A stretch of 64,000 nucleotides of DNA from an uncultured virus (IMG/VR IMGVR_UViG_3300031774_002347) (taxonomy: Duplodnaviria > Heunggongvirae > Uroviricota > Caudoviricetes): the IMG/VR virus record IMGVR_UViG_3300031774_002347; one strand, 5' to 3'. A model generated the notes under the pieces. The model saw only the letters and a list, made by a program, of their open reading frames with translations. It was not told where the DNA came from and made no database searches. Positions within the stretch are counted from its first letter, which is position 1. Every line of letters begins with the position of its first letter. Positions 1 to 64,000 of the stretch are shown piece after piece. The position numbers and the translations under genes were made by a program.

Positions 1-174
1 GCAACAGATGAAAATGATTTTCTATTCTTTATTAATGGTCAATATATGGAACACGATGCTTTAACTATTCAACAAAGTGGTTCATCTTTCCTACTACAAG
101 TAGATACAGATGGAATCGGATACGAATTAGAAAGTGATGATGAGATTATATCGGTAGGTAAATTTAACTCATAG
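1..174 (+). CDS. 5'-truncated virion protein, C-terminus paralogous to the next ORF
   Basis: Frame 1 reads ATDENDFLFFINGQYMEHDALTIQQSGSSFLLQVDTDGIGYELESDDEIISVGKFNS*, which aligns with the end of 183..1028 (NDFQFFLNGMIMEPDAITIEQSGS...GKFNS*). Confidence 0.75.
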   Translation, partial: ATDENDFLFFINGQYMEHDALTIQQSGSSFLLQVDTDGIGYELESDDEIISVGKFNS

Positions 175-182
175 GGTAACAG

Positions 183-1028
183 ATGCCATTATTTACATTT
201 AAGAATCCACTCACACTATCAGATGGAACAGGTTTCACTTCATCTATCGATGAGGGAATGACTGGATTATCACCAGCAGTAAACGAACTAAGTATTGGAC
301 AAAATGTTGCCACAAGTTCGAATGTAACTTTCGGTGAAACCACACTTGATGAAACTAAAACATTTATTATTCCAAATAATGCTGGTACTCAAAATATGGT
401 TTTGGGATATGGATTCATATCAGGTTCAACCATAGAATTTACCAATGACCTTGTTGTTAGTGAGAATCATACACACGAAGATGATTTAACAATAATAGGT
501 TCAGTATCATATGGAGCATCAAATTTTAGTGGTTCATCAGTAACCACGATACATCAAAGTGGTAGTACAACATTAGGTGATTCTCTTGATGATGTACATA
601 ATATAACGGGTAGTTATTCCATTAGTGGTTCAATTAATATTAATGGTGTAGAAATAAATGAAATAAGTAATAATTCAGATTTTAGTGATGGTAATGCTAA
701 TGCACTTGTAACAGAAGCAGCAGCATATGTTGGGGTGTTGGGTGATACTGCAACTAATAATGTGTATCTTAGAAAAGTTTATGCAAAAAAAGGAACGATA
801 ACAAACTCAACCGCTTCATTTACAGCAGCAACTGCATCCGCAGGTACATTAACCACTACTACAAAAAATGATTTTCAATTCTTTTTAAATGGAATGATTA
901 TGGAACCAGATGCTATAACAATAGAACAGAGTGGTTCTACATTTTTAACTCATATAAATGCATCATCATTAGGATATAATTTAGGAAGTGATGATGAGGT
1001 AGTTGCTTGGGGAAAATTTAATTCATAA
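183..1028 (+). CDS. Ser/Thr/Gly-rich virion structural protein (fibre/baseplate-associated)
   Basis: 281 aa; shares the block GSTxxGDSxDDxHxxTGSxSISGS with 3817..4944; structural gene context. Confidence 0.55.
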   Translation: MPLFTFKNPLTLSDGTGFTSSIDEGMTGLSPAVNELSIGQNVATSSNVTFGETTLDETKTFIIPNNAGTQNMVLGYGFISGSTIEFTNDLVVSENHTHEDDLTIIGSVSYGASNFSGSSVTTIHQSGSTTLGDSLDDVHNITGSYSISGSININGVEINEISNNSDFSDGNANALVTEAAAYVGVLGDTATNNVYLRKVYAKKGTITNSTASFTAATASAGTLTTTTKNDFQFFLNGMIMEPDAITIEQSGSTFLTHINASSLGYNLGSDDEVVAWGKFNS

Positions 1029-1076
1029 ATATAGAGAATCCCACATTGGTTTTACCATTGTTTGATATTTATAAGT

Positions 1077-1352
1077 ATGAGAAAAAGACATTGGAAGAAT
1101 AGAAAAAACCGAAAGTGTCCATCTTGTAGTAAGATTTTAACTTATACAAGGAAAGATGCTTTTGATAGAGCAGTAGGTAATAATAGTGTGTGTAAATCGT
1201 GTGCACAGTCCGATAGGAAATTAACTTTGGATACGATTGAGAAGATGAAACAACCAAAATCTACACAACACAAGAAAAAGATTTCGAAATCAATTACAGA
1301 TTGGTGGGTAGAGAAAAAACAAGAAGATATAAGACATGGCATTAATAGATAG
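1077..1352 (+). CDS. Small Zn-ribbon + NUMOD3-like DNA-binding protein (homing-endonuclease-like remnant)
   Basis: CPSC...CKSC and basic helix TIEKMKQPKSTQHKKKISKS; no nuclease motif seen; ATG at 1077 preferred over the track start. Confidence 0.5.
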   Translation: MRKRHWKNRKNRKCPSCSKILTYTRKDAFDRAVGNNSVCKSCAQSDRKLTLDTIEKMKQPKSTQHKKKISKSITDWWVEKKQEDIRHGINR

Positions 1353-3807
1353 TAAACAATTAAATCCGAGACTGACTGGTTCATTTTCACTTAGTGGTTC
1401 ACTAAGTGGTGTGGATATTATACCCGCAGAAGCAATTGAGGGACAACTTGGTATATTCTCACCTACGGGTTCAATACAATCTACACACAATGATTTACAA
1501 GTTACTGGTTCATTGAATGTTCAATCTGATTTAACAGAAAGTGAACCAAGTTCTTCTACAGGTATAACCACAAATAATATTACAAATGGGTATCCTACAT
1601 CCAATGCATGGGGTACTGGTTTAGGTGGTAGTTACTTTAATAACTTTACATCTACTACGCATGTTAGTGAGATTTTAAGATTTATTGCGGGTGCAATGAG
1701 TCATAGTTTAGATGTATCAGATGCCGCACCAAATACAAAGTATTGGGATACAGTCAGTACATCACATACAGATGGAACTGAAATAAGTAAAAGTTCTTTA
1801 TTAAATGGAGTGTTGGGTTCTACATATGAAAATGGTAGATTAAGTAATAGTTGGACTGGTTCGGCATTCATTGATATGGCTGAAACTGGTTCTTACAAAT
1901 TAGCACTTGATTATTTAGAGTTAAAGGGATGGGTACAATCGAGTGATAGAGGAACGAATGATAATGATGTAGGAACAAATCCATTTCACGGAAGTTACGC
2001 ATCAAGGATTCCATCATCAAATATTACCACACAAGCAACATTTGGTACACTTACAAACACTATAACTGCAAATGCAGGTGGTAGTACAGGTGTAAGTAGT
2101 AATAGTAATTACTTTGGATTAGGAACATTAACAAGTGGAGGACCTACTGCATTTTCAGTTAGGGTTATAGCATCACAATCATATAGTGATAATTATGCTG
2201 ATTCCACACCTGATAAAAGTTCAACATTTCATACATCATCGTTTGTAGATTATACACAAAGTTCATTTGGTACATCAAATGGTTTGATACTAAGTAAAAT
2301 AGTAACATCACAACCTGCAGTTATTCCATCAGCGTATCAAGATGGAGATTTCAATAGTGTTGCAGGACCAATTAGTGGTAGAAAATATACAGGTGGTGCA
2401 ACAACATCTACAAATATATCTGCAAGTGGATATTATAAATTAGATGATATTGTGGTTGGATTAAAAACAGGTTCACAGAGTGATTTTGTATATAAAGATG
2501 GTACAGATGGAACAACAAGATTTTATTTATACACAGGTGGATTAACAACCGATATTACTGATGGTGCACCGACAGTAGCAGTTACAAGTTCTTTAAGTAG
2601 AACAAGTTTCTCTGCCACATCAAGAAGTTTAAGTGGAGCACCATATCTATTAACCACGAGTTATGGATATAGTTTTGTATCAGAGGTAAGTAAATCCTTT
2701 GACCCAGTATTTGGATATGGAACATCAGTAATGGTAAATTCAAAACCAACAGATACTTGGGATAATATAGGTTCAACATCAATAAGTAATACAACCACGA
2801 CTGTAAATAATAGTGGTGTATCATCAACAGGTGCAAATAATTATGTAATTGATAGAACAAAAACCACAAAGAGAAGTAGTGGTGATGACCCACAAATATC
2901 TGATATCGCAGTTGCAAGTTCTTCATTCACTTTTTCACTTGATAGTAATAGTGAAAATGTTGGACAAAATAGAACAAGTAACAATACTTTAAATTATAGT
3001 TTAACATTTAGAGCGACTGGTAGAAATTGGAAGAACTCAAGTGTAACTGATACCACACCAGCACAAAGTTTTTATGATGCAACTCTATTTGGACAACCAG
3101 CATCAAGTGGTAGTATGGCAATTTATAGTAGAGCACAAGGATATGATGGTGGTAGTTTGACTGGAACAAGTGAGGCATTTACGGGAGAAGATTTTAGAAT
3201 AGTATTAGCAGATAATGTAACTGCATTTAATGGAGCATATTTCACAACAGACTCATTCCAAACGAATGATGAGGGAGATTCAGTTCTCGGTGATTATGAT
3301 TTACAAGTAAAACCAGGTTACTTAGTAGAACCTGGTGGTTCTTATGGATATTGGTTTCCAGAAGATTTTGGTAGTGGAACATACAAATATTATATTAGAA
3401 GATTTCAAGATGGTAGTACGAGAACAAGTATGACAGTTAATGTGGGTAAAACATTAGTGAATTGGAACTCTACATCAAGTGGTGTAGCAGTTGGATTAAT
3501 ATTTAAGAGTGGTACGAGTGCAGGGAGTAATACAAGTATTACAAATTGTAGAATATATGACCCGAGTGCAACTACAAGTAACTTGATATCTGCAGGAGTA
3601 TCAAATGATAATCATATTAATCCATTTAGTTCCAATATAGATTTATATGGAAATACAGGTGGTAGTATATCATCGACCACTTATACTGTCCCAATGAGAA
3701 ATGCAGATGGGATGTATTTAGATTCAAGTGATAATGAACTTTATGTAGTAGTTAGATATAAGGGTGACCAATCACCAGTAACTTCAATATCATTGGCGTT
3801 TAGTTAG
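1336..3807 (+). CDS. Large Ser/Thr/Gly-rich virion protein (tail fibre/appendage-like)
   Basis: 823 aa, beta-rich S/T/G composition, structural module. Confidence 0.55.
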   Translation: MALIDSKQLNPRLTGSFSLSGSLSGVDIIPAEAIEGQLGIFSPTGSIQSTHNDLQVTGSLNVQSDLTESEPSSSTGITTNNITNGYPTSNAWGTGLGGSYFNNFTSTTHVSEILRFIAGAMSHSLDVSDAAPNTKYWDTVSTSHTDGTEISKSSLLNGVLGSTYENGRLSNSWTGSAFIDMAETGSYKLALDYLELKGWVQSSDRGTNDNDVGTNPFHGSYASRIPSSNITTQATFGTLTNTITANAGGSTGVSSNSNYFGLGTLTSGGPTAFSVRVIASQSYSDNYADSTPDKSSTFHTSSFVDYTQSSFGTSNGLILSKIVTSQPAVIPSAYQDGDFNSVAGPISGRKYTGGATTSTNISASGYYKLDDIVVGLKTGSQSDFVYKDGTDGTTRFYLYTGGLTTDITDGAPTVAVTSSLSRTSFSATSRSLSGAPYLLTTSYGYSFVSEVSKSFDPVFGYGTSVMVNSKPTDTWDNIGSTSISNTTTTVNNSGVSSTGANNYVIDRTKTTKRSSGDDPQISDIAVASSSFTFSLDSNSENVGQNRTSNNTLNYSLTFRATGRNWKNSSVTDTTPAQSFYDATLFGQPASSGSMAIYSRAQGYDGGSLTGTSEAFTGEDFRIVLADNVTAFNGAYFTTDSFQTNDEGDSVLGDYDLQVKPGYLVEPGGSYGYWFPEDFGSGTYKYYIRRFQDGSTRTSMTVNVGKTLVNWNSTSSGVAVGLIFKSGTSAGSNTSITNCRIYDPSATTSNLISAGVSNDNHINPFSSNIDLYGNTGGSISSTTYTVPMRNADGMYLDSSDNELYVVVRYKGDQSPVTSISLAFS

Positions 3808-3816
3808 AGATAAATT

Positions 3817-4944
3817 ATGGCAATAAATAACGAAAAAAAATCAAATAGATTACTCGGTGGAAGAAGATATACGAGTGCTGATTTAAATACTTCACAAGAA
3901 GCATTTACAGAGGTATTGGATTTAAGAGCATCGGAGATTTATACACAAGGGCATCTAATACCAGAAAGTAATTTACCATTTAGTGGAAGTTCTCAAAGTG
4001 GAATTACATATAAAGTTGGTGGTAATGATATATTAAAATATTGGTACAGATTCAGATTAACTAAATCTAATGTTGATGAGGATGCTTGGTTTTTTATTTC
4101 ACCTACGGGTAGTGCAAGTGGTGTAACACCGCAGTTGATTCAAGATGGACAACAAACAAACTTTATATCACCAAAATATTCAATCGCTTCATTAGCAAAT
4201 GCTAATACAGAAGATACAACACCTGGATATGGTGTTAGAGTGTATGCTTCAACATCAACCAATAGTGGTTCTTTAGGTGGTGGAGATGTTATATCAGGTA
4301 ATGATTATCAGTTTGATTATAAAACTGGTGTATTACAATTTGATTCTGCAAGAAGTTCAAATGAAATAGTTTATATGAGTGTTTATCAGTATGTTGGTAC
4401 AACACTTGCAACAGGTTTAGAAGTAGATGGTAATATCACCGCTAATCAATATATTGTAAGTTCATCAGTAACTTATATGACTTCATCTTTTTCAAGTGGT
4501 TCTACAATATTTGGAGATTCAGTAGATGATACACACCAATTTACAGGTAGTGTTAGTATTAGTGGTTCAATACTACCAACACAAGATGATTTAATAGATT
4601 TAGGAAGTTCAACATTTGAATGGAAAGATTTACATTTAGATGGTACTGCAAATATAGATACATTAAGTTTAACCGATGGGTTTACTTATAATGGAGTATC
4701 ATTTAATACAAGTGGAAGTGGAGCAGCAACTGGTTTACAAGTTACTGGTTCTAACTTCCAATTCAGAGCTAATAATCCTGATAATTTATTCACTTTGAAA
4801 AATTCAAGTGATGAGATAGCAGTACAAATAGATGATAAAGTAATAATTTTAGGTGAACCTACTTCAGTACCTACCGCAATTAAGGGTGGTATGTATTATA
4901 GTAGTTCTGCGTGGTTTTTAGGGTATGAAAACTCACCAACTTAA
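3817..4944 (+). CDS. Virion structural protein (fibre-associated)
   Basis: 375 aa; YQFDYKTGVLQF segment and DLGSSTFEWKDLHLDG fibre-type repeat. Confidence 0.55.
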   Translation: MAINNEKKSNRLLGGRRYTSADLNTSQEAFTEVLDLRASEIYTQGHLIPESNLPFSGSSQSGITYKVGGNDILKYWYRFRLTKSNVDEDAWFFISPTGSASGVTPQLIQDGQQTNFISPKYSIASLANANTEDTTPGYGVRVYASTSTNSGSLGGGDVISGNDYQFDYKTGVLQFDSARSSNEIVYMSVYQYVGTTLATGLEVDGNITANQYIVSSSVTYMTSSFSSGSTIFGDSVDDTHQFTGSVSISGSILPTQDDLIDLGSSTFEWKDLHLDGTANIDTLSLTDGFTYNGVSFNTSGSGAATGLQVTGSNFQFRANNPDNLFTLKNSSDEIAVQIDDKVIILGEPTSVPTAIKGGMYYSSSAWFLGYENSPT

Positions 4945-4987
4945 TATTTATAAATGATAAGAAAAAGCCTTAAATAGGAGAATTTAA

Positions 4988-6385
4988 ATGGCACAATGGA
5001 GAAAAGTAGTAGTATCAGGTTCATCACCCGAATTCGCGGTGGTGAGTGCATCATCTGATATTCATGCTACGGGAAATATAAAGACAGTTGGAGATTTGAC
5101 TGTTGCAGGTGGAGATATAGTACTTGGAACAACAAGTATATTTTCAGGTGGAGATACCACTTCCCTAAATAATATCGATGCAATAGATACAACTACTGAA
5201 AATACAATTGAAGCCGCATTAGATACTCTTAGTAATGTAACAACAGTCGGTGCTTTAGATGCAGGAAGCATAACGAGTAATTTTGGTTCAATAAATAATG
5301 GTTCTTCCGCAATTACTACGACTGGTACAATTACAGGTGAACAAATAACTTCTACCGATGATATAACAGCAGCTGGAACAATTAGTGGTTCAGTACTTAA
5401 TGCTGATACAATCGGACAGAACAGAGTTGATGGTATAAAAACAATTACGATAGAAGCAAATTCTACAATTAACCAAGATGTTAGTTCAGATGCAATAGTT
5501 CAATTTGCTTCAGTTAGTGCTTCTGCAAATATACAAGCAGTAGGATATGTAAGTGCATCTTCAATAAATGTTCAAGGAGCAGCAGATTTTGATTCCTTAA
5601 CATTAGATACACAATTAGCAGTAGCAGAGGGTGGAACTGGTGCAACATCATTAACCGATAAAGCAGTATTAATTTCACAAGATAGTGGAACAGATGCAGT
5701 CGGTTCATTAGCATTGACTGGAAATGGTGAAATTATAGTTGGTGGAACAAATGGACCAGCAGTTGAAGCAGCAGCAGATGTTGCAGGGACTGGTTTAGAT
5801 GCCGCAGTTGGTGATGGAACATTAGCAATTAATGTTGCAGCAGCACAAACAAGTATTACTTCGATTATAAACTCATCATTGGGTAAAATCGGAACAGCAG
5901 CAGACCAAGAATATATTGATTTCGGTACATCAAATGAGGTAAACACTAAAATTGGTAATTCAGAAATTCATAGTGTAACTGCCGATGGTGTAGATATAAC
6001 TGGTGCAGTTACTATTAGTGGTAACTTGGATGTTAATGGTTCATTGACGACAATCGATAGTACTAACTTGAGAGTTGCAGATAGATTTATCTACGCATCA
6101 AGTGGTTCAACGAGTGGAGATGGTGGTTTAATAATCGGAACTGGTGCAAATGGTATTGGTACAGCAATCGGATATGATGATAGTGTTAAGAGATGGGGAT
6201 TAACCAAAGAAGATGACACTGCTCACGATGCTACAGCAATCGCACCAAGACAATATGTTGTTTCGGTTAGTGGTTCTGCAACAGCACCAAGTACAAATCC
6301 ACACGATTTTGGAACAGCAGCTGGAGATAGAATTGGTATGATGCACGTCAATACTGATAATGGGGAAATTTGGATTTATAGTTAA
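4988..6385 (+). CDS. Tail fibre-like protein
   Basis: 465 aa; LAVAEGGTGATS and ISGNLDVNGSLTTIDSTNL fibre motifs; SD AGGAG. Confidence 0.65.
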   Translation: MAQWRKVVVSGSSPEFAVVSASSDIHATGNIKTVGDLTVAGGDIVLGTTSIFSGGDTTSLNNIDAIDTTTENTIEAALDTLSNVTTVGALDAGSITSNFGSINNGSSAITTTGTITGEQITSTDDITAAGTISGSVLNADTIGQNRVDGIKTITIEANSTINQDVSSDAIVQFASVSASANIQAVGYVSASSINVQGAADFDSLTLDTQLAVAEGGTGATSLTDKAVLISQDSGTDAVGSLALTGNGEIIVGGTNGPAVEAAADVAGTGLDAAVGDGTLAINVAAAQTSITSIINSSLGKIGTAADQEYIDFGTSNEVNTKIGNSEIHSVTADGVDITGAVTISGNLDVNGSLTTIDSTNLRVADRFIYASSGSTSGDGGLIIGTGANGIGTAIGYDDSVKRWGLTKEDDTAHDATAIAPRQYVVSVSGSATAPSTNPHDFGTAAGDRIGMMHVNTDNGEIWIYS

Positions 6386-6400
6386 AACAAGTGAGGTTAT

Positions 6401-6691
6401 ATGGCGATAAGAGCTAAGGAAGTAAAAACTATTGTTAATGAAGTGGCAAAGTTTAAAAAAGATGAAATAGAGTTTTTGTTTGAGTTAATTAAAAACTCTA
6501 TGATTCCAGGTCAACATTTGGGTATTGCAATGGATATTGTTAATAAGTTAAAATCTCAATACCAATTGTTAAATAGAAAGGGTGCTGTAGTTAAGACAAC
6601 TAAAAGTACTAAAGATGTAGTAAGGGAAGAAGTAGAAAAAGTTCAACAAGAGATTAAAGAAGAAGATGGTGAACTTTTTATTAAAGAATAA
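6401..6691 (+). CDS. Hypothetical protein (possible fibre assembly chaperone)
   Basis: 96 aa helical protein between fibre genes. Confidence 0.45.
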   Translation: MAIRAKEVKTIVNEVAKFKKDEIEFLFELIKNSMIPGQHLGIAMDIVNKLKSQYQLLNRKGAVVKTTKSTKDVVREEVEKVQQEIKEEDGELFIKE

Positions 6692-6763
6692 CTTTATTGG
6701 CCTATTGTTTGGCGACAATAGGAAGTGGGCCGAAAGGTAACCAACCATAAGGAGATGAATTAA

Positions 6764-7495
6764 ATGCCAAATTGGAAAAAAGTAATAGTATCGGGCTCAA
6801 ATGCTCATTTAAGTTCGGTTACATCGAGTTTATTTCACACTAATCCAGATGAAAATGATTTAGTATTTGATGCTGCAGGAGATATTATATTAGATGCCGA
6901 TGGTACTGATATTATATTAAAGGATGGTGGAACTGAGTTTGGTAGATTTAAAAGAGACTCTTCTGATTTTGTTATAAAATCCGCAACAAACGATAAAGAT
7001 ATAGTTTTTAGAGGTGAAGATGGTGGTTCAACTATAACTGCACTTACATTAGATATGTCAGAAGCTGGACATGCACTATTTACTGGTGATGTAAGTGGTT
7101 CAAACATTAGAGCAAGTGGAGATGTTATAGCATATAATTCATCCGATGAAAGATTAAAAGATAATATAACCTACATAGGAAAACCATTAGAAAAGTTACA
7201 CAAGATTGGTGGGTATGAATTTGATTGGAATGAAAAGCAAGATATACATACAGGTAACGATGTTGGGGTTTTAGCTCAAGAAATTGAAGCCATTTTACCA
7301 TCTGCAGTTTCCGACCGAGATACTGGTTTTAAAGGAGTTCAGTATCACAAGATAATTCCACTATTAGTTGAGGGAATCAAGGAATTAAATAAAAAAGTCG
7401 ACCACCTTGAAAATCTTTTAGAAGAAAAAAATAGCACTGATAGAAAAATGACCCGTCTTGCAAGTGCAGTGAGAAAATTAAAGCAAAAAAAGTAG
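6764..7495 (+). CDS. Short fibre protein with C-terminal peptidase S74-type intramolecular chaperone
   Basis: SSDERLKDNI...YEFDWN...VGVLAQEIEAILP...VQYHKIIPLLVEGIKEL followed by a coiled coil. Confidence 0.85.
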   Translation: MPNWKKVIVSGSNAHLSSVTSSLFHTNPDENDLVFDAAGDIILDADGTDIILKDGGTEFGRFKRDSSDFVIKSATNDKDIVFRGEDGGSTITALTLDMSEAGHALFTGDVSGSNIRASGDVIAYNSSDERLKDNITYIGKPLEKLHKIGGYEFDWNEKQDIHTGNDVGVLAQEIEAILPSAVSDRDTGFKGVQYHKIIPLLVEGIKELNKKVDHLENLLEEKNSTDRKMTRLASAVRKLKQKK

Positions 7496-7561
7496 TATTT
7501 AGAGTTATACATTTATATTTATATACAACCGAATTAAACATATTAATAAAGGAGTTATGTT

Positions 7562-7861
7562 ATGGCTGAAAAGCAAAACAAGGTAGATGAAACAAAAATC
7601 GTATTTTCAGATGATGAAATAAAATCACTTGAAGATTTGCGTACAGGATATAACACCATCCAAAATGATTTTGGTGTAATTAAAGTTCGTAAGATTTTGT
7701 TAAATCAGCAACTTGATAACTTGGAACAAACTGAGATAGAGTTAGAGACAAGATATGCTGAAAATCAACAAACAGAACAAAAGTTAGTTAAAGACCTTAA
7801 CGAAAAGTATGGTGCTGGTAATTTAGACATCAATACTGGTGAATTTACACCAAATAGTTAA
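7562..7861 (+). CDS. Coiled-coil hypothetical phage protein
   Basis: 99 aa ending KYGAGNLDINTGEF; SD AGGAG. Confidence 0.55.
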   Translation: MAEKQNKVDETKIVFSDDEIKSLEDLRTGYNTIQNDFGVIKVRKILLNQQLDNLEQTEIELETRYAENQQTEQKLVKDLNEKYGAGNLDINTGEFTPNS

Positions 7862-7960
7862 GATTTTTCTCTAAGCTGATATCGTTTGAGGATTTTGCTT
7901 TATACTTATAAAGTGTATAGTTTTATCTATTACGATTAATCAATAAATAGGAGAATGACC

Positions 7961-10300
7961 ATGGCAGAGAGAATAGTCTCACCAGGTGTATTTACGAGAG
8001 AAAAAGATTTATCTTTTTTACCACAAGGTATTGCTGATATTGGAGCTGCAATTATTGGACCGACAGTTAAAGGTCCAGCATTTGTTCCAACACAAGTAAC
8101 AAGTTTTTCGGAATTTGAAAATATCTTTGGTGGATTAGATACAAGATTTTATGTACCTTACACCGTCCAAGAATATATAAAGAATGCTCCTACCGTCACT
8201 ATAGTCCGTGTATTAGGAATTGGTGGATATAAACATTCTGCAGTTAGAGTTAACTTATCAAGTTCACTCGGAACATTTACTGCAGCAGTTTTAAAACCAT
8301 CAAGACTAAGTAATACATTGGATTTAGGTGGTGTAACAAGTGCATCTTTAGCAGCAGGAGCTGATTTTGTAGAGGGTTCTATCACATTAGGTAGTGCATC
8401 TGCAAAAACAATTAGTTTCCAAACGGGTTCTGATAATTATATCGAAAAAGTATTCGGTACAGACCCACAAACAACGAATACAAATGTATATGTGTATAAA
8501 TCATTCAAAAAATTCCATTCAAGTAATGGATTTGATGCGACTGTAAGTATGAGTTTAGTCTCATCTTCAGAAGCAAATGGTGATGATTTTACTCACGATT
8601 ACAAAGTAGCAACTACACCTTATCTTGTTTCACAATTAAGTGGTGGTGCTAGAAAGAATTTATTTAAAGTTAATACTCGTTCGCATGGTACGAATGTAAA
8701 TGATGATTTCAAAATTGCAATTGCAGATTTGACAACAGCAGCAAATGTACCTGGTTCTGATTATGGTTCTTTTGCACTTCGTGTATTAAGAAATAATCCA
8801 GGCGAAAACAATGATGGTGAAGTTTTAGAAGAGTTCACTAATCTTAGCTTTGACCCAGATTCAATAAACTTTGTACCAAGAGCAATTGGAGATAGATATG
8901 TAACTATCGATTCAGAAGGCAAACTTACCTATAATGGTGATTGGCCAAATCAATCAGTTCATATTTATATTAGTGATTATACTACAAATCTTGAGGGAAT
9001 AGCATCAGACCTATTACCACACGGATTTGGAGCAGCATCTAATCCAGTTCTCGGTACAACACAAATCCCAAGTGCAAGTTTTGTTTCACAACAGACTAAC
9101 ACTCTTGGTGTATTTGACCAGAATGTTTATTATGGTTGGGATTTCTCAAATTCTGATAACAAAGCGTTCTTAGCTCCAATACCTGCAAGTGCTGGTGTTG
9201 GTAATAATGCAGTGTTCAGTTTAGAGAATATGTTAGGACATGCGGATGCAACAACAATTGGAGATACTCAAGAATCTACAGCAGCAGAGGCAATTACATT
9301 AGCTCTATCAGCGAAAGCTCAGAGAAAATTCGTAGTTCCTTTCCAAGCAGGATTTGATGGGGATGACCCGACTGTATTGAAAGCAACTGGTAATGATATC
9401 TCTGCAACTAACCAACAAGGTTTAGATTGTAGTGGTACTAATGCTAGTGGTTCAATTGCATACAAACGAGCAATTAATGCTGTATCAAACCCAGATGAGT
9501 TTGATATTAACTTAATGGTAACACCTGGTATTATACACGAATATCACAATTCCGTTTCAAACCACGCTATTTCAAAAGTAGAAGCTCGTGCAGATGCTTT
9601 TTATGTAATGGATGGTTCAAGATGGGGTAGAAGTGTAGCAAATGCGATAAACGATATTAAAACTATCGATTCGAATTATGCTGGTGTATATTACCCGTGG
9701 GTTAAGATACTTGATTCAGTAAAGAATAAACCAATGTGGGTTCCGCCATCAGTAGTGATACCTGGTGTGATTAGTTTCACAGATAGTGTAGCACACGAAT
9801 GGTTTGCTCCAGCTGGTTTAAACAGAGGTGGATTGAGTTCAGTATTGGAAGCAAAAACAAGACTAACACATACAGAACGAGATGATTTGTATGAAGGTCG
9901 TTTGAATCCAATCGCTTCATTCCCAGGTCAAGGTGTAGTAGTTTTCGGACAGAAAACACTTCAAGGTAAACCAAGTGCACTTGATAGAATCAATGTACGA
10001 AGATTGTTAATCAGACTTCGTAAGTTCATTGCTTCATCTTCAAGATACTTAGTATTTGAACAAAACACAGCAGCAACAAGAAACAGATTCTTAGGAATCG
10101 TTAATCCTTTCTTAGCGAGTGTTCAATCAAATAGTGGTTTAAGTGCATTTAAAGTAGTAATGGATGATTCTAACAACACACCAGATGTTGTTGATAGAAA
10201 TCAGTTAGTAGGTCAGATATTTATTCAACCTACAAGAACTGCAGAGTTCATTGTACTTGACTTTGTAATACAACCAACAGGTGCAGCATTTCCTGAATAA
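7961..10300 (+). CDS. Contractile tail sheath protein (T4 gp18-like)
   Basis: SPGVFTREKDLS N-terminus; YYPWV, WFAPAGLNRG, VFGQKTLQ, DRINVRRL, IQPTRTAEFI; ATG 7961 spaced best from the SD. Confidence 0.95.
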   Translation: MAERIVSPGVFTREKDLSFLPQGIADIGAAIIGPTVKGPAFVPTQVTSFSEFENIFGGLDTRFYVPYTVQEYIKNAPTVTIVRVLGIGGYKHSAVRVNLSSSLGTFTAAVLKPSRLSNTLDLGGVTSASLAAGADFVEGSITLGSASAKTISFQTGSDNYIEKVFGTDPQTTNTNVYVYKSFKKFHSSNGFDATVSMSLVSSSEANGDDFTHDYKVATTPYLVSQLSGGARKNLFKVNTRSHGTNVNDDFKIAIADLTTAANVPGSDYGSFALRVLRNNPGENNDGEVLEEFTNLSFDPDSINFVPRAIGDRYVTIDSEGKLTYNGDWPNQSVHIYISDYTTNLEGIASDLLPHGFGAASNPVLGTTQIPSASFVSQQTNTLGVFDQNVYYGWDFSNSDNKAFLAPIPASAGVGNNAVFSLENMLGHADATTIGDTQESTAAEAITLALSAKAQRKFVVPFQAGFDGDDPTVLKATGNDISATNQQGLDCSGTNASGSIAYKRAINAVSNPDEFDINLMVTPGIIHEYHNSVSNHAISKVEARADAFYVMDGSRWGRSVANAINDIKTIDSNYAGVYYPWVKILDSVKNKPMWVPPSVVIPGVISFTDSVAHEWFAPAGLNRGGLSSVLEAKTRLTHTERDDLYEGRLNPIASFPGQGVVVFGQKTLQGKPSALDRINVRRLLIRLRKFIASSSRYLVFEQNTAATRNRFLGIVNPFLASVQSNSGLSAFKVVMDDSNNTPDVVDRNQLVGQIFIQPTRTAEFIVLDFVIQPTGAAFPE

Positions 10301-10327
10301 GTTTAACTTATAAAATCGCTTATACGA

Positions 10328-10365
10328 AAAACCCACACTCTTAATTGAATGTGGGTTTTTCTTTT
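10328..10365. terminator. Bidirectional intrinsic terminator
   Basis: AAAACCCACA-loop-TGTGGGTTTT between the convergent sheath gene and the minus-strand island. Confidence 0.75.
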
Positions 10366-10562
10366 ATAGGAGGTTTAATGAATAAATAAAGTAGTGGTGC
10401 CAGAAAGGAGTATCTTTTGTCCTTAGCAGTGTCTCTTAAACCTAACCACTAAAATTTTGAGAGTTTAACCACCTAACTCACAAGGGTTGTTTCTAATCGT
10501 GAAACACTACATAACCCAATCGATTCCAAATATGTAGTCATCGAGAACCCACGGCCTATTTA

Positions 10563-10811
10563 TTACATTAGTTCTAACATAGAGAATGGTACACTATAAA
10601 TCCTACCATTCATCTCAACTAAGGCTTTCTTGATATTCATCTTAGTGATTACACCAGGTGTCCTTTTAGTTTTCTGAACCACATAAACTTTAGAACCAAT
10701 AGACAATGAAGTTTTACCTAACATAGTCTTACATTCACTAATAAATGAAGATAATTCATTTAATTCTGATAGTGAATTTAGTCCTTTAATTTGTTGTTTT
10801 ATCTTAATCAT
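10563..10811 (-). CDS. Small early protein, SH3/KOW-like C-terminal barrel
   Basis: LSIGSKVYVV...GVITKMNIKKALVEM; AAGGA SD and its own promoter. Confidence 0.55.
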   Translation of the reverse strand: MIKIKQQIKGLNSLSELNELSSFISECKTMLGKTSLSIGSKVYVVQKTKRTPGVITKMNIKKALVEMNGRIYSVPFSMLELM

Positions 10812-10837
10812 AATTTATTTCCTTTATTTGATACTCT

Positions 10838-10867
10838 AATATAAGGCTTTTTGCCAATACAAGTCAA
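10838..10867 (-). promoter_or_regulatory. Sigma70-type early promoter
   Basis: TTGACT-N18-TATATT with upstream A-tract. Confidence 0.75.
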
Positions 10868-10886
10868 GTACTTTTTTTATTTTTTT

Positions 10887-11111
10887 TTATCCCCTTTCTA
10901 CTTTTCCTTTATGAGCCCAATTCACAGAGTATGGTCTTTCAGAATATTCAAAGTTCTTATTGATAGCTTTTGGTATCTGAGAACATATTTCATTAGCAAA
11001 CCATTCAGCATCTGAGTTCTCATTTGTTACGGCTCTATCACCACAACCTTGGTCTGGAACATAAACTTCCAAACATATATTTACAAAAAATCTATTAGCA
11101 TCTTTAGCCAT
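10887..11111 (-). CDS. Small hypothetical early protein
   Basis: 74 aa, AAGGA SD, directly follows 11122..11367. Confidence 0.55.
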   Translation of the reverse strand: MAKDANRFFVNICLEVYVPDQGCGDRAVTNENSDAEWFANEICSQIPKAINKNFEYSERPYSVNWAHKGKVERG

Positions 11112-11121
11112 AATTTTTCCT

Positions 11122-11367
11122 TTACATTTCCAAAGAATCTAACCACTCTTCTATCTCTTGTGGTGTCATTCTTCCATCTTCTTCAAGTGCTTCTCTTTGT
11201 TCATCTCTTGTTAATGGTCTACCCATATTATAGGTTGGACCAATACCAGTTTCTGCTTGAAACTCAATATCGTGTTCTGGTAAATTACCAGCATCTCTAT
11301 TCAATTCATAATTCATACAACCTAAAGCAAAAGTTCCCATATCCATATTTTCATCCTTTTCAATCAT
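11122..11367 (-). CDS. Small acidic hypothetical early protein
   Basis: 81 aa, very acidic; immediately downstream of a promoter. Confidence 0.55.
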   Translation of the reverse strand: MIEKDENMDMGTFALGCMNYELNRDAGNLPEHDIEFQAETGIGPTYNMGRPLTRDEQREALEEDGRMTPQEIEEWLDSLEM

Positions 11368-11378
11368 TATTACACTAT

Positions 11379-11407
11379 AATATAAGGCTTTTTCAAACCA
11401 TTGTCAA
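11379..11407 (-). promoter_or_regulatory. Sigma70-type early promoter
   Basis: TTGACA-N17-TATATT with upstream A-tract. Confidence 0.8.
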
Positions 11408-11425
11408 GTGTTTTTTTATTTTTTT

Positions 11426-11770
11426 TTAATTTAAAACATAAGGTTTATCCCACTTACCAAGATTAACAGATATATACCAACCGACATGAAAGTAATCAGT
11501 TTGGATATCAGATTTATCAAAGTTACCAACATTCATAGCTGGGATAACTTCTGATAAGAAGGCAAGTGCCTCAGGATTATCAGAGAAGTGGTCTTTATAC
11601 CAATACTCGTTTATATTATCAGTACCAAAATCAATAGAACCAGATTGAAGAGTCAACCTTAAAGTAGAGTAATTATCAACAGAAAGAGTTCCTTTCATAT
11701 TATGCTTTTTCAAAGCCTTTTTAATATTTGGAGCTAACTCTTTTTTCTTTTCTTGATTCATATAAGCCAT
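11426..11770 (-). CDS. Conserved phage early protein (LPD29-like)
   Basis: NFDKSDIQTDYFHVGWY motif resembles LPD29-type domains; AAGGA SD. Confidence 0.5.
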   Translation of the reverse strand: MAYMNQEKKKELAPNIKKALKKHNMKGTLSVDNYSTLRLTLQSGSIDFGTDNINEYWYKDHFSDNPEALAFLSEVIPAMNVGNFDKSDIQTDYFHVGWYISVNLGKWDKPYVLN

Positions 11771-11822
11771 TATTTATTTCCTTTATTTAAGTTCTTTATT
11801 ATTATCTCATTTCTCATACCTT

Positions 11823-11852
11823 AATATACGACATAAATACTATACAAGTCAA
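11823..11852 (-). promoter_or_regulatory. Sigma70-type early promoter
   Basis: TTGACT-N18-TATATT. Confidence 0.7.
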
Positions 11853-11973
11853 GGATTATTTTCAAAAAACTTCAAAAAAACTTCGAAGAATCATATAAGA
11901 AATTACATATTTTTTAATAACCTGATATTTATTATCGAAGAAAAAAACAGCATTAATTTAAATGGAGATGGCA

Positions 11974-12465
11974 ATGGCCGACATATTAACAACAGATGAA
12001 ATCTTTTTTAAAGCGTTTGAACCGAAAACAAAGAATAGGTTCATTATGTATATTGATGGAATACCATCTTATTTCGTAAAAACAGCTAATAGACCACAGA
12101 TTACTTTTGAAGAAATCGAACTTAATCATATCAATGTAAAACGATATGTTAAAGGTAAAGGTACTTGGGAGCCATTAGAAATTACTCTATATGACCCAAT
12201 CGTTCCAAGTGGAGCACAGGCAGTTATGGAATGGGTTAGATTACACCACGAATCAGTAACAGGTCGTGATGGGTATTCTGATTTTTACAAAAAAGAAGTT
12301 AGATTCAATCTTTTAGGCCCAGTTGGTGATAAGGTTGAGGAATGGGTTCTTCACGGAGCATTCATTCAAACTGCTAACTTCAACGATTTAGATTTTGCTA
12401 ATGGAACAGATGTCGCTGATATATCGTTAACACTTCGTTACGATTACGCAGTACTCTCGTTCTAA
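11974..12465 (+). CDS. Tail tube protein (T4 gp19-like)
   Basis: FEPKTKNRF, TWEPLEITLYDPI, VMEWVR, VEEWVLHGAF, ISLTLRYD; follows the sheath gene. Confidence 0.9.
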   Translation: MADILTTDEIFFKAFEPKTKNRFIMYIDGIPSYFVKTANRPQITFEEIELNHINVKRYVKGKGTWEPLEITLYDPIVPSGAQAVMEWVRLHHESVTGRDGYSDFYKKEVRFNLLGPVGDKVEEWVLHGAFIQTANFNDLDFANGTDVADISLTLRYDYAVLSF

Positions 12466-12483
12466 AACCATAAGGAAAATACA

Positions 12484-12708
12484 ATGGCTTTTAAAGACAT
12501 TTTTAAAGATGATAACTCATATAACGAGAAATCAATCATAGGGTTTGGTGCGTTTGCTATAATGGTAATATTTGCAGGTGCAGATGTTGTAACTGGTATT
12601 ATGGGTAAAGATTTAGTAATCAACGATGTTGTTTACAATTCTTTCCTATTCACTACTTTAGGTTCATTTGGAATCGCAGGAGCTGAAAAAGTATTAGGAA
12701 AAAAATAA
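12484..12708 (+). CDS. Small two-TM membrane protein (holin-like)
   Basis: Two hydrophobic segments and basic C-terminus GKK. Confidence 0.45.
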   Translation: MAFKDIFKDDNSYNEKSIIGFGAFAIMVIFAGADVVTGIMGKDLVINDVVYNSFLFTTLGSFGIAGAEKVLGKK

Positions 12709-12781
12709 ATTTGATTTTACGAAAGTAAATTAATAGTTATAAGTATAATGGTTTTAAATACATTTCATAGGAGAAATAACA

Positions 12782-13555
12782 ATGGCTGATAATCAGTACG
12801 CATTTCCTACTGAAGAACTATCACTGCCTTCAAAAGGTTTACTTTATCCAAAGGATAGTCCATTAAGTAAGGGAACAATAGAAGTCAAGTATATGACTGC
12901 ACGAGAAGAAGATATATTAACTTCTTCAAATTTAATTGAAAAGGGATTAGTAATTGATAGATTACTTGAATCCGTAATAGCAGACCCCAAAGTAAAATTG
13001 GATGATATGTTAGTGGGAGATAAGAACGCATTAATGTTAGGTACAAGAGTTTTGGGTTATGGTAAGGATTATGTAGTAAGCATAGAGGACCCAGATACAG
13101 GTCTTGATGTAGAACATACCTTTGATTTAACAAAGTTAGAAACTAAAAAAGTTGATGACTCTTTACTCAAGAATGGAAATAAGTTTGAATTTACATTACC
13201 ACACTCTAAAAGAGTAATTGAATTTAAACTAATGACACATAAAGATGAAAAAGATGTTGAAAAAGAAGTTGAGGGTTATAAGAAAATAGCTCAAGCAACT
13301 GGAGTTTCTAATGAGTTAACTACACGATTAAAGAAACAAATCATTTCAGTAGATGGTGAAACAGATAGAATGAAAATTAATGATTTTGTAGATAATCAGT
13401 TTCTTGCTAGAGATACACGAGAGTTTCGTGCTCACTTAGTAGAAATATCACCTGATATTAAATTCGAAGCAGAATACACAAGTCAAATAGGAGAGCCCCA
13501 CAAGGTAAATATACCAATAGGGGTACGATTTTTTTGGCCTGAGTCCGAACTATAA
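12782..13555 (+). CDS. Tail/baseplate assembly chaperone (T4 gp26-like)
   Basis: LPSKGLLY, YMTAREEDIL, GDKNALM, FTLPHSK, FFWP end; lies between tube and tape measure. Confidence 0.75.
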   Translation: MADNQYAFPTEELSLPSKGLLYPKDSPLSKGTIEVKYMTAREEDILTSSNLIEKGLVIDRLLESVIADPKVKLDDMLVGDKNALMLGTRVLGYGKDYVVSIEDPDTGLDVEHTFDLTKLETKKVDDSLLKNGNKFEFTLPHSKRVIEFKLMTHKDEKDVEKEVEGYKKIAQATGVSNELTTRLKKQIISVDGETDRMKINDFVDNQFLARDTREFRAHLVEISPDIKFEAEYTSQIGEPHKVNIPIGVRFFWPESEL

Positions 13556-13733
13556 ACAGATACTTCACGACCAAATATTTTCAATGGTATTTCACGGAGA
13601 GGGATTCACTTTCACCGAGTTATATCATATGCCTATCCATCTCAGAACTTATTATATGAATAAGATGGTTGATTCTCGTAAAAAAGAAAATGATAAGATG
13701 AAATCTCGCCGTCAACCTACACCAAAAAAATAG
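13536..13733 (+). CDS. Overlapping ORF, probable frameshift extension of the chaperone (gpGT-like)
   Basis: Not in the ORF track; reads GLSPNYKQILHDQIFSMVFHGEGFTFTELYHMPIHLRTYYMNKMVDSRKKENDKMKSRRQPTPKK*, starting right after a T7 run at 13529-13535. Confidence 0.65.
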   Translation, partial: GLSPNYKQILHDQIFSMVFHGEGFTFTELYHMPIHLRTYYMNKMVDSRKKENDKMKSRRQPTPKK

Positions 13734-13784
13734 AAACTTGATATTTATTATTGATAAATAACATTCTTATTTAAGGAAGATTAG

Positions 13785-14006
13785 ATGAAGTTTAATGAAA
13801 ATTCAGAAAGAGTTCTTCGTAAGTTACACAAAGAGGGTCTATTAGGAAACTTTGTAAAGAGTATAGAGAAATCTATTCGCGGTAAAACAGAGAAAGATAT
13901 AGACAAGATTTTAAAAAGAGGTAACAAAGAACACGCAAGGTTGTTAAAGAAAATAAAAAAAGACCCTGAACAAGCGTTAAAAGACCTTATTAAAGATTTA
14001 TCTTAA
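13785..14006 (+). CDS. Small basic hypothetical protein
   Basis: 73 aa, AAGGA SD. Confidence 0.5.
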   Translation: MKFNENSERVLRKLHKEGLLGNFVKSIEKSIRGKTEKDIDKILKRGNKEHARLLKKIKKDPEQALKDLIKDLS

Positions 14007-14074
14007 AGTTTATCTTTTCTTAAAAAAGAAATTCAATTTATTATAACTAACAACATCAATGGATTTGGTATTCA

Positions 14075-16231
14075 ATGACACCTAAAGAACTAGCACAAAT
14101 AGTAGAGCTCACAGAGAAACGAAAAAGACTCGAAGAAAATATTAAGAGTTTAACGGAATCTGCTGCACAGGCTTCAGGTGAAGATTATCAACATCAAGTA
14201 AGATATTTAAAAGCCAAAGCAGAAGAATTAAAAGCCTTAAAAGAACAAGAGAAACTTGCAGAATCTATTAGGGATAATAAAGAAGAAGTCATCAAGATGG
14301 GTGAAAAGGATAAAGCTCTTGCTTATGATGTTGCAGATGCAAACGAAAAAATAGAAAAACGATTAGCAGCAGCAAAAAATTTAATTAAGAATAAAAGTAA
14401 ATTTTCTACAGCTGAATATAAAACATTAACCAAAATAAATGCAACTGAACTTGCCACACTTAAAGTAAATCGTGATATGGCAAACGAATCTCAACATAGA
14501 TTGATGATTCAAGATAAGTTATTAGGTACACTTGGATTAAGTGTTGGTGCTATGAAAGATATGAAAGAACAAGCAATATTGTTTGGTAGAGCAGTGATGA
14601 CTAATCCATATTTGTTATTACTCGCAGGAGTTGCAGCAACAGCAATGGCATTAAAGAAGGCAGTTACATTTGGTCTTGAATTACAAGATTCTATCGGTAC
14701 ATCTGCTTCTCAAACAATCAAGTTAACTAAAAGTTTTGCAGACCCTGCTGCACTTGGTCAATTAAGACTATTAGGTGTTGAGGTATCATCAACTACAAAA
14801 GCATTTGCTGATGCATTTGGTGATGTTAGTTTAGCAACATCAGAAAACTTAATTGCATTAGGACAACAAAAAAGATTATTAGGTATAAGTGTTGAGGATA
14901 GTATAAAACTATCAAAAGAATTTATGAGTTTGACTGGTTCATCATACGATGCATCATTAAACTTCCAAACAATGGCTGCAGAACTTGCTGAAGCAAATGA
15001 TTTAAGACCTGGAGATGTAGTAAAAGAATTAGCAGATAATACAGAAGTATTTGCAGATTTTGCAAAAGACGGTGGTAGAAACCTTGCAGAAGCAGCAGTT
15101 CAAGCAAGAAAACTTGGATTAAATTTAAGTACCACTGCTAAGATTGCTAATTCATTATTAGATTTTGAATCTTCCATAGAAAAAGAAATGGAAGCTTCGA
15201 TGATGATTGGTAAACAATTAAACTTCAATAAAGCAAGACAACTTGCACTTGAGGGTGATATTGCAGGAGCTGCAAAAGATGTTGTATCACAAATCGGTGG
15301 AGCAGCAGAATTAAATAAAATGAATGTTCTTCAAAGAAGAGCATTGGCAGAATCTATTGGGGTATCAACGGATGAGTTAAGTAGATTAGCAACTGGTAAG
15401 TTAGATATTAAATCTGATACCAAGAGTGTAGAGGAACAAAACCTTGCTGCAATGAACACATTACAAACTGGACAAGAAATTCTTACTTCTGCAACAAAAG
15501 CATTGACATATGCAACAATAGCATTAACTGGAGTAATGGGTGCTAAAGCTTTAATGGATTTAGGAAAAACTTTAAAGAATAGTTCAATAGGTAATAAATT
15601 AAAGAACACCAAAAGAACTACGAGTGGTAGATTAAATAGAACAAGTGGTTTAGGTAAAACACTAAAAGGTACAAGAACTGGTGGTGTTGTTGATAAATTG
15701 ATTGGAGCACCAAAGAGTACTATTGGAAAAGCAGCATTCGGACAAGCAGGTAAGGGAGTTGCTAAACGAATACCAGGTGTATCTGCAGTATTGGGTGGTG
15801 CTGATATAGTTTCAGGTGTAAAGAGTGGAGATAAAGGTGATATCGGTAGTGGTGCAGGTATGATTATCGGTGGTGCTTTAGGAAGTTTCTTAGGACCAAT
15901 GGGAACTGTCGTGGGAAGTATGGCAGGACAATACATTGGAGAAAAAGTTGGTGATTACTTTGAAAATAGTGAAACTCTTGAACAGAAAAAAGCAGAAGAG
16001 GCAAAGGTATTAGGTAATATTGAAGAAGAAAGAAAAGATTTAACCGCAGAACAAGATGCGGAATTACAAGCAGCATTATCAGGTAATGCAAACCAAATGC
16101 AAGCTTTTATAGATAAATATGATAGTATGAATCCATTTAGTGATACTAACGAAGTAGCAGAATTATTAAAAACATTAGTTGCTAAACAAGATGGTATTAT
16201 ACAGGCAACTGAAAATTTAACTAAGGATTAA
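14075..16231 (+). CDS. Tape measure protein
   Basis: 718 aa helical Ala-rich; LLDFESSIEKEMEA; Gly-rich GGALGSFLGPMGTVVG segment; canonical position. Confidence 0.8.
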   Translation: MTPKELAQIVELTEKRKRLEENIKSLTESAAQASGEDYQHQVRYLKAKAEELKALKEQEKLAESIRDNKEEVIKMGEKDKALAYDVADANEKIEKRLAAAKNLIKNKSKFSTAEYKTLTKINATELATLKVNRDMANESQHRLMIQDKLLGTLGLSVGAMKDMKEQAILFGRAVMTNPYLLLLAGVAATAMALKKAVTFGLELQDSIGTSASQTIKLTKSFADPAALGQLRLLGVEVSSTTKAFADAFGDVSLATSENLIALGQQKRLLGISVEDSIKLSKEFMSLTGSSYDASLNFQTMAAELAEANDLRPGDVVKELADNTEVFADFAKDGGRNLAEAAVQARKLGLNLSTTAKIANSLLDFESSIEKEMEASMMIGKQLNFNKARQLALEGDIAGAAKDVVSQIGGAAELNKMNVLQRRALAESIGVSTDELSRLATGKLDIKSDTKSVEEQNLAAMNTLQTGQEILTSATKALTYATIALTGVMGAKALMDLGKTLKNSSIGNKLKNTKRTTSGRLNRTSGLGKTLKGTRTGGVVDKLIGAPKSTIGKAAFGQAGKGVAKRIPGVSAVLGGADIVSGVKSGDKGDIGSGAGMIIGGALGSFLGPMGTVVGSMAGQYIGEKVGDYFENSETLEQKKAEEAKVLGNIEEERKDLTAEQDAELQAALSGNANQMQAFIDKYDSMNPFSDTNEVAELLKTLVAKQDGIIQATENLTKD

Positions 16232-16232
16232 A

Positions 16233-17696
16233 ATGGGATTATTTGAAAAATTAAAAACGGATAAACTAACAAGTTTTGATTGGGATAAATCACAGAAACA
16301 CGATTCCAATCAAGAGAACTTGCCCGTAGGTGATGCCACAATAACACCACCAGTTCCTGAATTGGGAGATAGAGGTAGTGAGATTGATGCACAATATAAA
16401 AAACTTGGTGGTAATGAATCTTTAAGAGATACATCTGGTTTAGGATTCGATGAACCATTTATTATACGAGATATCGGTGATAGTTATGCTCATACAGGAA
16501 TATGGGCAGTTGATTTACCACTACAAGTACAGAGAACTGCAGAAGATGTTGTTAGAATAGCAAAGTTCGCAGCATCACCAAGAGGTGTTATCTTTGGATT
16601 GAAACAAGCATTATTACAAAATCAAAATCCAAGAAAAGAAACAAGAAAATATAATCCACTACGCCAGATGTTATCTATCGCACCATTAGTACACGCAGAA
16701 AGACATAACAAAACATTTCTTAATCCTTTAGGTACACCACCACGATATCAAGATGAGGTAGAGACTAGTGAAACTATGAAGGCAGCAAATGTTTCTAATG
16801 TAGAGGGAGATGGTTTAGCAAGTATTGGGGAAAATATCGCAAATGCATTTGGATTTGGTGGAGATTCACTTGATGGTACAATTTTGGGTGAATCAATGAA
16901 TCTCGGTACTGGTAGGGTAAACTCATCAAATGGTCAATCCACTGGTTTGTACTCGGTAGGTACAAGCAATACTCTACAAGTTCCATATGGCGGGCAATAC
17001 GGACGGTTAAGTTACGCCGCAGGTACTATTGAGAATAAACTACCTAAAGATTTTATAAAGTTTAGAATTAGAGATGCAGTAAATGGAAAGTGGTTAATAT
17101 TCCCTGCTCATCTTGGTACAATAACAGATACTGTCACACCAGAATATTCAACAGAAAGATATATTGGTAGACCTGATAGTGTTCACATCTATACAGGTAC
17201 GAATCGTAGTGTTGGATTTGATTTTAAAGTAGCAGCATTTACTAAACAAGAAATACCAATCATTCAAGAGAAGATGAATTATTTAATGGGATTGGGATAT
17301 CCAACATTTAAACCAATGTTCGATGGAGATAACGAGGGTAGACCAGTATCACCTTATGTTTATTTAACCATTGGTGATTTGTTTAATAATACACCTGGAT
17401 ATTTTGATAATATCACAATCACTATGGAAGAAAATGCTACTTGGGAAATTGATGAGGGATTACAGATTCCTATGTTTTTTAATGTTAGTGTTAATTTTGT
17501 TTATATCGGTAAATACTTACCAACAACATTAAGTAAACATTATGAAGTACCACATTTAAAAGATAGTGGTTTTGGTGAGGGTAAGTATCAGACATTTGGT
17601 AAGAATGACCCAACAGCAGGTTCACCCGATGCTTCAAAAAGACCTGATATAGGAACTACTGCCACAAGACCTGGTTGGGCAATAGGACTTAAATAA
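16233..17696 (+). CDS. Baseplate/tail-tube initiator protein
   Basis: C-terminal tube-like domain (ITDTVTPEY..YIGRPD..YTGTNRSVGFDF..LTIGDLF); follows tape measure. Confidence 0.65.
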   Translation: MGLFEKLKTDKLTSFDWDKSQKHDSNQENLPVGDATITPPVPELGDRGSEIDAQYKKLGGNESLRDTSGLGFDEPFIIRDIGDSYAHTGIWAVDLPLQVQRTAEDVVRIAKFAASPRGVIFGLKQALLQNQNPRKETRKYNPLRQMLSIAPLVHAERHNKTFLNPLGTPPRYQDEVETSETMKAANVSNVEGDGLASIGENIANAFGFGGDSLDGTILGESMNLGTGRVNSSNGQSTGLYSVGTSNTLQVPYGGQYGRLSYAAGTIENKLPKDFIKFRIRDAVNGKWLIFPAHLGTITDTVTPEYSTERYIGRPDSVHIYTGTNRSVGFDFKVAAFTKQEIPIIQEKMNYLMGLGYPTFKPMFDGDNEGRPVSPYVYLTIGDLFNNTPGYFDNITITMEENATWEIDEGLQIPMFFNVSVNFVYIGKYLPTTLSKHYEVPHLKDSGFGEGKYQTFGKNDPTAGSPDASKRPDIGTTATRPGWAIGLK

Positions 17697-18004
17697 TGAA
17701 TAGATATAAATTTACACGAGTTAAGAAAGATGAGGTAGATGGTATAAGATATAAATCCACTACTCTTTATCCAAAGATAGTATCAAGAGATAGTGATATA
17801 ACCTATTATACAAGATTTGGTGATTCATATGGTTCACTTGCACATAGATTTTATAGTGACCAATCATTGTGGTGGATTATTGCAAAAGCAAACGAGGGTT
17901 TTAAGGGTAATCTCAAATTTAAAATTGGTGAGAAAGTAATTATACCAATGGAAATCGGTGAAATAGTATCGGAGTTAGAACGATTGAATAATAGAGTGGA
18001 TTAA
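17696..18004 (+). CDS. LysM-like baseplate wedge protein (gp53-like)
   Basis: GDSYGSLAHRFYSDQSLWWIIAKAN...GEKVIIP. Confidence 0.8.
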   Translation: MNRYKFTRVKKDEVDGIRYKSTTLYPKIVSRDSDITYYTRFGDSYGSLAHRFYSDQSLWWIIAKANEGFKGNLKFKIGEKVIIPMEIGEIVSELERLNNRVD

Positions 18005-18006
18005 CA

Positions 18007-20517
18007 ATGTTTCAGTTTAATCAAATACCACCAAACATACAAAAAACCTTGTTCAAAAGAATGAACGCATTAACAAGAACAGGTAATATGAGTCCATTAG
18101 GACCACAAACTGAACAAAAATCTAATAGTGTATCTGAAATGATGACAAAATCTTGTTGGGTTAGAATAACTGCTGCAGTGCCAGATTTTAAAAAAGATGA
18201 TAAGGGTAAGTACATATATCCATTAGAAAAAGAAGGTCATACACCTATGAGATTATCGAGTGCGTTTAAAGGTGGACAACCATTAAATCGACCACTCGCC
18301 TCAAAAACAAATTTATTAAATAACTCACCAACATCAACATTGAGACCACATACTGGTGTAACGGGCGTGAGTACAAGTTTTAAGAACCATTCAATACAAA
18401 ATGTAACAATAAATTGGAAATTATACGATATAGAAGATTTTGAAGTGTATGAGAAAGCATTTTTAAAACACGGAAGAACTATCTTAGTAGAATTTGGATG
18501 GTCAACACCTGAAATGGTAACACTACCAAAGGTAGAGAAACCAGAAGATATGATTCAATATTATGAAGCAATACAAGAAAGAATTATAAAAGGTGGTGGT
18601 GATTATTATGCAGCAATAGGAACTATCAAAGGATTTCAATATAATATAGGAGTTAATGGTGAATTTGATTGTACTACAGAATTAACTTCAATGGGTAGTA
18701 CTTTATTTAAAGGACAGGTAGACCCAAGTGATAGTGCAATACCAGAATTAATTAGAAATAAAAACGCTGAAACTGCAGAAGAAGCATTTCAAAAATCACA
18801 AACAACCTTTGAATTTTATATAAAAAAGTTAAATGAAAATATTGCATCAGTTGCTGCAAGAGGTGATAAAGATGTTTATTATAACAATAATTCTGATAAG
18901 GGATATTGTACTTGGGGTTGGTTTGAGGATAATGTATTGAATACATTCTTTGGGTTTGTAACTAAGAAAAAAGGACAGAGTTCAAAAGATGCATTAACAA
19001 CACAAGTTAAAAGTAGAGGTACAAAATATAAAGTTAAATCTACTGAAGATGGTAGTGAAGTTGAACAATTTGAAACCATAGTTGGTAATAATAAATGTAG
19101 GATGAGTTCTAATCTATATACTAAAAGTAGACATATTCAATTTCCAGGTAGGTACATTGGATTGGGTGGAGTAGGAAATGCTAGTAATCAAATTCTGTCA
19201 GGCTTTGATACAAAAGTTAGTGAAAAATATAAACACTTAGCAGAAACATTTTTATCTATAAATGAATTTGATGATTTTGTAGAACCAGGTGAAGAATATG
19301 GTTCAATAAGAAATATAGTATTTAGTGCAGATTTTATTGAACAACAATTTAATGGTATTAGAGATTTAGAAGAGGGATTACTAAGTTTTTGGTCTACAGT
19401 CAATGCACAATATGGTACATTTTGGGAATTTAAAATAGTACAAGACCAAAATAATAATGGTACTATAGGTGTTATTGATAATTTAGTTACTGAAAATAGA
19501 ATTAAAGATGTTAATCCTAAATTAGATGGTAAAAAATCCACACTTAAAGACCCAAACCATTGTTTCGTATTTCCACTTTATAGTAATCGTTCTTTATTTA
19601 AAGATTTTAGTTTAAATGTAAATATAAGTTCTGCAATGGCAACACAAGCAATGTTCCATAGTAATAAAAACTTTGGTACTCAAGGTGAAGATGAAAGTGG
19701 TAAACCAGAGGATATTGGAATAACCGCATTGGCATCTATGCAAAACCAAACTATGAGTGATAGAACTGCAGATACACAAGGACAGGAAGATGGTAAAGAT
19801 TTTTTAATTGATGAGATTTGGTCACCAATATTAGGAGACCCAAATAATAATACTGGTCCTTTAATGGTTCAACGAGAAGATACAAACGATTCTAATTCCA
19901 ATTTGGTTTTAAAAAATGTAAGTGGTGATGTTAATCTACAAGGATTATCTGATGCGGTAGAAACACAAAAAGAGACAGAGTTGTTAGTAAAAAAAGAAGA
20001 TGATGTAGCAGAATTTTCATCCGCTAATAATTGGTTTGATGAGAATAATCCACAACAGATGGATGATGCATTAGTTTATACTGCAGATGGGGATATGTTG
20101 GATAGTTTTCAGAAAAGTATGTTATGGTTGATGAATAAATCATCAGAAGCAAAAGCACAAGTAGACCCATTAACACCATTAACCATTAGTTTTACTATAC
20201 CAGGTATTGGTGGGATTAGTATGTATGATTTATTTGCAGTTGATTACTTACCAAAGCAATACAGAGATTATGGTTTATTTCAAGTTAATGCAGTTGACCA
20301 CACATTATCAACGACTGGTTGGGATACAAAGATAAGTGGATTATTAAGAGTGGATATGGATTCATTAATCAAAGCAGCAAAAAAAGCAGGTAGATATGAA
20401 GAGGGTGAGGGTACTGAAATAAATAGAAATTATGATAACACCAAAACAATGAGTGTGTTACAATTTAAACAAAATGCTCAAAAAGAAGATAAACCAAAAG
20501 AATCAGTAACGGAGTAA
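18007..20517 (+). CDS. Baseplate hub-like protein
   Basis: 836 aa; LVEFGWS; C-terminal ISFTIPGIGGI..FQVNAVDHTLSTTGWDTKI; position after the LysM gene. Confidence 0.55.
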   Translation: MFQFNQIPPNIQKTLFKRMNALTRTGNMSPLGPQTEQKSNSVSEMMTKSCWVRITAAVPDFKKDDKGKYIYPLEKEGHTPMRLSSAFKGGQPLNRPLASKTNLLNNSPTSTLRPHTGVTGVSTSFKNHSIQNVTINWKLYDIEDFEVYEKAFLKHGRTILVEFGWSTPEMVTLPKVEKPEDMIQYYEAIQERIIKGGGDYYAAIGTIKGFQYNIGVNGEFDCTTELTSMGSTLFKGQVDPSDSAIPELIRNKNAETAEEAFQKSQTTFEFYIKKLNENIASVAARGDKDVYYNNNSDKGYCTWGWFEDNVLNTFFGFVTKKKGQSSKDALTTQVKSRGTKYKVKSTEDGSEVEQFETIVGNNKCRMSSNLYTKSRHIQFPGRYIGLGGVGNASNQILSGFDTKVSEKYKHLAETFLSINEFDDFVEPGEEYGSIRNIVFSADFIEQQFNGIRDLEEGLLSFWSTVNAQYGTFWEFKIVQDQNNNGTIGVIDNLVTENRIKDVNPKLDGKKSTLKDPNHCFVFPLYSNRSLFKDFSLNVNISSAMATQAMFHSNKNFGTQGEDESGKPEDIGITALASMQNQTMSDRTADTQGQEDGKDFLIDEIWSPILGDPNNNTGPLMVQREDTNDSNSNLVLKNVSGDVNLQGLSDAVETQKETELLVKKEDDVAEFSSANNWFDENNPQQMDDALVYTADGDMLDSFQKSMLWLMNKSSEAKAQVDPLTPLTISFTIPGIGGISMYDLFAVDYLPKQYRDYGLFQVNAVDHTLSTTGWDTKISGLLRVDMDSLIKAAKKAGRYEEGEGTEINRNYDNTKTMSVLQFKQNAQKEDKPKESVTE

Positions 20518-20570
20518 AATAAAAGTTTATTTGAGGTTTCAAACTGATATATATTATTAATTAAGGTTAT

Positions 20571-20717
20571 ATGAATTATTTCAAAAATATATTCACATCA
20601 ATTTATCTAAAATATTGGATACGATACACTACAGATGGAAAAAAGTACGCCAAAAAGTACAAAGATAAACGAACCAACGAATTAATAGAACTTATAAAAT
20701 CCAAAGGGAATGCATAA
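20571..20717 (+). CDS. Small basic hypothetical protein (48 aa)
   Basis: Below the track cutoff; MNYFKNIFTSIYLKYW...KGNA*; TAATG overlap with thyX. Confidence 0.5.
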   Translation: MNYFKNIFTSIYLKYWIRYTTDGKKYAKKYKDKRTNELIELIKSKGNA

Positions 20718-21421
20718 TGAAGATAAAAGTATTAGACCACATTGGTTACATAGAATTAGTAGATAGTATGGGGGATGATTTAACTCCAGTAAATGCAGCT
20801 CGTGTATCATTTGGTGCAAAGAGTGATAAATTTACGGATAAAGATAGAAAATTATCAAACTATCTGATTAAACACAAACACTTCTCACCATTCAGACATC
20901 AACACATTCAAGTTATTATCAAAGCACCAGAATTTGTAATGAGACAATGGTACAAACATATTGTTGGTATTGAAACCACATCATCAAGTGTTACAAAAGA
21001 CCATGCTTGGAATGAGATAAGTGGTAGATATATGCCAGTAAAAGAATTTTATTATCCACAAGTATGGAGAAAACAGAGTGATGATAATAAACAAGCAAGT
21101 GATGGTGAATTAACAAAGTTCCAATCTAATCAGGCATTACTTAACTATGGTGATTTGATGAGAAAGATGACAGAAACATATGAACATTTTATAAAGATGG
21201 GGATGGCAAAGGAACAAGCTAGAATTGTATTACCACTATCACAATACACATTGGTTTATTGGACAGCATCTTTTCAAAGTGTTATGAACTTCATAGAATT
21301 ACGAGATGAACCTACTTCACAATGGGAAATAAGGGAATATGCTATTGCATTAAAAGAAATGATGATGAAAACATTTCCTGAAACCACTAAGTTGTGGAGT
21401 AAAAATTATTGGGATAAGTAG
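20717..21421 (+). CDS. thyX: Flavin-dependent thymidylate synthase
   Basis: VNAARVSFG, HFSPF, APEFVMRQW, NEISGRY, EQARIVLP, FIELR..QWEIR. Confidence 0.92.
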   Translation: MKIKVLDHIGYIELVDSMGDDLTPVNAARVSFGAKSDKFTDKDRKLSNYLIKHKHFSPFRHQHIQVIIKAPEFVMRQWYKHIVGIETTSSSVTKDHAWNEISGRYMPVKEFYYPQVWRKQSDDNKQASDGELTKFQSNQALLNYGDLMRKMTETYEHFIKMGMAKEQARIVLPLSQYTLVYWTASFQSVMNFIELRDEPTSQWEIREYAIALKEMMMKTFPETTKLWSKNYWDK

Positions 21422-22305
21422 TGAAAGGTTGGATATTTACAACGCAAACTACACCATCTTACGAAACAAAAAGATTAATTGAATGTTTTGATAAAGAGGG
21501 TATAGAGTGTTTTTTTGTACATCCAAATAATGTTGATATATTCATTAGTAAAGATAATAGAAAATCGGTATTAGTAGAGAATGAACATACATCAATACCT
21601 GATTTTGTTATACCAAGAGTTGGAAGTGCAACTACATATTACCAAAAAGCAGTATTCAGACATTTAGAAAGAATGGGTGTATTGTTTGTCAATGGTAGTG
21701 ATGCAATCGATAATGTAAAAGACAAACTTTATACAATGCAAATACTATCACAGAATAATATTCCACATCCAAAAACTATGTTGGTTAAGAATCCAATAGA
21801 TTCAAATTATGTACAGAGAAACATTGGATTTCCTATTGTGGTTAAATCACTAAGTGGTACTCACGGAAAGGGTGTTTATCTTGCAGATAATAAATCAAAC
21901 TTCGAACAATTAGTAGAGATGATGGAACAATTCAATGATAGGTTTAATATCATATTACAAGAATTTGTAAAGGATTCATTCGGTAGAGATTTGAGAATTA
22001 TTGTAGTGGGTGGTAAAGTGATTGGAGCAATGAAACGAGAATCAGTAGATGGAGATTTTAGAGCAAATGTTACACGAGGTGGTGGTGCAAAACCAGTAGA
22101 ACTCGATGAACAAATGGAATATCTTGCATTAGAATCTACAAAACTATTAGGATTAGATATAGGTGGTGTAGATTTATTATATGATGAGGATGGATACAAA
22201 ATATGTGAGGTTAACTCTTCACCTGGTTTTCAAGGTATGGAAAAATATACTGAAATAAGAGTTGCCGAACAGATAGTTACTTATGTAAAGAATAAATTAA
22301 ATTAA
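21421..22305 (+). CDS. rimK: RimK-family ATP-grasp alpha-L-glutamate ligase
   Basis: FPIVVKSLSGTHGKGV, ILQEFV, DLRIIVVG, DFRANV, GVDLL, CEVNSSPGF. Confidence 0.85.
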   Translation: MKGWIFTTQTTPSYETKRLIECFDKEGIECFFVHPNNVDIFISKDNRKSVLVENEHTSIPDFVIPRVGSATTYYQKAVFRHLERMGVLFVNGSDAIDNVKDKLYTMQILSQNNIPHPKTMLVKNPIDSNYVQRNIGFPIVVKSLSGTHGKGVYLADNKSNFEQLVEMMEQFNDRFNIILQEFVKDSFGRDLRIIVVGGKVIGAMKRESVDGDFRANVTRGGGAKPVELDEQMEYLALESTKLLGLDIGGVDLLYDEDGYKICEVNSSPGFQGMEKYTEIRVAEQIVTYVKNKLN

Positions 22306-23600
22306 TGGTTATAGTAAACACTAAAAAAGAGTGGGATGTGTTACAACGAAAAATGAGAACACAACCATTCGTATATCTACAAATGTTATCGGATGTGAAC
22401 AAACATTCTAAACAGAATCGTATATCTTGTTTTTATGTTGGAATGATGACACAGAGTTACATCATACCAGTAAATCATAATGAAAGATTTGGTCGTATTG
22501 AAAGTGTAGAAACCGAAGAAACTATATGTGTTGCAGACATTAAACAACACTATCATAACTCAATGGTTATACGAGATTATACTTCTACAACATTCGGAAC
22601 AATAGATTTAAATTGGTGTCATTATATGAAAACAAATCAACCATATGATTTTGATAAACACTTAACCAATGCACACCACCACAATTACAGATTACATTAC
22701 GATAAAGAAAATGTAAATGATATAGTTCCATTGGTTAAACACGGAGAGTATTTACATAAAATAGCAATTGATTTATTGGATAAGTTAGAAACTGATGGTA
22801 GTATTCCAGCATTACCACATTATCAACAAGATATTTTAAGTGTTTTATCAAAAATAGAGAAGAATGGATTAAAAACCACAAAGGGTATGGTTTATACAGA
22901 ATATAATCCCTATACATCAACAGGTAGACCAAGTAATCGTTTTGGTGGTATGAACTTCGCAGCACTAAATAAAAAAGATGGTAGTAGAAAACAATTCATC
23001 AGTAGATTTGATAAAGGTGTATTGGTGGAGTTTGATTTTGATGCATATCATCCACGATTAATTGGAGAGATGATTGATTATAAATTCCCTAAAGGTTCTG
23101 CACACAAACACTTAGCAGAAACATATGGATTGGGTTATGATGATGGAAAACAATTAACATTCAAGTATTTATATGGTGGTATAACTACCGAAATGAAACA
23201 AAACCCGTTTTTTGGTAGGGTAGATGAGTTTATAAAGGGACTGTGGAGTACTTGGAAATCATCAAAAAGTATTAAATCTGATATTTATAATAGAGAAATA
23301 TATAAGGAAAACCTGCACGATATGAATCCGAACAAATTGTTCAATTATATGATACAATTATCGGAAACCGAAAATAACATTCGTATATTGGATGAATTAC
23401 TACCATTAGATGAAAAATATAATAGTAAAATAGTTCTTTACAATTATGATGCTTTTTTGTTAGATTTCGATGTAAAGGGAGATGGTTTGGAGTATTTGAA
23501 AGAGGTAAAGAAGATATTAGAACAAGGTGGTAAGTATCCAACTAAAGTTGCGATGGGAGATAACTATCACAAGATGCAGGACATAACAGAGAAATTATGA
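22305..23600 (+). CDS. Minimal family-A DNA polymerase-like protein
   Basis: TSTGRPS; motif A EFDFDAYHPR; motif B KQLTFKYLYGG; motif C LYNYDAFLLD; only 431 aa. Confidence 0.8.
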   Translation: MVIVNTKKEWDVLQRKMRTQPFVYLQMLSDVNKHSKQNRISCFYVGMMTQSYIIPVNHNERFGRIESVETEETICVADIKQHYHNSMVIRDYTSTTFGTIDLNWCHYMKTNQPYDFDKHLTNAHHHNYRLHYDKENVNDIVPLVKHGEYLHKIAIDLLDKLETDGSIPALPHYQQDILSVLSKIEKNGLKTTKGMVYTEYNPYTSTGRPSNRFGGMNFAALNKKDGSRKQFISRFDKGVLVEFDFDAYHPRLIGEMIDYKFPKGSAHKHLAETYGLGYDDGKQLTFKYLYGGITTEMKQNPFFGRVDEFIKGLWSTWKSSKSIKSDIYNREIYKENLHDMNPNKLFNYMIQLSETENNIRILDELLPLDEKYNSKIVLYNYDAFLLDFDVKGDGLEYLKEVKKILEQGGKYPTKVAMGDNYHKMQDITEKL

Positions 23601-25465
23601 ACACAGACTTCGATAAAATATTAAATGAGTTAAGTTATAGAGTTAAGGATGGTACGCCAGATTTAACTAAAGAACAACACTTAATGAAGTTGTATGATGT
23701 GTTGAAAGAACACGATTGGCCAATTGAATCTCGAGTCCATTTAATCAAGAACCTTACTGAAGTTGGAAAAGTTTATTATACAGGTAATCCACCAGAGAAT
23801 GCTAAAGTTCAAGTTGGACCTCGTGGTGGTAAATATTATATGGGTAATCCTAAAACAGGTGAACCTGCAAAAACAGATACTAAAGAAAAACCTAAAGTTA
23901 AAGGTGACCACGAATCGAAACAAAAACATATATCAAGTGGTTTTGTAAAGGGTGCTGCACCAGGTAATGCTGGTTCTATGTATAACGAGATTATGAGTGG
24001 AGAGGTTTCTGATTTATTACAAGATAATTCTGATGCAACAGAAGAAGATTTGGTAAAAAGTATTTTAGATAAATATGGTGATTCTAATTTAGCAAAACAG
24101 AACTCAAGTGGTAAAATGGCAGGTGGTCTAAAAACAAGTGAGTTACCAGAAAATTTACCAAAAGAAGAAAGAGAACTATATACCAAGACATTGATTGCAG
24201 TTAGAAGTGGTAAAAGAAAACATCAACGGTCACAAAGTGCTGTAAAAGATTTAGGTTGGGAAAATTCACAAACAACAGAATATTTTGGTGATTCAGTTGG
24301 ATTAAAAAAACAAGAAGAAGATATTAAATCTGCATCAAAGGTAGTTGATTTAGATGGTAATGAAATACCAAAAGACGAAATAATAGAATTAATTAGAGCT
24401 GGTGGGGGTGGAGATAATCCATCAGATACTGCAACTATTATTAAGAATGATAAAGGTGATGCAACCATACTATTCACATCCGATAAAGATTCAACCAACG
24501 CAATTATAGCCCAATCATCTACAAAAGCTGAATCCACACAAACAGATGATGCAATTTTACAATTAGGTGATGATGGGAAGTTATCATCAGAGGAATCTGA
24601 GGCAGTTGCTGGTGAGAGAAGAAATTATGCTGAGGGTTTAAAAGAAACAGAAACTAAATTAAAGAGTGTAACTAATGAACCAGCTAATTATCTTAAAGAT
24701 AATTTTGATGATAAGGTTGTTGATTCTATGATTAACTCATCTAAAGGTGCAAATCCAAGAAAATATTTTGATGCTGAAAAGAAAAAATTTAGTAGTGATT
24801 CAAAGATTCCAAAAACAGATAAAAAATATTCAGATTTCTTACCAAAAGGTTCTGATACACCACCAACAGATAAGCAGATTACAGAAGCTCTTTTAAATTA
24901 TTCTACATCGGGTGTAAAAGAATTAACAGGCCCACAACAAAAAATGATTGGTAAAGCAAATGATGAAAATGGTGGTCCAAGTGTTGCAGATTCGGTAGAA
25001 AATATTAGAAAAGAATCTATAGAATTACTTGATAAACAAATATCAGACCTTGACCAAATAGAAGTTGATGGTGTAGGTGTAGGAACTTATATTGAGGGAA
25101 ATAATATTTGGAAACAAGGACATATGGATGCAATAGGTGGTAAAAAGGGTGTACATAAACATAGAGGTATGTTTGAAACAAATCATGCAGGTGCGGTCTT
25201 AGATGGTAATGTTATGAAAAAAGCATTGGGTGTTGAATCAAAAGAAGATTTTATAAAGAAATTAAAAGTTAAAAAAACTCAAGTACAATTATCAAAAGAG
25301 GATAGAGTTACAGGTTCGACAGGATTAGCTTATATGATGATTGGTGATAAAGAAGTTCCAATTATGGAAAAAAGACAAAGAACAAAAGATGGCCCACTTG
25401 GAAAATTACAGACTGTATATAAATGGACACCAGAGTTTCAAAAATTGATAAAGGATAATCAATAA
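23597..25465 (+). CDS. Large charged hypothetical protein
   Basis: 622 aa; GPRGGKYY motif; no recognisable catalytic motif. Confidence 0.55.
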   Translation: MNTDFDKILNELSYRVKDGTPDLTKEQHLMKLYDVLKEHDWPIESRVHLIKNLTEVGKVYYTGNPPENAKVQVGPRGGKYYMGNPKTGEPAKTDTKEKPKVKGDHESKQKHISSGFVKGAAPGNAGSMYNEIMSGEVSDLLQDNSDATEEDLVKSILDKYGDSNLAKQNSSGKMAGGLKTSELPENLPKEERELYTKTLIAVRSGKRKHQRSQSAVKDLGWENSQTTEYFGDSVGLKKQEEDIKSASKVVDLDGNEIPKDEIIELIRAGGGGDNPSDTATIIKNDKGDATILFTSDKDSTNAIIAQSSTKAESTQTDDAILQLGDDGKLSSEESEAVAGERRNYAEGLKETETKLKSVTNEPANYLKDNFDDKVVDSMINSSKGANPRKYFDAEKKKFSSDSKIPKTDKKYSDFLPKGSDTPPTDKQITEALLNYSTSGVKELTGPQQKMIGKANDENGGPSVADSVENIRKESIELLDKQISDLDQIEVDGVGVGTYIEGNNIWKQGHMDAIGGKKGVHKHRGMFETNHAGAVLDGNVMKKALGVESKEDFIKKLKVKKTQVQLSKEDRVTGSTGLAYMMIGDKEVPIMEKRQRTKDGPLGKLQTVYKWTPEFQKLIKDNQ

Positions 25466-25872
25466 TGAGAACTCAATTACTATGCACATTCACTCGTTTA
25501 TCGAGATTAAATGAAACACTTAGTGTTATTATGGAGTGTAATGATATACTCTATGATAAGATTTATATATTTCAGAATATGGATGATACCACACAATTGA
25601 TTTGTACTTATAATGTAGAGTTTATTGATAACTATGAAGAGAATATAGAGAATACTATTTCACTACATAGAAAGAAACAAAGTAATACACTATATACTAT
25701 TAACGCTTTGAATGAAGTTATAAGAGCAAAGAATAAAGGAATCTTAGATAAGAGATTTAATGTTGATTGGAGTGAGTATCAGAACACTTTACTACTAACC
25801 AACGAAACTGGTTTAAATATAATACCTACAAAAATACATCAAATCGTAAATGTAAAGGAATGGGACACATAA
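25465..25872 (+). CDS. Conserved hypothetical phage protein
   Basis: 135 aa; TISLHRKKQSNTLYTINALN; coupled to the upstream gene. Confidence 0.6.
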   Translation: MRTQLLCTFTRLSRLNETLSVIMECNDILYDKIYIFQNMDDTTQLICTYNVEFIDNYEENIENTISLHRKKQSNTLYTINALNEVIRAKNKGILDKRFNVDWSEYQNTLLLTNETGLNIIPTKIHQIVNVKEWDT

Positions 25873-25933
25873 TGTTACAGGCTGTAACATTTTGTTAGTA
25901 TCAAAATAATACACTACAATTTTTAATACTTAT

Positions 25934-25959
25934 AACCACTTTAATCGAGTGGTTTTTTT
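25934..25959 (+). terminator. Intrinsic terminator
   Basis: AACCACT-loop-AGTGGTT followed by a T-run. Confidence 0.7.
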
Positions 25960-26027
25960 GTGCCTATAACTTCCACAATATCTACACTTAAAAATAAATT
26001 AAATTATTTTTCAAAAAAGGGCCACTT

Positions 26028-26043
26028 TGGTACACTTCTTGTA
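26028..26043 (+). promoter_or_regulatory. Sigma54-like (-24/-12) promoter of the pilin cassette
   Basis: TGGTAC-N5-TTGT versus consensus TGGCAC-N5-TTGC; correct spacing, two mismatches. Confidence 0.4.
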
Positions 26044-26107
26044 CTATAAGCTATAGAAGATGTAATCATAAGGATGAAATCTCAAACTAAACAAAAGGAG
26101 AACGAAG

Positions 26108-26755
26108 ATGTTCAAAAACCTTATTAAAAGATTGAAGAGTAGGAGAGGAAACTCACTTGCTGAATTCGCAGTAACCACAGCTATGATGGCAACACTTGCT
26201 ACAACCGCTGCTCCAAAATTTGGACAAGTTGGTGCAGGAGCTAAAGAAAAGAAAACAATGAATAATATTGATAAAATCTTGACTGTGGCTAACAATTTTT
26301 ATAATCAAACATTATCTGAAGAGGGTAAAGGTAGATTCCCAGGTCAAGAAAAGTATGATGTCGCTGTTGGTGGTATCACTCTTGCTGAAGGTGCACAAAC
26401 TGATGAAACTCTTGAGGCTTATGTTGAAACTATCCTTGATTCGAAAAATTCTTATACATCAGAGTTGGGTGAGTTCGTATATGTATTCTCACCAACAAGT
26501 GATGATGATGATGCACTTCAAGGGGATTGGATGAGTTTAGAGACATCAGTTGGATATGATGCTGGTGATGAAATTGGTGCTCTTGATTTCAAACAAGACT
26601 TTGGTAACAATGGTATGACAAGTCCATTTCAGGATGGTTCATACGCTTATTTAGTAATACCTGGTAGTGGAAGTGGTACATCTGCACAAGCACCAGTTGT
26701 AGTGGTAATAGATACTGAAAATCCATCTAAACTACACAAAACTTTAGTACCTTAA
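26108..26755 (+). CDS. Type IV pilin/pseudopilin-like protein with atypical N-terminus
   Basis: Basic leader KRLKSRRG|NSLAEFAVTTAMMATLATTAAPKF: Gly-1, Glu+5, Pro+22; SD AAGGAG. Confidence 0.7.
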   Translation: MFKNLIKRLKSRRGNSLAEFAVTTAMMATLATTAAPKFGQVGAGAKEKKTMNNIDKILTVANNFYNQTLSEEGKGRFPGQEKYDVAVGGITLAEGAQTDETLEAYVETILDSKNSYTSELGEFVYVFSPTSDDDDALQGDWMSLETSVGYDAGDEIGALDFKQDFGNNGMTSPFQDGSYAYLVIPGSGSGTSAQAPVVVVIDTENPSKLHKTLVP

Positions 26756-26789
26756 ATCGTAAACACATAGTCCTGAAAGGAAAATAAAA

Positions 26790-27230
26790 ATGAAGAACAT
26801 AATCAAAAACACAAGTAAAGGATTCACATTGATTGAATTAGTAATGGTAACAATCATATTGGGAATCTTAGCAGCAGTTGCTATTCCAAGATATCAACAG
26901 ACAGTTGATAATGCAGAAGCAACCGCTGAAAAGGCATTTGTCGATATGGTGTGGGCAGGTTGTGAACAAGAGGCTTCTGAAAGATTGACTGAGTTTGGTC
27001 TTGAAGCATGGCCTTATAATCCGTTAACTACTATTGGTAGAAGTCGTAACTTATCAGTTACATTGTTTGAGGGAATACCTGATGAAGATAACGAGTGGCA
27101 GTTTAGTATAGATGCAGTTGGTGAACCAGCAATATTTCATCACAGAAGAAATGATGAAATCTATTACTACAAATACGATTCAACAACATTTGAATTGGAT
27201 GAACTACCTACTCTATACACCAATGAGTAA
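26790..27230 (+). CDS. Type IV pilin (class III signal peptide)
   Basis: Canonical SKG|FTLIELVMVTIILGILAAVAIPRY. Confidence 0.9.
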   Translation: MKNIIKNTSKGFTLIELVMVTIILGILAAVAIPRYQQTVDNAEATAEKAFVDMVWAGCEQEASERLTEFGLEAWPYNPLTTIGRSRNLSVTLFEGIPDEDNEWQFSIDAVGEPAIFHHRRNDEIYYYKYDSTTFELDELPTLYTNE

Positions 27231-27648
27231 CTTAGAAAACAAGATAGAATTGGGCCTCATCACAGCTATTATAGTTGTGGTGGGGTTTATTCTCTTTTCA
27301 CCAGATATAGAAGATGAAAGTTTTGTAGAACCAGAAATGGAAAGTTTTTATGAGTATCCAGTCCAAGCTTGGCGTGATACTGATAAGGGTGGTGATGTTG
27401 TAAAAGTACGATACTTAGTTGATAGAATGAAAACTAAATTGTATATGGTTGATAAGTACGGAGAAGTAGTGCATAAACAACCAATATCATTAAGTCCATA
27501 TGGTGATGGTAGAGAACGAATAGAAACATATGTATGGAAGTTATATCGTACAGAATGGACAGATAGAATTGGTGCTGGTGAATATGCAATAATCGTTGGT
27601 ACTGATTATGATAGAAGAGGGAAAACAATTGAAATCGATATTGATTAA
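27223..27648 (+). CDS. Membrane-anchored protein with FlgD/Ig-like beta domain
   Basis: N-terminal TM (LGLITAIIVVVGFILF); YVWK...IGAGEYAIIV; ATG overlaps the pilin 3' end. Confidence 0.5.
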   Translation: MSNLENKIELGLITAIIVVVGFILFSPDIEDESFVEPEMESFYEYPVQAWRDTDKGGDVVKVRYLVDRMKTKLYMVDKYGEVVHKQPISLSPYGDGRERIETYVWKLYRTEWTDRIGAGEYAIIVGTDYDRRGKTIEIDID

Positions 27649-28021
27649 AATTTTAAAATACTTTATAATAATATTCTTCACATTACAAGTAGCAAGAGGT
27701 GAGGAAGATTCCTTAGATGTAGATTTAGATTTGGAAAACTTATGGGAAACACACATATGGGAAGAAATAGAAGATGTTGTTGATGTTTATTACGAAGTGG
27801 AACAAGTCACTGCTGTTGCTGGTGTTCGAGGTGCAGAAGCAGAAGATGAAGCATTACATCATTTATATTACAGAAAATCTATGAGAGGGATTGCATTAAT
27901 AGATTTACAAAAAGCATACGGAAAGTTACATAATAAATTAGAAACTATAAAAGACCCACAAGAATTAAAGAAAGTTAATTCATATCTTAATTATTTAAGA
28001 AATAAAATACAAAACTCATAA
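27629..28021 (+). CDS. Exported acidic protein
   Basis: Probable TTG start; signal-peptide-like KSILIKILKYFIIIFFTLQVARG|EED; TAVAGVRG motif. Confidence 0.5.
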   Translation: MKSILIKILKYFIIIFFTLQVARGEEDSLDVDLDLENLWETHIWEEIEDVVDVYYEVEQVTAVAGVRGAEAEDEALHHLYYRKSMRGIALIDLQKAYGKLHNKLETIKDPQELKKVNSYLNYLRNKIQNS

Positions 28022-28108
28022 TATAAAATTGTAGTATTATATTTATAGTTGATTCGAAGAGAATCGAGTGTTAACATAATCCTTTAATCCTAAACACGGA
28101 GATAACAA

Positions 28109-28477
28109 ATGAAGCGACTCTTTTGTTTACTCTTATTACAATTACCTTTATATGCTCAATTAACCGAGATAGACCTTGAAGTCCAAGAGGATTGGAATAG
28201 GCAGAATAATAATTCTGAAATCCCACAACCTATTAGGCCATTTGAATTATATGAGTTTGACCTCCCACCAAGTATAATAAAACCAGTTGGAAAAGTGGAA
28301 GTTGAATTTGAAATAAATGAGAATGGTGAAGTAGAAAATCCAATCGTAATAGACACATTTAATGTTGAGTTAAATGAAGTAGTAATTGATAAAGTAAAAC
28401 AAACCAAGTACAAACCTGCAACACAAAATGGTAGACCAGTAAAAGTAAGATTCAAACTTCCAATAATTTTTCAGTAG
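28109..28477 (+). CDS. Exported TonB C-terminal domain protein
   Basis: Signal peptide, then GKVEVEFEINENGEVENP...YKPATQNGRPVKVRFKLPIIF. Confidence 0.85.
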   Translation: MKRLFCLLLLQLPLYAQLTEIDLEVQEDWNRQNNNSEIPQPIRPFELYEFDLPPSIIKPVGKVEVEFEINENGEVENPIVIDTFNVELNEVVIDKVKQTKYKPATQNGRPVKVRFKLPIIFQ

Positions 28478-28484
28478 GGGGCAC

Positions 28485-28518
28485 AAAAAAAGGGGAACTA
28501 AACATTCCCCTTTTTTAT
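28485..28518. terminator. Bidirectional intrinsic terminator
   Basis: AAAAAAAGGGGAA-loop-TTCCCCTTTTTTT between convergent genes. Confidence 0.8.
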
Positions 28519-28528
28519 TTATTGAAGA

Positions 28529-28723
28529 TTACTTACTTCCAAAGATTTTAGAAAAGAACCCTTTTTTAGATTTCTTACCTTTACTTCCACCAAGTTTCTT
28601 TTTCTTCTTTTTCTTCTTCTTGACTTCTTCCATATTATCCATTTTCATATCCATAGCATTCACTTGCGGAACTGCTCCAAAGAAAATAAATAAAGAAAGT
28701 ATACCAGTTAGTATTGTTTTCAT
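28529..28723 (-). CDS. Small secreted Lys-rich peptide
   Basis: Signal peptide MKTILTGILSLFIFFGAVPQVNA, then poly-Lys and KKGFFSKIFGSK; SD AGGAG. Confidence 0.6.
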   Translation of the reverse strand: MKTILTGILSLFIFFGAVPQVNAMDMKMDNMEEVKKKKKKKKKLGGSKGKKSKKGFFSKIFGSK

Positions 28724-28884
28724 ACTAAACTCCTGAGATAACGCGTTGAAATTAACTCATAATCGGTTAATTAACAATAAATATCAACTTTTTTTACTTT
28801 TTTTGAAAAAAAAATGTATTTTGGGAATTTATATACATATATATTAATGTATCAAGATTGAGATACAAAGTTTTTTGACAATTT

Positions 28885-29298
28885 AGAATTTTGTGAAAGT
28901 ATTGAGAGTAATTATCTCAATATGGGATTGACCGAATAATGGGTGCTACTTAGAAGCCCATAAGGTAATCTACCAAATGTTGTGGTGACAGGAACTCTGC
29001 TAAATGTTGTAGAGGTGTAACGGTCCTTATAGACATATAATTTGGAATGTACTTTTAGAAAAAACAAGAGCGATTCTTGGACTTCATTGTGGGTAAGGGT
29101 AAAACTGAAATCCCACTTAATGGCTGAATTAATCTATACTCAGAGAGATAAAGCAATGACATAGAGGTTGTACTCGATTCTACGATGATTAACCATCATT
29201 TAAGAATAACTATCGTAACTGGTAGATGTTAGGTATGAAGTAATAAAATCTGAGCTAAAAGTTGTAGGTAATCGCAAATCCTACATCCCCCAAATTCT
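28885..29298 (+). ncRNA. Candidate large structured non-coding RNA (~415 nt)
   Basis: Largest gap in the ORF track; many nested helices plus a crossing helix; promoter motif upstream and terminator downstream. Confidence 0.65.
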
Positions 29299-29304
29299 TT
29301 AATT

Positions 29305-29377
29305 AAAAAAAGGTTCAACCGAAATTTTAGTTTCCACTTATAAATAAACTTAAAATATCGACCGAACCTTTTTTTTT
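29305..29377 (+). terminator. Long hairpin terminator ending the candidate ncRNA
   Basis: AAAAAAAGGTTC...GAACCTTTTTTTTT. Confidence 0.65.
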
Positions 29378-29491
29378 GCAAAAAACTAAAATAAATTACA
29401 TTTTAACTATCTTAATTGATATATATTATTGTATCAAGGTTACACTTGATTAACAAATGAAAAATGAACATAAACAAATGGAGAATATGAA

Positions 29492-30268
29492 ATGGATTTA
29501 AATGCAATAAAAAAACGCCTCGGGCAGTTACAAACTACTAACAATCGAACTTCCAGTCTTTGGAAACCACAACCAGGTAAAACTCAAATTCGTATCGTAC
29601 CTTACTCATTCAATAAAGATAATCCTTTTATTGAATTATTTTTTCACTACAATCTGAGCAATCGCTCTTATTTATCACCAATTTCTTTTGGTAGACCAGA
29701 CCCTATTGAAGAGTTTGCTCAAAAACTAAAAGCAAGTGGTAATAAGGAAGATTATCAGTTATCACGCAAACTTGAAGCAAAAATGAGAACTTTTGCTCCT
29801 GTCATTGTTCGTGGTGAAGAATCACAAGGTGTGAAGTTTTGGGGATTTGGAAAGACAGTTTATCAAGAACTACTTTCAGTAATCGCAGACCCTGATTATG
29901 GTGATATTACAGACCCAGTAAATGGTCGTGATGTGGTTGTTGAGTTTATCTCTGCAGAAGAGAGTGGAGCAAGTTATCCTAAAACTAACATTCGTGTAAA
30001 ACCTAATCAAACACCAATCTCAGATGAACCTGAAGTATTGGAAAAAGTTAAAGCACAACAAGACATTACAGAGATATATCAAGAATTATCATATGATGAT
30101 ATGACAGATGTATTGAATGAATGGTTAAATCCAGATGGGGAAACTACTGAAACAACAAATTCAGAAGTATCATCAACTGAGAAAGCCGTTAAAGAAAATG
30201 TAGCTGAAATCGAAACATCTAAAGTAAGTAATACTGGTGATGCTTTTGATGAGTTGTTTAACTCGTAA
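29492..30268 (+). CDS. Single-stranded DNA-binding protein (T4 gp32-like)
   Basis: WKPQPGKTQIRIVP, FWGFGKTVY, DITDPVNGRD, acidic tail ending FDELFNS. Confidence 0.85.
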   Translation: MDLNAIKKRLGQLQTTNNRTSSLWKPQPGKTQIRIVPYSFNKDNPFIELFFHYNLSNRSYLSPISFGRPDPIEEFAQKLKASGNKEDYQLSRKLEAKMRTFAPVIVRGEESQGVKFWGFGKTVYQELLSVIADPDYGDITDPVNGRDVVVEFISAEESGASYPKTNIRVKPNQTPISDEPEVLEKVKAQQDITEIYQELSYDDMTDVLNEWLNPDGETTETTNSEVSSTEKAVKENVAEIETSKVSNTGDAFDELFNS

Positions 30269-30366
30269 ATAATAACAATATAGTGTGTGGCAACATACAA
30301 CAAAAGTAGAGATGGGTGTTATTGTATTCCCTAACTACACACTATTAATTTGATAAGGAAAAAAAT

Positions 30367-31470
30367 ATGGCATCATCAGTACACGATGTGTTGGCCGATA
30401 CATTGGCCGATAGTTTAAATAAAAAATTCAAAGATAATAAAGTAGCATACTTTCTTGATGGTACGGATAATACACCTACCGATATTAAGGATTTTATTTC
30501 TACTGGTAGTTCTATGTTAGATTTGGCTATTTCAAATAGACCAGATGGTGGAATTGCAGTTGGTAGAATTACAGAAATCAATGGATTAGAATCAAGTGGT
30601 AAATCACTACTTGGTGCTCATCTACTTGCAGAGACTCAAAAGAAAGGTGGTGTGGCAGTTTATATTGATACTGAAACATCAGTTTCTCAAGAGTTTATGT
30701 CAGTTATTGGAATTGATATGGGTAAGATGTTATACTTACACTTAGAGACAGTAGAAGATATTTTTGAAGCGATTGTAGAAATCGTAACTAAGGTTAGAGA
30801 ATCAGACAAAGATAGGTTAGTAACTATTATGGTTGATTCACTCGCCGCAGCTACTACGAAAGTAGAGTTGGAAGCAGATTTTGATAAAGATGGTTGGGCT
30901 ACTGCAAAAGCAATCATTATATCAAAAGCAATGAGAAAGATTACTCAAATGATTGGTAGACAAAAGGTTGCACTTGTGTTTACTAATCAATTAAGACAAA
31001 AACTCGGAGTAATGTTCGGAGACCCTTGGACAACAAGTGGTGGAAAAGCATTACCATTCCACGCTTCAACAAGAATTAGGTTGAAGAATATGGGACAAAT
31101 CAAAGATACAGCTAAAAATGTATTGGGTATGAAGTGTAGAGCACAGATTGTGAAAAACAGACTTGGTCCACCTTTACGACATGCAGATTATGATATGTAC
31201 TTTGATAGAGGTATCGATAACTACGGAGCTTGGTTGACTGTGTTGAAAGAACACAAGTTAGTTAAATCAGGTGGTGCGTGGTACACTCTTACAGACCAGA
31301 ATGGTAAAGACCATAAGTTTTTATCAAAGGATTGGGAAGAGTTGATTACCAGTGATGATGAGTTGAAAGACTATGTCTATGGTATCATTTGTGAAAAGGT
31401 TATATTAAAATACAAAGAAAAACTTGGTATTGATGATGTAGAGTTCACAGATGAGGTCTTAGGTGATTAA
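30367..31470 (+). CDS. recA: RecA/UvsX recombinase
   Basis: ISTGSSMLDL, Walker A GLESSGKS, YIDTE, VDSLAA, FTNQLR, TTSGGKALPFHAS. Confidence 0.92.
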   Translation: MASSVHDVLADTLADSLNKKFKDNKVAYFLDGTDNTPTDIKDFISTGSSMLDLAISNRPDGGIAVGRITEINGLESSGKSLLGAHLLAETQKKGGVAVYIDTETSVSQEFMSVIGIDMGKMLYLHLETVEDIFEAIVEIVTKVRESDKDRLVTIMVDSLAAATTKVELEADFDKDGWATAKAIIISKAMRKITQMIGRQKVALVFTNQLRQKLGVMFGDPWTTSGGKALPFHASTRIRLKNMGQIKDTAKNVLGMKCRAQIVKNRLGPPLRHADYDMYFDRGIDNYGAWLTVLKEHKLVKSGGAWYTLTDQNGKDHKFLSKDWEELITSDDELKDYVYGIICEKVILKYKEKLGIDDVEFTDEVLGD

Positions 31471-32527
31471 TCAGAAACATTTATCTATACTCGAAGAGAT
31501 TAAAAAATCTGGCGGAAAGGTAGATAGTGGAGAGCCAAATGACTCGGTTTTATTGATTGATGGTTTAAATACTTTTATTAGAGTATTTACCGCAGTACCT
31601 ACTACTAATGAGGATGGGGTTCACATTGGTGGAATAGTAGGTTTTTTAAGGTCAGTTGCATTCGCTATTAATATGGTAAGACCTACTCGAACTATCATAG
31701 TATTTGATGGTAAGGGTGGGTCTAACCGCCGTAGGAAATTATTTCCAGAGTATAAGGCAGGAAGAAAGATGTCTCTTCGTTTGAATAGAACAGATGGGAT
31801 ATCTTTAACTCGTGAACAAGAACACAAGATGATGATTGCTCAGTTAAATAGAGTAATCGAATACTTAGAACTATTACCATTGACAGTTACTACTGCAGAA
31901 AATATAGAAGCAGATGATGTGATTGGATATTCAGCAAAGCATGTTTTTAAGGAAAATGTTACTATTATGTCAACCGATAAAGATTTCTTACAATTGGTTG
32001 ATGATAGGATAAAGGTGTACTCACCTACTAAGAAAAAAATGTATGATGAAGAACGAATCTTGAAAGAGTATGGTATAAGTTCCACAAACTTTTTACTATT
32101 CAGAACTATGGATGGGGATAAATCTGATGGGATACCAGGTATCAAGGGTGCAGGAATAAAAACACTTTTAAAATTGTTTCCTTGGCTTGAATCACCACAT
32201 AAGTTCACCATAGAGGATGTTATTAAGAGTGCAGATGCTAAGAAGAAGCAATATAAATTGTGTGAAGCAATTTCTAATTCTTCAGACCAGTTACTTTTAA
32301 ATAAGAAACTTATGGATTTAGATGATATAAATATATCTGGTAGTAGTAAGTTAAAAATTCAAGAAATTTGTGGGAATCCTATACAGAGATTAGTAAAACA
32401 TAAATTCCAAAAAATGTTTTTGGAAGATAAAATGTACACTGCTTTACCAAATTTAGATAGTTGGTTACATTCAACATTTAATAGATTAAACTTTATGGCG
32501 GAGAAAACGCATGGGAAGAAAGCGTAA
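31463..32527 (+). CDS. 5'-3' exonuclease / RNase H (T4 rnh-like)
   Basis: LLIDGLN, VFDGKGG, YKAGR, IEADDVIG, STDKDFLQL, GDKSDGIPGIKGAG. Confidence 0.9.
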   Translation: MINQKHLSILEEIKKSGGKVDSGEPNDSVLLIDGLNTFIRVFTAVPTTNEDGVHIGGIVGFLRSVAFAINMVRPTRTIIVFDGKGGSNRRRKLFPEYKAGRKMSLRLNRTDGISLTREQEHKMMIAQLNRVIEYLELLPLTVTTAENIEADDVIGYSAKHVFKENVTIMSTDKDFLQLVDDRIKVYSPTKKKMYDEERILKEYGISSTNFLLFRTMDGDKSDGIPGIKGAGIKTLLKLFPWLESPHKFTIEDVIKSADAKKKQYKLCEAISNSSDQLLLNKKLMDLDDINISGSSKLKIQEICGNPIQRLVKHKFQKMFLEDKMYTALPNLDSWLHSTFNRLNFMAEKTHGKKA

Positions 32528-32699
32528 ATACTTTTCAGATAAAGAGAAACGCGATGCTCAAAAGAAATGGCAGATGGAGCATTATAAGAGGAATGCTGAA
32601 GAGATAAAAGCAAAAGCACGACAGAGATATCGTGATAAGAAAAGAAAAGAGTTTTATGATAAAAAAGTTCAAGATTTGTACTCAAATCTGGATATTTAA
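32511..32699 (+). CDS. Small basic hypothetical protein
   Basis: 62 aa, GRKRKY...HYKRNAEEIKAKARQRYR. Confidence 0.5.
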   Translation: MGRKRKYFSDKEKRDAQKKWQMEHYKRNAEEIKAKARQRYRDKKRKEFYDKKVQDLYSNLDI

Positions 32700-32711
32700 T
32701 ATAGAGTTATA

Positions 32712-34073
32712 ATGAGCGAAAATTTAGTACAATACGGAACATCGTTCCAATCAAAAATAATTACAAGTTTAATGCTTGATAATAAGTTTACAAAACAAAT
32801 TGTAGATATATTAGAAGTAAGTTACTTTGATACAGATTCTACAAAATATCTTATCAAAAATATTAAAGATTACTTTGAAAAATATAAAACACCACCAACA
32901 ATGGAGGCAATTAAAGTTATTATAGATGGGGTAGATAATCCTACATTAAAAACTACTATAGTTGATTCATTGAGAAATGCATGGGGGTATAGGGAATCTA
33001 CTGATTTAGAGTTTGTAAAAGAAAAAACATTAGAGTTTTGTAAGAATCAAGTTGTTAAGAATGCAATTATGGATAGTGTTGAGTTGTTAGAAGCTCAAAG
33101 ATATGATGAAATCAAGGGTTTGATTGATAAAGCGATGACTGCTGGTATGGAGAGAGATATCGGACACGAGTACATTACAGGTTTTGATGAAAGGATGAAT
33201 CAACAAGCAAGAGAATGTTTACCTACAGGTTGGGATAGTGTAAATGATTTGATGGATGGTGGTTTGGCAGGTGGTGAACTTGGAGTTGTAGTTGCTCCTG
33301 CTGGTATTGGTAAATCTTGGACATTACAAGCTATTGGTGCTCACGCAGTTAAACAAGGTAAGACCGTAATCCATTATACATTAGAGTTAAATGCTCAGTA
33401 TGTTGGGTTACGATATGATACAATTGTTAGTGGACAACCAACGGGTAACTTACAATATTATAAAGAAGAAGTATTAAAAGCAATAGGTAAACTTAAAGGT
33501 AATTTAATCATTAAGTATTACCCAACAAGAACTGCAAGTGTAAACACAATAACTGCACATTTACAACAATGTGAACTGCAAGGTATCAAACCTGATATGG
33601 TTATTGTGGATTATGCTGATATTATGAAATCAACATCTAACTTCACAGAGAAACGACATCAGATAGGACATGTCTATGAGGAACTTCGTGGTATGGCAGG
33701 GGAATTTGATATTCCAGTATGGACTGCATCACAAGCAAATCGTTCATCATTAGAAGAAGATGTAATTGATGCAAGTAAAGTATCAGAGGATTACTCTAAA
33801 GTTATGACTTCAGATTTTGTAATGAGTATGTCAAGAAAGGTTGAGGATAAGATAGCAAATACAGGTAGATTCCATGTCATTAAAAACAGATTTGGACCTG
33901 ATGGAATCACTTTCCCAGCAACCATCAACACAAACACAGGTTTCATACAAATATATGATACCAACACTCAAGGTGGTAAAGAAGTACAAGGTAAAATGAA
34001 TAATGCAGATGAGTATCTTCGTAAAACCTTGGCTCAAAAGAAGAAAGATTTCGATGGTGAGGGGTTTGAATAA
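32712..34073 (+). CDS. Replicative DnaB-like helicase (T4 gp41-like)
   Basis: APAGIGKS, YTLEL, IVDYADIM, WTASQANR, KNRFG. Confidence 0.92.
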   Translation: MSENLVQYGTSFQSKIITSLMLDNKFTKQIVDILEVSYFDTDSTKYLIKNIKDYFEKYKTPPTMEAIKVIIDGVDNPTLKTTIVDSLRNAWGYRESTDLEFVKEKTLEFCKNQVVKNAIMDSVELLEAQRYDEIKGLIDKAMTAGMERDIGHEYITGFDERMNQQARECLPTGWDSVNDLMDGGLAGGELGVVVAPAGIGKSWTLQAIGAHAVKQGKTVIHYTLELNAQYVGLRYDTIVSGQPTGNLQYYKEEVLKAIGKLKGNLIIKYYPTRTASVNTITAHLQQCELQGIKPDMVIVDYADIMKSTSNFTEKRHQIGHVYEELRGMAGEFDIPVWTASQANRSSLEEDVIDASKVSEDYSKVMTSDFVMSMSRKVEDKIANTGRFHVIKNRFGPDGITFPATINTNTGFIQIYDTNTQGGKEVQGKMNNADEYLRKTLAQKKKDFDGEGFE

Positions 34074-34174
34074 AACTTCAAAGAAAATCTTTTTTAAACT
34101 TCGAAAAAAATGTATATATTGCTAATATAATCAAGTATATATCATACATATAATAGGTATAATTAAATTTAAAA

Positions 34175-36211
34175 ATGGAGAGTTTCAAAATGGGAAAACA
34201 TAAGTTCAAGTTATCAGATAACTTTATAGATAAGTACAAAAGAAAGAAACCGCCTTTCGGTTTTAATGGGTTAGGTGAATTAGTTTATATGAGAACTTAT
34301 TCAAGAATTAAAGAAGATGGAAAAAATGAAAGATGGTGGGAAACTGTCCAAAGAGTTGTAGAGGGAACTTATACAATGCAAATGAATTGGATTGAATCTC
34401 ATCAATTAGGTTGGAATCCTTGGCAAGCACAAAAATCCGCACAAGATATGTATGAAAGAATCTTTACAATGAAGTTTCTTCCACCAGGTCGTGGTTTATG
34501 GGCTATGGGAACGGCAATCACAGAAGAAAAAGGTTTATATGCAGCACTAAATAATTGTGCATTCGTATCAACAAAAACAATCAAAGAAGATTATTCCAAA
34601 CCATTTTGTTTCTTGATGGATGCAAGTATGTTAGGAGTTGGTGTTGGTTTCGATACAAAGGGTGCTGGTGAGATAGATATTAAAGGTATTGATATCAAAA
34701 GAGATGAGCAGAATTTCCAAATACCAGATACTCGTGAGGGTTGGGTAGAATCACTACAACTTTTATTAGAAAGTTACTTTCACGGACAAGGGGAAGTTGT
34801 ATTTGATTATAGTTTAATCAGATTAGCAGGTGTTCCAATCAAAGGTTTTGGAGGAGTAAGTTCAGGTCCTGAACCACTAATGGAAGTACACGAGACTGTT
34901 AGAGAAACATTAGAAAAAAATAGTGGAAAACCAATAACAATAACAACCATCGTAGATATTATGAATCTAATCGGTAAGTGTGTTGTTGCGGGTAATGTGA
35001 GAAGAACTGCAGAGATTGTATTTGGTGACCCACACAATGAAGAGTATTTAGATTTAAAGAACTATAAAGTAAATCCACATAGAGAACAATATGGTTGGAC
35101 ATCTAATAATTCAATATTTGCTGAACTTGGTATGGATTATACAGAGGCATCAAAAAGAATTAATGATAATGGTGAACCTGGATTTGCGTGGTTAGAAAAT
35201 ATGAGACATTATTCTCGTATGAAAAATGGTGGAGATGATAAAGACCATAGAGTAATGGGTGGTAATCCTTGTTTGGAACAATCATTAGAATCATATGAGT
35301 TATGTTGTTTAGTGGAAACATTTCCAAGTAACCACGATTCATTAGAGGATTATCAGAGAACATTAAAATATGCTTATTTGTATGCAAAGACAGTAACATT
35401 AGGTAGAACTCATTGGAGTGATACTAATCGTGTGATGTTGAGAAATCGTAGAATTGGATGTAGTGTGAGTGGAATTGCTCAGTTCATTACTAATCGTGGT
35501 TTACACGAATTAAAGAATTGGTTAGAAGAGGGATACGATACTATACAAGAATGGGATAATATGTATTCAGATTGGTTTGCAGTACCAAAATCAATTAAAA
35601 CTACAAGTGTTAAACCAAGTGGGACAGTATCACTATTAGCAGGTTCAACACCTGGATTACATTATCCTGAATCAAGATTCTATACAAGAAGAATTAGAGT
35701 ATCGAAACATTCAGATTTGTTAGAACCATTGAAAAAGGCAGGATATAAAGTAGAACCTGCATTTGGTTCAGAGGATACCACTATGGTTGTTGAAGTTCCT
35801 GTCGATGTAGGAGAGGGAATTAGAACAGTCGGAGAATTATCCATTTGGGAACAATTCAGTTTAGCAGCATTTATGCAAAGACATTGGGCTGATAATCAAG
35901 TAAGTTGTACTGTCACATTTAATCCTGATACAGAGGGTGAAATGATACCACAAGTATTAAACTATTTTCAATATCATTTAAAGGGAATTAGTTTACTACC
36001 AAGACACGATTATGGAGCATACAAACAAATGCCGTATGAAGCAATTGATGAAAAACAATATAATAAAGATGTTAAGAAACTTGGTAAATTAAACTTTGGT
36101 GTAATCAAGGCGGAAGAAGCAAATATAGAAAAATTTTGTGATGGTGATTTTTGTGATGTAGAAATCACACCGACAACTGGTGATAATGATGACCAAGATT
36201 ACGCAAACTAA
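34175..36211 (+). CDS. nrdJ: Class II (adenosylcobalamin-dependent) ribonucleotide reductase, monomeric type
   Basis: FLPPGRGLW, LNNCAF, GNVRRTAEI, GGNPCLEQ, ELCCLVE, VKPSGTVS, C-terminal CDGDFC; true start may be 34190. Confidence 0.9.
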   Translation: MESFKMGKHKFKLSDNFIDKYKRKKPPFGFNGLGELVYMRTYSRIKEDGKNERWWETVQRVVEGTYTMQMNWIESHQLGWNPWQAQKSAQDMYERIFTMKFLPPGRGLWAMGTAITEEKGLYAALNNCAFVSTKTIKEDYSKPFCFLMDASMLGVGVGFDTKGAGEIDIKGIDIKRDEQNFQIPDTREGWVESLQLLLESYFHGQGEVVFDYSLIRLAGVPIKGFGGVSSGPEPLMEVHETVRETLEKNSGKPITITTIVDIMNLIGKCVVAGNVRRTAEIVFGDPHNEEYLDLKNYKVNPHREQYGWTSNNSIFAELGMDYTEASKRINDNGEPGFAWLENMRHYSRMKNGGDDKDHRVMGGNPCLEQSLESYELCCLVETFPSNHDSLEDYQRTLKYAYLYAKTVTLGRTHWSDTNRVMLRNRRIGCSVSGIAQFITNRGLHELKNWLEEGYDTIQEWDNMYSDWFAVPKSIKTTSVKPSGTVSLLAGSTPGLHYPESRFYTRRIRVSKHSDLLEPLKKAGYKVEPAFGSEDTTMVVEVPVDVGEGIRTVGELSIWEQFSLAAFMQRHWADNQVSCTVTFNPDTEGEMIPQVLNYFQYHLKGISLLPRHDYGAYKQMPYEAIDEKQYNKDVKKLGKLNFGVIKAEEANIEKFCDGDFCDVEITPTTGDNDDQDYAN

Positions 36212-36295
36212 ATATGTGGAAAACTTCACATACACAGGCAGTTGACACACCTGGTAAAAAATGTGTCTTAACAAAACAAACAGAGGAGACGATTT

Positions 36296-39034
36296 ATGAA
36301 TATATATCGTAAACTAATAGCATCTTTCGTATTGATGACAGGATTGTTCGCTCAATCCATCGTTGTTGATGTTAAAGATGCAGAATATAACCCTTTGGTT
36401 GGAGCAAATGTAGTGGTAGAGGGAACTGAACTCGGTGGTGTTACTAACGAGACAGGTCTTACTACAATTTCAGTAGAAGCTGGAACTTATACTATTACTG
36501 CTTCATTCATAGGATACTCATCTCAATCTAAAGAGGTTGTTGTGAGTGATAGTGAAGTAAAAGTAGATATTGCTTTGGCAGTTGATGCTCTTACTCTAAC
36601 AGATGTTGAAGTTTTGGCTTCAAGAGCTGTTGCAACAACACCTGTTGCTTATTCAATGGTTAGTAAAGAAGAAATGGAATTGAGATTAGGTTCTCAAGAT
36701 GTTCCAATGGCTTTGAATACTACACCAAGTGTATATGCAACTCAACAAGGTGGTGGTGCTGGTGATGCAAGAATCAATGTTCGTGGATTTAACCAACGAA
36801 ATGTTGCGGTAATGATTAATGGTGTTCCCCAAAATGATATGGAGAACGGATGGGTTTATTGGAGTAATTGGGATGGAGTTGCAGATGCTGCTCAATCTAT
36901 TCAGTTACAAAGAGGACTATCTGCTGTTAATTTAGCAACACCTTCTATTGGTGGAACTATGAATATCATTACAGACCCTGCTAAATATGAAAAGGGTGGT
37001 AAGTTCAAACAAGAAACAGGAGATGGTGGTTTTCTTAAAACTACTATTAACTATAATACAGGTTTAATTGGTGATAAACTTGCACTGGCTGGAACAATTG
37101 TTCGTAAGACTGGTGATGGTATCATTGATGGAAACTGGACAGATGCTTGGGCTTATTATTTTGGAAGTTCTTACGCAGTATCCGATAAACAACGATTTGA
37201 GTTGTATGCAATCGGTGCTCCACAAAGACACGGACAAAATCTATACAAACAGAATATTGCTACTTACTCACAAGAGTTAGCTGGTGATATTGACGGATAT
37301 GATACTGATGCTTTTGCAGAGGGTAACAAATTCGAAACTGAAGCTGGTAGATTCTTTAGTCAAAATTGGGCACCAGTTAGTTCCGACTACACTGGAGAAC
37401 AATATTGGTATATGTATGGAGCAAACACAACCAAAAGATACAATTCAAACTTTCTTAATGAAAGGGAGAATTTCTTCCATAAACCATTAGTGAATCTAAA
37501 TCACTTTTTAGAGATAAATGATAAAACTAAATTATCATCAGTTCTTTATTGGAGTGGTGGTTCAGGTGGTGGAACTGGTACTTATGGTAGTGTAATGAGA
37601 ACACCTGCTGTAGCAGATAATGCTTGGTATTCAAGTTCGCCTTGGATGTGGGATTGGAATGGAGAGATTGAACAGAATCGTACTAATATCGATGCTGATT
37701 ACTCTGAAACAGACAAGCGTTCCACAGGTATTCTTAGAAACTCAATCAACAGACAGGACACATACGGATTAATCTCTAAATTAAATTACAAAGTAAATGA
37801 TAATTTAGAGTTTCAGACAGGTATTGACTGGAGAACTGCTGAAATAGAACACGCTCGTGAAGTTCGTGATTTATTAGGTGGTGATTACTATGTTGATTTT
37901 GCAGATAAAAATGCACCAGATGGGAAAGTTGTTGGTTTAGGTGATATTATTGCTTATCACAACACTACTACTGTCGATTGGTTAGGTGGATTTGTTCAAG
38001 GTAACTACACGAAAGATAATCTAAATGTATATGGAATGGGTGGGGTATCATCTATTCAATACTCATATCAAGACCATTTTTCAGTAGAAAACGAGAAAAT
38101 TACTGCCGATGCTATTTCATCATTTCAAGTTAAAGGTGGAGTACACTATGAAATTATTCCAGGTGTTACTTCATTCATCAACTCAGGATATGTAGAAAAA
38201 GCACCAATTCTTGATAATGTAATTGATTATTCTGGTACGGTCTCATCCGACCCAGATAATGAGAAATTCTTATCAACAGAAGTTGGACTGGGATATGCAA
38301 ATGATAAAGTTGCAGTTAATGTTTCCGTATATAACACAGATTGGAAAGATAGAAACCTTACTCGTAATGTTGACACGGGTCAAGGTGATTCAGGTGATAC
38401 TGATGTAATCTTTTTAAGAGGTGTTAATCAGAAACATCAAGGTACAGAACTTGAAGTAAAAGTATTACCACACGATATGGTAGAACTTGATTTAATTGCT
38501 TCATTCGGTGGTTGGAAATTCGATGGTGATGCCAATGGTACTTACCAAGAATCTCAATATAACGATGACAACCAAGTAATTGGTTATCAAACTACTGAAT
38601 ATGCATATGCACTTGATGGTTTATTTGTTGGTGACCAACCACAATCATCTTATATATTGGGTGTAACACTTAAACCTATTAAGGGATTGAGATTACAAGC
38701 ACTTTACAATGTATATGATAAGAACTATGCAGATTGGAGTCCTGATTCAAGAGAAGTGGATTCTGATGGAGTTGCAGATAGAACACAAGTTTGGGAAGCT
38801 CCTGGTTACTCAAAACTTGATTTACACGCATCTTACAAACTTCCAAGTATTGGTGGTTTAGATTTGACTATTACAGGTCACATCTTTAACGCACTTGATG
38901 AAGTTTTCGTACAAGATGCCGTTGACAATAGTAAATACAATGGGTATGGTGATAAACTTCACTTAGCTCATAATTCTGAAGTATTTCTTGGAACACCAAG
39001 ATATGCAAACATAGGATTAACTATTGATTTTTAA
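36296..39034 (+). CDS. TonB-dependent outer-membrane receptor
   Basis: Signal peptide; CarboxypepD_reg-like domain (PLVGANVVVEGT..GTYTITASFIGY); plug (INVRGF..VMINGVP..IQLQRG..GGTMNIIT); barrel ending IGLTIDF. Confidence 0.92.
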   Translation: MNIYRKLIASFVLMTGLFAQSIVVDVKDAEYNPLVGANVVVEGTELGGVTNETGLTTISVEAGTYTITASFIGYSSQSKEVVVSDSEVKVDIALAVDALTLTDVEVLASRAVATTPVAYSMVSKEEMELRLGSQDVPMALNTTPSVYATQQGGGAGDARINVRGFNQRNVAVMINGVPQNDMENGWVYWSNWDGVADAAQSIQLQRGLSAVNLATPSIGGTMNIITDPAKYEKGGKFKQETGDGGFLKTTINYNTGLIGDKLALAGTIVRKTGDGIIDGNWTDAWAYYFGSSYAVSDKQRFELYAIGAPQRHGQNLYKQNIATYSQELAGDIDGYDTDAFAEGNKFETEAGRFFSQNWAPVSSDYTGEQYWYMYGANTTKRYNSNFLNERENFFHKPLVNLNHFLEINDKTKLSSVLYWSGGSGGGTGTYGSVMRTPAVADNAWYSSSPWMWDWNGEIEQNRTNIDADYSETDKRSTGILRNSINRQDTYGLISKLNYKVNDNLEFQTGIDWRTAEIEHAREVRDLLGGDYYVDFADKNAPDGKVVGLGDIIAYHNTTTVDWLGGFVQGNYTKDNLNVYGMGGVSSIQYSYQDHFSVENEKITADAISSFQVKGGVHYEIIPGVTSFINSGYVEKAPILDNVIDYSGTVSSDPDNEKFLSTEVGLGYANDKVAVNVSVYNTDWKDRNLTRNVDTGQGDSGDTDVIFLRGVNQKHQGTELEVKVLPHDMVELDLIASFGGWKFDGDANGTYQESQYNDDNQVIGYQTTEYAYALDGLFVGDQPQSSYILGVTLKPIKGLRLQALYNVYDKNYADWSPDSREVDSDGVADRTQVWEAPGYSKLDLHASYKLPSIGGLDLTITGHIFNALDEVFVQDAVDNSKYNGYGDKLHLAHNSEVFLGTPRYANIGLTIDF

Positions 39035-39044
39035 AATGGTGATT

Positions 39045-39070
39045 TGGGGGATTGAAAAATATCCCCCATT
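39045..39070 (+). terminator. Probable terminator hairpin
   Basis: TGGGGGAT-loop-ATCCCCCA after the receptor gene. Confidence 0.55.
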
Positions 39071-39084
39071 TATCAAAAAAGTAC

Positions 39085-39114
39085 TTGACAAGTATATGGT
39101 TTTAGTGTTATATT
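39085..39114 (+). promoter_or_regulatory. Sigma70-type promoter for PolB
   Basis: AAAAAAGTAC-TTGACA-N18-TATATT. Confidence 0.75.
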
Positions 39115-39146
39115 CAGATATGATAAATTCGGAGATTACAACATAA

Positions 39147-41651
39147 ATGTATCAAAATGTTTTTTATGATAAGAGAAAAAACAAAGTGCATGTTTGGGAT
39201 GACAGAAGAGGTCATCTTATTGTACCTTATAAAAAATACGCATATGTAAAAAATGCAAGTGGGTTACACCACACACTTGATGGTACTAAAGTTAAAAAAG
39301 TTTACCAATGGGATGATGATGACCCAAGTTTATATGAAAGTGATGTACCAATCACTACAAGATTTTTAGTTGACCAATACACGGATTCAGATGATGTTGC
39401 AGAGGGAAATAGAACTTTCTATTTTGATATCGAGGTGGAAGTGGTTGATGGTTTTCCAGATGTAGAGAAGGCAGAAACTGCAATTACATCTATTGCATTA
39501 TATGATGAGATACTAAAGAAGTATATATGTTATACCTTAGATTCTAAAAATACTATACAAAATTATGAAGATGGTGATACACTTGTAGAGTTATTCAAAA
39601 CTGAACACGAATTATTAACAAGATTTTACCAAAAATATTCAGAAATACAACCAACGATATTAAGTGGTTGGAATATAGATTTCTTTGATATCCCTTATCT
39701 ATATAATAGAACAGTCAGAGTTTTGGGTTCAGAAGTTGCAAAGATGTTATCACCTATTAGACATTGTTACTACAATGAATATAAAAAGAAGTTTGTTATT
39801 GCAGGTGTTAGTGTGTTAGATTATCTTGCATTATATAAAAAGTTTTCACCAATTCAACAATCAAGTTATCGTTTAGATTATATTGGTGAAGTTGAAGTTG
39901 GTATGAAGAAGATTGAGTATGAGGGAACACTCAATGATTTATTTGAAAAAGATTTACAGAAGTTTATAGATTATAATATTCGAGATGTTCGTATTCTCGT
40001 AGAATTAAATGATAAGTTAGATTACATTGGAGTTGCGTGTGGTATAGCACACTTAGGACATGTTCCTTATGAAGATGTGTTTATGAGTTCAAGATATCTT
40101 GAGGGTGCGATATTAGTTTATTTAAAGAAGATGGGTATTGTTGCACCAAACAAACCAAGAAATCCTAAACGAAGAGGGGATGATGAAAAGTTCTCTGGTG
40201 CATATGTGCAAGACCCACAAAAAGGTAAACACGATTGGGTTTATGATTTGGATATCACGAGTATGTATCCAAGTGTGATTCGTTCATTGAACATATCTCC
40301 TGAAACTAAGGTTGGTCAAGTAAAGGATTGGAATGCAGAACAATATCTAAAGGTAGGACACAATAAAACTTATTCTATGATTAATACAAAGGGTAAGGAA
40401 ATACAAAAGATAACCAATACAGAATTAAAGAGTTATTTGGATGAGACTGGATTGAGTATATCGAGTAATGGTGTTATGTATCGTACAGATAAACAAGGTT
40501 TGATTCCTGCTCTACTTACAAAGTGGTTTAATGAACGAGTTGAGATGAGAAAACTCGTGAAGAAGTTTCACGAACAAGGTGATAAAAAGAAATCTCAATA
40601 TTTTGATAGGAGACAATACCTACAGAAGATTCTTTTAAACTCATTATATGGTGTATTGGGGTTACCAGTATTTAGATTCTATGATTTGGATAATGCAGAA
40701 GCAACCACAACAACAGGTCAATCATTAATTAAGTTTAGTAAAAAGATTACTAATCATTTCTACAATAAAGAATTAGGAACAAATGAAGATTATGTTATCT
40801 ACATTGATACAGATTCTATTTTTGCATCTGCAGTTCCTTTGGTAGAGAAAAGATTTCCCAATGAGAAATTATCTGAAACAATGATGACACAGAGGATTAT
40901 GGAGATATGTGGAGAGGTACAAGATTATCTGAACACAAGTTATGATTATTTTGCCAAGAAGTTTTTGAATATCGATAAGCATGTATTTGATATTAAACAA
41001 GAAGTTGTTGCAAAGACTGGATTATTTGTTACAAAGAAACGATACGGATTACGAATCATTAATGATGCGGGTAGAAAAGTAAACAAAACACAAGTAAAGG
41101 GTTTGGATACAGTCAGAAGTAATTTTGCTCCTGCTATGAAAGATTTATTACAAAATGTATTAGATGATATTCTTGCAGATGTTCCAAAAGAAAAGATTGA
41201 TGAAAGAATATCAGTATTCAAAAGAAATATGCATAACCTATCTTATGAGGTAATGGCAAATCCTATTGGAGTAAAGGGTATAGGAAAGTATATTGAAGAG
41301 GATGAAGAAACATCATTCAGTAAATATAAGAAAGGTGCACCAGTGCATGTAAAGGCCGCAATCAATTATAATTCTATTTTACTACATTGGTTTGAGGGTA
41401 GAAAATATGAGAAGATTACCAATGGGAATAAAATTAAGTGGGTGTATTTAAAGAATAACGAGTTTGGTTTTGATGCAATTGGTTATAAAGGATATGAGGA
41501 CCCACCACAAATATTAGAATTTATTAAAAATAATATCGACCACAATAGAATGTTTGAACAAGCAATGAGTAAAAAAATAGGAATGTTCTATCAAGCATTA
41601 AGTTGGGAAGCAGTGGTAGATAAAAAACAAAGTATTGAAAGATTTTTTTGA
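39147..41651 (+). CDS. Family-B DNA polymerase (T4 gp43-like)
   Basis: ExoI FDIEV, ExoII GWNIDFFDIPY, YNIRDV; DLDITSMYPS, KILLNSLYG, YIDTDS, KKRY. Confidence 0.95.
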   Translation: MYQNVFYDKRKNKVHVWDDRRGHLIVPYKKYAYVKNASGLHHTLDGTKVKKVYQWDDDDPSLYESDVPITTRFLVDQYTDSDDVAEGNRTFYFDIEVEVVDGFPDVEKAETAITSIALYDEILKKYICYTLDSKNTIQNYEDGDTLVELFKTEHELLTRFYQKYSEIQPTILSGWNIDFFDIPYLYNRTVRVLGSEVAKMLSPIRHCYYNEYKKKFVIAGVSVLDYLALYKKFSPIQQSSYRLDYIGEVEVGMKKIEYEGTLNDLFEKDLQKFIDYNIRDVRILVELNDKLDYIGVACGIAHLGHVPYEDVFMSSRYLEGAILVYLKKMGIVAPNKPRNPKRRGDDEKFSGAYVQDPQKGKHDWVYDLDITSMYPSVIRSLNISPETKVGQVKDWNAEQYLKVGHNKTYSMINTKGKEIQKITNTELKSYLDETGLSISSNGVMYRTDKQGLIPALLTKWFNERVEMRKLVKKFHEQGDKKKSQYFDRRQYLQKILLNSLYGVLGLPVFRFYDLDNAEATTTTGQSLIKFSKKITNHFYNKELGTNEDYVIYIDTDSIFASAVPLVEKRFPNEKLSETMMTQRIMEICGEVQDYLNTSYDYFAKKFLNIDKHVFDIKQEVVAKTGLFVTKKRYGLRIINDAGRKVNKTQVKGLDTVRSNFAPAMKDLLQNVLDDILADVPKEKIDERISVFKRNMHNLSYEVMANPIGVKGIGKYIEEDEETSFSKYKKGAPVHVKAAINYNSILLHWFEGRKYEKITNGNKIKWVYLKNNEFGFDAIGYKGYEDPPQILEFIKNNIDHNRMFEQAMSKKIGMFYQALSWEAVVDKKQSIERFF

Positions 41652-41729
41652 TTTTGAGATTTCTTGTATATATGTATATATATACGGATTATTAAATAAT
41701 AACTATTAACAAATTGGAGACAAAAGGTT

Positions 41730-42461
41730 ATGAATAAAAGTAATTTACTTCGCTTTATTAACAAGTATTCACTTGGTGGCGAAATTAAATCAGTAAAATG
41801 GACATCCAACGGACAAAAGTTATCTACACGATTCATTAGTGGAGATAAATCTTTGGTTGGTTCAGTAGTAGTAGACAACTTTAATGATGTAGAGGCATCA
41901 GAAGTTGGGGTGTATAATACACCACAATTAGTATCTTTATTATCTATCTTAGGTGAAGATGTAGATTTTGGTTTACAGAAGATGGGTGATAAGTTTGTAA
42001 GTGTTGATATGAAAGATTCACAGCATGGTACTAACACAAAGTATATGTTAAGTGATTTATCAGTTATACCAACACCACCAGAACTTAAAAATTTACCATC
42101 AACATTCGAATTAGAATTAAAGATTGATAGGTATTTCATTGATACATTTATTAGTGGTAAAGGTGCGTTACCAGATACCGATACATTTACTATTATTGCA
42201 AAAGATGATAAAGCAAAAGTAGTTATTGGTTTCAGTAATGTTGCAACCAATAGAGTAACAATACCAGTTGAGTGTGAAGAGTTTAGTGATACTGAACCAA
42301 TCTCATTTAATGCAAATATGTTTGCTAATATATTACAAGCAAATAAAGAATGTGAGAAAGCTGTATTAAAGGTTAGTTCAGATGGATTAGCTACAATCAG
42401 TTTTAATATTGATGATTATAAATCAGATTACTTCTTGGTGGCAACTCAACAAGTTACATAA
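41730..42461 (+). CDS. Sliding clamp (gp45/PCNA-like)
   Basis: 243 aa between PolB and clamp loader; ends VSSDGLATISF..SDYFLV. Confidence 0.7.
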   Translation: MNKSNLLRFINKYSLGGEIKSVKWTSNGQKLSTRFISGDKSLVGSVVVDNFNDVEASEVGVYNTPQLVSLLSILGEDVDFGLQKMGDKFVSVDMKDSQHGTNTKYMLSDLSVIPTPPELKNLPSTFELELKIDRYFIDTFISGKGALPDTDTFTIIAKDDKAKVVIGFSNVATNRVTIPVECEEFSDTEPISFNANMFANILQANKECEKAVLKVSSDGLATISFNIDDYKSDYFLVATQQVT

Positions 42462-43709
42462 ATGTATTTAGAATACTTTGATAAATTTAAAGGTATGACT
42501 CCTTATCTTGAAATAGATGAGAAAGAGTGGGAGTATATCAAAGAAACATTCGAAAAGGATGATGTCAAAGAGAGTCTTGCAAAAGTAGCAATGACTTATG
42601 AGATTCCCTATGCCACTATTTCAGAGGATGATGCTTATAAAGCTTTAATGAAGTTAAAGGGTATGAGACATAATGAAATATTGGTAGAGGGAGAGTGGTT
42701 TGCTCGAGAGGGAACTGCATACAGATATGGTTTAGAATTTGAGGGTAAACAACAATACTTTAGAAGAATCAACACAGGTAATGCTGCCAGTAATTTCTTC
42801 CAACAAGTCAATCGTTGGAGTGTGGATGGAACAATTGCACCAGGCCCAAAGAGAACTTGGGAAACAGAAAAATATATGACATCACTTATGGGTGCTGCAT
42901 ATACTTTGAAGTTACCAAAAATTACTGCGGGTAATCTTAGGATTATGTTGAGTTTGAGGAAGTATATTTGTTCTCAATTTAAACCTAATGTTGCAAAAGT
43001 ATTGTATGATAAATTGGGTAGTGAGAACATATTAGATTTCTCTGCAGGCTGGGGAGATAGATTAGCAGGATTCTATGGTAGTGAGAGTGGTAAGTATTAT
43101 CTTGGGATAGACCCACGAAAAGAAAACCATCCTATCTACAGAGAACAAAAAGAGTTCTATGAAAAACACAGAAATATGTTTTTCGAGGTTGATAAAGATT
43201 CAGAGTTTTTAGAATCACCAGCAGAAGATGTGGAGTTTGAAGAGTACAAAGATATATTTGACACCGTCTTTACATCACCACCATATTTTGGTGTAGAGAG
43301 GTATAGTTATGATGATACTCAAAGTTGGGTTAGATATAAAACTATTGATGAATGGAATGATAAATTTTTACAGGCAACTATTAAAAAATTATGGTGTTCT
43401 ATAAAAAGTGGTGGATATTTATTAGTGAATATAAGTGATGTTTATGCAAGTAGTGGAGCAAAACAAAAGAAGATGGGTACTAATGGTAAGTATTGGTTGG
43501 AGATTTGTAATCCTATGAATGATTTTGTATCAACATTTACTGATTCAGAGTATCAAGGTTGTATTGGAATGGAAATGGCTAAACGACCTAATAGTGGTGG
43601 TGCAGGAACTGCAGCAGAAGATAGATTCAAAGATGAGACGAGGGAACTGGCGGAACAAACAAAAGATAAAACATTTTGTGAACCGATTTGGATATGGAAA
43701 AAACTTTAA
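42462..43709 (+). CDS. Amino-DNA methyltransferase (m4C/m6A)
   Basis: Motif I ILDFSAGWGDR and motif IV FTSPPYF. Confidence 0.8.
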   Translation: MYLEYFDKFKGMTPYLEIDEKEWEYIKETFEKDDVKESLAKVAMTYEIPYATISEDDAYKALMKLKGMRHNEILVEGEWFAREGTAYRYGLEFEGKQQYFRRINTGNAASNFFQQVNRWSVDGTIAPGPKRTWETEKYMTSLMGAAYTLKLPKITAGNLRIMLSLRKYICSQFKPNVAKVLYDKLGSENILDFSAGWGDRLAGFYGSESGKYYLGIDPRKENHPIYREQKEFYEKHRNMFFEVDKDSEFLESPAEDVEFEEYKDIFDTVFTSPPYFGVERYSYDDTQSWVRYKTIDEWNDKFLQATIKKLWCSIKSGGYLLVNISDVYASSGAKQKKMGTNGKYWLEICNPMNDFVSTFTDSEYQGCIGMEMAKRPNSGGAGTAAEDRFKDETRELAEQTKDKTFCEPIWIWKKL

Positions 43710-44248
43710 TAGAAAAAAGATTATTTACTAAAGAAGAATGTGAAAAAATAAAATCATATGCTAAATTAAAAGTTAGAGTAATTGATGTCTACCATAACGA
43801 ATATGAAAAGGTTGGTAGTAAAATGTTATCAGATACTTTGCCTTGGGGTAACTCACCTTATGATATATCTTGGGTTTATAATAGGATTAAGGATTGGACA
43901 GATACCTTAGATTTAAACATTGATAATCTTGGTTACTCAATGATAATATGTCACTATAGTAAAGGTTGTTATTTTAAACCACATATAGATGATGTTATGA
44001 CAGGTACTGAGGGTGAAATTCTAAGGAAGAGATGTTTTACGATTGGTATTCAATTATCTGATAAAGAGTATGGTGAATATGAGGGTGGAGAATTACAATT
44101 TGAAACTAACGATGGTGTTAGAACAATGAAACAAGATGCTGGGTATGTTTGGATAGCAGATAAACATTTACATTGGGTAAATGAAGTTACATCTGGTATT
44201 CGATGGAGTGTTCAGATATTTTTAGAACAAGATGCAATAAAGGAATAG
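43694..44248 (+). CDS. 2OG-Fe(II) oxygenase (P4H/PKHD-like)
   Basis: PHID...YEGGELQF...HWVNEVTSGIRWS. Confidence 0.85.
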   Translation: MEKTLIEKRLFTKEECEKIKSYAKLKVRVIDVYHNEYEKVGSKMLSDTLPWGNSPYDISWVYNRIKDWTDTLDLNIDNLGYSMIICHYSKGCYFKPHIDDVMTGTEGEILRKRCFTIGIQLSDKEYGEYEGGELQFETNDGVRTMKQDAGYVWIADKHLHWVNEVTSGIRWSVQIFLEQDAIKE

Positions 44249-44249
44249 T

Positions 44250-45173
44250 ATGGAAGAAATTAAAAATACCCTATGGGTAGAAAAGTATCGGCCGCAATCG
44301 CTTGAAACTTACATTGGGAATGAACATCTCAAGAGTAAGGTAAAGGTGTATTTGGAGAGTGGGGATTTACCACATTTATTATTGTATGGGCGTGCAGGTA
44401 CAGGTAAAACCACTCTCGCTAAATTACTCGTTAATAATATAGATTGTGATTATTTATATATTAACGCATCTGATGAAAATAGTGTAGATGTAGTTCGTGA
44501 TAAAGTAAAGAACTTCGCATCAACACTTGGATTTTCAGAGATGAAGATTATAATATTAGATGAGTGTGATTATATTACACCGAATGCTCAAGCAGCATTA
44601 AGAAATCTAATGGAAACATTTTCAAAACATTGTAGGTTTATCCTAACTTGTAATTATGTTGAAAGAATAATTGACCCAATCCAATCAAGATGTCAATCCT
44701 TTCAGATTATCCCACCCGATAGAAAACAAGTCGCGATGCATATGTCGAATATCTTACAGAAAGAATCGGTAGATGCAAAAGTAGATGATATCGTAACGAT
44801 AGTAAATGGTGGTTATCCCGATATCAGAAGAGTAATCAATGCTGCTCAGAGACAAGTAGTAGATGAAAAACTCGTTATAGATGAAGCGATGAGTACACAA
44901 AACGATTACAAGTTAGAAGTTTTAGAAATCTTGAAAACACAAGATAAGAAGAATAGTTTTAAGAACATTCGACAACTATTGGCAGATTCCAAAGTTACAG
45001 ATTTTAGTGATATGTTTAGGTTGTTATTTGATACAGTCGATGATTGGGGTAGAGGACATGTAGCAGAATGTATCTTAGTATTGAGTCAATACCAACAAAG
45101 TGATGCAGTAGTAGTGGATAAGGAAATAAATGCTATGGCAATGTTTGTTGAGATAATAGGAAAAGTAAAATGA
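44250..45173 (+). CDS. Clamp loader large subunit (RFC/gp44-like)
   Basis: LWVEKYRP, GRAGTGKT, INASDE, ILDECD, SRC. Confidence 0.93.
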   Translation: MEEIKNTLWVEKYRPQSLETYIGNEHLKSKVKVYLESGDLPHLLLYGRAGTGKTTLAKLLVNNIDCDYLYINASDENSVDVVRDKVKNFASTLGFSEMKIIILDECDYITPNAQAALRNLMETFSKHCRFILTCNYVERIIDPIQSRCQSFQIIPPDRKQVAMHMSNILQKESVDAKVDDIVTIVNGGYPDIRRVINAAQRQVVDEKLVIDEAMSTQNDYKLEVLEILKTQDKKNSFKNIRQLLADSKVTDFSDMFRLLFDTVDDWGRGHVAECILVLSQYQQSDAVVVDKEINAMAMFVEIIGKVK

Positions 45174-45418
45174 ATATGAAAGCACAAAAACCAATAGGTA
45201 AACCACAACAGAAATTAGATTTAAGTAAAGCAGATACATTAAATTGTCAAGCGTGTGGTAATTATTTATTTATAACATCAACAATTATCAAAAAGATATC
45301 TGCAATTATGTCACCAAATGGTCAAGAGGGATTAATTCCAATTGAAGTATTTAGTTGTGGTAATTGTGGTCAAGTACCAAAAGAGATGTTAAAGGGTACA
45401 GGTTTAGAAACACCTTAA
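45170..45418 (+). CDS. Small Zn-finger protein
   Basis: CQACG...CGNCG. Confidence 0.6.
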   Translation: MNMKAQKPIGKPQQKLDLSKADTLNCQACGNYLFITSTIIKKISAIMSPNGQEGLIPIEVFSCGNCGQVPKEMLKGTGLETP

Positions 45419-45420
45419 AG

Positions 45421-45840
45421 ATGTTGTTCAGCATCAACAGAGAGGATGCAGAAGTATCTGATTTATGTCCATCGTTTGATTATGATGAGTGTACCTTATA
45501 TAATTTACAATATGAGATAGATTACTTTAATTCAATAATCAAATGGGATGGTATGTGGGATTTACCTAAAGCAAAAATCAGATTAGACAATGGATGGAAG
45601 TTTGTAGTATTTAATCCACAATCAATAATTCAAGGTTGGGGTTGGTTAAATACAGAAACAAGGGAAATATGTAATATCTATGTAAATCCTAAATATAGAA
45701 ATAAAGGTATAGGTGGTGAGATTGTTAATTCACTACATAGATATTGCCAAGATTGGGATACTTGGTGGGCACAATCAGATAGTTGGAATAAATCCGCACA
45801 GAAGATGTTCCTAAATAGTAACTATAATGTAAAAATATGA
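45421..45840 (+). CDS. GNAT-family acetyltransferase
   Basis: IYVNPKYRNKGIG (motif A) and WNKSAQKMF. Confidence 0.8.
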   Translation: MLFSINREDAEVSDLCPSFDYDECTLYNLQYEIDYFNSIIKWDGMWDLPKAKIRLDNGWKFVVFNPQSIIQGWGWLNTETREICNIYVNPKYRNKGIGGEIVNSLHRYCQDWDTWWAQSDSWNKSAQKMFLNSNYNVKI

Positions 45841-45878
45841 TATTTATATATGAATAAAAGTATCATTAGGAGAAGTTA

Positions 45879-47405
45879 ATGAGTATAGTAAATTATACAC
45901 AAAAATCAGATGTAAACGCTAAAGTAAAAGAACTTAGTGATTACATAACAGGTAGTGCAGGAGATTGGCCAGACCATAGTTATTCAGCATTTATTGGTGC
46001 ATATGATTTTACTATTGAGAGTGGTAGTAATGATACAAAAATATTTGAGTTTAATACAAATCCAAGTGTACAGATACCTTTATCAGTACAAGGTTCGGAT
46101 TTCTTTGATAGAATTGCACAATATGCTGTTACACAAAGTTATAGTAGTGTAAATGTTTATGGTTCTACTTGGGCAGATATGCAAAATCCAAGACAAACTA
46201 AACTTCAAAGTATATCCGCAAGTTTTGCTAATCATAACATAAGTTCTTCTTTTGTTTATGAGAGTTCAGCACCATATGTTAATTCTCGTGTAGAGGCATC
46301 TTCAAGTAAATTTCATCTTTTCGTTGATACACCAAATGGTTACGGAGCAGATGATACATTATATAGAATGGGTACTGGTTCTATGGATAAAACTAATTTT
46401 AGAACTATACTTCAGAGTGCAAATGTTGGTGAGACATTTATAGATAATTTTGTTTCATCATCAGTTACAGCTAATACTGGTGTAGGAACTTGGCCAGATT
46501 TTGTTTTAAAATCTAAAACTGAAGATGGTTCATTATTAGTTAGTCCATTCAATATAAGTTTTAACTCATATGTAAGTAATGCAGAACAACAGAATATATA
46601 CTCATCTACCTATGTAGATGCGGATGGAGTTGAACAAACCTGGGAATCAAATTCGGATTATAAAGAGAGTATGACATATTGGTATGATATTGAGACGAGT
46701 GCTGGTATATCTACTTATCCAGAAAAATTTATTCCATCTTCTGGTAGTTTAGATAGTAATGGAAATAAATACTTAGGGACTGGTAGGGCATATGTATTAT
46801 TCACACCACAACATACAGATGTATTGTGTTCTTATTATAGTCCACAATACATACAAATAAATCCACCTACAGGTGTAAGTTCATCTGCAGATAATGATTG
46901 GTATAAGTGGAAACTACTTGCAAATAGAGGTACTACAACACCGAGTGGAAGTTTAATTCGTATGTATGATGGTAGTACTAAACAAATACAAGATGTAGAA
47001 GTTGGTGATGTGGTTAAATCATATCAACCAGTTGGAATGAGTTTAAGTGACCACGATTTTGCAGCATATTCATCAACAGATTTAACCAATAGTGTTTCGA
47101 GTGGTTCAGTTGTACTTGAGGTATCTTCTAATGTACAGCCAGAACATTATGTAATAAATGATACTTATAAGTTTGGTTGGATGGGGATGATATTTGTAAA
47201 ACGAGCAGGCGAGTATAAGTTCCTTAGAGGATTTGAAATTGAAGTTGGTGATGAACTACTGGATAAAGATGGTAATCTTGTAGAGGTAACATCAACAGTC
47301 GAAGTAACTAGCGATGAAACTTTCTATTCATTAGATGTAGAGGATATTGATACTTATTTTTCAAGTGATATATTAGTTCATAACTTACCACCAAAAGGAC
47401 CTTAA
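45879..47405 (+). CDS. Putative circularly permuted ATP-grasp-like domain fused to a C-terminal Hint (intein-like) domain
   Basis: GAYDF..KIFEFNTNP, FVLKSKTEDG, PEKFIP in permuted order; Hint from ~46935 (GSLIRMYDGSTKQIQDVEVGD...YSLDVEDIDTYFSSDILVHN) then LPPKGP*. Hint call is firmer than the ATP-grasp call. Confidence 0.6.
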   Translation: MSIVNYTQKSDVNAKVKELSDYITGSAGDWPDHSYSAFIGAYDFTIESGSNDTKIFEFNTNPSVQIPLSVQGSDFFDRIAQYAVTQSYSSVNVYGSTWADMQNPRQTKLQSISASFANHNISSSFVYESSAPYVNSRVEASSSKFHLFVDTPNGYGADDTLYRMGTGSMDKTNFRTILQSANVGETFIDNFVSSSVTANTGVGTWPDFVLKSKTEDGSLLVSPFNISFNSYVSNAEQQNIYSSTYVDADGVEQTWESNSDYKESMTYWYDIETSAGISTYPEKFIPSSGSLDSNGNKYLGTGRAYVLFTPQHTDVLCSYYSPQYIQINPPTGVSSSADNDWYKWKLLANRGTTTPSGSLIRMYDGSTKQIQDVEVGDVVKSYQPVGMSLSDHDFAAYSSTDLTNSVSSGSVVLEVSSNVQPEHYVINDTYKFGWMGMIFVKRAGEYKFLRGFEIEVGDELLDKDGNLVEVTSTVEVTSDETFYSLDVEDIDTYFSSDILVHNLPPKGP

Positions 47406-47414
47406 AGAGTAAGT

Positions 47415-48005
47415 ATGAAAAAAAATAATGGTTTTAAGTATTATGTTGAAAAGGAAAACTTTCTAAGTGATTCAGAAATAGATTTTATTAAAAATAAAAG
47501 TTTTGGTGAATCTCAACACACAATCAATACCAATGGTAGTAGAGCCGAACTTGTTGGTTTGGGTGGTAGTGAGGTTAGAGATTACAGAAAAGCAACAGAG
47601 TTCCAAATAGAAAGTAGTAAAATTACTGATAAAATATTAAATCTCACTAAGGTTGCTAATAAACTACATTTCAATTACGATATTGATTGGGATTCTTACG
47701 AGAATTTCAAACTATTAAAATATGTAAAGGGTGATGGGTATGGATGGCATCCAGATTTTGGTAAAGGTGATGAATCAACGAGAAAATTAAGTGTTATAGT
47801 TCAATTATCAGATGGTGATGATTATGATGGTGGAGATTTAGAGTTTGCATTAACAACCAAAGATAGTGATAGTTTTGTTAAGGGTACGAGAAAAAAGGGG
47901 AGTGTAATTATTTTTAATCCATTAGTAATACATAGAATTACACCATTACTTTCTGGCTCAAGATATTCCATCGTTGGTTGGTTACACGGAGATACTTTTA
48001 GGTGA
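47415..48005 (+). CDS. 2OG-Fe(II) oxygenase
   Basis: WHPD...RKLSVIVQLSD..YDGGDL...HRITPLLSGSRYS. Confidence 0.9.
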   Translation: MKKNNGFKYYVEKENFLSDSEIDFIKNKSFGESQHTINTNGSRAELVGLGGSEVRDYRKATEFQIESSKITDKILNLTKVANKLHFNYDIDWDSYENFKLLKYVKGDGYGWHPDFGKGDESTRKLSVIVQLSDGDDYDGGDLEFALTTKDSDSFVKGTRKKGSVIIFNPLVIHRITPLLSGSRYSIVGWLHGDTFR

Positions 48006-48610
48006 AAGAAAACAATGATTTTAAATGGTTTATACATTTACCATTTCTTAGTGTAGAACAATGTAATGATTTAGTAAAAAAAGTTAAGGGTGAAGATAGT
48101 TGGGTTCAAGGTGGAACATATAATCCACAAGAAGAAGAGCCTACAAAAGTTAATCCATCTCACCATCGTGATTGTAATGAAATATATTTATTACCAGAAT
48201 TAAATAGTAATATAAAGAATGATTATAGTTGGTTGGTAGATAAACTAAATACTATAGTAAAGATTACAAATGATAGGGTTTGGAAATTCGATATTGAACG
48301 AAATCAAGGGGATTTTAGAACTATTGAATATCAAAAGGGAGACCATTTCAATTGGCATTCGGGTACAGATGCTGGAATACTATCATTAAACAAAATAACT
48401 TGCTTGATTCAAATATCCGACCCAAAAGATTTTGATGGTGGTGATTTACATTTTGCATTTAGTAATGAAAAAGAAGATTTTTTTAAATGTCCATATAAAC
48501 AAGGATATTTATTTATGTTCCCATCGTTTACGAACCATATGGTTACACCACTTAAAAGTGGAGAAAGATTTATAATGAGAGAAACCTACATAGGAGAACC
48601 ACTAAGATGA
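48002..48610 (+). CDS. 2OG-Fe(II) oxygenase with HxG in place of HxD
   Basis: WHSGTDAG...FDGGDL...HMVTPLKSGER. Confidence 0.8.
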   Translation: MKENNDFKWFIHLPFLSVEQCNDLVKKVKGEDSWVQGGTYNPQEEEPTKVNPSHHRDCNEIYLLPELNSNIKNDYSWLVDKLNTIVKITNDRVWKFDIERNQGDFRTIEYQKGDHFNWHSGTDAGILSLNKITCLIQISDPKDFDGGDLHFAFSNEKEDFFKCPYKQGYLFMFPSFTNHMVTPLKSGERFIMRETYIGEPLR

Positions 48611-49215
48611 AAAAGAATGAAAACTTTCAATGGTATATGACAAAACCAAACTTCTTTACACCAGAAGAATGTGATGAGTTTATTGAAAGGGTTAAAAGTA
48701 CGGAAAAGGGTGAGACAGGTTGTATAGAACCACATATGGGTTCAGACCATAATTTAGAATTTAGAAGTGTTAAAGAATGGTATTTACATAAAGATATGAG
48801 AGATTATGCAAAGGGTGATTATTCAGATATACAACAGAAATTATTTCTATCTGCAAAAGTAATGAATCAGTTATCTTGGAACTTTAATATTCAAGAAGTA
48901 GAAAACAATATAAAAATGATTCAGTATAATGGAGAGACTGAAGATTTTTATACTTGGCATTCAGATTTTAATGCAGGTCAAAGTTCTTTAAGAAAGTTAG
49001 CGTGTATTGTACAATTAACAGACCCAAGTGAATATGAGGGTGGTAAAACACAATTTGCTATACAAGACCCACATTCTATGGAGTATTATACAATTCCACA
49101 AGAAAAGGGAACTTTAATTGTATTCTCACCAATATTTTTTCATAGAGTAACTCCAGTTACAAAGGGAATACGACATTGTATTCAAGAATTTATAATAGGT
49201 GATACCTTTGTATAA
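48607..49215 (+). CDS. 2OG-Fe(II) oxygenase
   Basis: WHSD...YEGG...HRVTPVTKGIR. Confidence 0.9.
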   Translation: MKKNENFQWYMTKPNFFTPEECDEFIERVKSTEKGETGCIEPHMGSDHNLEFRSVKEWYLHKDMRDYAKGDYSDIQQKLFLSAKVMNQLSWNFNIQEVENNIKMIQYNGETEDFYTWHSDFNAGQSSLRKLACIVQLTDPSEYEGGKTQFAIQDPHSMEYYTIPQEKGTLIVFSPIFFHRVTPVTKGIRHCIQEFIIGDTFV

Positions 49216-49795
49216 ACCAGTAGAACAGAACTTTACACCTAATCCAAATTTTAGATGGTGGGTGGATAGAAAAAACTTTATTACTCAAGAAGAGTGTGAT
49301 GAGTTTATAACACGAATTGATAAAGATTGTGTGAAGAAACAAAAGGATGTTTACTATGGTGCAGATTCTAATCCTAAGTATAAAAAAGACCCTGCAGTTT
49401 GTAACTTAAATGTTGCACTCTATACGGATGAGGAAATATTAACAAAATATTGGAACGCATTTAAACTAGCAAATCAACTTTATTATAAATTTGATATCGG
49501 TGGGATTCATAGAAATGAATATACTGGTCATAAATATGAAGTTGGAGATTGGTACACACCACACGCAGATTTTCATCCATCAGATGATTTCAGTATAGTT
49601 AAAATGACTGCAGTATTATTTTTAAATAATGAATATGAGGGTGGAGATTTTATATTATTTGATGATACTATAATTGAACCAGAACCAGGTAGATTGATTA
49701 TATTTCCATCATTTGCAGGACACCAAGTTACACCAGTTACTAAAGGTGTAAGGTACACAAGTGTTTGTTGGGTTGCAGGAAACACTTTTAAATAA
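49199..49795 (+). CDS. 2OG-Fe(II) oxygenase
   Basis: PHAD...YEGGDF...HQVTPVTKGVRY. Confidence 0.9.
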   Translation: MIPLYKPVEQNFTPNPNFRWWVDRKNFITQEECDEFITRIDKDCVKKQKDVYYGADSNPKYKKDPAVCNLNVALYTDEEILTKYWNAFKLANQLYYKFDIGGIHRNEYTGHKYEVGDWYTPHADFHPSDDFSIVKMTAVLFLNNEYEGGDFILFDDTIIEPEPGRLIIFPSFAGHQVTPVTKGVRYTSVCWVAGNTFK

Positions 49796-49845
49796 ATTAA
49801 ATTTTAGAGATTATATTCTCTATTTATATACATCAAAAGGTTATT

Positions 49846-50280
49846 ATGGCAAAAACAAAATCGTTATTCGACCACATAAAACAAATTACTAATGTTCAAA
49901 ATACTATGTATTGGGACTCCTTATCAGATGCTGATAAAAAAACTTGGAGTAACTATATGGTACATCGATTTCTTAGTATGAAATCTGAATGGTTAGAGGT
50001 TGTAAATGAGATACAAAAGTATTGGGAACTAAAACCAAAGAATTTGTATCAGTTTTATATTGACATAATACCAAGAGGTAGAACATTTCTTAGATATACC
50101 AAATCTAAAAAGAAATCAAAAGTTGAAAAATGGGCTATGGAACATTTAGTGGATTACTTTGAATGTAGTACACGAGAAGTTGAACAACATTTGGATATAT
50201 TAACAAAACAACAAGTAACAAGCATTATAATGAGATATGGTGTGGATGATAAACAATTAAAAAAAATATGGAGTAAGTAA
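49846..50280 (+). CDS. Clamp loader small subunit (gp62-like)
   Basis: SLFDHI...WSNYMVHRFLSM...LVDYFECS. Confidence 0.6.
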   Translation: MAKTKSLFDHIKQITNVQNTMYWDSLSDADKKTWSNYMVHRFLSMKSEWLEVVNEIQKYWELKPKNLYQFYIDIIPRGRTFLRYTKSKKKSKVEKWAMEHLVDYFECSTREVEQHLDILTKQQVTSIIMRYGVDDKQLKKIWSK

Positions 50281-50846
50281 TGGCAGAACAAGGTTTTAAA
50301 AAAGAAGAACAATTCGCAATGTCAGAGATGGAGTGGGGTGTTAATTCAAAAACCAACACTACCTATATGAATTTTGAATTTGATATTGATAGTTTGTATA
50401 GTACGATAGTTAAGTTAGATTATTTGGTAAGAGTAAATCCACATTTGAATGCTATAAATCTTAATATTGCTTCCTATGGTGGTGATGTTTATGCTATGTT
50501 AGGATTGGTAGATTATATACACAATATGGATATTAAAGTGAATACACATTGTGTTGGAACTTGTATGAGTGCTGCAGCAGTTTTATTAGCATGTGGTACT
50601 GGTGAAAGAACAATGACAAAACATTCGACTGTGATGGTACACGAGGGTTCAGCAGTAGAGGTTGGTAAATCTACAGATGTTATGAGAGGTGTTGACCACT
50701 TAAAGGAATTAGCAAAAGATATTAATGAGTTACTTGCAGAAGTAACTAACAAGGATGTGAAGTTTTGGAAGAGAATGAATAGAAACGATACATACTTAGA
50801 TGCCGCACAATGTTTAGAATATGGTATCATCGATAAAATTATTTAA
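50280..50846 (+). CDS. clpP: ClpP-like serine protease
   Basis: IASYGGDV, CMSAAAVL (Ser), VMVHE (His), DTYLDAAQCLEYGIID. Confidence 0.85.
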   Translation: MAEQGFKKEEQFAMSEMEWGVNSKTNTTYMNFEFDIDSLYSTIVKLDYLVRVNPHLNAINLNIASYGGDVYAMLGLVDYIHNMDIKVNTHCVGTCMSAAAVLLACGTGERTMTKHSTVMVHEGSAVEVGKSTDVMRGVDHLKELAKDINELLAEVTNKDVKFWKRMNRNDTYLDAAQCLEYGIIDKII

Positions 50847-50854
50847 AAAAGTAC

Positions 50855-50884
50855 TTGACTCTTATATGAAAAATGTCGTATATT
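50855..50884 (+). promoter_or_regulatory. Sigma70-type promoter
   Basis: AAAAAAGTAC-TTGACT-N18-TATATT. Confidence 0.75.
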
Positions 50885-50907
50885 CAAGTATGAAATCGGA
50901 GTAAAAT

Positions 50908-51303
50908 ATGAGTGAAACATATATAAAAGATAAATCTACAAAACAAGTAGTTGATAAAACAAGTGCAAATATTATTGCACAGATGGAAAAAGAATGGCCA
51001 GAGATGACTACAGAGTTTCGTAGATTACAACGAGAACAATATGAATTGTTCCTACACAAACAACACGATTATGGCCCAGGTAATATATCAGTTGGTTCAC
51101 CACTAAAAACAGAAGAGGATATTAAATTATCTCTTACTGGTTTATGGTTTAGGATGAACGATAAAATACAGAGGTTGAAAACTCTATTGATGAGTGGTAG
51201 GGTAAATGCTGTAAAGGATGAACCAATGGAAGATGCGTTCTTAGATGTATCTAATTATGGTATTATGGCAACAATTGTTAAAAATGGAAAATGGGGTAGA
51301 TAA
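50908..51303 (+). CDS. DUF1599 / nucleotide-modification-associated domain 1 protein
   Basis: KQHDYG...RMNDKIQRL...EPMEDAFLDVSNYGIM. Confidence 0.7.
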   Translation: MSETYIKDKSTKQVVDKTSANIIAQMEKEWPEMTTEFRRLQREQYELFLHKQHDYGPGNISVGSPLKTEEDIKLSLTGLWFRMNDKIQRLKTLLMSGRVNAVKDEPMEDAFLDVSNYGIMATIVKNGKWGR

Positions 51304-52170
51304 TTGGCCAGAATAAGTTATAGTCAATTTTCACAATGGGATAAATGCCCACAAATGTGGAAACTTAACTATGTAGATAAACTCGGTACATTCGAGGGTA
51401 ATATCTACACGGTCTTTGGAACTGCGGTTCACGAAACAATCCAAGCATACTTAGTTTGTTATTATGAGAAAACCATAAAGAAAGCAGATTCACTTCCATT
51501 AAAAGAAATTCTACTATACAGAATGGAAGAAAACTACAAGAAGGCAGTTGCCTCTTCAGAAAATGAATTACCAATAACTTTGCCAGAGATGAAAGAGTTT
51601 TACCAAGATGGGTTAAATATTATTGGTGAGTTCTTAAAGTTAAAAAATAGATACTTCCCTAAAAAAGACCACGAGTTACTTGGGATAGAATTAGATTTGA
51701 ATTTTGATTTACCAAACCAAATGAAGTTCATTGGGTATATGGATGTAGTTATACACGATAAACGAAGAGGTAGAGTTAAGATTATAGATATCAAAACATC
51801 TACGATGGGTTGGAACAAATGGCAAAAAGCCGATAAGAATAAAACTAATCAGTTACTATTATATAAACATTTCTTTGCAAAACAACGAGATATTTCAGTC
51901 GATAAAATAGATATTGAATATTTAATATTGAAGAGAAAATTGTATGAGAACTTACAATATCCACAAAAGAGAATACAAACCTTTTCACCAGCAAGTGGAA
52001 CACCAAGTGTAAATAGGGTTATGAAAAGGTTACAAGAGTTTATTGATGATTGTTTTGATTCAGAGGGTAAACAAGTGCTGAAAGAATATACTAAGATTGC
52101 ATCAGCAAAGAATTGTAAATATTGTGAGTTCAAAACTAAACCAGATTTATGTGATAGGAATATGAAATGA
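51304..52170 (+). CDS. Cas4/RecB-like PD-(D/E)xK exonuclease
   Basis: ISYSQ..KCP, FGTAVHE, GYMDVV..IIDIKT, QLLLY, C-terminal CKYCEF..C. Confidence 0.85.
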   Translation: MARISYSQFSQWDKCPQMWKLNYVDKLGTFEGNIYTVFGTAVHETIQAYLVCYYEKTIKKADSLPLKEILLYRMEENYKKAVASSENELPITLPEMKEFYQDGLNIIGEFLKLKNRYFPKKDHELLGIELDLNFDLPNQMKFIGYMDVVIHDKRRGRVKIIDIKTSTMGWNKWQKADKNKTNQLLLYKHFFAKQRDISVDKIDIEYLILKRKLYENLQYPQKRIQTFSPASGTPSVNRVMKRLQEFIDDCFDSEGKQVLKEYTKIASAKNCKYCEFKTKPDLCDRNMK

Positions 52171-52649
52171 TAAATCCAAATATAAGATTGTACTTACCAG
52201 ATGTTATTAAAGGTGGTTATACTGAAGAGATTATAAAGATGTTAACTGATATTTCAAATGATGTTCGTAGTGCAAGATTATATTTTTGGTATCACGAACC
52301 AGATTTAAAAGCAAAAGAAGTAAAAGATTTTCTTGATAGTTGGGAAAGTGAAAAGCACACAAATTTTAAAACTATTATCAGACCATACTATTTTGATACA
52401 CAAAATGATTTTATATGGTATGATGTAATGTCATACAAAATGGTGGATTCCCTTACACCAGATGCAACGGGTATTAAGAATCAATATACAAGATTCTCGT
52501 GGAGATATGTAGAACCTAAAGATATTATAGAGGGATTAGAAGAATTTAAAGTTATATATGAGTTCGTTACAAATGATAAACCAATCAAAAAACAAAAAAG
52601 AAATGACGGTGAAGATAGCAATCATCGGAAGTCGGAGTTACACAAATAA
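52167..52649 (+). CDS. Hypothetical protein
   Basis: 160 aa, coupled to neighbours. Confidence 0.5.
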   Translation: MINPNIRLYLPDVIKGGYTEEIIKMLTDISNDVRSARLYFWYHEPDLKAKEVKDFLDSWESEKHTNFKTIIRPYYFDTQNDFIWYDVMSYKMVDSLTPDATGIKNQYTRFSWRYVEPKDIIEGLEEFKVIYEFVTNDKPIKKQKRNDGEDSNHRKSELHK

Positions 52650-53010
52650 CAGAAAGATTCAAAAATTTATTTGGGAACTAAAAGAAAAGTTTAAGAATAG
52701 ATTAGAAATCGTTAGTGGTGGTGCAAAAGATGGAGCAGATAAATATGCTAAGAAGTTTGCATTAGATTTCGATGTAAAATATTCTGAGTTTCCTGCATAC
52801 CACGAATCACATAATATGCATTGTGTAATGGAATCATTTAGATATGGTAAACCATATAATGTGGGACATTATCATAGAAGAAATAAAGATTTAGTAGAGT
52901 ATAGTGATAAAGTAGTTGCATTTTGTACTAATGGTGAGGTAACTAATGGTACATTATCCGCATTAAAGTATTCACATAAAATAGAAAAAAAATACATTAT
53001 TATTGATTAA
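52603..53010 (+). CDS. SLOG-family (YspA/DUF2493-like) protein
   Basis: IAIIGSRSY...IVSGGAKDGADKYA...RRNKDLV..SDKVVAF..GT. Confidence 0.75.
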   Translation: MTVKIAIIGSRSYTNNRKIQKFIWELKEKFKNRLEIVSGGAKDGADKYAKKFALDFDVKYSEFPAYHESHNMHCVMESFRYGKPYNVGHYHRRNKDLVEYSDKVVAFCTNGEVTNGTLSALKYSHKIEKKYIIID

Positions 53011-53052
53011 GTATATATTTATATATATGTATATAATGATTGAGGATATATT

Positions 53053-53247
53053 ATGAAAGAGATTAAATTAACTTCGGTAAAAGTAATATCGGAGTTATAT
53101 AGTAAGTTTAAAAGTGAGACAATTGAGTCGGAGTTCTCACTACAGAAGTTGGTAAACAGGACGCTGAATAAGTTTGTTTATGATGAAGAGTTTCGAAAAG
53201 AAATTCTCGAACACGATAAGTTAACACAGAGTGGAAGTAAATTTTAA
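53053..53247 (+). CDS. Small putative DNA-binding protein (RHH-like)
   Basis: LTSVKV..LYSKFK..SLQKLVNR strand-helix-helix pattern. Confidence 0.45.
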   Translation: MKEIKLTSVKVISELYSKFKSETIESEFSLQKLVNRTLNKFVYDEEFRKEILEHDKLTQSGSKF

Positions 53248-53268
53248 GTTAAATAATAAGGGTTATAA

Positions 53269-54705
53269 ATGGATATTAAATTACCAAAATTAAAGTCAGT
53301 AAAAGAAGTACAAGCTCGTAAGAAGAAAAAGATTCTTTTACTATCAGATGACCTTCGTATGTCAAGTGGGGTTGGTACGATGTCGAGAGAATTTGTATTG
53401 GGTACGATTGATAAATACGATTGGGTTCAGATTGGTGGAGCAATAGAACATCCAGATAAGGGTAAAGTGGTTGATATGCACGATGCTGTAAAAGAAGAAA
53501 CTGGTGTTACAGATGGATACTTAAAAGTTTATCCAATTGATGGTTATGGTAATCCAGATATTCTAAAAGAAATTATGGAACTTGAAAAGCCAGATGCAAT
53601 TCTACACTACACAGACCCAAGATTTTGGGGATGGTTGTATCATATGGAACACGAGTTAAGACAGAACATACCTATTTTCTATTACAATATTTGGGATGAT
53701 TTACCTGCACCACATTACAACGAGTTCTTTTATGAGAGTTGTGATTTGATTATGAATATTTCTAAACAGACAGTTGGGTTAGTTGATGAGGTTGCAAAGA
53801 AAAAACCAAGAACAGATTGGGATTCTACATACTTACCACACGGAATTAATGAAACACAATTCTATCCAATTAAGGATGAAGCGGAATTGTTAGAGATGAG
53901 AAAATTTAAGAATGAGTTATTAGGTAATAAACCACATAAATTTACATTATTGTATGTGAATAGAAATATTCGTAGAAAGATGATGGGTGATTGTATTCTT
54001 GCATTTAAAGAATTTGTAAGTACCATTCCAAAGGAAGATAGAGATAAAGTTACATATGTAATGCATACACAACCAGTTGATGGAAATGGAACTGATTTAC
54101 CAGCATTAATTAATGCTATTGCACCAGAAATAAATGTGGTGTTTAGTACTAAGAAACTTGAAAATAAACAAATGAATTTCTTATACAATATTGCAGATGT
54201 TACAATGAACCTTGCATCCAACGAGGGATTCGGATTAGGAACTTGTGAATCATTAATGAGTGGAACACCAATCATCGTGAATGTTACAGGTGGATTACAA
54301 GACCAAGCAGGATTTAAAGTAAATGATAAACTTTTAACTGCAGAAGATTATAAAGAAATCAAATCTCTACATAATTGGAAAGAGTGGGAACACAATGAAG
54401 AATTAACTTGGGGTGAGTGGTGTAAACCAGTTTGGCCTAAGACTCGTTCATTGATGGGTTCAGTTCCAACACCATACATTTTTGATGACAGATGTGATTG
54501 GCAAGATGCTGCCGTTAGGATTAAAGAATGGTATGAGATGGGTAAAGAAGCAAGAGATGAGTGTGGGTTCAAAGGACACGAATGGGTTAGTGGAGATGAA
54601 TCTATGATGAGTGCACGATGGATGTGTAAAAATTTCATAGACCATATGGAAACTGCATTTGAAAAATGGACACCAAGAAAAAAAGTTAACACATATAAGG
54701 CGTAA
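53269..54705 (+). CDS. GT-B (GT4-like) glycosyltransferase
   Basis: NRNIRRK, LYNIADV..SNEGFGLGTCESLMSGTPII. Confidence 0.85.
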   Translation: MDIKLPKLKSVKEVQARKKKKILLLSDDLRMSSGVGTMSREFVLGTIDKYDWVQIGGAIEHPDKGKVVDMHDAVKEETGVTDGYLKVYPIDGYGNPDILKEIMELEKPDAILHYTDPRFWGWLYHMEHELRQNIPIFYYNIWDDLPAPHYNEFFYESCDLIMNISKQTVGLVDEVAKKKPRTDWDSTYLPHGINETQFYPIKDEAELLEMRKFKNELLGNKPHKFTLLYVNRNIRRKMMGDCILAFKEFVSTIPKEDRDKVTYVMHTQPVDGNGTDLPALINAIAPEINVVFSTKKLENKQMNFLYNIADVTMNLASNEGFGLGTCESLMSGTPIIVNVTGGLQDQAGFKVNDKLLTAEDYKEIKSLHNWKEWEHNEELTWGEWCKPVWPKTRSLMGSVPTPYIFDDRCDWQDAAVRIKEWYEMGKEARDECGFKGHEWVSGDESMMSARWMCKNFIDHMETAFEKWTPRKKVNTYKA

Positions 54706-54708
54706 GAT

Positions 54709-56022
54709 ATGAAACCATTAATATTAGTAACAGCACCAGTAAAAACTCGTAGTGGGTACGGAAATCACTCACGAGATATTTGTTCTGCGTTGATTGAATC
54801 AGATAAATACAATGTGAAAATTAATTCCGTAAGATGGGGAAGTACACCGATGACTGCATTGGAAGATGGTAATCCACAACACGATAAAATTAAATCACAT
54901 TTAATTTCAGGTCCAAACTTAGAAAAACAACCTGATGTACATTTACATATAGTTATTCCAAGTGAGTTTCAACCAATAGGTAAAAAAAATATTGGTATGA
55001 CAGCTGGAATGGAATCCACTATACCAATACCGAGTTGGGTAGATGGTGTAAATAGAATGGATACCACAATATTCACTTCAGAGTTTTCTAAAAATGTTTT
55101 CGAACAAGCAGAATTTAATGATGAGAAACAACAGAGACAAATAAAAATGCAAAAACCATCAGAGGTTTTATTTGAGGGTGTTGATACAAATGTTTATAAG
55201 GAAACCAAGAAGATTGGTAAGACGGTTAAAGATGCATTCAAACCTATTACAGAAGATTTTTGTTATTTATTTACTGGTCATTGGTTGGGTGGTTCAATTG
55301 GACAAGATAGAAAAGATGTAGGTATGTTGATTAAAGTATTTTTAGAAACATTCAAGAATACAAGAAATCAACCTGCTTTATTACTTAAAACAAGTGGTGC
55401 AGATTTTTCTATATTAGATAGGGAAGATATTTTAAAGAAAATTAAATATATCAAAAAAGGTATAGTTGGTAGTAAACTTCCAAATATCTATTTAATACAC
55501 GGAGATTTTACAGATAATGAGATGAATGAAATGTATAATCATCCAAAGGTAAAAGCTCATGTCACATTCACTCACGGAGAGGGATTTGGTAGACCATTAT
55601 TAGAAGCAGCACAGAGTGGTAAACCAGTAGTTGCACCAGGTTGGAGTGGACATGTAGATTTCTTACATAAAAACTATGCTCAGTTATTACCTGGTTCATT
55701 AACTAAAGTTCCTATGGAAGCATTTCCAAAGGATATGGCATTCAATAGTCCAGAAAATAAATGGATTACAGTCAATTATAATGTAGCATCAAGTGTTTTT
55801 AGTGAGATTCATAATAATTATAGTAAGTACCAAGTAAAGGGAAAACAATTACAAGCATACACAAAGAAGCAATTCTCGTATGAATCAATGAAGAATAAAC
55901 TTGAATCTATCATTGACCCAATAGTAGAATCAGTTCCAAAAGCAGTAGAATTGAAACTACCTAAGTTAAATAAAGTAGAAGATAATAAAGGGTTGAAATT
56001 ACCCAAACTGAAAAAGGTGTAA
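54709..56022 (+). CDS. GT-B (GT4-like) glycosyltransferase
   Basis: RSGYG, DRKDVG, THGEGFGRPLLEAAQSGKPVVA. Confidence 0.85.
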   Translation: MKPLILVTAPVKTRSGYGNHSRDICSALIESDKYNVKINSVRWGSTPMTALEDGNPQHDKIKSHLISGPNLEKQPDVHLHIVIPSEFQPIGKKNIGMTAGMESTIPIPSWVDGVNRMDTTIFTSEFSKNVFEQAEFNDEKQQRQIKMQKPSEVLFEGVDTNVYKETKKIGKTVKDAFKPITEDFCYLFTGHWLGGSIGQDRKDVGMLIKVFLETFKNTRNQPALLLKTSGADFSILDREDILKKIKYIKKGIVGSKLPNIYLIHGDFTDNEMNEMYNHPKVKAHVTFTHGEGFGRPLLEAAQSGKPVVAPGWSGHVDFLHKNYAQLLPGSLTKVPMEAFPKDMAFNSPENKWITVNYNVASSVFSEIHNNYSKYQVKGKQLQAYTKKQFSYESMKNKLESIIDPIVESVPKAVELKLPKLNKVEDNKGLKLPKLKKV

Positions 56023-56023
56023 A

Positions 56024-56485
56024 ATGGCTGAAAAAATAATAACCTGTCCAAATTGTTTTAATGACAAGAGATGTTTTGAAGATACTCAAGAAGTTGAGGG
56101 TAAAGATTTTAAATCGTATATGTGTTTTAATTGTGGATTCACAAGTAATTCAACATACGAGTGGGATTCACCAGAACTTAAAAAAGCACAATTAGGTTCA
56201 TCACAATTGATGAATGATATTTCTTTTTATGATGAAGAGAGAAAACTTATGTGGTTTCCATCAGTTTTAAATATGGGAAAGTTGGGAGTAATTTATCCAG
56301 ATGGTACTCAAAATAGTTGGAACTATAAATTAGCAGAAGTTCGTAAATTAACTGCATTAGAATTAAAGGATGATAAATACAAAGGTCACGATAGTATATT
56401 AGATGTAGAAACTGCAAAAACCTATGGGCAATATGAGTTTTTAGATGCTTGTAAGGATATGGGTATAATCAAGGACCTTGATTAG
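56024..56485 (+). CDS. Zn-finger hypothetical protein
   Basis: CPNC...CFNCG. Confidence 0.55.
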   Translation: MAEKIITCPNCFNDKRCFEDTQEVEGKDFKSYMCFNCGFTSNSTYEWDSPELKKAQLGSSQLMNDISFYDEERKLMWFPSVLNMGKLGVIYPDGTQNSWNYKLAEVRKLTALELKDDKYKGHDSILDVETAKTYGQYEFLDACKDMGIIKDLD

Positions 56486-56991
56486 TGGCGATAAAGAATA
56501 CAGCATGGCATCAAGTTGAACCAGGTCAAATAGTAACCTTTATGTATAAATCAAAAGGTGAGACTCGTGGATATAAGAGAACCATCTTGATGTTAAATCC
56601 AGATTTACGATTTAGAAAAAAAACTACCAAAAGAATTAAAAGATTTGTTGCAGGATTAGTATTAGATACCGCAATAACAAGACCATTAACTGAAACTAAA
56701 ATTGAAAAATTATTTGGTAAACTTGGTGGATTAGAATTTGAAGAGGGTTCTATTGCAGCAGATTTACCTGATAGAGTTTCAAAAGCACAAACATCAGTAA
56801 TGTATAAAAGATTAAAACAATTGGTTGGTCAATATCAAAATTACAGAACATTTGATAGAAGAGAATGTTTAAAACGAAGAGTGTATCTTGAAGTAGATTA
56901 TAGTAAAATACCAAAAGATACATTAGATGAATTTAGTAAAGAAATGGAACGAAAGTTCCAAAAACAAATTGAGGCTGGAATTGAAAATTAG
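56485..56991 (+). CDS. Basic hypothetical protein
   Basis: 168 aa, GTG start coupled to the upstream stop. Confidence 0.5.
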   Translation: MAIKNTAWHQVEPGQIVTFMYKSKGETRGYKRTILMLNPDLRFRKKTTKRIKRFVAGLVLDTAITRPLTETKIEKLFGKLGGLEFEEGSIAADLPDRVSKAQTSVMYKRLKQLVGQYQNYRTFDRRECLKRRVYLEVDYSKIPKDTLDEFSKEMERKFQKQIEAGIEN

Positions 56992-57601
56992 TTATGGAAT
57001 CACTGTCCACAATGAACACGAAGAGTTAAATCAGTTATTAGAAATATTAACAGAGAATATAGATTCTGAAGATGAAGTTGTTATAGTTGATGATTTTTCA
57101 AATGAAGAAACTCAAAATATAATTAAGAAATATGATGTAGAACATCATCAAAGAAAACTTGGTGGTGATTTTGCAAAACATAAAAATTTTGTAATTGAAA
57201 AATGTAGTGGTGATTACATCTTTCACATAGATGCGGATGAATATCCAAATGTTATATTGGTTCAACAATTAAAACAAATACTTGAGATAAATCAAGTTGA
57301 TTTAATTTGGATACCAAGAATAAATACAGTCGATGGTATTACTCAAGCACACTTAAACACTTGGGGTTGGAAACAAACAGAACAAGGTTGGATTAATTAT
57401 CCAGATTACCAATCAAGAGTTTTTAAAAATGATAAAAGAATTAGATGGCAACGACCAGTACACGAACAAATTACAGGTTGTAAAACATATGCTCATATCC
57501 CACCACAAGAGGAATTGAGTTTGTATCATCCTAAAACAATACACAAACAAGAAACCCAAAATCAGTTATATACTGCAATAACAATGGATAATTATTTATG
57601 A
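56981..57601 (+). CDS. GT2-family glycosyltransferase
   Basis: ITVHNE, VIVDDFS, YIFHIDADE, YPDYQSR, VHEQITG; probable TTG start. Confidence 0.85.
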   Translation: MKISYGITVHNEHEELNQLLEILTENIDSEDEVVIVDDFSNEETQNIIKKYDVEHHQRKLGGDFAKHKNFVIEKCSGDYIFHIDADEYPNVILVQQLKQILEINQVDLIWIPRINTVDGITQAHLNTWGWKQTEQGWINYPDYQSRVFKNDKRIRWQRPVHEQITGCKTYAHIPPQEELSLYHPKTIHKQETQNQLYTAITMDNYL

Positions 57602-58626
57602 TAAAAGTAAAAGTTATAAATCCTACACTCGATAGGAACGAACCAACATTCAGAATATTTATGGCGTGTAGAGAACACTTCAAAAATTATGGTATAGAAA
57701 TAACTGAATCAGATGATTTTGATGTAATGTTTATTGGTATGCATGATTTCATAAACAAGAAAATACCATTGAAATATAGTATTGAGTGGGGAAGTGAAAA
57801 TGTAGAGAAACTATCACAAGGTGGTAGGTTTATGATGTTCGATGGTTCAGATTCAACATCGTTAATGGGTGGTATTGAGGTAATGCGAAATACTAATCCA
57901 ACGCGTTACATAAAAAACCAATTATTAAAGCGAGAGTTGTATAATAATCCGATGGATTTTGGAAGATGGTTTTGGGGTAAAGGTGATAATAATCTAAGTT
58001 ACGATATAACTGAAGATGAGTGGAAAAAGATAGCATTGAGTGGATGGAATCTTGGTTATCTACAAGGACATCTATTTGACCAGAATTTAATTATGCCACC
58101 AGCAAATGTAAAACCACACGATGTTTGTGCAATATATCAAGCAGAACACAAAGAGAATTACGAACACGAGATACGAAATGATATTCCATACACCAAACAT
58201 AGAAAGGGTGCTTGGGATGAGTTAAGTATTGATTTCATATCCAATAAAGATAAATTACCTTATCAAGAGTATATTAACTATTTATATAATTCAAAGGTTT
58301 GTTTATCACCATTTGGTATGGGTGAGATATGTTTCAGAGATTTTGAGATATGGGCAACGAGTACAATAATGGTTAAACCAACGATGGATTTAATTGATAC
58401 TGCACCTAATATGTATATAGATGGTAAAACTTATTTTGGTTGTCAGTATGATTGGTCAAATTTAAATGAGGTGATTAGTAGTATTATAGATGATTTTGAT
58501 AATCTTAACGAAAAAGTAACTCATTATGCAAGAGAGCAATATTTAAAAGTGTACGATGCACGAAATTATATAGAGCATGTAGTTGAGATGTTTAAGGAAA
58601 TTAATGAGGAAGAGACAAATGGTTAA
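57598..58626 (+). CDS. Glycosyltransferase-like protein (GT-B C-terminal domain)
   Basis: EYINYLYNSKVCLSPFGMGEICFRDFE. Confidence 0.65.
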   Translation: MIKVKVINPTLDRNEPTFRIFMACREHFKNYGIEITESDDFDVMFIGMHDFINKKIPLKYSIEWGSENVEKLSQGGRFMMFDGSDSTSLMGGIEVMRNTNPTRYIKNQLLKRELYNNPMDFGRWFWGKGDNNLSYDITEDEWKKIALSGWNLGYLQGHLFDQNLIMPPANVKPHDVCAIYQAEHKENYEHEIRNDIPYTKHRKGAWDELSIDFISNKDKLPYQEYINYLYNSKVCLSPFGMGEICFRDFEIWATSTIMVKPTMDLIDTAPNMYIDGKTYFGCQYDWSNLNEVISSIIDDFDNLNEKVTHYAREQYLKVYDARNYIEHVVEMFKEINEEETNG

Positions 58627-59602
58627 TATAGAAAATTTTGATAGAAAGTTTAATAGTATAGGTAGAACCAATGAGTGGAAAGAACTACAGAGAAAGTTCA
58701 ATGATGCAGAACATATATTTTTGTTTGGACATGGTGGTAATCTTGGAGTCGCAGACCATGCAGCAATAGATATCTCAAGGTTAACAGATAAGAATGTTAT
58801 TGCACCAGGTAGTGGAGTTCTTGCAACATCAATTATTTCAGATGAATCATTTGAAACTTGGTTAGCAAAATGGTTAGAGATAAGAACACGAGGATTGGAT
58901 ACTTCTAAATGTTTGGCAATCGGTATGAGTTGTTCAACGACTGGAGCATCATCAAACTCATTAGTAAACGCGTTGAATTATGCAGTTGAAAATGGTATGG
59001 ATGGATGTTTATGGAGTGCACAACCAAAGGAAGATTTAGATGAAAGAATTATCCCTATAAGTTTTGATGTTATAAACTACCATACTTCAGAAATATTATC
59101 ACTCGCGTTAACTTACGAACTAATACATAGTGCTGGGTTCAAATGTCCTACGATTGCTGGAAAAGCAAATCAAAGAAGATTTGATGAATTGGGAATAGAA
59201 TCAGAAGTTAATACAGAAATATCTAATCTAAATGTACCACCTGGATTTGAAGATGAACAAAAGAATATTGCAGTTGATTTTGATGGTGTTATTCATAATA
59301 TGGATAAAGGTTGGTATGATGGTACTTGTTACGGAGAACCACTACCAGGTAGTTTAGATGCGTTAAAACAATTGTATAGTAAATGGAATATAATAATCTT
59401 CACTGCAAAAGGTAGACCAGATAGACCATTAGTAAATGGAAAGACTGGTATTGAGTTGGTAGAGGAATGGTTAGATAAACACGATGTGTTACAATATGTA
59501 GATGAGATTACTTGGGAAAAGCCAAGAGCAGAATATTACATTGATGATAGAGGTATCAAATTTACCAATAATTGGGATGAGATTTTAAAGGAAGTATTGT
59601 GA
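58619..59602 (+). CDS. SIS sugar-phosphate isomerase (GmhA-like) fused to a HAD phosphatase
   Basis: IFLFGHGGNLGVADHAAID, IGMSCS..S; C-terminal IAVDFDGVIH..IFTA..KP..YIDDR. Confidence 0.75.
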   Translation: MVNIENFDRKFNSIGRTNEWKELQRKFNDAEHIFLFGHGGNLGVADHAAIDISRLTDKNVIAPGSGVLATSIISDESFETWLAKWLEIRTRGLDTSKCLAIGMSCSTTGASSNSLVNALNYAVENGMDGCLWSAQPKEDLDERIIPISFDVINYHTSEILSLALTYELIHSAGFKCPTIAGKANQRRFDELGIESEVNTEISNLNVPPGFEDEQKNIAVDFDGVIHNMDKGWYDGTCYGEPLPGSLDALKQLYSKWNIIIFTAKGRPDRPLVNGKTGIELVEEWLDKHDVLQYVDEITWEKPRAEYYIDDRGIKFTNNWDEILKEVL

Positions 59603-59742
59603 GTTTTTGGGATAATTTATTTTGGGGTGAGTTTAAAATCTATCACTGGCTTAAAAACAAGTATTGGGATTGGAAACTCAAAAGAAAAATTGATAAGAAA
59701 CTGAAAAAATTAAAATCTAAGGACCCATTTATTTACAAATGA
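59599..59742 (+). CDS. Small Trp/Lys-rich peptide (47 aa)
   Basis: GTGA and ATGA overlaps at both ends; ends KDPFIYK*. Confidence 0.4.
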   Translation: MSFWDNLFWGEFKIYHWLKNKYWDWKLKRKIDKKLKKLKSKDPFIYK

Positions 59743-60650
59743 AAGATAATTTTAAAATAGCGGTTATGTTAAACGGACATCCAAAACACTTGGAAACCAC
59801 TCAACATTTATTTAAACATTGGAATAATTTATATGATAATATAGAGTTTGATTTTTTTGTGAGTATTTGGGATACAATTGATAATGATTATGAAAAATTT
59901 GATACCGCATTAGATTATAATGAACTCGATTGGACTACTAAATGGGAAGTATTAAAAGAAGAAGATTGTCCTTATGATTTGAAATCACACGAGGCAGGAC
60001 ATCATCAACCACATTATTGTTATACACTTAAAAAAGTAAATGATTTGAGAAACTCACACGATGAAGAATATGATGCTGTATTACAAACAAGATGTGATAT
60101 GGTAATACTTAGAAAAACTTTAGATGGTCTTGTAGATGAACTCACGAGAAATCAAATAACTGATAGAAATATGTTTTCTAAGAGTGGGATGAAAATTCAT
60201 AGTGTTTACTCACCAGAACTGGAGAAATGGAATCATTCATTTTGGACACACGATTATTATTTTTTAGGTTCACCAAAAGTGTTTGATATATTTTCAAAAA
60301 TGTTTGATGATATGTGGATGAATAAAGATTATGATGGTGAGGTGTTAATGCATGTATTTCCAGCAGAACACTTACACTTAAATGGGATTTGTGTTATGAA
60401 ACCACAGAATGGTGGATTATCATTATTAATAAGAGAACCTTATAGATTCTCTGAATATAATGAGGATGGAATTGAAGTTGGTACTCAAGTTATTAAAACA
60501 CAGGCAAATACAAATCAAGGTTGGGCATTAGATAATCCCACACCAAAACAATTAACAAAATTAATAGATAAGCATGGGTTGGATTGGATATATGATTCTA
60601 AAAATGGAAGAATGATTCAACACTATTTTGAGAGGATGCCAAAAGTATGA
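59739..60650 (+). CDS. Glycosyltransferase-like hypothetical protein
   Basis: IAVMLNG, DFFVSIW, YDAVLQTRCD, DYYFLGS; glycosylation context. Confidence 0.45.
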   Translation: MKDNFKIAVMLNGHPKHLETTQHLFKHWNNLYDNIEFDFFVSIWDTIDNDYEKFDTALDYNELDWTTKWEVLKEEDCPYDLKSHEAGHHQPHYCYTLKKVNDLRNSHDEEYDAVLQTRCDMVILRKTLDGLVDELTRNQITDRNMFSKSGMKIHSVYSPELEKWNHSFWTHDYYFLGSPKVFDIFSKMFDDMWMNKDYDGEVLMHVFPAEHLHLNGICVMKPQNGGLSLLIREPYRFSEYNEDGIEVGTQVIKTQANTNQGWALDNPTPKQLTKLIDKHGLDWIYDSKNGRMIQHYFERMPKV

Positions 60651-61321
60651 GAACATTATACGCAAATGGTTGTAGTTTTACACTTGGGGATGAGTTAAAT
60701 CATCCTGAAGTTGAAAGGTTTCCAAATCTGATTGCATATACGAGAGATATGTATGTTGTAAATGAGGCAAGATGTGGAGCTGGGAATGAAGAGATTTGTA
60801 GAAAAACTATGGATTATCTTATGAAGTATATCGATGATGGAAATGACCCAAAAGATTTGGATGTAGTAATAGGTTGGAGTTTAGTTTCAAGATGGGAATA
60901 TTTTGATAATGGTTGGAAAGGTTTAACACCAAACTCAGTAAGTGATAGACAAGATGCTCCATATTATTATTATGGAGTATTTCAATCTACAGAAAAGGAT
61001 ATGTTGGATTTTATGTGGGAAGTTATGGTTGTGGAATCATTCCTAAAAAAACACAATATAAATTATTTCTTCTTTAAGATTGATGCAGGAGAACATATTA
61101 TGTGGAATCAGACTGGAGCAGAGATAATTGATGGGTTTGATTTAGATAAAATTAATAAATTGTATATACAAAATATTGATACGGATAGATTCCCAAGTTT
61201 AGTTAATCCAAGTGAAACCTTTCGTGAGTTTTCATTAGAGTATGCTGGATTAAAACCAGACCATCATCCAAATGAAAAAGCTCACGAATTATTTGCAGAA
61301 TATATAATGGATAGATTATGA
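60647..61321 (+). CDS. SGNH/GDSL hydrolase-like protein
   Basis: ANGCSFTLG, GAGNEEI, C-terminal DHHPNEKAH. Confidence 0.7.
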   Translation: MRTLYANGCSFTLGDELNHPEVERFPNLIAYTRDMYVVNEARCGAGNEEICRKTMDYLMKYIDDGNDPKDLDVVIGWSLVSRWEYFDNGWKGLTPNSVSDRQDAPYYYYGVFQSTEKDMLDFMWEVMVVESFLKKHNINYFFFKIDAGEHIMWNQTGAEIIDGFDLDKINKLYIQNIDTDRFPSLVNPSETFREFSLEYAGLKPDHHPNEKAHELFAEYIMDRL

Positions 61322-62157
61322 GTGATACACATATGAAAGCACCACAATTAGAAATAAAACAACCAATCATACACGCTGGTCCACACGCCAGAGATGCAAT
61401 GAATTATATGCTTGATACTGGTTATTTAAAAAATAAATATACTAAACCAGATAACATAACCTTTATCACTGCCCACAATTATGTTGATGATGAGTTGGGA
61501 AGTGCTGAATCTAAACTACATAGACACAATCAATTATATGAATTAGAAGATGGTAAAAAGGTTAGTATATTTGAGAAAAATTTAATACATTTAGGTATAG
61601 GAACACCCGTAGTTGTTTCTAAACCCGTGTGTGGCCACCATATAACGGACGAGAAGATAGTTGAGGAGTATGGTATGTATTCTCACTTAATGAAAGAACA
61701 ATGGATACTTGAGTATTTGGAAAACAACAAAACAACAGAATTAACGATGTGGTGTGATGCTGGTGATGTAATATTCAAAGATGACCCACAAAAAATTATA
61801 GATATATTTTATGAGTATGATTGTGAATTGTTATTTATGGGAACAACATTCAGAGCTGGAAACAAGGGTGGATTTCACGGAGAATGGGGTGAGAAAGCTA
61901 TGAATCACGAAGATAATCAATATGGTTATTATTTGAATTGTGGGGTAGTTATAGGAAGAACAGATTTTATGATTGAAATATTGAGAGAAGCATTAAAGTA
62001 TAAAGATGATAAAAGGTTCACACAACACCCACCAGAAGCACCTGAACATAAACAAATGTCAGATGACCAAGAAATATTTAGACACTTACATCCAAAGTAT
62101 TATCCAAAAATAAAGGTAGATAACAAAGACGATAGGAGATTAGCATGGCGATATTGA
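61318..62157 (+). CDS. PLOD/LH3-type GT-A glycosyltransferase-like protein
   Basis: WCDAGDVI...YLNCGVVIGR...DDQEIF pattern. Confidence 0.55.
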   Translation: MSDTHMKAPQLEIKQPIIHAGPHARDAMNYMLDTGYLKNKYTKPDNITFITAHNYVDDELGSAESKLHRHNQLYELEDGKKVSIFEKNLIHLGIGTPVVVSKPVCGHHITDEKIVEEYGMYSHLMKEQWILEYLENNKTTELTMWCDAGDVIFKDDPQKIIDIFYEYDCELLFMGTTFRAGNKGGFHGEWGEKAMNHEDNQYGYYLNCGVVIGRTDFMIEILREALKYKDDKRFTQHPPEAPEHKQMSDDQEIFRHLHPKYYPKIKVDNKDDRRLAWRY

Positions 62158-62567
62158 TGGGAAAAACGAGAAGAGGATTTACGGCTGGAACAATGGATTT
62201 ATTACACGCAGGACATATATTGATGTTGAAAGAAGTAAAAGAACAATGTCATTATTTAATAGTTGGTTTACATAGAGACCCAACGATTGATAGACCTGAA
62301 AAGAATAAACCTATACAATCAGTAGAGGAAAGAAGAATACAATTAGAAGCAGTAAAATATATAGATGAGATAATTGAATATGATACAGAAGAGGATTTGA
62401 TTGAGTTGTTAAAGGAGATTAGTCCTGATGTTAGATTTGTAGGTGAGGATTGGAAAGGTAATCCAAATTTGACTGGTATAGATTTACCAATCAAAATAGT
62501 ATTTAATACGAGAGACCATAATTACTCATCAACCGAGTTAAGAAAAAGGATATTAGAAAATGGTTAG
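62157..62567 (+). CDS. Cytidylyl/adenylyltransferase (TagD/RfaE-like)
   Basis: AGTMDLLHAGH (HxGH), LIVGL, KPIQSVEER, YSSTELR. Confidence 0.88.
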   Translation: MGKTRRGFTAGTMDLLHAGHILMLKEVKEQCHYLIVGLHRDPTIDRPEKNKPIQSVEERRIQLEAVKYIDEIIEYDTEEDLIELLKEISPDVRFVGEDWKGNPNLTGIDLPIKIVFNTRDHNYSSTELRKRILENG

Positions 62568-63321
62568 TATAGAATTAATAATGGCAGAGTTCGGAGAAGA
62601 ACGAAAAAATATGGGTGGAAACTTATTCGAGGGTTCACAGAGATTAGACCCAACATTATCTACATTTTCAAAAGTAATGGGTGATGATTATGATGTAAGT
62701 TTAACATTAATAACAGATACAGAGGTATCTATAAATACAGAATTACCATATACAGTCGAGATGATTACCGATAATATATTTGAGGGTAATTCTACTTCAC
62801 AAAGAGGTGAAGCAAGATATGGTAACAGAAGTAATGATTACTATAAAGTAAAGGGGTTGTTGGAATCAGATGCAGATATTGCTATATGTATGGATTCTGA
62901 TATGTATGTAGTTAATGATGAGTTTAAAACAATTGTACCACTCACACAAAAATTTGGTATGTGTATACCAGAGAATCCAAGATTACAGGTTAGGTTTGAT
63001 GGGATTAGAGGAATGGATGGAAACTATACTTTAGACGAAGACCCAACGCGTGGAAATGGTATGATAACTAATATGTCACCAATCACCTTAGATACATCAA
63101 ATCAAAAAGCAAGAGATGTATTAAAAGAATATTGTAATGAAATGGAAACTAATCCTGCAAGAGGTCCATTATCAATGTGGAGAGCAATATGGAAACAAGG
63201 TTGGAATCCAAACATATTACCATTTCAATGGTGTGTTTGTGATATGAGTGTTGGTATTAATGATGTGATTTGTTTACATACTGGTCATAAAAAAGTTGCA
63301 GATTATTATTTGGAGAAATAA
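62560..63321 (+). CDS. Putative GT-A glycosyltransferase
   Basis: KVKGLLES..AICMDSDM (DxD); context. Confidence 0.5.
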   Translation: MVSIELIMAEFGEERKNMGGNLFEGSQRLDPTLSTFSKVMGDDYDVSLTLITDTEVSINTELPYTVEMITDNIFEGNSTSQRGEARYGNRSNDYYKVKGLLESDADIAICMDSDMYVVNDEFKTIVPLTQKFGMCIPENPRLQVRFDGIRGMDGNYTLDEDPTRGNGMITNMSPITLDTSNQKARDVLKEYCNEMETNPARGPLSMWRAIWKQGWNPNILPFQWCVCDMSVGINDVICLHTGHKKVADYYLEK

Positions 63322-63323
63322 CT

Positions 63324-63950
63324 ATGGAAGAAAAGAAAACAAAAGTAGTAATGGTGATGGCACATCCAGACGATGAAATAATATTTGGTTGGCCAATATT
63401 TCAAGATGATGATTACGAAAAGGAAATCATTATGTGTAGTTCAGATTTTAATAATCCAGCAAGACAGGAATATGCTCACAGAAAGTTTTTACTACAAGAG
63501 GTGTGTGATAAATATAACATACCATTAACTTGTTTTGATTATCCATCAGAGTTTTATAAATTAGAAACTCGTGGTACTACATTAGAGGATATGCAAAACA
63601 CGATAGTTGATTGTGTAGATTCAAAGGAATGTGATTTTGTTTTCACACATAATCCTATGGGAGAATATGGACACATAGACCATAAAATGATTTTTGAGTT
63701 GATGTACAATAGAGTTGATAAACCATTATTAATTACAGATTTATTACAATCTGAAACACATTGGCCATCACATAAGAAGATACCGAGAAGAATCGAAATG
63801 GATTTCTACAAACACAAGTTGTTTGATTGTGAGTTGAATGTTGAGATGTACACAGATATCTACAACATATACAAAAATGGAAACGCATGGACATATTGGA
63901 ATACACCAGAAACAGAGACAAAAAAATGTTCTCTTTACAAAATTTATTAA
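63324..63950 (+). CDS. PIG-L/LmbE-family N-acetylsugar deacetylase
   Basis: AHPDDE and THNPMGEYGHIDH. Confidence 0.85.
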   Translation: MEEKKTKVVMVMAHPDDEIIFGWPIFQDDDYEKEIIMCSSDFNNPARQEYAHRKFLLQEVCDKYNIPLTCFDYPSEFYKLETRGTTLEDMQNTIVDCVDSKECDFVFTHNPMGEYGHIDHKMIFELMYNRVDKPLLITDLLQSETHWPSHKKIPRRIEMDFYKHKLFDCELNVEMYTDIYNIYKNGNAWTYWNTPETETKKCSLYKIY

Positions 63951-63971
63951 CTATTTATTAAAGGTTATATT

Positions 63972-64000
63972 ATGAAAAAAGATTCAAATTTAGAGAGTGT
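63972..64000 (+). CDS. Start of a 3'-truncated ORF
   Basis: ATG after the AAGGTTAT leader motif; open to the window end. Confidence 0.35.

Follow-up and report, generated by a model that had tools for sequence, protein, structure and literature searches.

On the plus strand of the window (the whole stretch of 64,000 nucleotides that we analysed), positions 28885–29298 are probably the folded core of a stand-alone phage RNA gene, specifying an enlarged, two-module manA RNA that likely acts in trans as a scaffold. Covariation establishes the fold; also established are its kinship with manA, the cassette pattern, the terminator, the missing antiterminator signal and the occurrence of the RNA in RNA libraries. 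Since 2010 manA has stood as an orphan “riboswitch candidate”, and in 2026 a preprint reported that it forms RNA-only cages in vitro (bioRxiv 10.64898/2026.07.01.735769). The RNA described here extends the manA fold beyond the cyanophages, in a nested two-module form that is barely detected by the catalogue model and readily found in ocean RNA libraries, and its locus makes the question of whether manA is a switch or a free particle directly testable.

Fold, covariation and membership in the manA family

Homologues were collected in two ways, giving alignment A2 with 22 sequences picked via the neighbouring gp32 gene (20 distinct) and alignment A3 with 56 sequences picked via the loop pattern of hairpin P1b (55 distinct). 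Slid partners were the control for pairing and, in A3, 500 shuffles the control for double changes. A blastn search of the RNA region against 50,697 phage records gave zero matches, so that there is no cultured carrier for inspection, and the nearest record (G001) is identical across the region except for one T in the terminator tail and therefore contributes no variation. In A2, 91.2% of 2294 cells were paired versus 36–44% for slid partners, and double changes were found in 67 of 118 pairs. The corresponding values for A3 were 91.7% of 6056 cells versus 37–44%, with double changes in 77 of 118 pairs; the shuffles had a mean of 54.7 and 0/500 reached 77. Covariation among homologues had been proposed in an earlier note on this DNA as a check on a candidate structured non-coding RNA of ~415 nt, and in both alignments it confirms that the folded RNA is real. 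The comparison with shuffled sequences, proposed there as well, came out negative, the minimum free energy of the whole RNA on the plus strand being no better than that of shuffles (z −1.26, with 10 of 100 folding equally well). Several G-U pairs are nearly universal in A3 (e.g., GU in 54/55 and UG in 55/55); on the minus strand, where the whole-RNA fold has a z of −0.09, they would be A-C, which indicates that the RNA is read from the plus strand. The ten nested helices and the pseudoknot that had been picked out by eye were all recovered by script where they had been placed, with standard pairs in the window. Two of them had to be trimmed by one base each, as CCAAAT/ATTTGG at its sixth pair and TGTAGG/CCTACA at its outermost one each compete with a neighbouring helix. 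The description of a large, ornate, pseudoknotted and non-coding RNA on the plus strand is thus supported. When A3 was searched for additional covarying contacts between loops, the known helices came back; the remaining candidates were rejected as effects of shared ancestry, since their columns are already paired in better-supported helices.

The outer manA fold is made of hairpin P1a, the GGGAU/AUCCC stem, the P2a GAAUAA hairpin, the P3a arm and P5, with P0 as an extra helix joining both ends of the RNA. The 5' strand of P0 (28885–28891) pairs with 29292–29298 and closes the whole RNA. In the MAFFT alignment P0 came out badly (71% paired). It holds when 47 distinct flank pairs are put through a duplex test: cognate strands had a mean of −8.23 kcal/mol versus −6.06 for non-cognate and −3.18 for shuffled ones, and 0 of 2000 permutations reached the observed mean. 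P1a (28899–28923), the P1 of the outer module, is 86% paired with four double-change pairs and is aligned by Rfam to manA P1. Next comes S, the junction-closing stem of manA, with its 5' strand GGGAU at 28924–28928 and its partner AUCCC ~360 nt away at 29285–29289, the 3' strands of S and P0 together occupying 29285–29298. S was predicted by RNAalifold unprompted and is 100% paired in 55 sequences; its covariation consists of one pair, changed from GC to AU in the same seven sequences on both strands, the other four pairs being invariant in A3. P2a (28931–28966) carries the manA signature ACCGAAUAA ... AUAAGGU, agrees with the canonical manA seed rows and comprises helices 4 and 5, which are 93% and 100% paired with double changes in 3/3 and 5/6 pairs (A3). 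The multi-hairpin arm P3a (28973–29045) has helices that are 98%, 68% and 94.5% paired in A3, and includes sub-hairpins with a GUGGU loop (28978–28990) and a GACA loop (29027–29040). Its middle hairpin (28995–29014) is variable and the insert at 29015–29026 is missing from most relatives; the CTCTGC/GTAGAG helix listed by the earlier note is real in the window, but it falls within the most variable part, with letters in only ~6 of 55 rows. P5 (29264–29284, GUAGG UAAUCGCAAAU CCUAC) is the canonical manA 3' hairpin, 100% paired with three double-change pairs in A3 and matching both the Rfam alignment and the seed rows.

H1 and H2, standing in the place of P4, enclose a second manA-like module made of P1b, P2b and P3b. 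H1 pairs 29051–29058 with 29255–29262 over a long range, where canonical manA has its P4 hairpin (96.6% paired, double changes in 6/8 pairs in A3), and H2 pairs 29081–29087 with 29235–29241 around the inner module (94.8%, 5/7 pairs); together they enclose ~200 nt. Between their 5' strands lies the hairpin Hx (29065–29079, CAAGA/TCTTG), with an invariant GAUUC in the loop and 3' strand. Hx is misaligned in A3; when the segments were folded alone it formed in 39/39 distinct ones, with the conserved loop start unpaired in 37/39 and with outermost pairs that vary (UA 13, CG 11, AU 11, UG 4). P1b (29089–29116) is 100% paired in A3 and has an 18-nt, nearly invariant loop, which is invariant in 22/22 rows of A2, picked via gp32, while its invariance in A3 follows from the construction of the search pattern. 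P2b (29123–29154) is a second hairpin of the type GCUGAAUUAA ... AUAAAGC, also 100% paired. The inner arm P3b (29157–29231) has three hairpins with loops GUUGUA, UAACCA and GUAACU; its helices 18–22 are 99%, 100%, 99%, 78% and 99% paired in A3 and Rfam aligns it to manA P3. The P2b loop (CUCAGA, 29139–29144) is tied by a 6-bp pseudoknot to UCUGAG (29249–29254) in the strand between H2 and H1. This pseudoknot, already suspected by the earlier note, holds in A3 with 100% of cells paired and double changes in 3/6 pairs, as seen in the variation between CG and UA (28/27) and among AU, GC and UA (27/22/6). It may or may not be the counterpart of the element labelled “pseudoknot?” in the 2010 manA figure.

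The RNA had been proposed to be of the GOLLD or ROOL type or to form a new class. This assignment was not borne out: in a scan of the whole window with 4227 Rfam families, the sole match over threshold was manA (RF01745), with 64.3 bits at 29088–29289 (gathering threshold 55.2 bits), linking the inner module with the P5 hairpin of the outer one. The covariance models of GOLLD and ROOL had no match at threshold in the window and none up to E = 10 in a permissive scan of 28700–29500 (801 nt). A second, partial manA match at 28900–29032 reached 25.9 bits (E 1.5e-4 in the 801-nt search), below threshold. The Rfam match places the RNA in a family first described in 2010, as an enlarged and nested form of which the Rfam manA model captures only half. 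Seven relatives scored between 55.5 and 64.7 bits for manA; scores of only ~55–65 bits against a cut-off of 55.2 mean that the catalogue model barely detects this clade. The expected manA elements were found in place: the 5' hairpin P1a followed by the G-rich strand 28924–28928, which closes a multi-helix junction with 29285–29289; the internal loop ACUGAAUAA ... UAAGGU, present twice (28931–28966 and 29123–29154); the arm loops, GUGGU at 28982–28986 in the outer module and GUUGUA plus UAACCA (around 29190–29195) in the inner one; and the 3' hairpin GG-UA..AAU-CC (29264–29284), immediately followed by the 3' closing strand. There is no simple P4 hairpin separating the arm from the 3' hairpin, and Rfam deletes those model positions in both matches. 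Since P4 is replaced by H1 and H2, we have filed the RNA as a manA variant and not as a typical member. A model built from the inner module only had, as its best non-self match on both strands of the window, the outer module (28928–29015, 20 bits, rough E 0.017). With so weak a cross-module match, an origin of the two modules by internal duplication is likely rather than certain.

Two other readings of the conserved region have to be weighed here. That the conservation comes from a small protein gene or from signals at the DNA level, instead of from an RNA fold, is extremely improbable. Short ORFs of 35–51 aa do overlap the region in the window, but no ORF is conserved among the homologues (the longest in each has 23–98 aa, with a median of 40, n = 56), 1310 of 1378 gap runs in the homologue alignment are not multiples of three, and substitutions are compensatory in 77 of the 118 pairs. 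A side-by-side tandem of two independent manA units, each folding alone, instead of one nested fold, would be in keeping with the two separate Rfam matches, the first of which is closed locally on GUCCU near 29023 in the window. However, this local partner sits in the 29015–29026 insert that most relatives lack, while GGGAU pairs with AUCCC (29285–29289) in 55/55 sequences, with the same seven changed on both sides. H1 and H2, with double changes in 6/8 and 5/7 pairs, bracket the second unit, and only one P5 hairpin and one 3' closing strand exist. We consider this side-by-side arrangement very unlikely.

The gp32 neighbourhood and the signals flanking the RNA

The usual downstream neighbour, outside the RNA, is a gene on the plus strand (29492–30268) for a gp32-like single-stranded-DNA-binding protein (PF08804, 1e-12; PHROG ssDNA-binding protein). 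Sufficient upstream DNA was available for 57 gp32 loci; gp32 is preceded by a gap of 660–813 nt in 22 carriers of the RNA and of 86–132 nt in 31 non-carriers. By blastn the RNA is present in three of the remaining four (in two a spurious ORF shortens the gap and in one no upstream ORF was found), and the last locus, L023, has a 233-nt gap without manA. The Rfam scan found manA at threshold in 0/20 distant gp32 loci. Of 80 loci located through the P1b loop, 72 had gp32 downstream in the same orientation; six of the others lack gp32 within 1.2 kb downstream and two have it 0.7–1.0 kb away. The RNA is therefore a cassette that is present or absent upstream of gp32 in related marine myoviruses. 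manA is classed as Cis-reg, an element in the 5' UTR of a regulated gene; the RNA, upstream of gp32 in 72/80 loci, may have such a position, yet its covarying terminator and another promoter-like block intervene.

Two observations concern possible hosts. The P1b pattern matched one MAG labelled Candidatus Pelagibacter, on a 16-kb contig that contains the RNA and gp32, the binning of phage contigs being too weak as evidence for a host to be assigned. The P1b 22-mer also appeared in three loci of MAGs labelled Campylobacter (G+C ~0.5), without manA, where by our own estimate about one chance match is expected.

Upstream of the fold we found a conserved promoter-like block (28802–28849) with an A-tract, TTTGGG at 28820–28825 and ATATATATTAATG ending at 28849. 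Among 48 distinct upstream sequences the TTTGRG..TTT block was present in 35 and the WTATATAT block in 42, and the 18-mer ATATATTAWTGTATCAAG has just two exact occurrences within the 64 kb, here and at 29421. A looser version of the promoter pattern had four sites versus 1.5 expected. A simple promoter and terminator scan flagged neither signal, a sigma-70 scan was blank here on the plus strand, and a regular expression for Bacteroidetes-type promoters gave 199 scattered, uninformative matches. Of the promoter that the earlier note had put at 28820–28845, the conserved block is there, while conservation suggests, but does not by itself prove, that it works as a promoter. Right after the block, at the probable 5' end of the primary transcript, there is a small hairpin (28848–28867) of −5.7 kcal/mol in a 39-nt stretch, which is not significant alone (z −1.19); in alignments read by eye, relatives have a hairpin of differing sequence at the same position. 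It is followed by a nearly invariant U-rich leader, AGUUUUUUGACAAUUU (28869–28884), conserved in the columns of A3 and in the 48 distinct upstream sequences.

Downstream of the fold, the terminator hairpin (29305–29381) begins with an A-tract and a basal stem that is variable and rich in G+C, continues with a conserved upper part, UUUUAGUUUCCAC ... ACUUAAAA, and ends in a U-tract. The conserved core was found in 41 of 55 distinct relatives, with one mismatch-free occurrence in the window. The terminator proposed earlier at 29305–29377 is upheld, since this segment folds at −17.9 kcal/mol (z −5.1) and its basal arms covary, with cognate pairs at −11.76 versus −5.74 kcal/mol (0/2000 permutations). 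The 5' arm of the terminator had no such relation to the body of the RNA (cognate −9.79 versus non-cognate −10.14 kcal/mol, equalled or bettered by 1919 of 2000 permutations), so that covariation does not support the mutually exclusive pairing of terminator and aptamer that a riboswitch-type expression platform would use. Beyond the terminator, 29400–29491 holds a separate promoter-like block (the 18-mer copy at 29421–29438), a hairpin and the ribosome-binding site of gp32. Overall, the primary transcript would probably run from ~28848 to ~29381.

Mapping to metatranscriptomes had been suggested by the earlier note and could be answered at the level of contigs. In Logan contigs from four marine RNA libraries (four studies), which being assembled contigs give no starts, ends, strand or level, the RNA was covered in all four, with window-identical contigs over 28915–29289, 28915–29312 and 28921–29254. 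One low-depth contig in library X1 reaches back to 28820. No contig lay over the flanks 28601–28801 or 29338–29471 in any of the four libraries, at most a weak hint of the limits of the transcript. Contig depth, which cannot rank genes, was 188, 35 and 17.4 for window-identical contigs on the RNA versus 2.1–5.6 on gp32 (X4, X8 and X2), and about equal for both in the oligo-dT run X1.

Stand-alone RNA, gp32 switch or precursor

We favour a stand-alone RNA over a gp32 riboswitch because the library contigs cover the RNA and neither of its flanks, and because the self-contained gene layout, with its terminator, argues for a trans-acting RNA over a gene switch. The alternative is a cis-acting riboswitch or leader in which ligand binding decides between a stop at the 29305–29381 hairpin and read-through into gp32. 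manA was rated a probable riboswitch located in 5' UTRs, including those of nucleotide-synthesis genes, in the original description (Weinberg et al., 2010, PMC2864571). The terminator follows the fold directly, and the same-strand position upstream of gp32 in 72/80 loci is a synteny that a cis-acting element would show too. However, the 5' arm of the terminator covaries with its own 3' arm (0/2000) and not with the RNA body (1919/2000), a separate copy of the promoter-like motif lies between the terminator and gp32, 31 related loci keep gp32 with a gap of 86–132 nt and without the RNA, six loci have other DNA instead of gp32 over 1.2 kb downstream, and no contig bridges 29338–29471 in four runs (a weak argument, coming from contigs only). 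Altogether this makes the switch distinctly improbable. Less remote, although still unlikely, is that the primary transcript is a precursor, from which P0 and the flanks are trimmed to leave a mature RNA of ~28895–29289. The window-identical X4 contig of depth 188 stops at 29289 and continues into what we take to be a sequencing adapter, and an X1 contig of a relative begins at the position matching 28895, behind what is presumably a template-switch oligo. Against trimming, the X8 contig extends to 29312 and X1 contigs reach 28820, contig ends can also reflect strain variation or stops of the reverse transcriptase in a very stable fold, and P0 covaries, which suggests that at least one form of the RNA makes use of it.

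As a stand-alone gene, the RNA would be transcribed from its own promoter along with the replication genes, stop at its own terminator and act in trans as a stable folded molecule. By analogy it would most likely be a self-associating RNA scaffold, one chain giving two modules. The analogy is with canonical manA RNAs of <200 nt, which according to the preprint form decamers and a 60-mer cage in vitro, as seen by cryo-EM, their self-assembly being based on pentamers that build closed oligomers (bioRxiv 10.64898/2026.07.01.735769). We would go further only tentatively, to a natural “two-in-one” manA with its modules fixed by H1, H2 and the pseudoknot, an abundant free RNA of widespread marine myoviruses that might assemble into RNA-only particles with a geometry unlike the decamers and 60-mers of the single module, a possibility that we rate on the unlikely side. 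If true, the two-in-one manA would show viral RNA cages to be built on a second, independent plan, and it would be the first such cage RNA whose gene layout (own promoter, own terminator, beside replication genes) hints at its timing and use in infection.

Comparison with known RNAs

ROOL and GOLLD, from phages and bacteria, are large, intricately folded, non-coding RNAs like the one described here, and form RNA-only multimers, a property shared by canonical manA according to the 2026 preprint. The present RNA is smaller and we found neither a sequence nor a fold relationship to them. Tandem riboswitch aptamers, e.g., the tandem glycine aptamers, have two related modules with long-range contacts. 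They resemble our case in having two related folded modules in one RNA; however, their modules lie side by side, while here one is nested inside the arm of the other and no expression platform was found.

The closest comparison is with canonical manA, whose setting in marine phages is shared. Its seed rows have the same order of elements, GGGAGUG-ACUGAAUAA ... UAAGGU ... GUGGUG ... GG-UA..AAU-CC ... CUCCC. Thus both RNAs have in order a 5' hairpin, the GGGA(G/U)/(C/A)UCCC junction-closing stem, the GAAUAA...UAAGG hairpin, a multi-hairpin arm with loops of the GUGGUG and ACCA types, and the 3' hairpin GG-UA...AAU-CC. The carriers differ, being low-G+C (~32%) myoviruses and not T4-like cyanophages; their gp32 has only 42–45% identity with that of the nearest cultured relatives. 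In contrast to canonical manA, the RNA has its own terminator, without sign of an expression platform, and it has as extras the Hx hairpin, the 6-bp pseudoknot and the end-to-end helix P0. The nested RNA is ~415 nt long versus ~190 nt for canonical manA, and P4 has given way to a pair of long-range helices with a second manA-like module inside.

Genomic setting and covariation of the RNA

The gap in the ORF track that holds the RNA (core 28885-29298) is bounded upstream by a small ORF on the minus strand (28529-28723) and downstream by gp32 (29492-30268), in what is part of a large marine myovirus of low G+C content (about 32%). The window carries genes for the tail sheath, the tube and the baseplate, together with replication genes of T4-like type, namely gp32, a UvsX/RecA-type recombinase, a 5'-3' exonuclease, a DnaB-like helicase, ribonucleotide reductase, a family B polymerase, clamp and clamp loader. 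Over the RNA region the nearest record, a 67-kb sequence estimated to be 33% complete, differs from the window by a single T in the terminator tail, and the closest cultured relatives by gp32, Microcystis phage Mel-JY01 and Flavobacterium phage immuto, share only 42-45% identity. Just upstream of the RNA are two genes with host-envelope-like functions, coding for a protein with a prepilin-type N-terminal methylation motif (26790-27230; 3.3e-7) and a TonB C-terminal domain protein (28109-28477; 1.3e-11). The latter is separated from the minus-strand 64-aa ORF by a bidirectional terminator-like hairpin (28486-28516) of 12 pairs with A and T runs on either side. Elsewhere, an ORF adjoining thymidylate synthase (21421-22305) matches the PHROG "ribosomal protein S6 glutaminyl transferase" (1.2e-40), and there are five paralogues of a 2OG-Fe(II) oxygenase (43688-44248 and 47415-49795), four in direct succession.

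The RNA is real and well supported. Homologues were collected in two independent ways, through the neighbouring gp32 protein (80 IMG/VR loci, 33 with the RNA region by blastn at 68-82% identity; 20 distinct sequences aligned) and with a 22-nt loop pattern taken from one hairpin (matches in at least 119 viral contigs, 80 of them retrieved; 55 distinct sequences aligned). The complementary segments read by eye in the earlier note are all where it placed them and all pair in the window, and were scored as one structure with the pseudoknot (118 pairs). The covariation it called for was found: standard pairs fill 91.2% of the cells in the gp32-based alignment and 91.7% in the pattern-based one, and sliding the 3' partners by 1-3 columns lowers this to 36-44%. 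Of the 118 pairs, 67 in the former alignment and 77 in the latter show compensatory double changes, and none of 500 shuffles reached the count in either case. Without any hint, RNAalifold recovered most of the same helices, with double changes in 57 of its 95 pairs. The proposed pseudoknot (29139-29144/29249-29254) is paired in every cell, with C-G/U-A and A-U/G-C/U-A switches in the pattern-based alignment. Two elements misaligned by MAFFT were tested separately. For the end-to-end helix P0 (28885-28891/29292-29298), cognate duplexes averaged -8.23 kcal/mol versus -6.06 for non-cognate and -3.18 for shuffled ones (0/2000 permutations reached the observed mean), and the small hairpin Hx formed in 39/39 distinct segments. 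Two results tell against the earlier note's observation: the sequence around the hairpin at 28995-29014 is variable, with few relatives aligning there, and the folding energy of the whole RNA is unremarkable against shuffles (z -1.26). The RNA is encoded on the plus strand, since the G-U pairs kept among homologues would turn into A-C on the complementary strand and the minus-strand fold is no better than chance; no reading frame is conserved across the homologues.

The RNA is expressed. Logan contigs from four marine RNA libraries, belonging to four studies, provide window-identical cover of 28915-29289, 28915-29312 and 28921-29254; being assembled, they show presence in RNA libraries and not ends or levels. 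No contig in any of the four covers the upstream flank or the spacer between the terminator and gp32. Two observations in these libraries give a hint that the mature RNA may lack P0 through trimming, with ends near 28895 and 29289; other RNA-library contigs extend past both positions.

A nested manA architecture

Across the window only manA (RF01745) exceeded its Rfam threshold, with a single match at 29088-29289 (64.3 bits, cut-off 55.2). Under permissive settings manA also matched in part at 28900-29032 (25.9 bits, E 1.5e-4); GOLLD and ROOL, the classes to which the earlier note had likened the RNA, gave no match. Two manA units lying side by side were rejected once the Rfam matches were taken together with covariation. 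The stem S, which closes the junction, pairs GGGAU (28924-28928) with AUCCC (29285-29289), about 360 nt apart, in 55/55 sequences of the pattern-based alignment, and changes from G-C to A-U on both strands in the same seven sequences. The local partner that Rfam assigns to the GGGAU strand in the window is inside an insert missing from most relatives. The outer RNA therefore has the full manA part order: P1a, S, P2a, P3a, P5 and the 3' closing strand. P2a has the signature ACCGAAUAA...UAAGGU and the P3a arm a GUGGU loop, and the part order agrees with the canonical manA seed rows in the 2010 supplement (PMC2864571).

The difference is found at P4, a hairpin in canonical manA, whose place is held here by H1 (29051-29058/29255-29262), Hx and H2 (29081-29087/29235-29241). 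Inside H1 and H2 there is a second manA-like set: P1b, P2b, which bears GCUGAAUUAA...AUAAAGC, and P3b, an arm of three hairpins. The P2b loop is knotted to the strand running between H2 and H1. The two modules look related, since a model of the inner one alone, searched against the 64 kb, scored highest, itself apart, on the outer module, albeit modestly (20 bits, rough E 0.017). Relatives in this clade reach only 55-65 bits, so that the Rfam catalogue model scarcely detects them. Full-text search of the literature naming manA RNA or RF01745 found no description of a nested or two-module form, although subscription journals and supplements may hold more.

Flanking signals and distribution of the cassette

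Upstream of the RNA there is a conserved block consisting of an A-tract, TTTGRG, about 17 nt and ATATATAT(T/A)AAT(G/A)TA, the two halves of which are kept in 35/48 and 42/48 distinct relatives. Next come a small hairpin, variable in sequence, and a near-invariant leader, AGUUUUUUGA(C/A)AAUU. The core 18-mer ATATATTAWTGTATCAAG occurs exactly only twice in the 64 kb, before the RNA (28839-28856) and before gp32 (29421-29438), each time followed by a small hairpin, which suggests that both units share a regulator or timing class.

The terminator that the earlier note had assigned to the RNA is borne out by a long downstream hairpin (-17.9 kcal/mol, z -5.1) between A and U tracts. Its basal stem varies freely while the arms covary (0/2000 permutations). 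The upper part, 29325-29337 (UUUUAGUUUCCAC) and 29350-29358 (ACUUAAAA), occurs exactly once in the window and is conserved in sequence in 41/55 distinct relatives; the remaining 14 have a different hairpin and then a U-tract. Such conservation is odd for a plain terminator, and the top may serve as a site for a protein or nuclease, or form a third domain of the RNA. One subclade of loci (L088, L106, L113, L118, L122, L128, L132, L138 and L140) is devoid of the terminator core. There the RNA is followed first by another inverted repeat that is conserved, TTGGAAAGT...ACTTTCCAA (about 75 nt), and then by a hairpin terminator of a different kind; in most of these loci the upstream region differs too, with a longer 5' hairpin.

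The RNA unit is gained or lost as one block. Among 57 gp32 loci with enough upstream DNA, the gap before gp32 measured 660-813 nt in 22 carriers and 86-132 nt in 31 non-carriers; the other four comprise two carriers with the gap shortened by a spurious ORF, one carrier with no upstream ORF found, and a 233-nt gap where manA is absent. Conversely, gp32 is found downstream of the RNA in 72 of 80 loci (from the at least 119 matches to the P1b-loop pattern), and among the matches listed it is 0.7-1.0 kb off in two and absent within 1.2 kb downstream in six. Two distant relatives have a tRNA gene directly 3' of gp32 (L051, 3771-3843; L052, 3774-3846). Another locus (L202; manA 55.5 bits, gp32 with 92% identity over 183 residues) is a 16-kb contig in a MAG labelled Candidatus Pelagibacter sp. 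TMED203, probably a phage contig put in a SAR11 bin by composition, and thus at most a weak hint of SAR11 as host. Three loci (L203, L204 and L205) in MAGs labelled uncultured Campylobacter (G+C about 0.5) have the 22-nt P1b loop pattern and neither manA nor the flanking motifs; either the match arose by chance and is common to contigs that are homologous, or an unrelated element may happen to have this loop.

Stand-alone RNA or switch

We consider it likely that this is a stand-alone RNA acting in trans, and quite improbable that it is a terminator-type riboswitch controlling gp32. Part of the fold of such a switch must compete with the terminator. However, no covariation was seen between the terminator 5' arm and the RNA body (1919/2000 permutations were at least as good), and this same arm, highly variable among relatives, clearly covaries with its own 3' arm. 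Control of gp32 would fit the strong synteny and the 2010 description, in which manA was taken for a probable riboswitch of 5' UTRs (PMC2864571), but gp32 has its own promoter-like block, is kept in relatives without the RNA, and is separated from the terminator by a spacer bare of cover in the four RNA libraries (contigs only). All this favours the stand-alone RNA.

The RNA is a manA in enlarged, nested form, and the terminator is its own. It shares most of the features that define the family, departing from it in the simple P4 hairpin, and its cis-regulatory position is doubtful. As to what the free RNA may do, the sole experimental lead is a 2026 preprint in which canonical manA RNAs of <200 nt are reported to form octamers, decamers and an icosahedral cage of 60 subunits in vitro, with pentamers joined by loop-loop contacts (bioRxiv 10.64898/2026.07.01.735769). 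By analogy, and tentatively, as we hold it rather unlikely, the nested RNA could be a two-module building block in which the contacts that other manA RNAs make between chains would be made within one.
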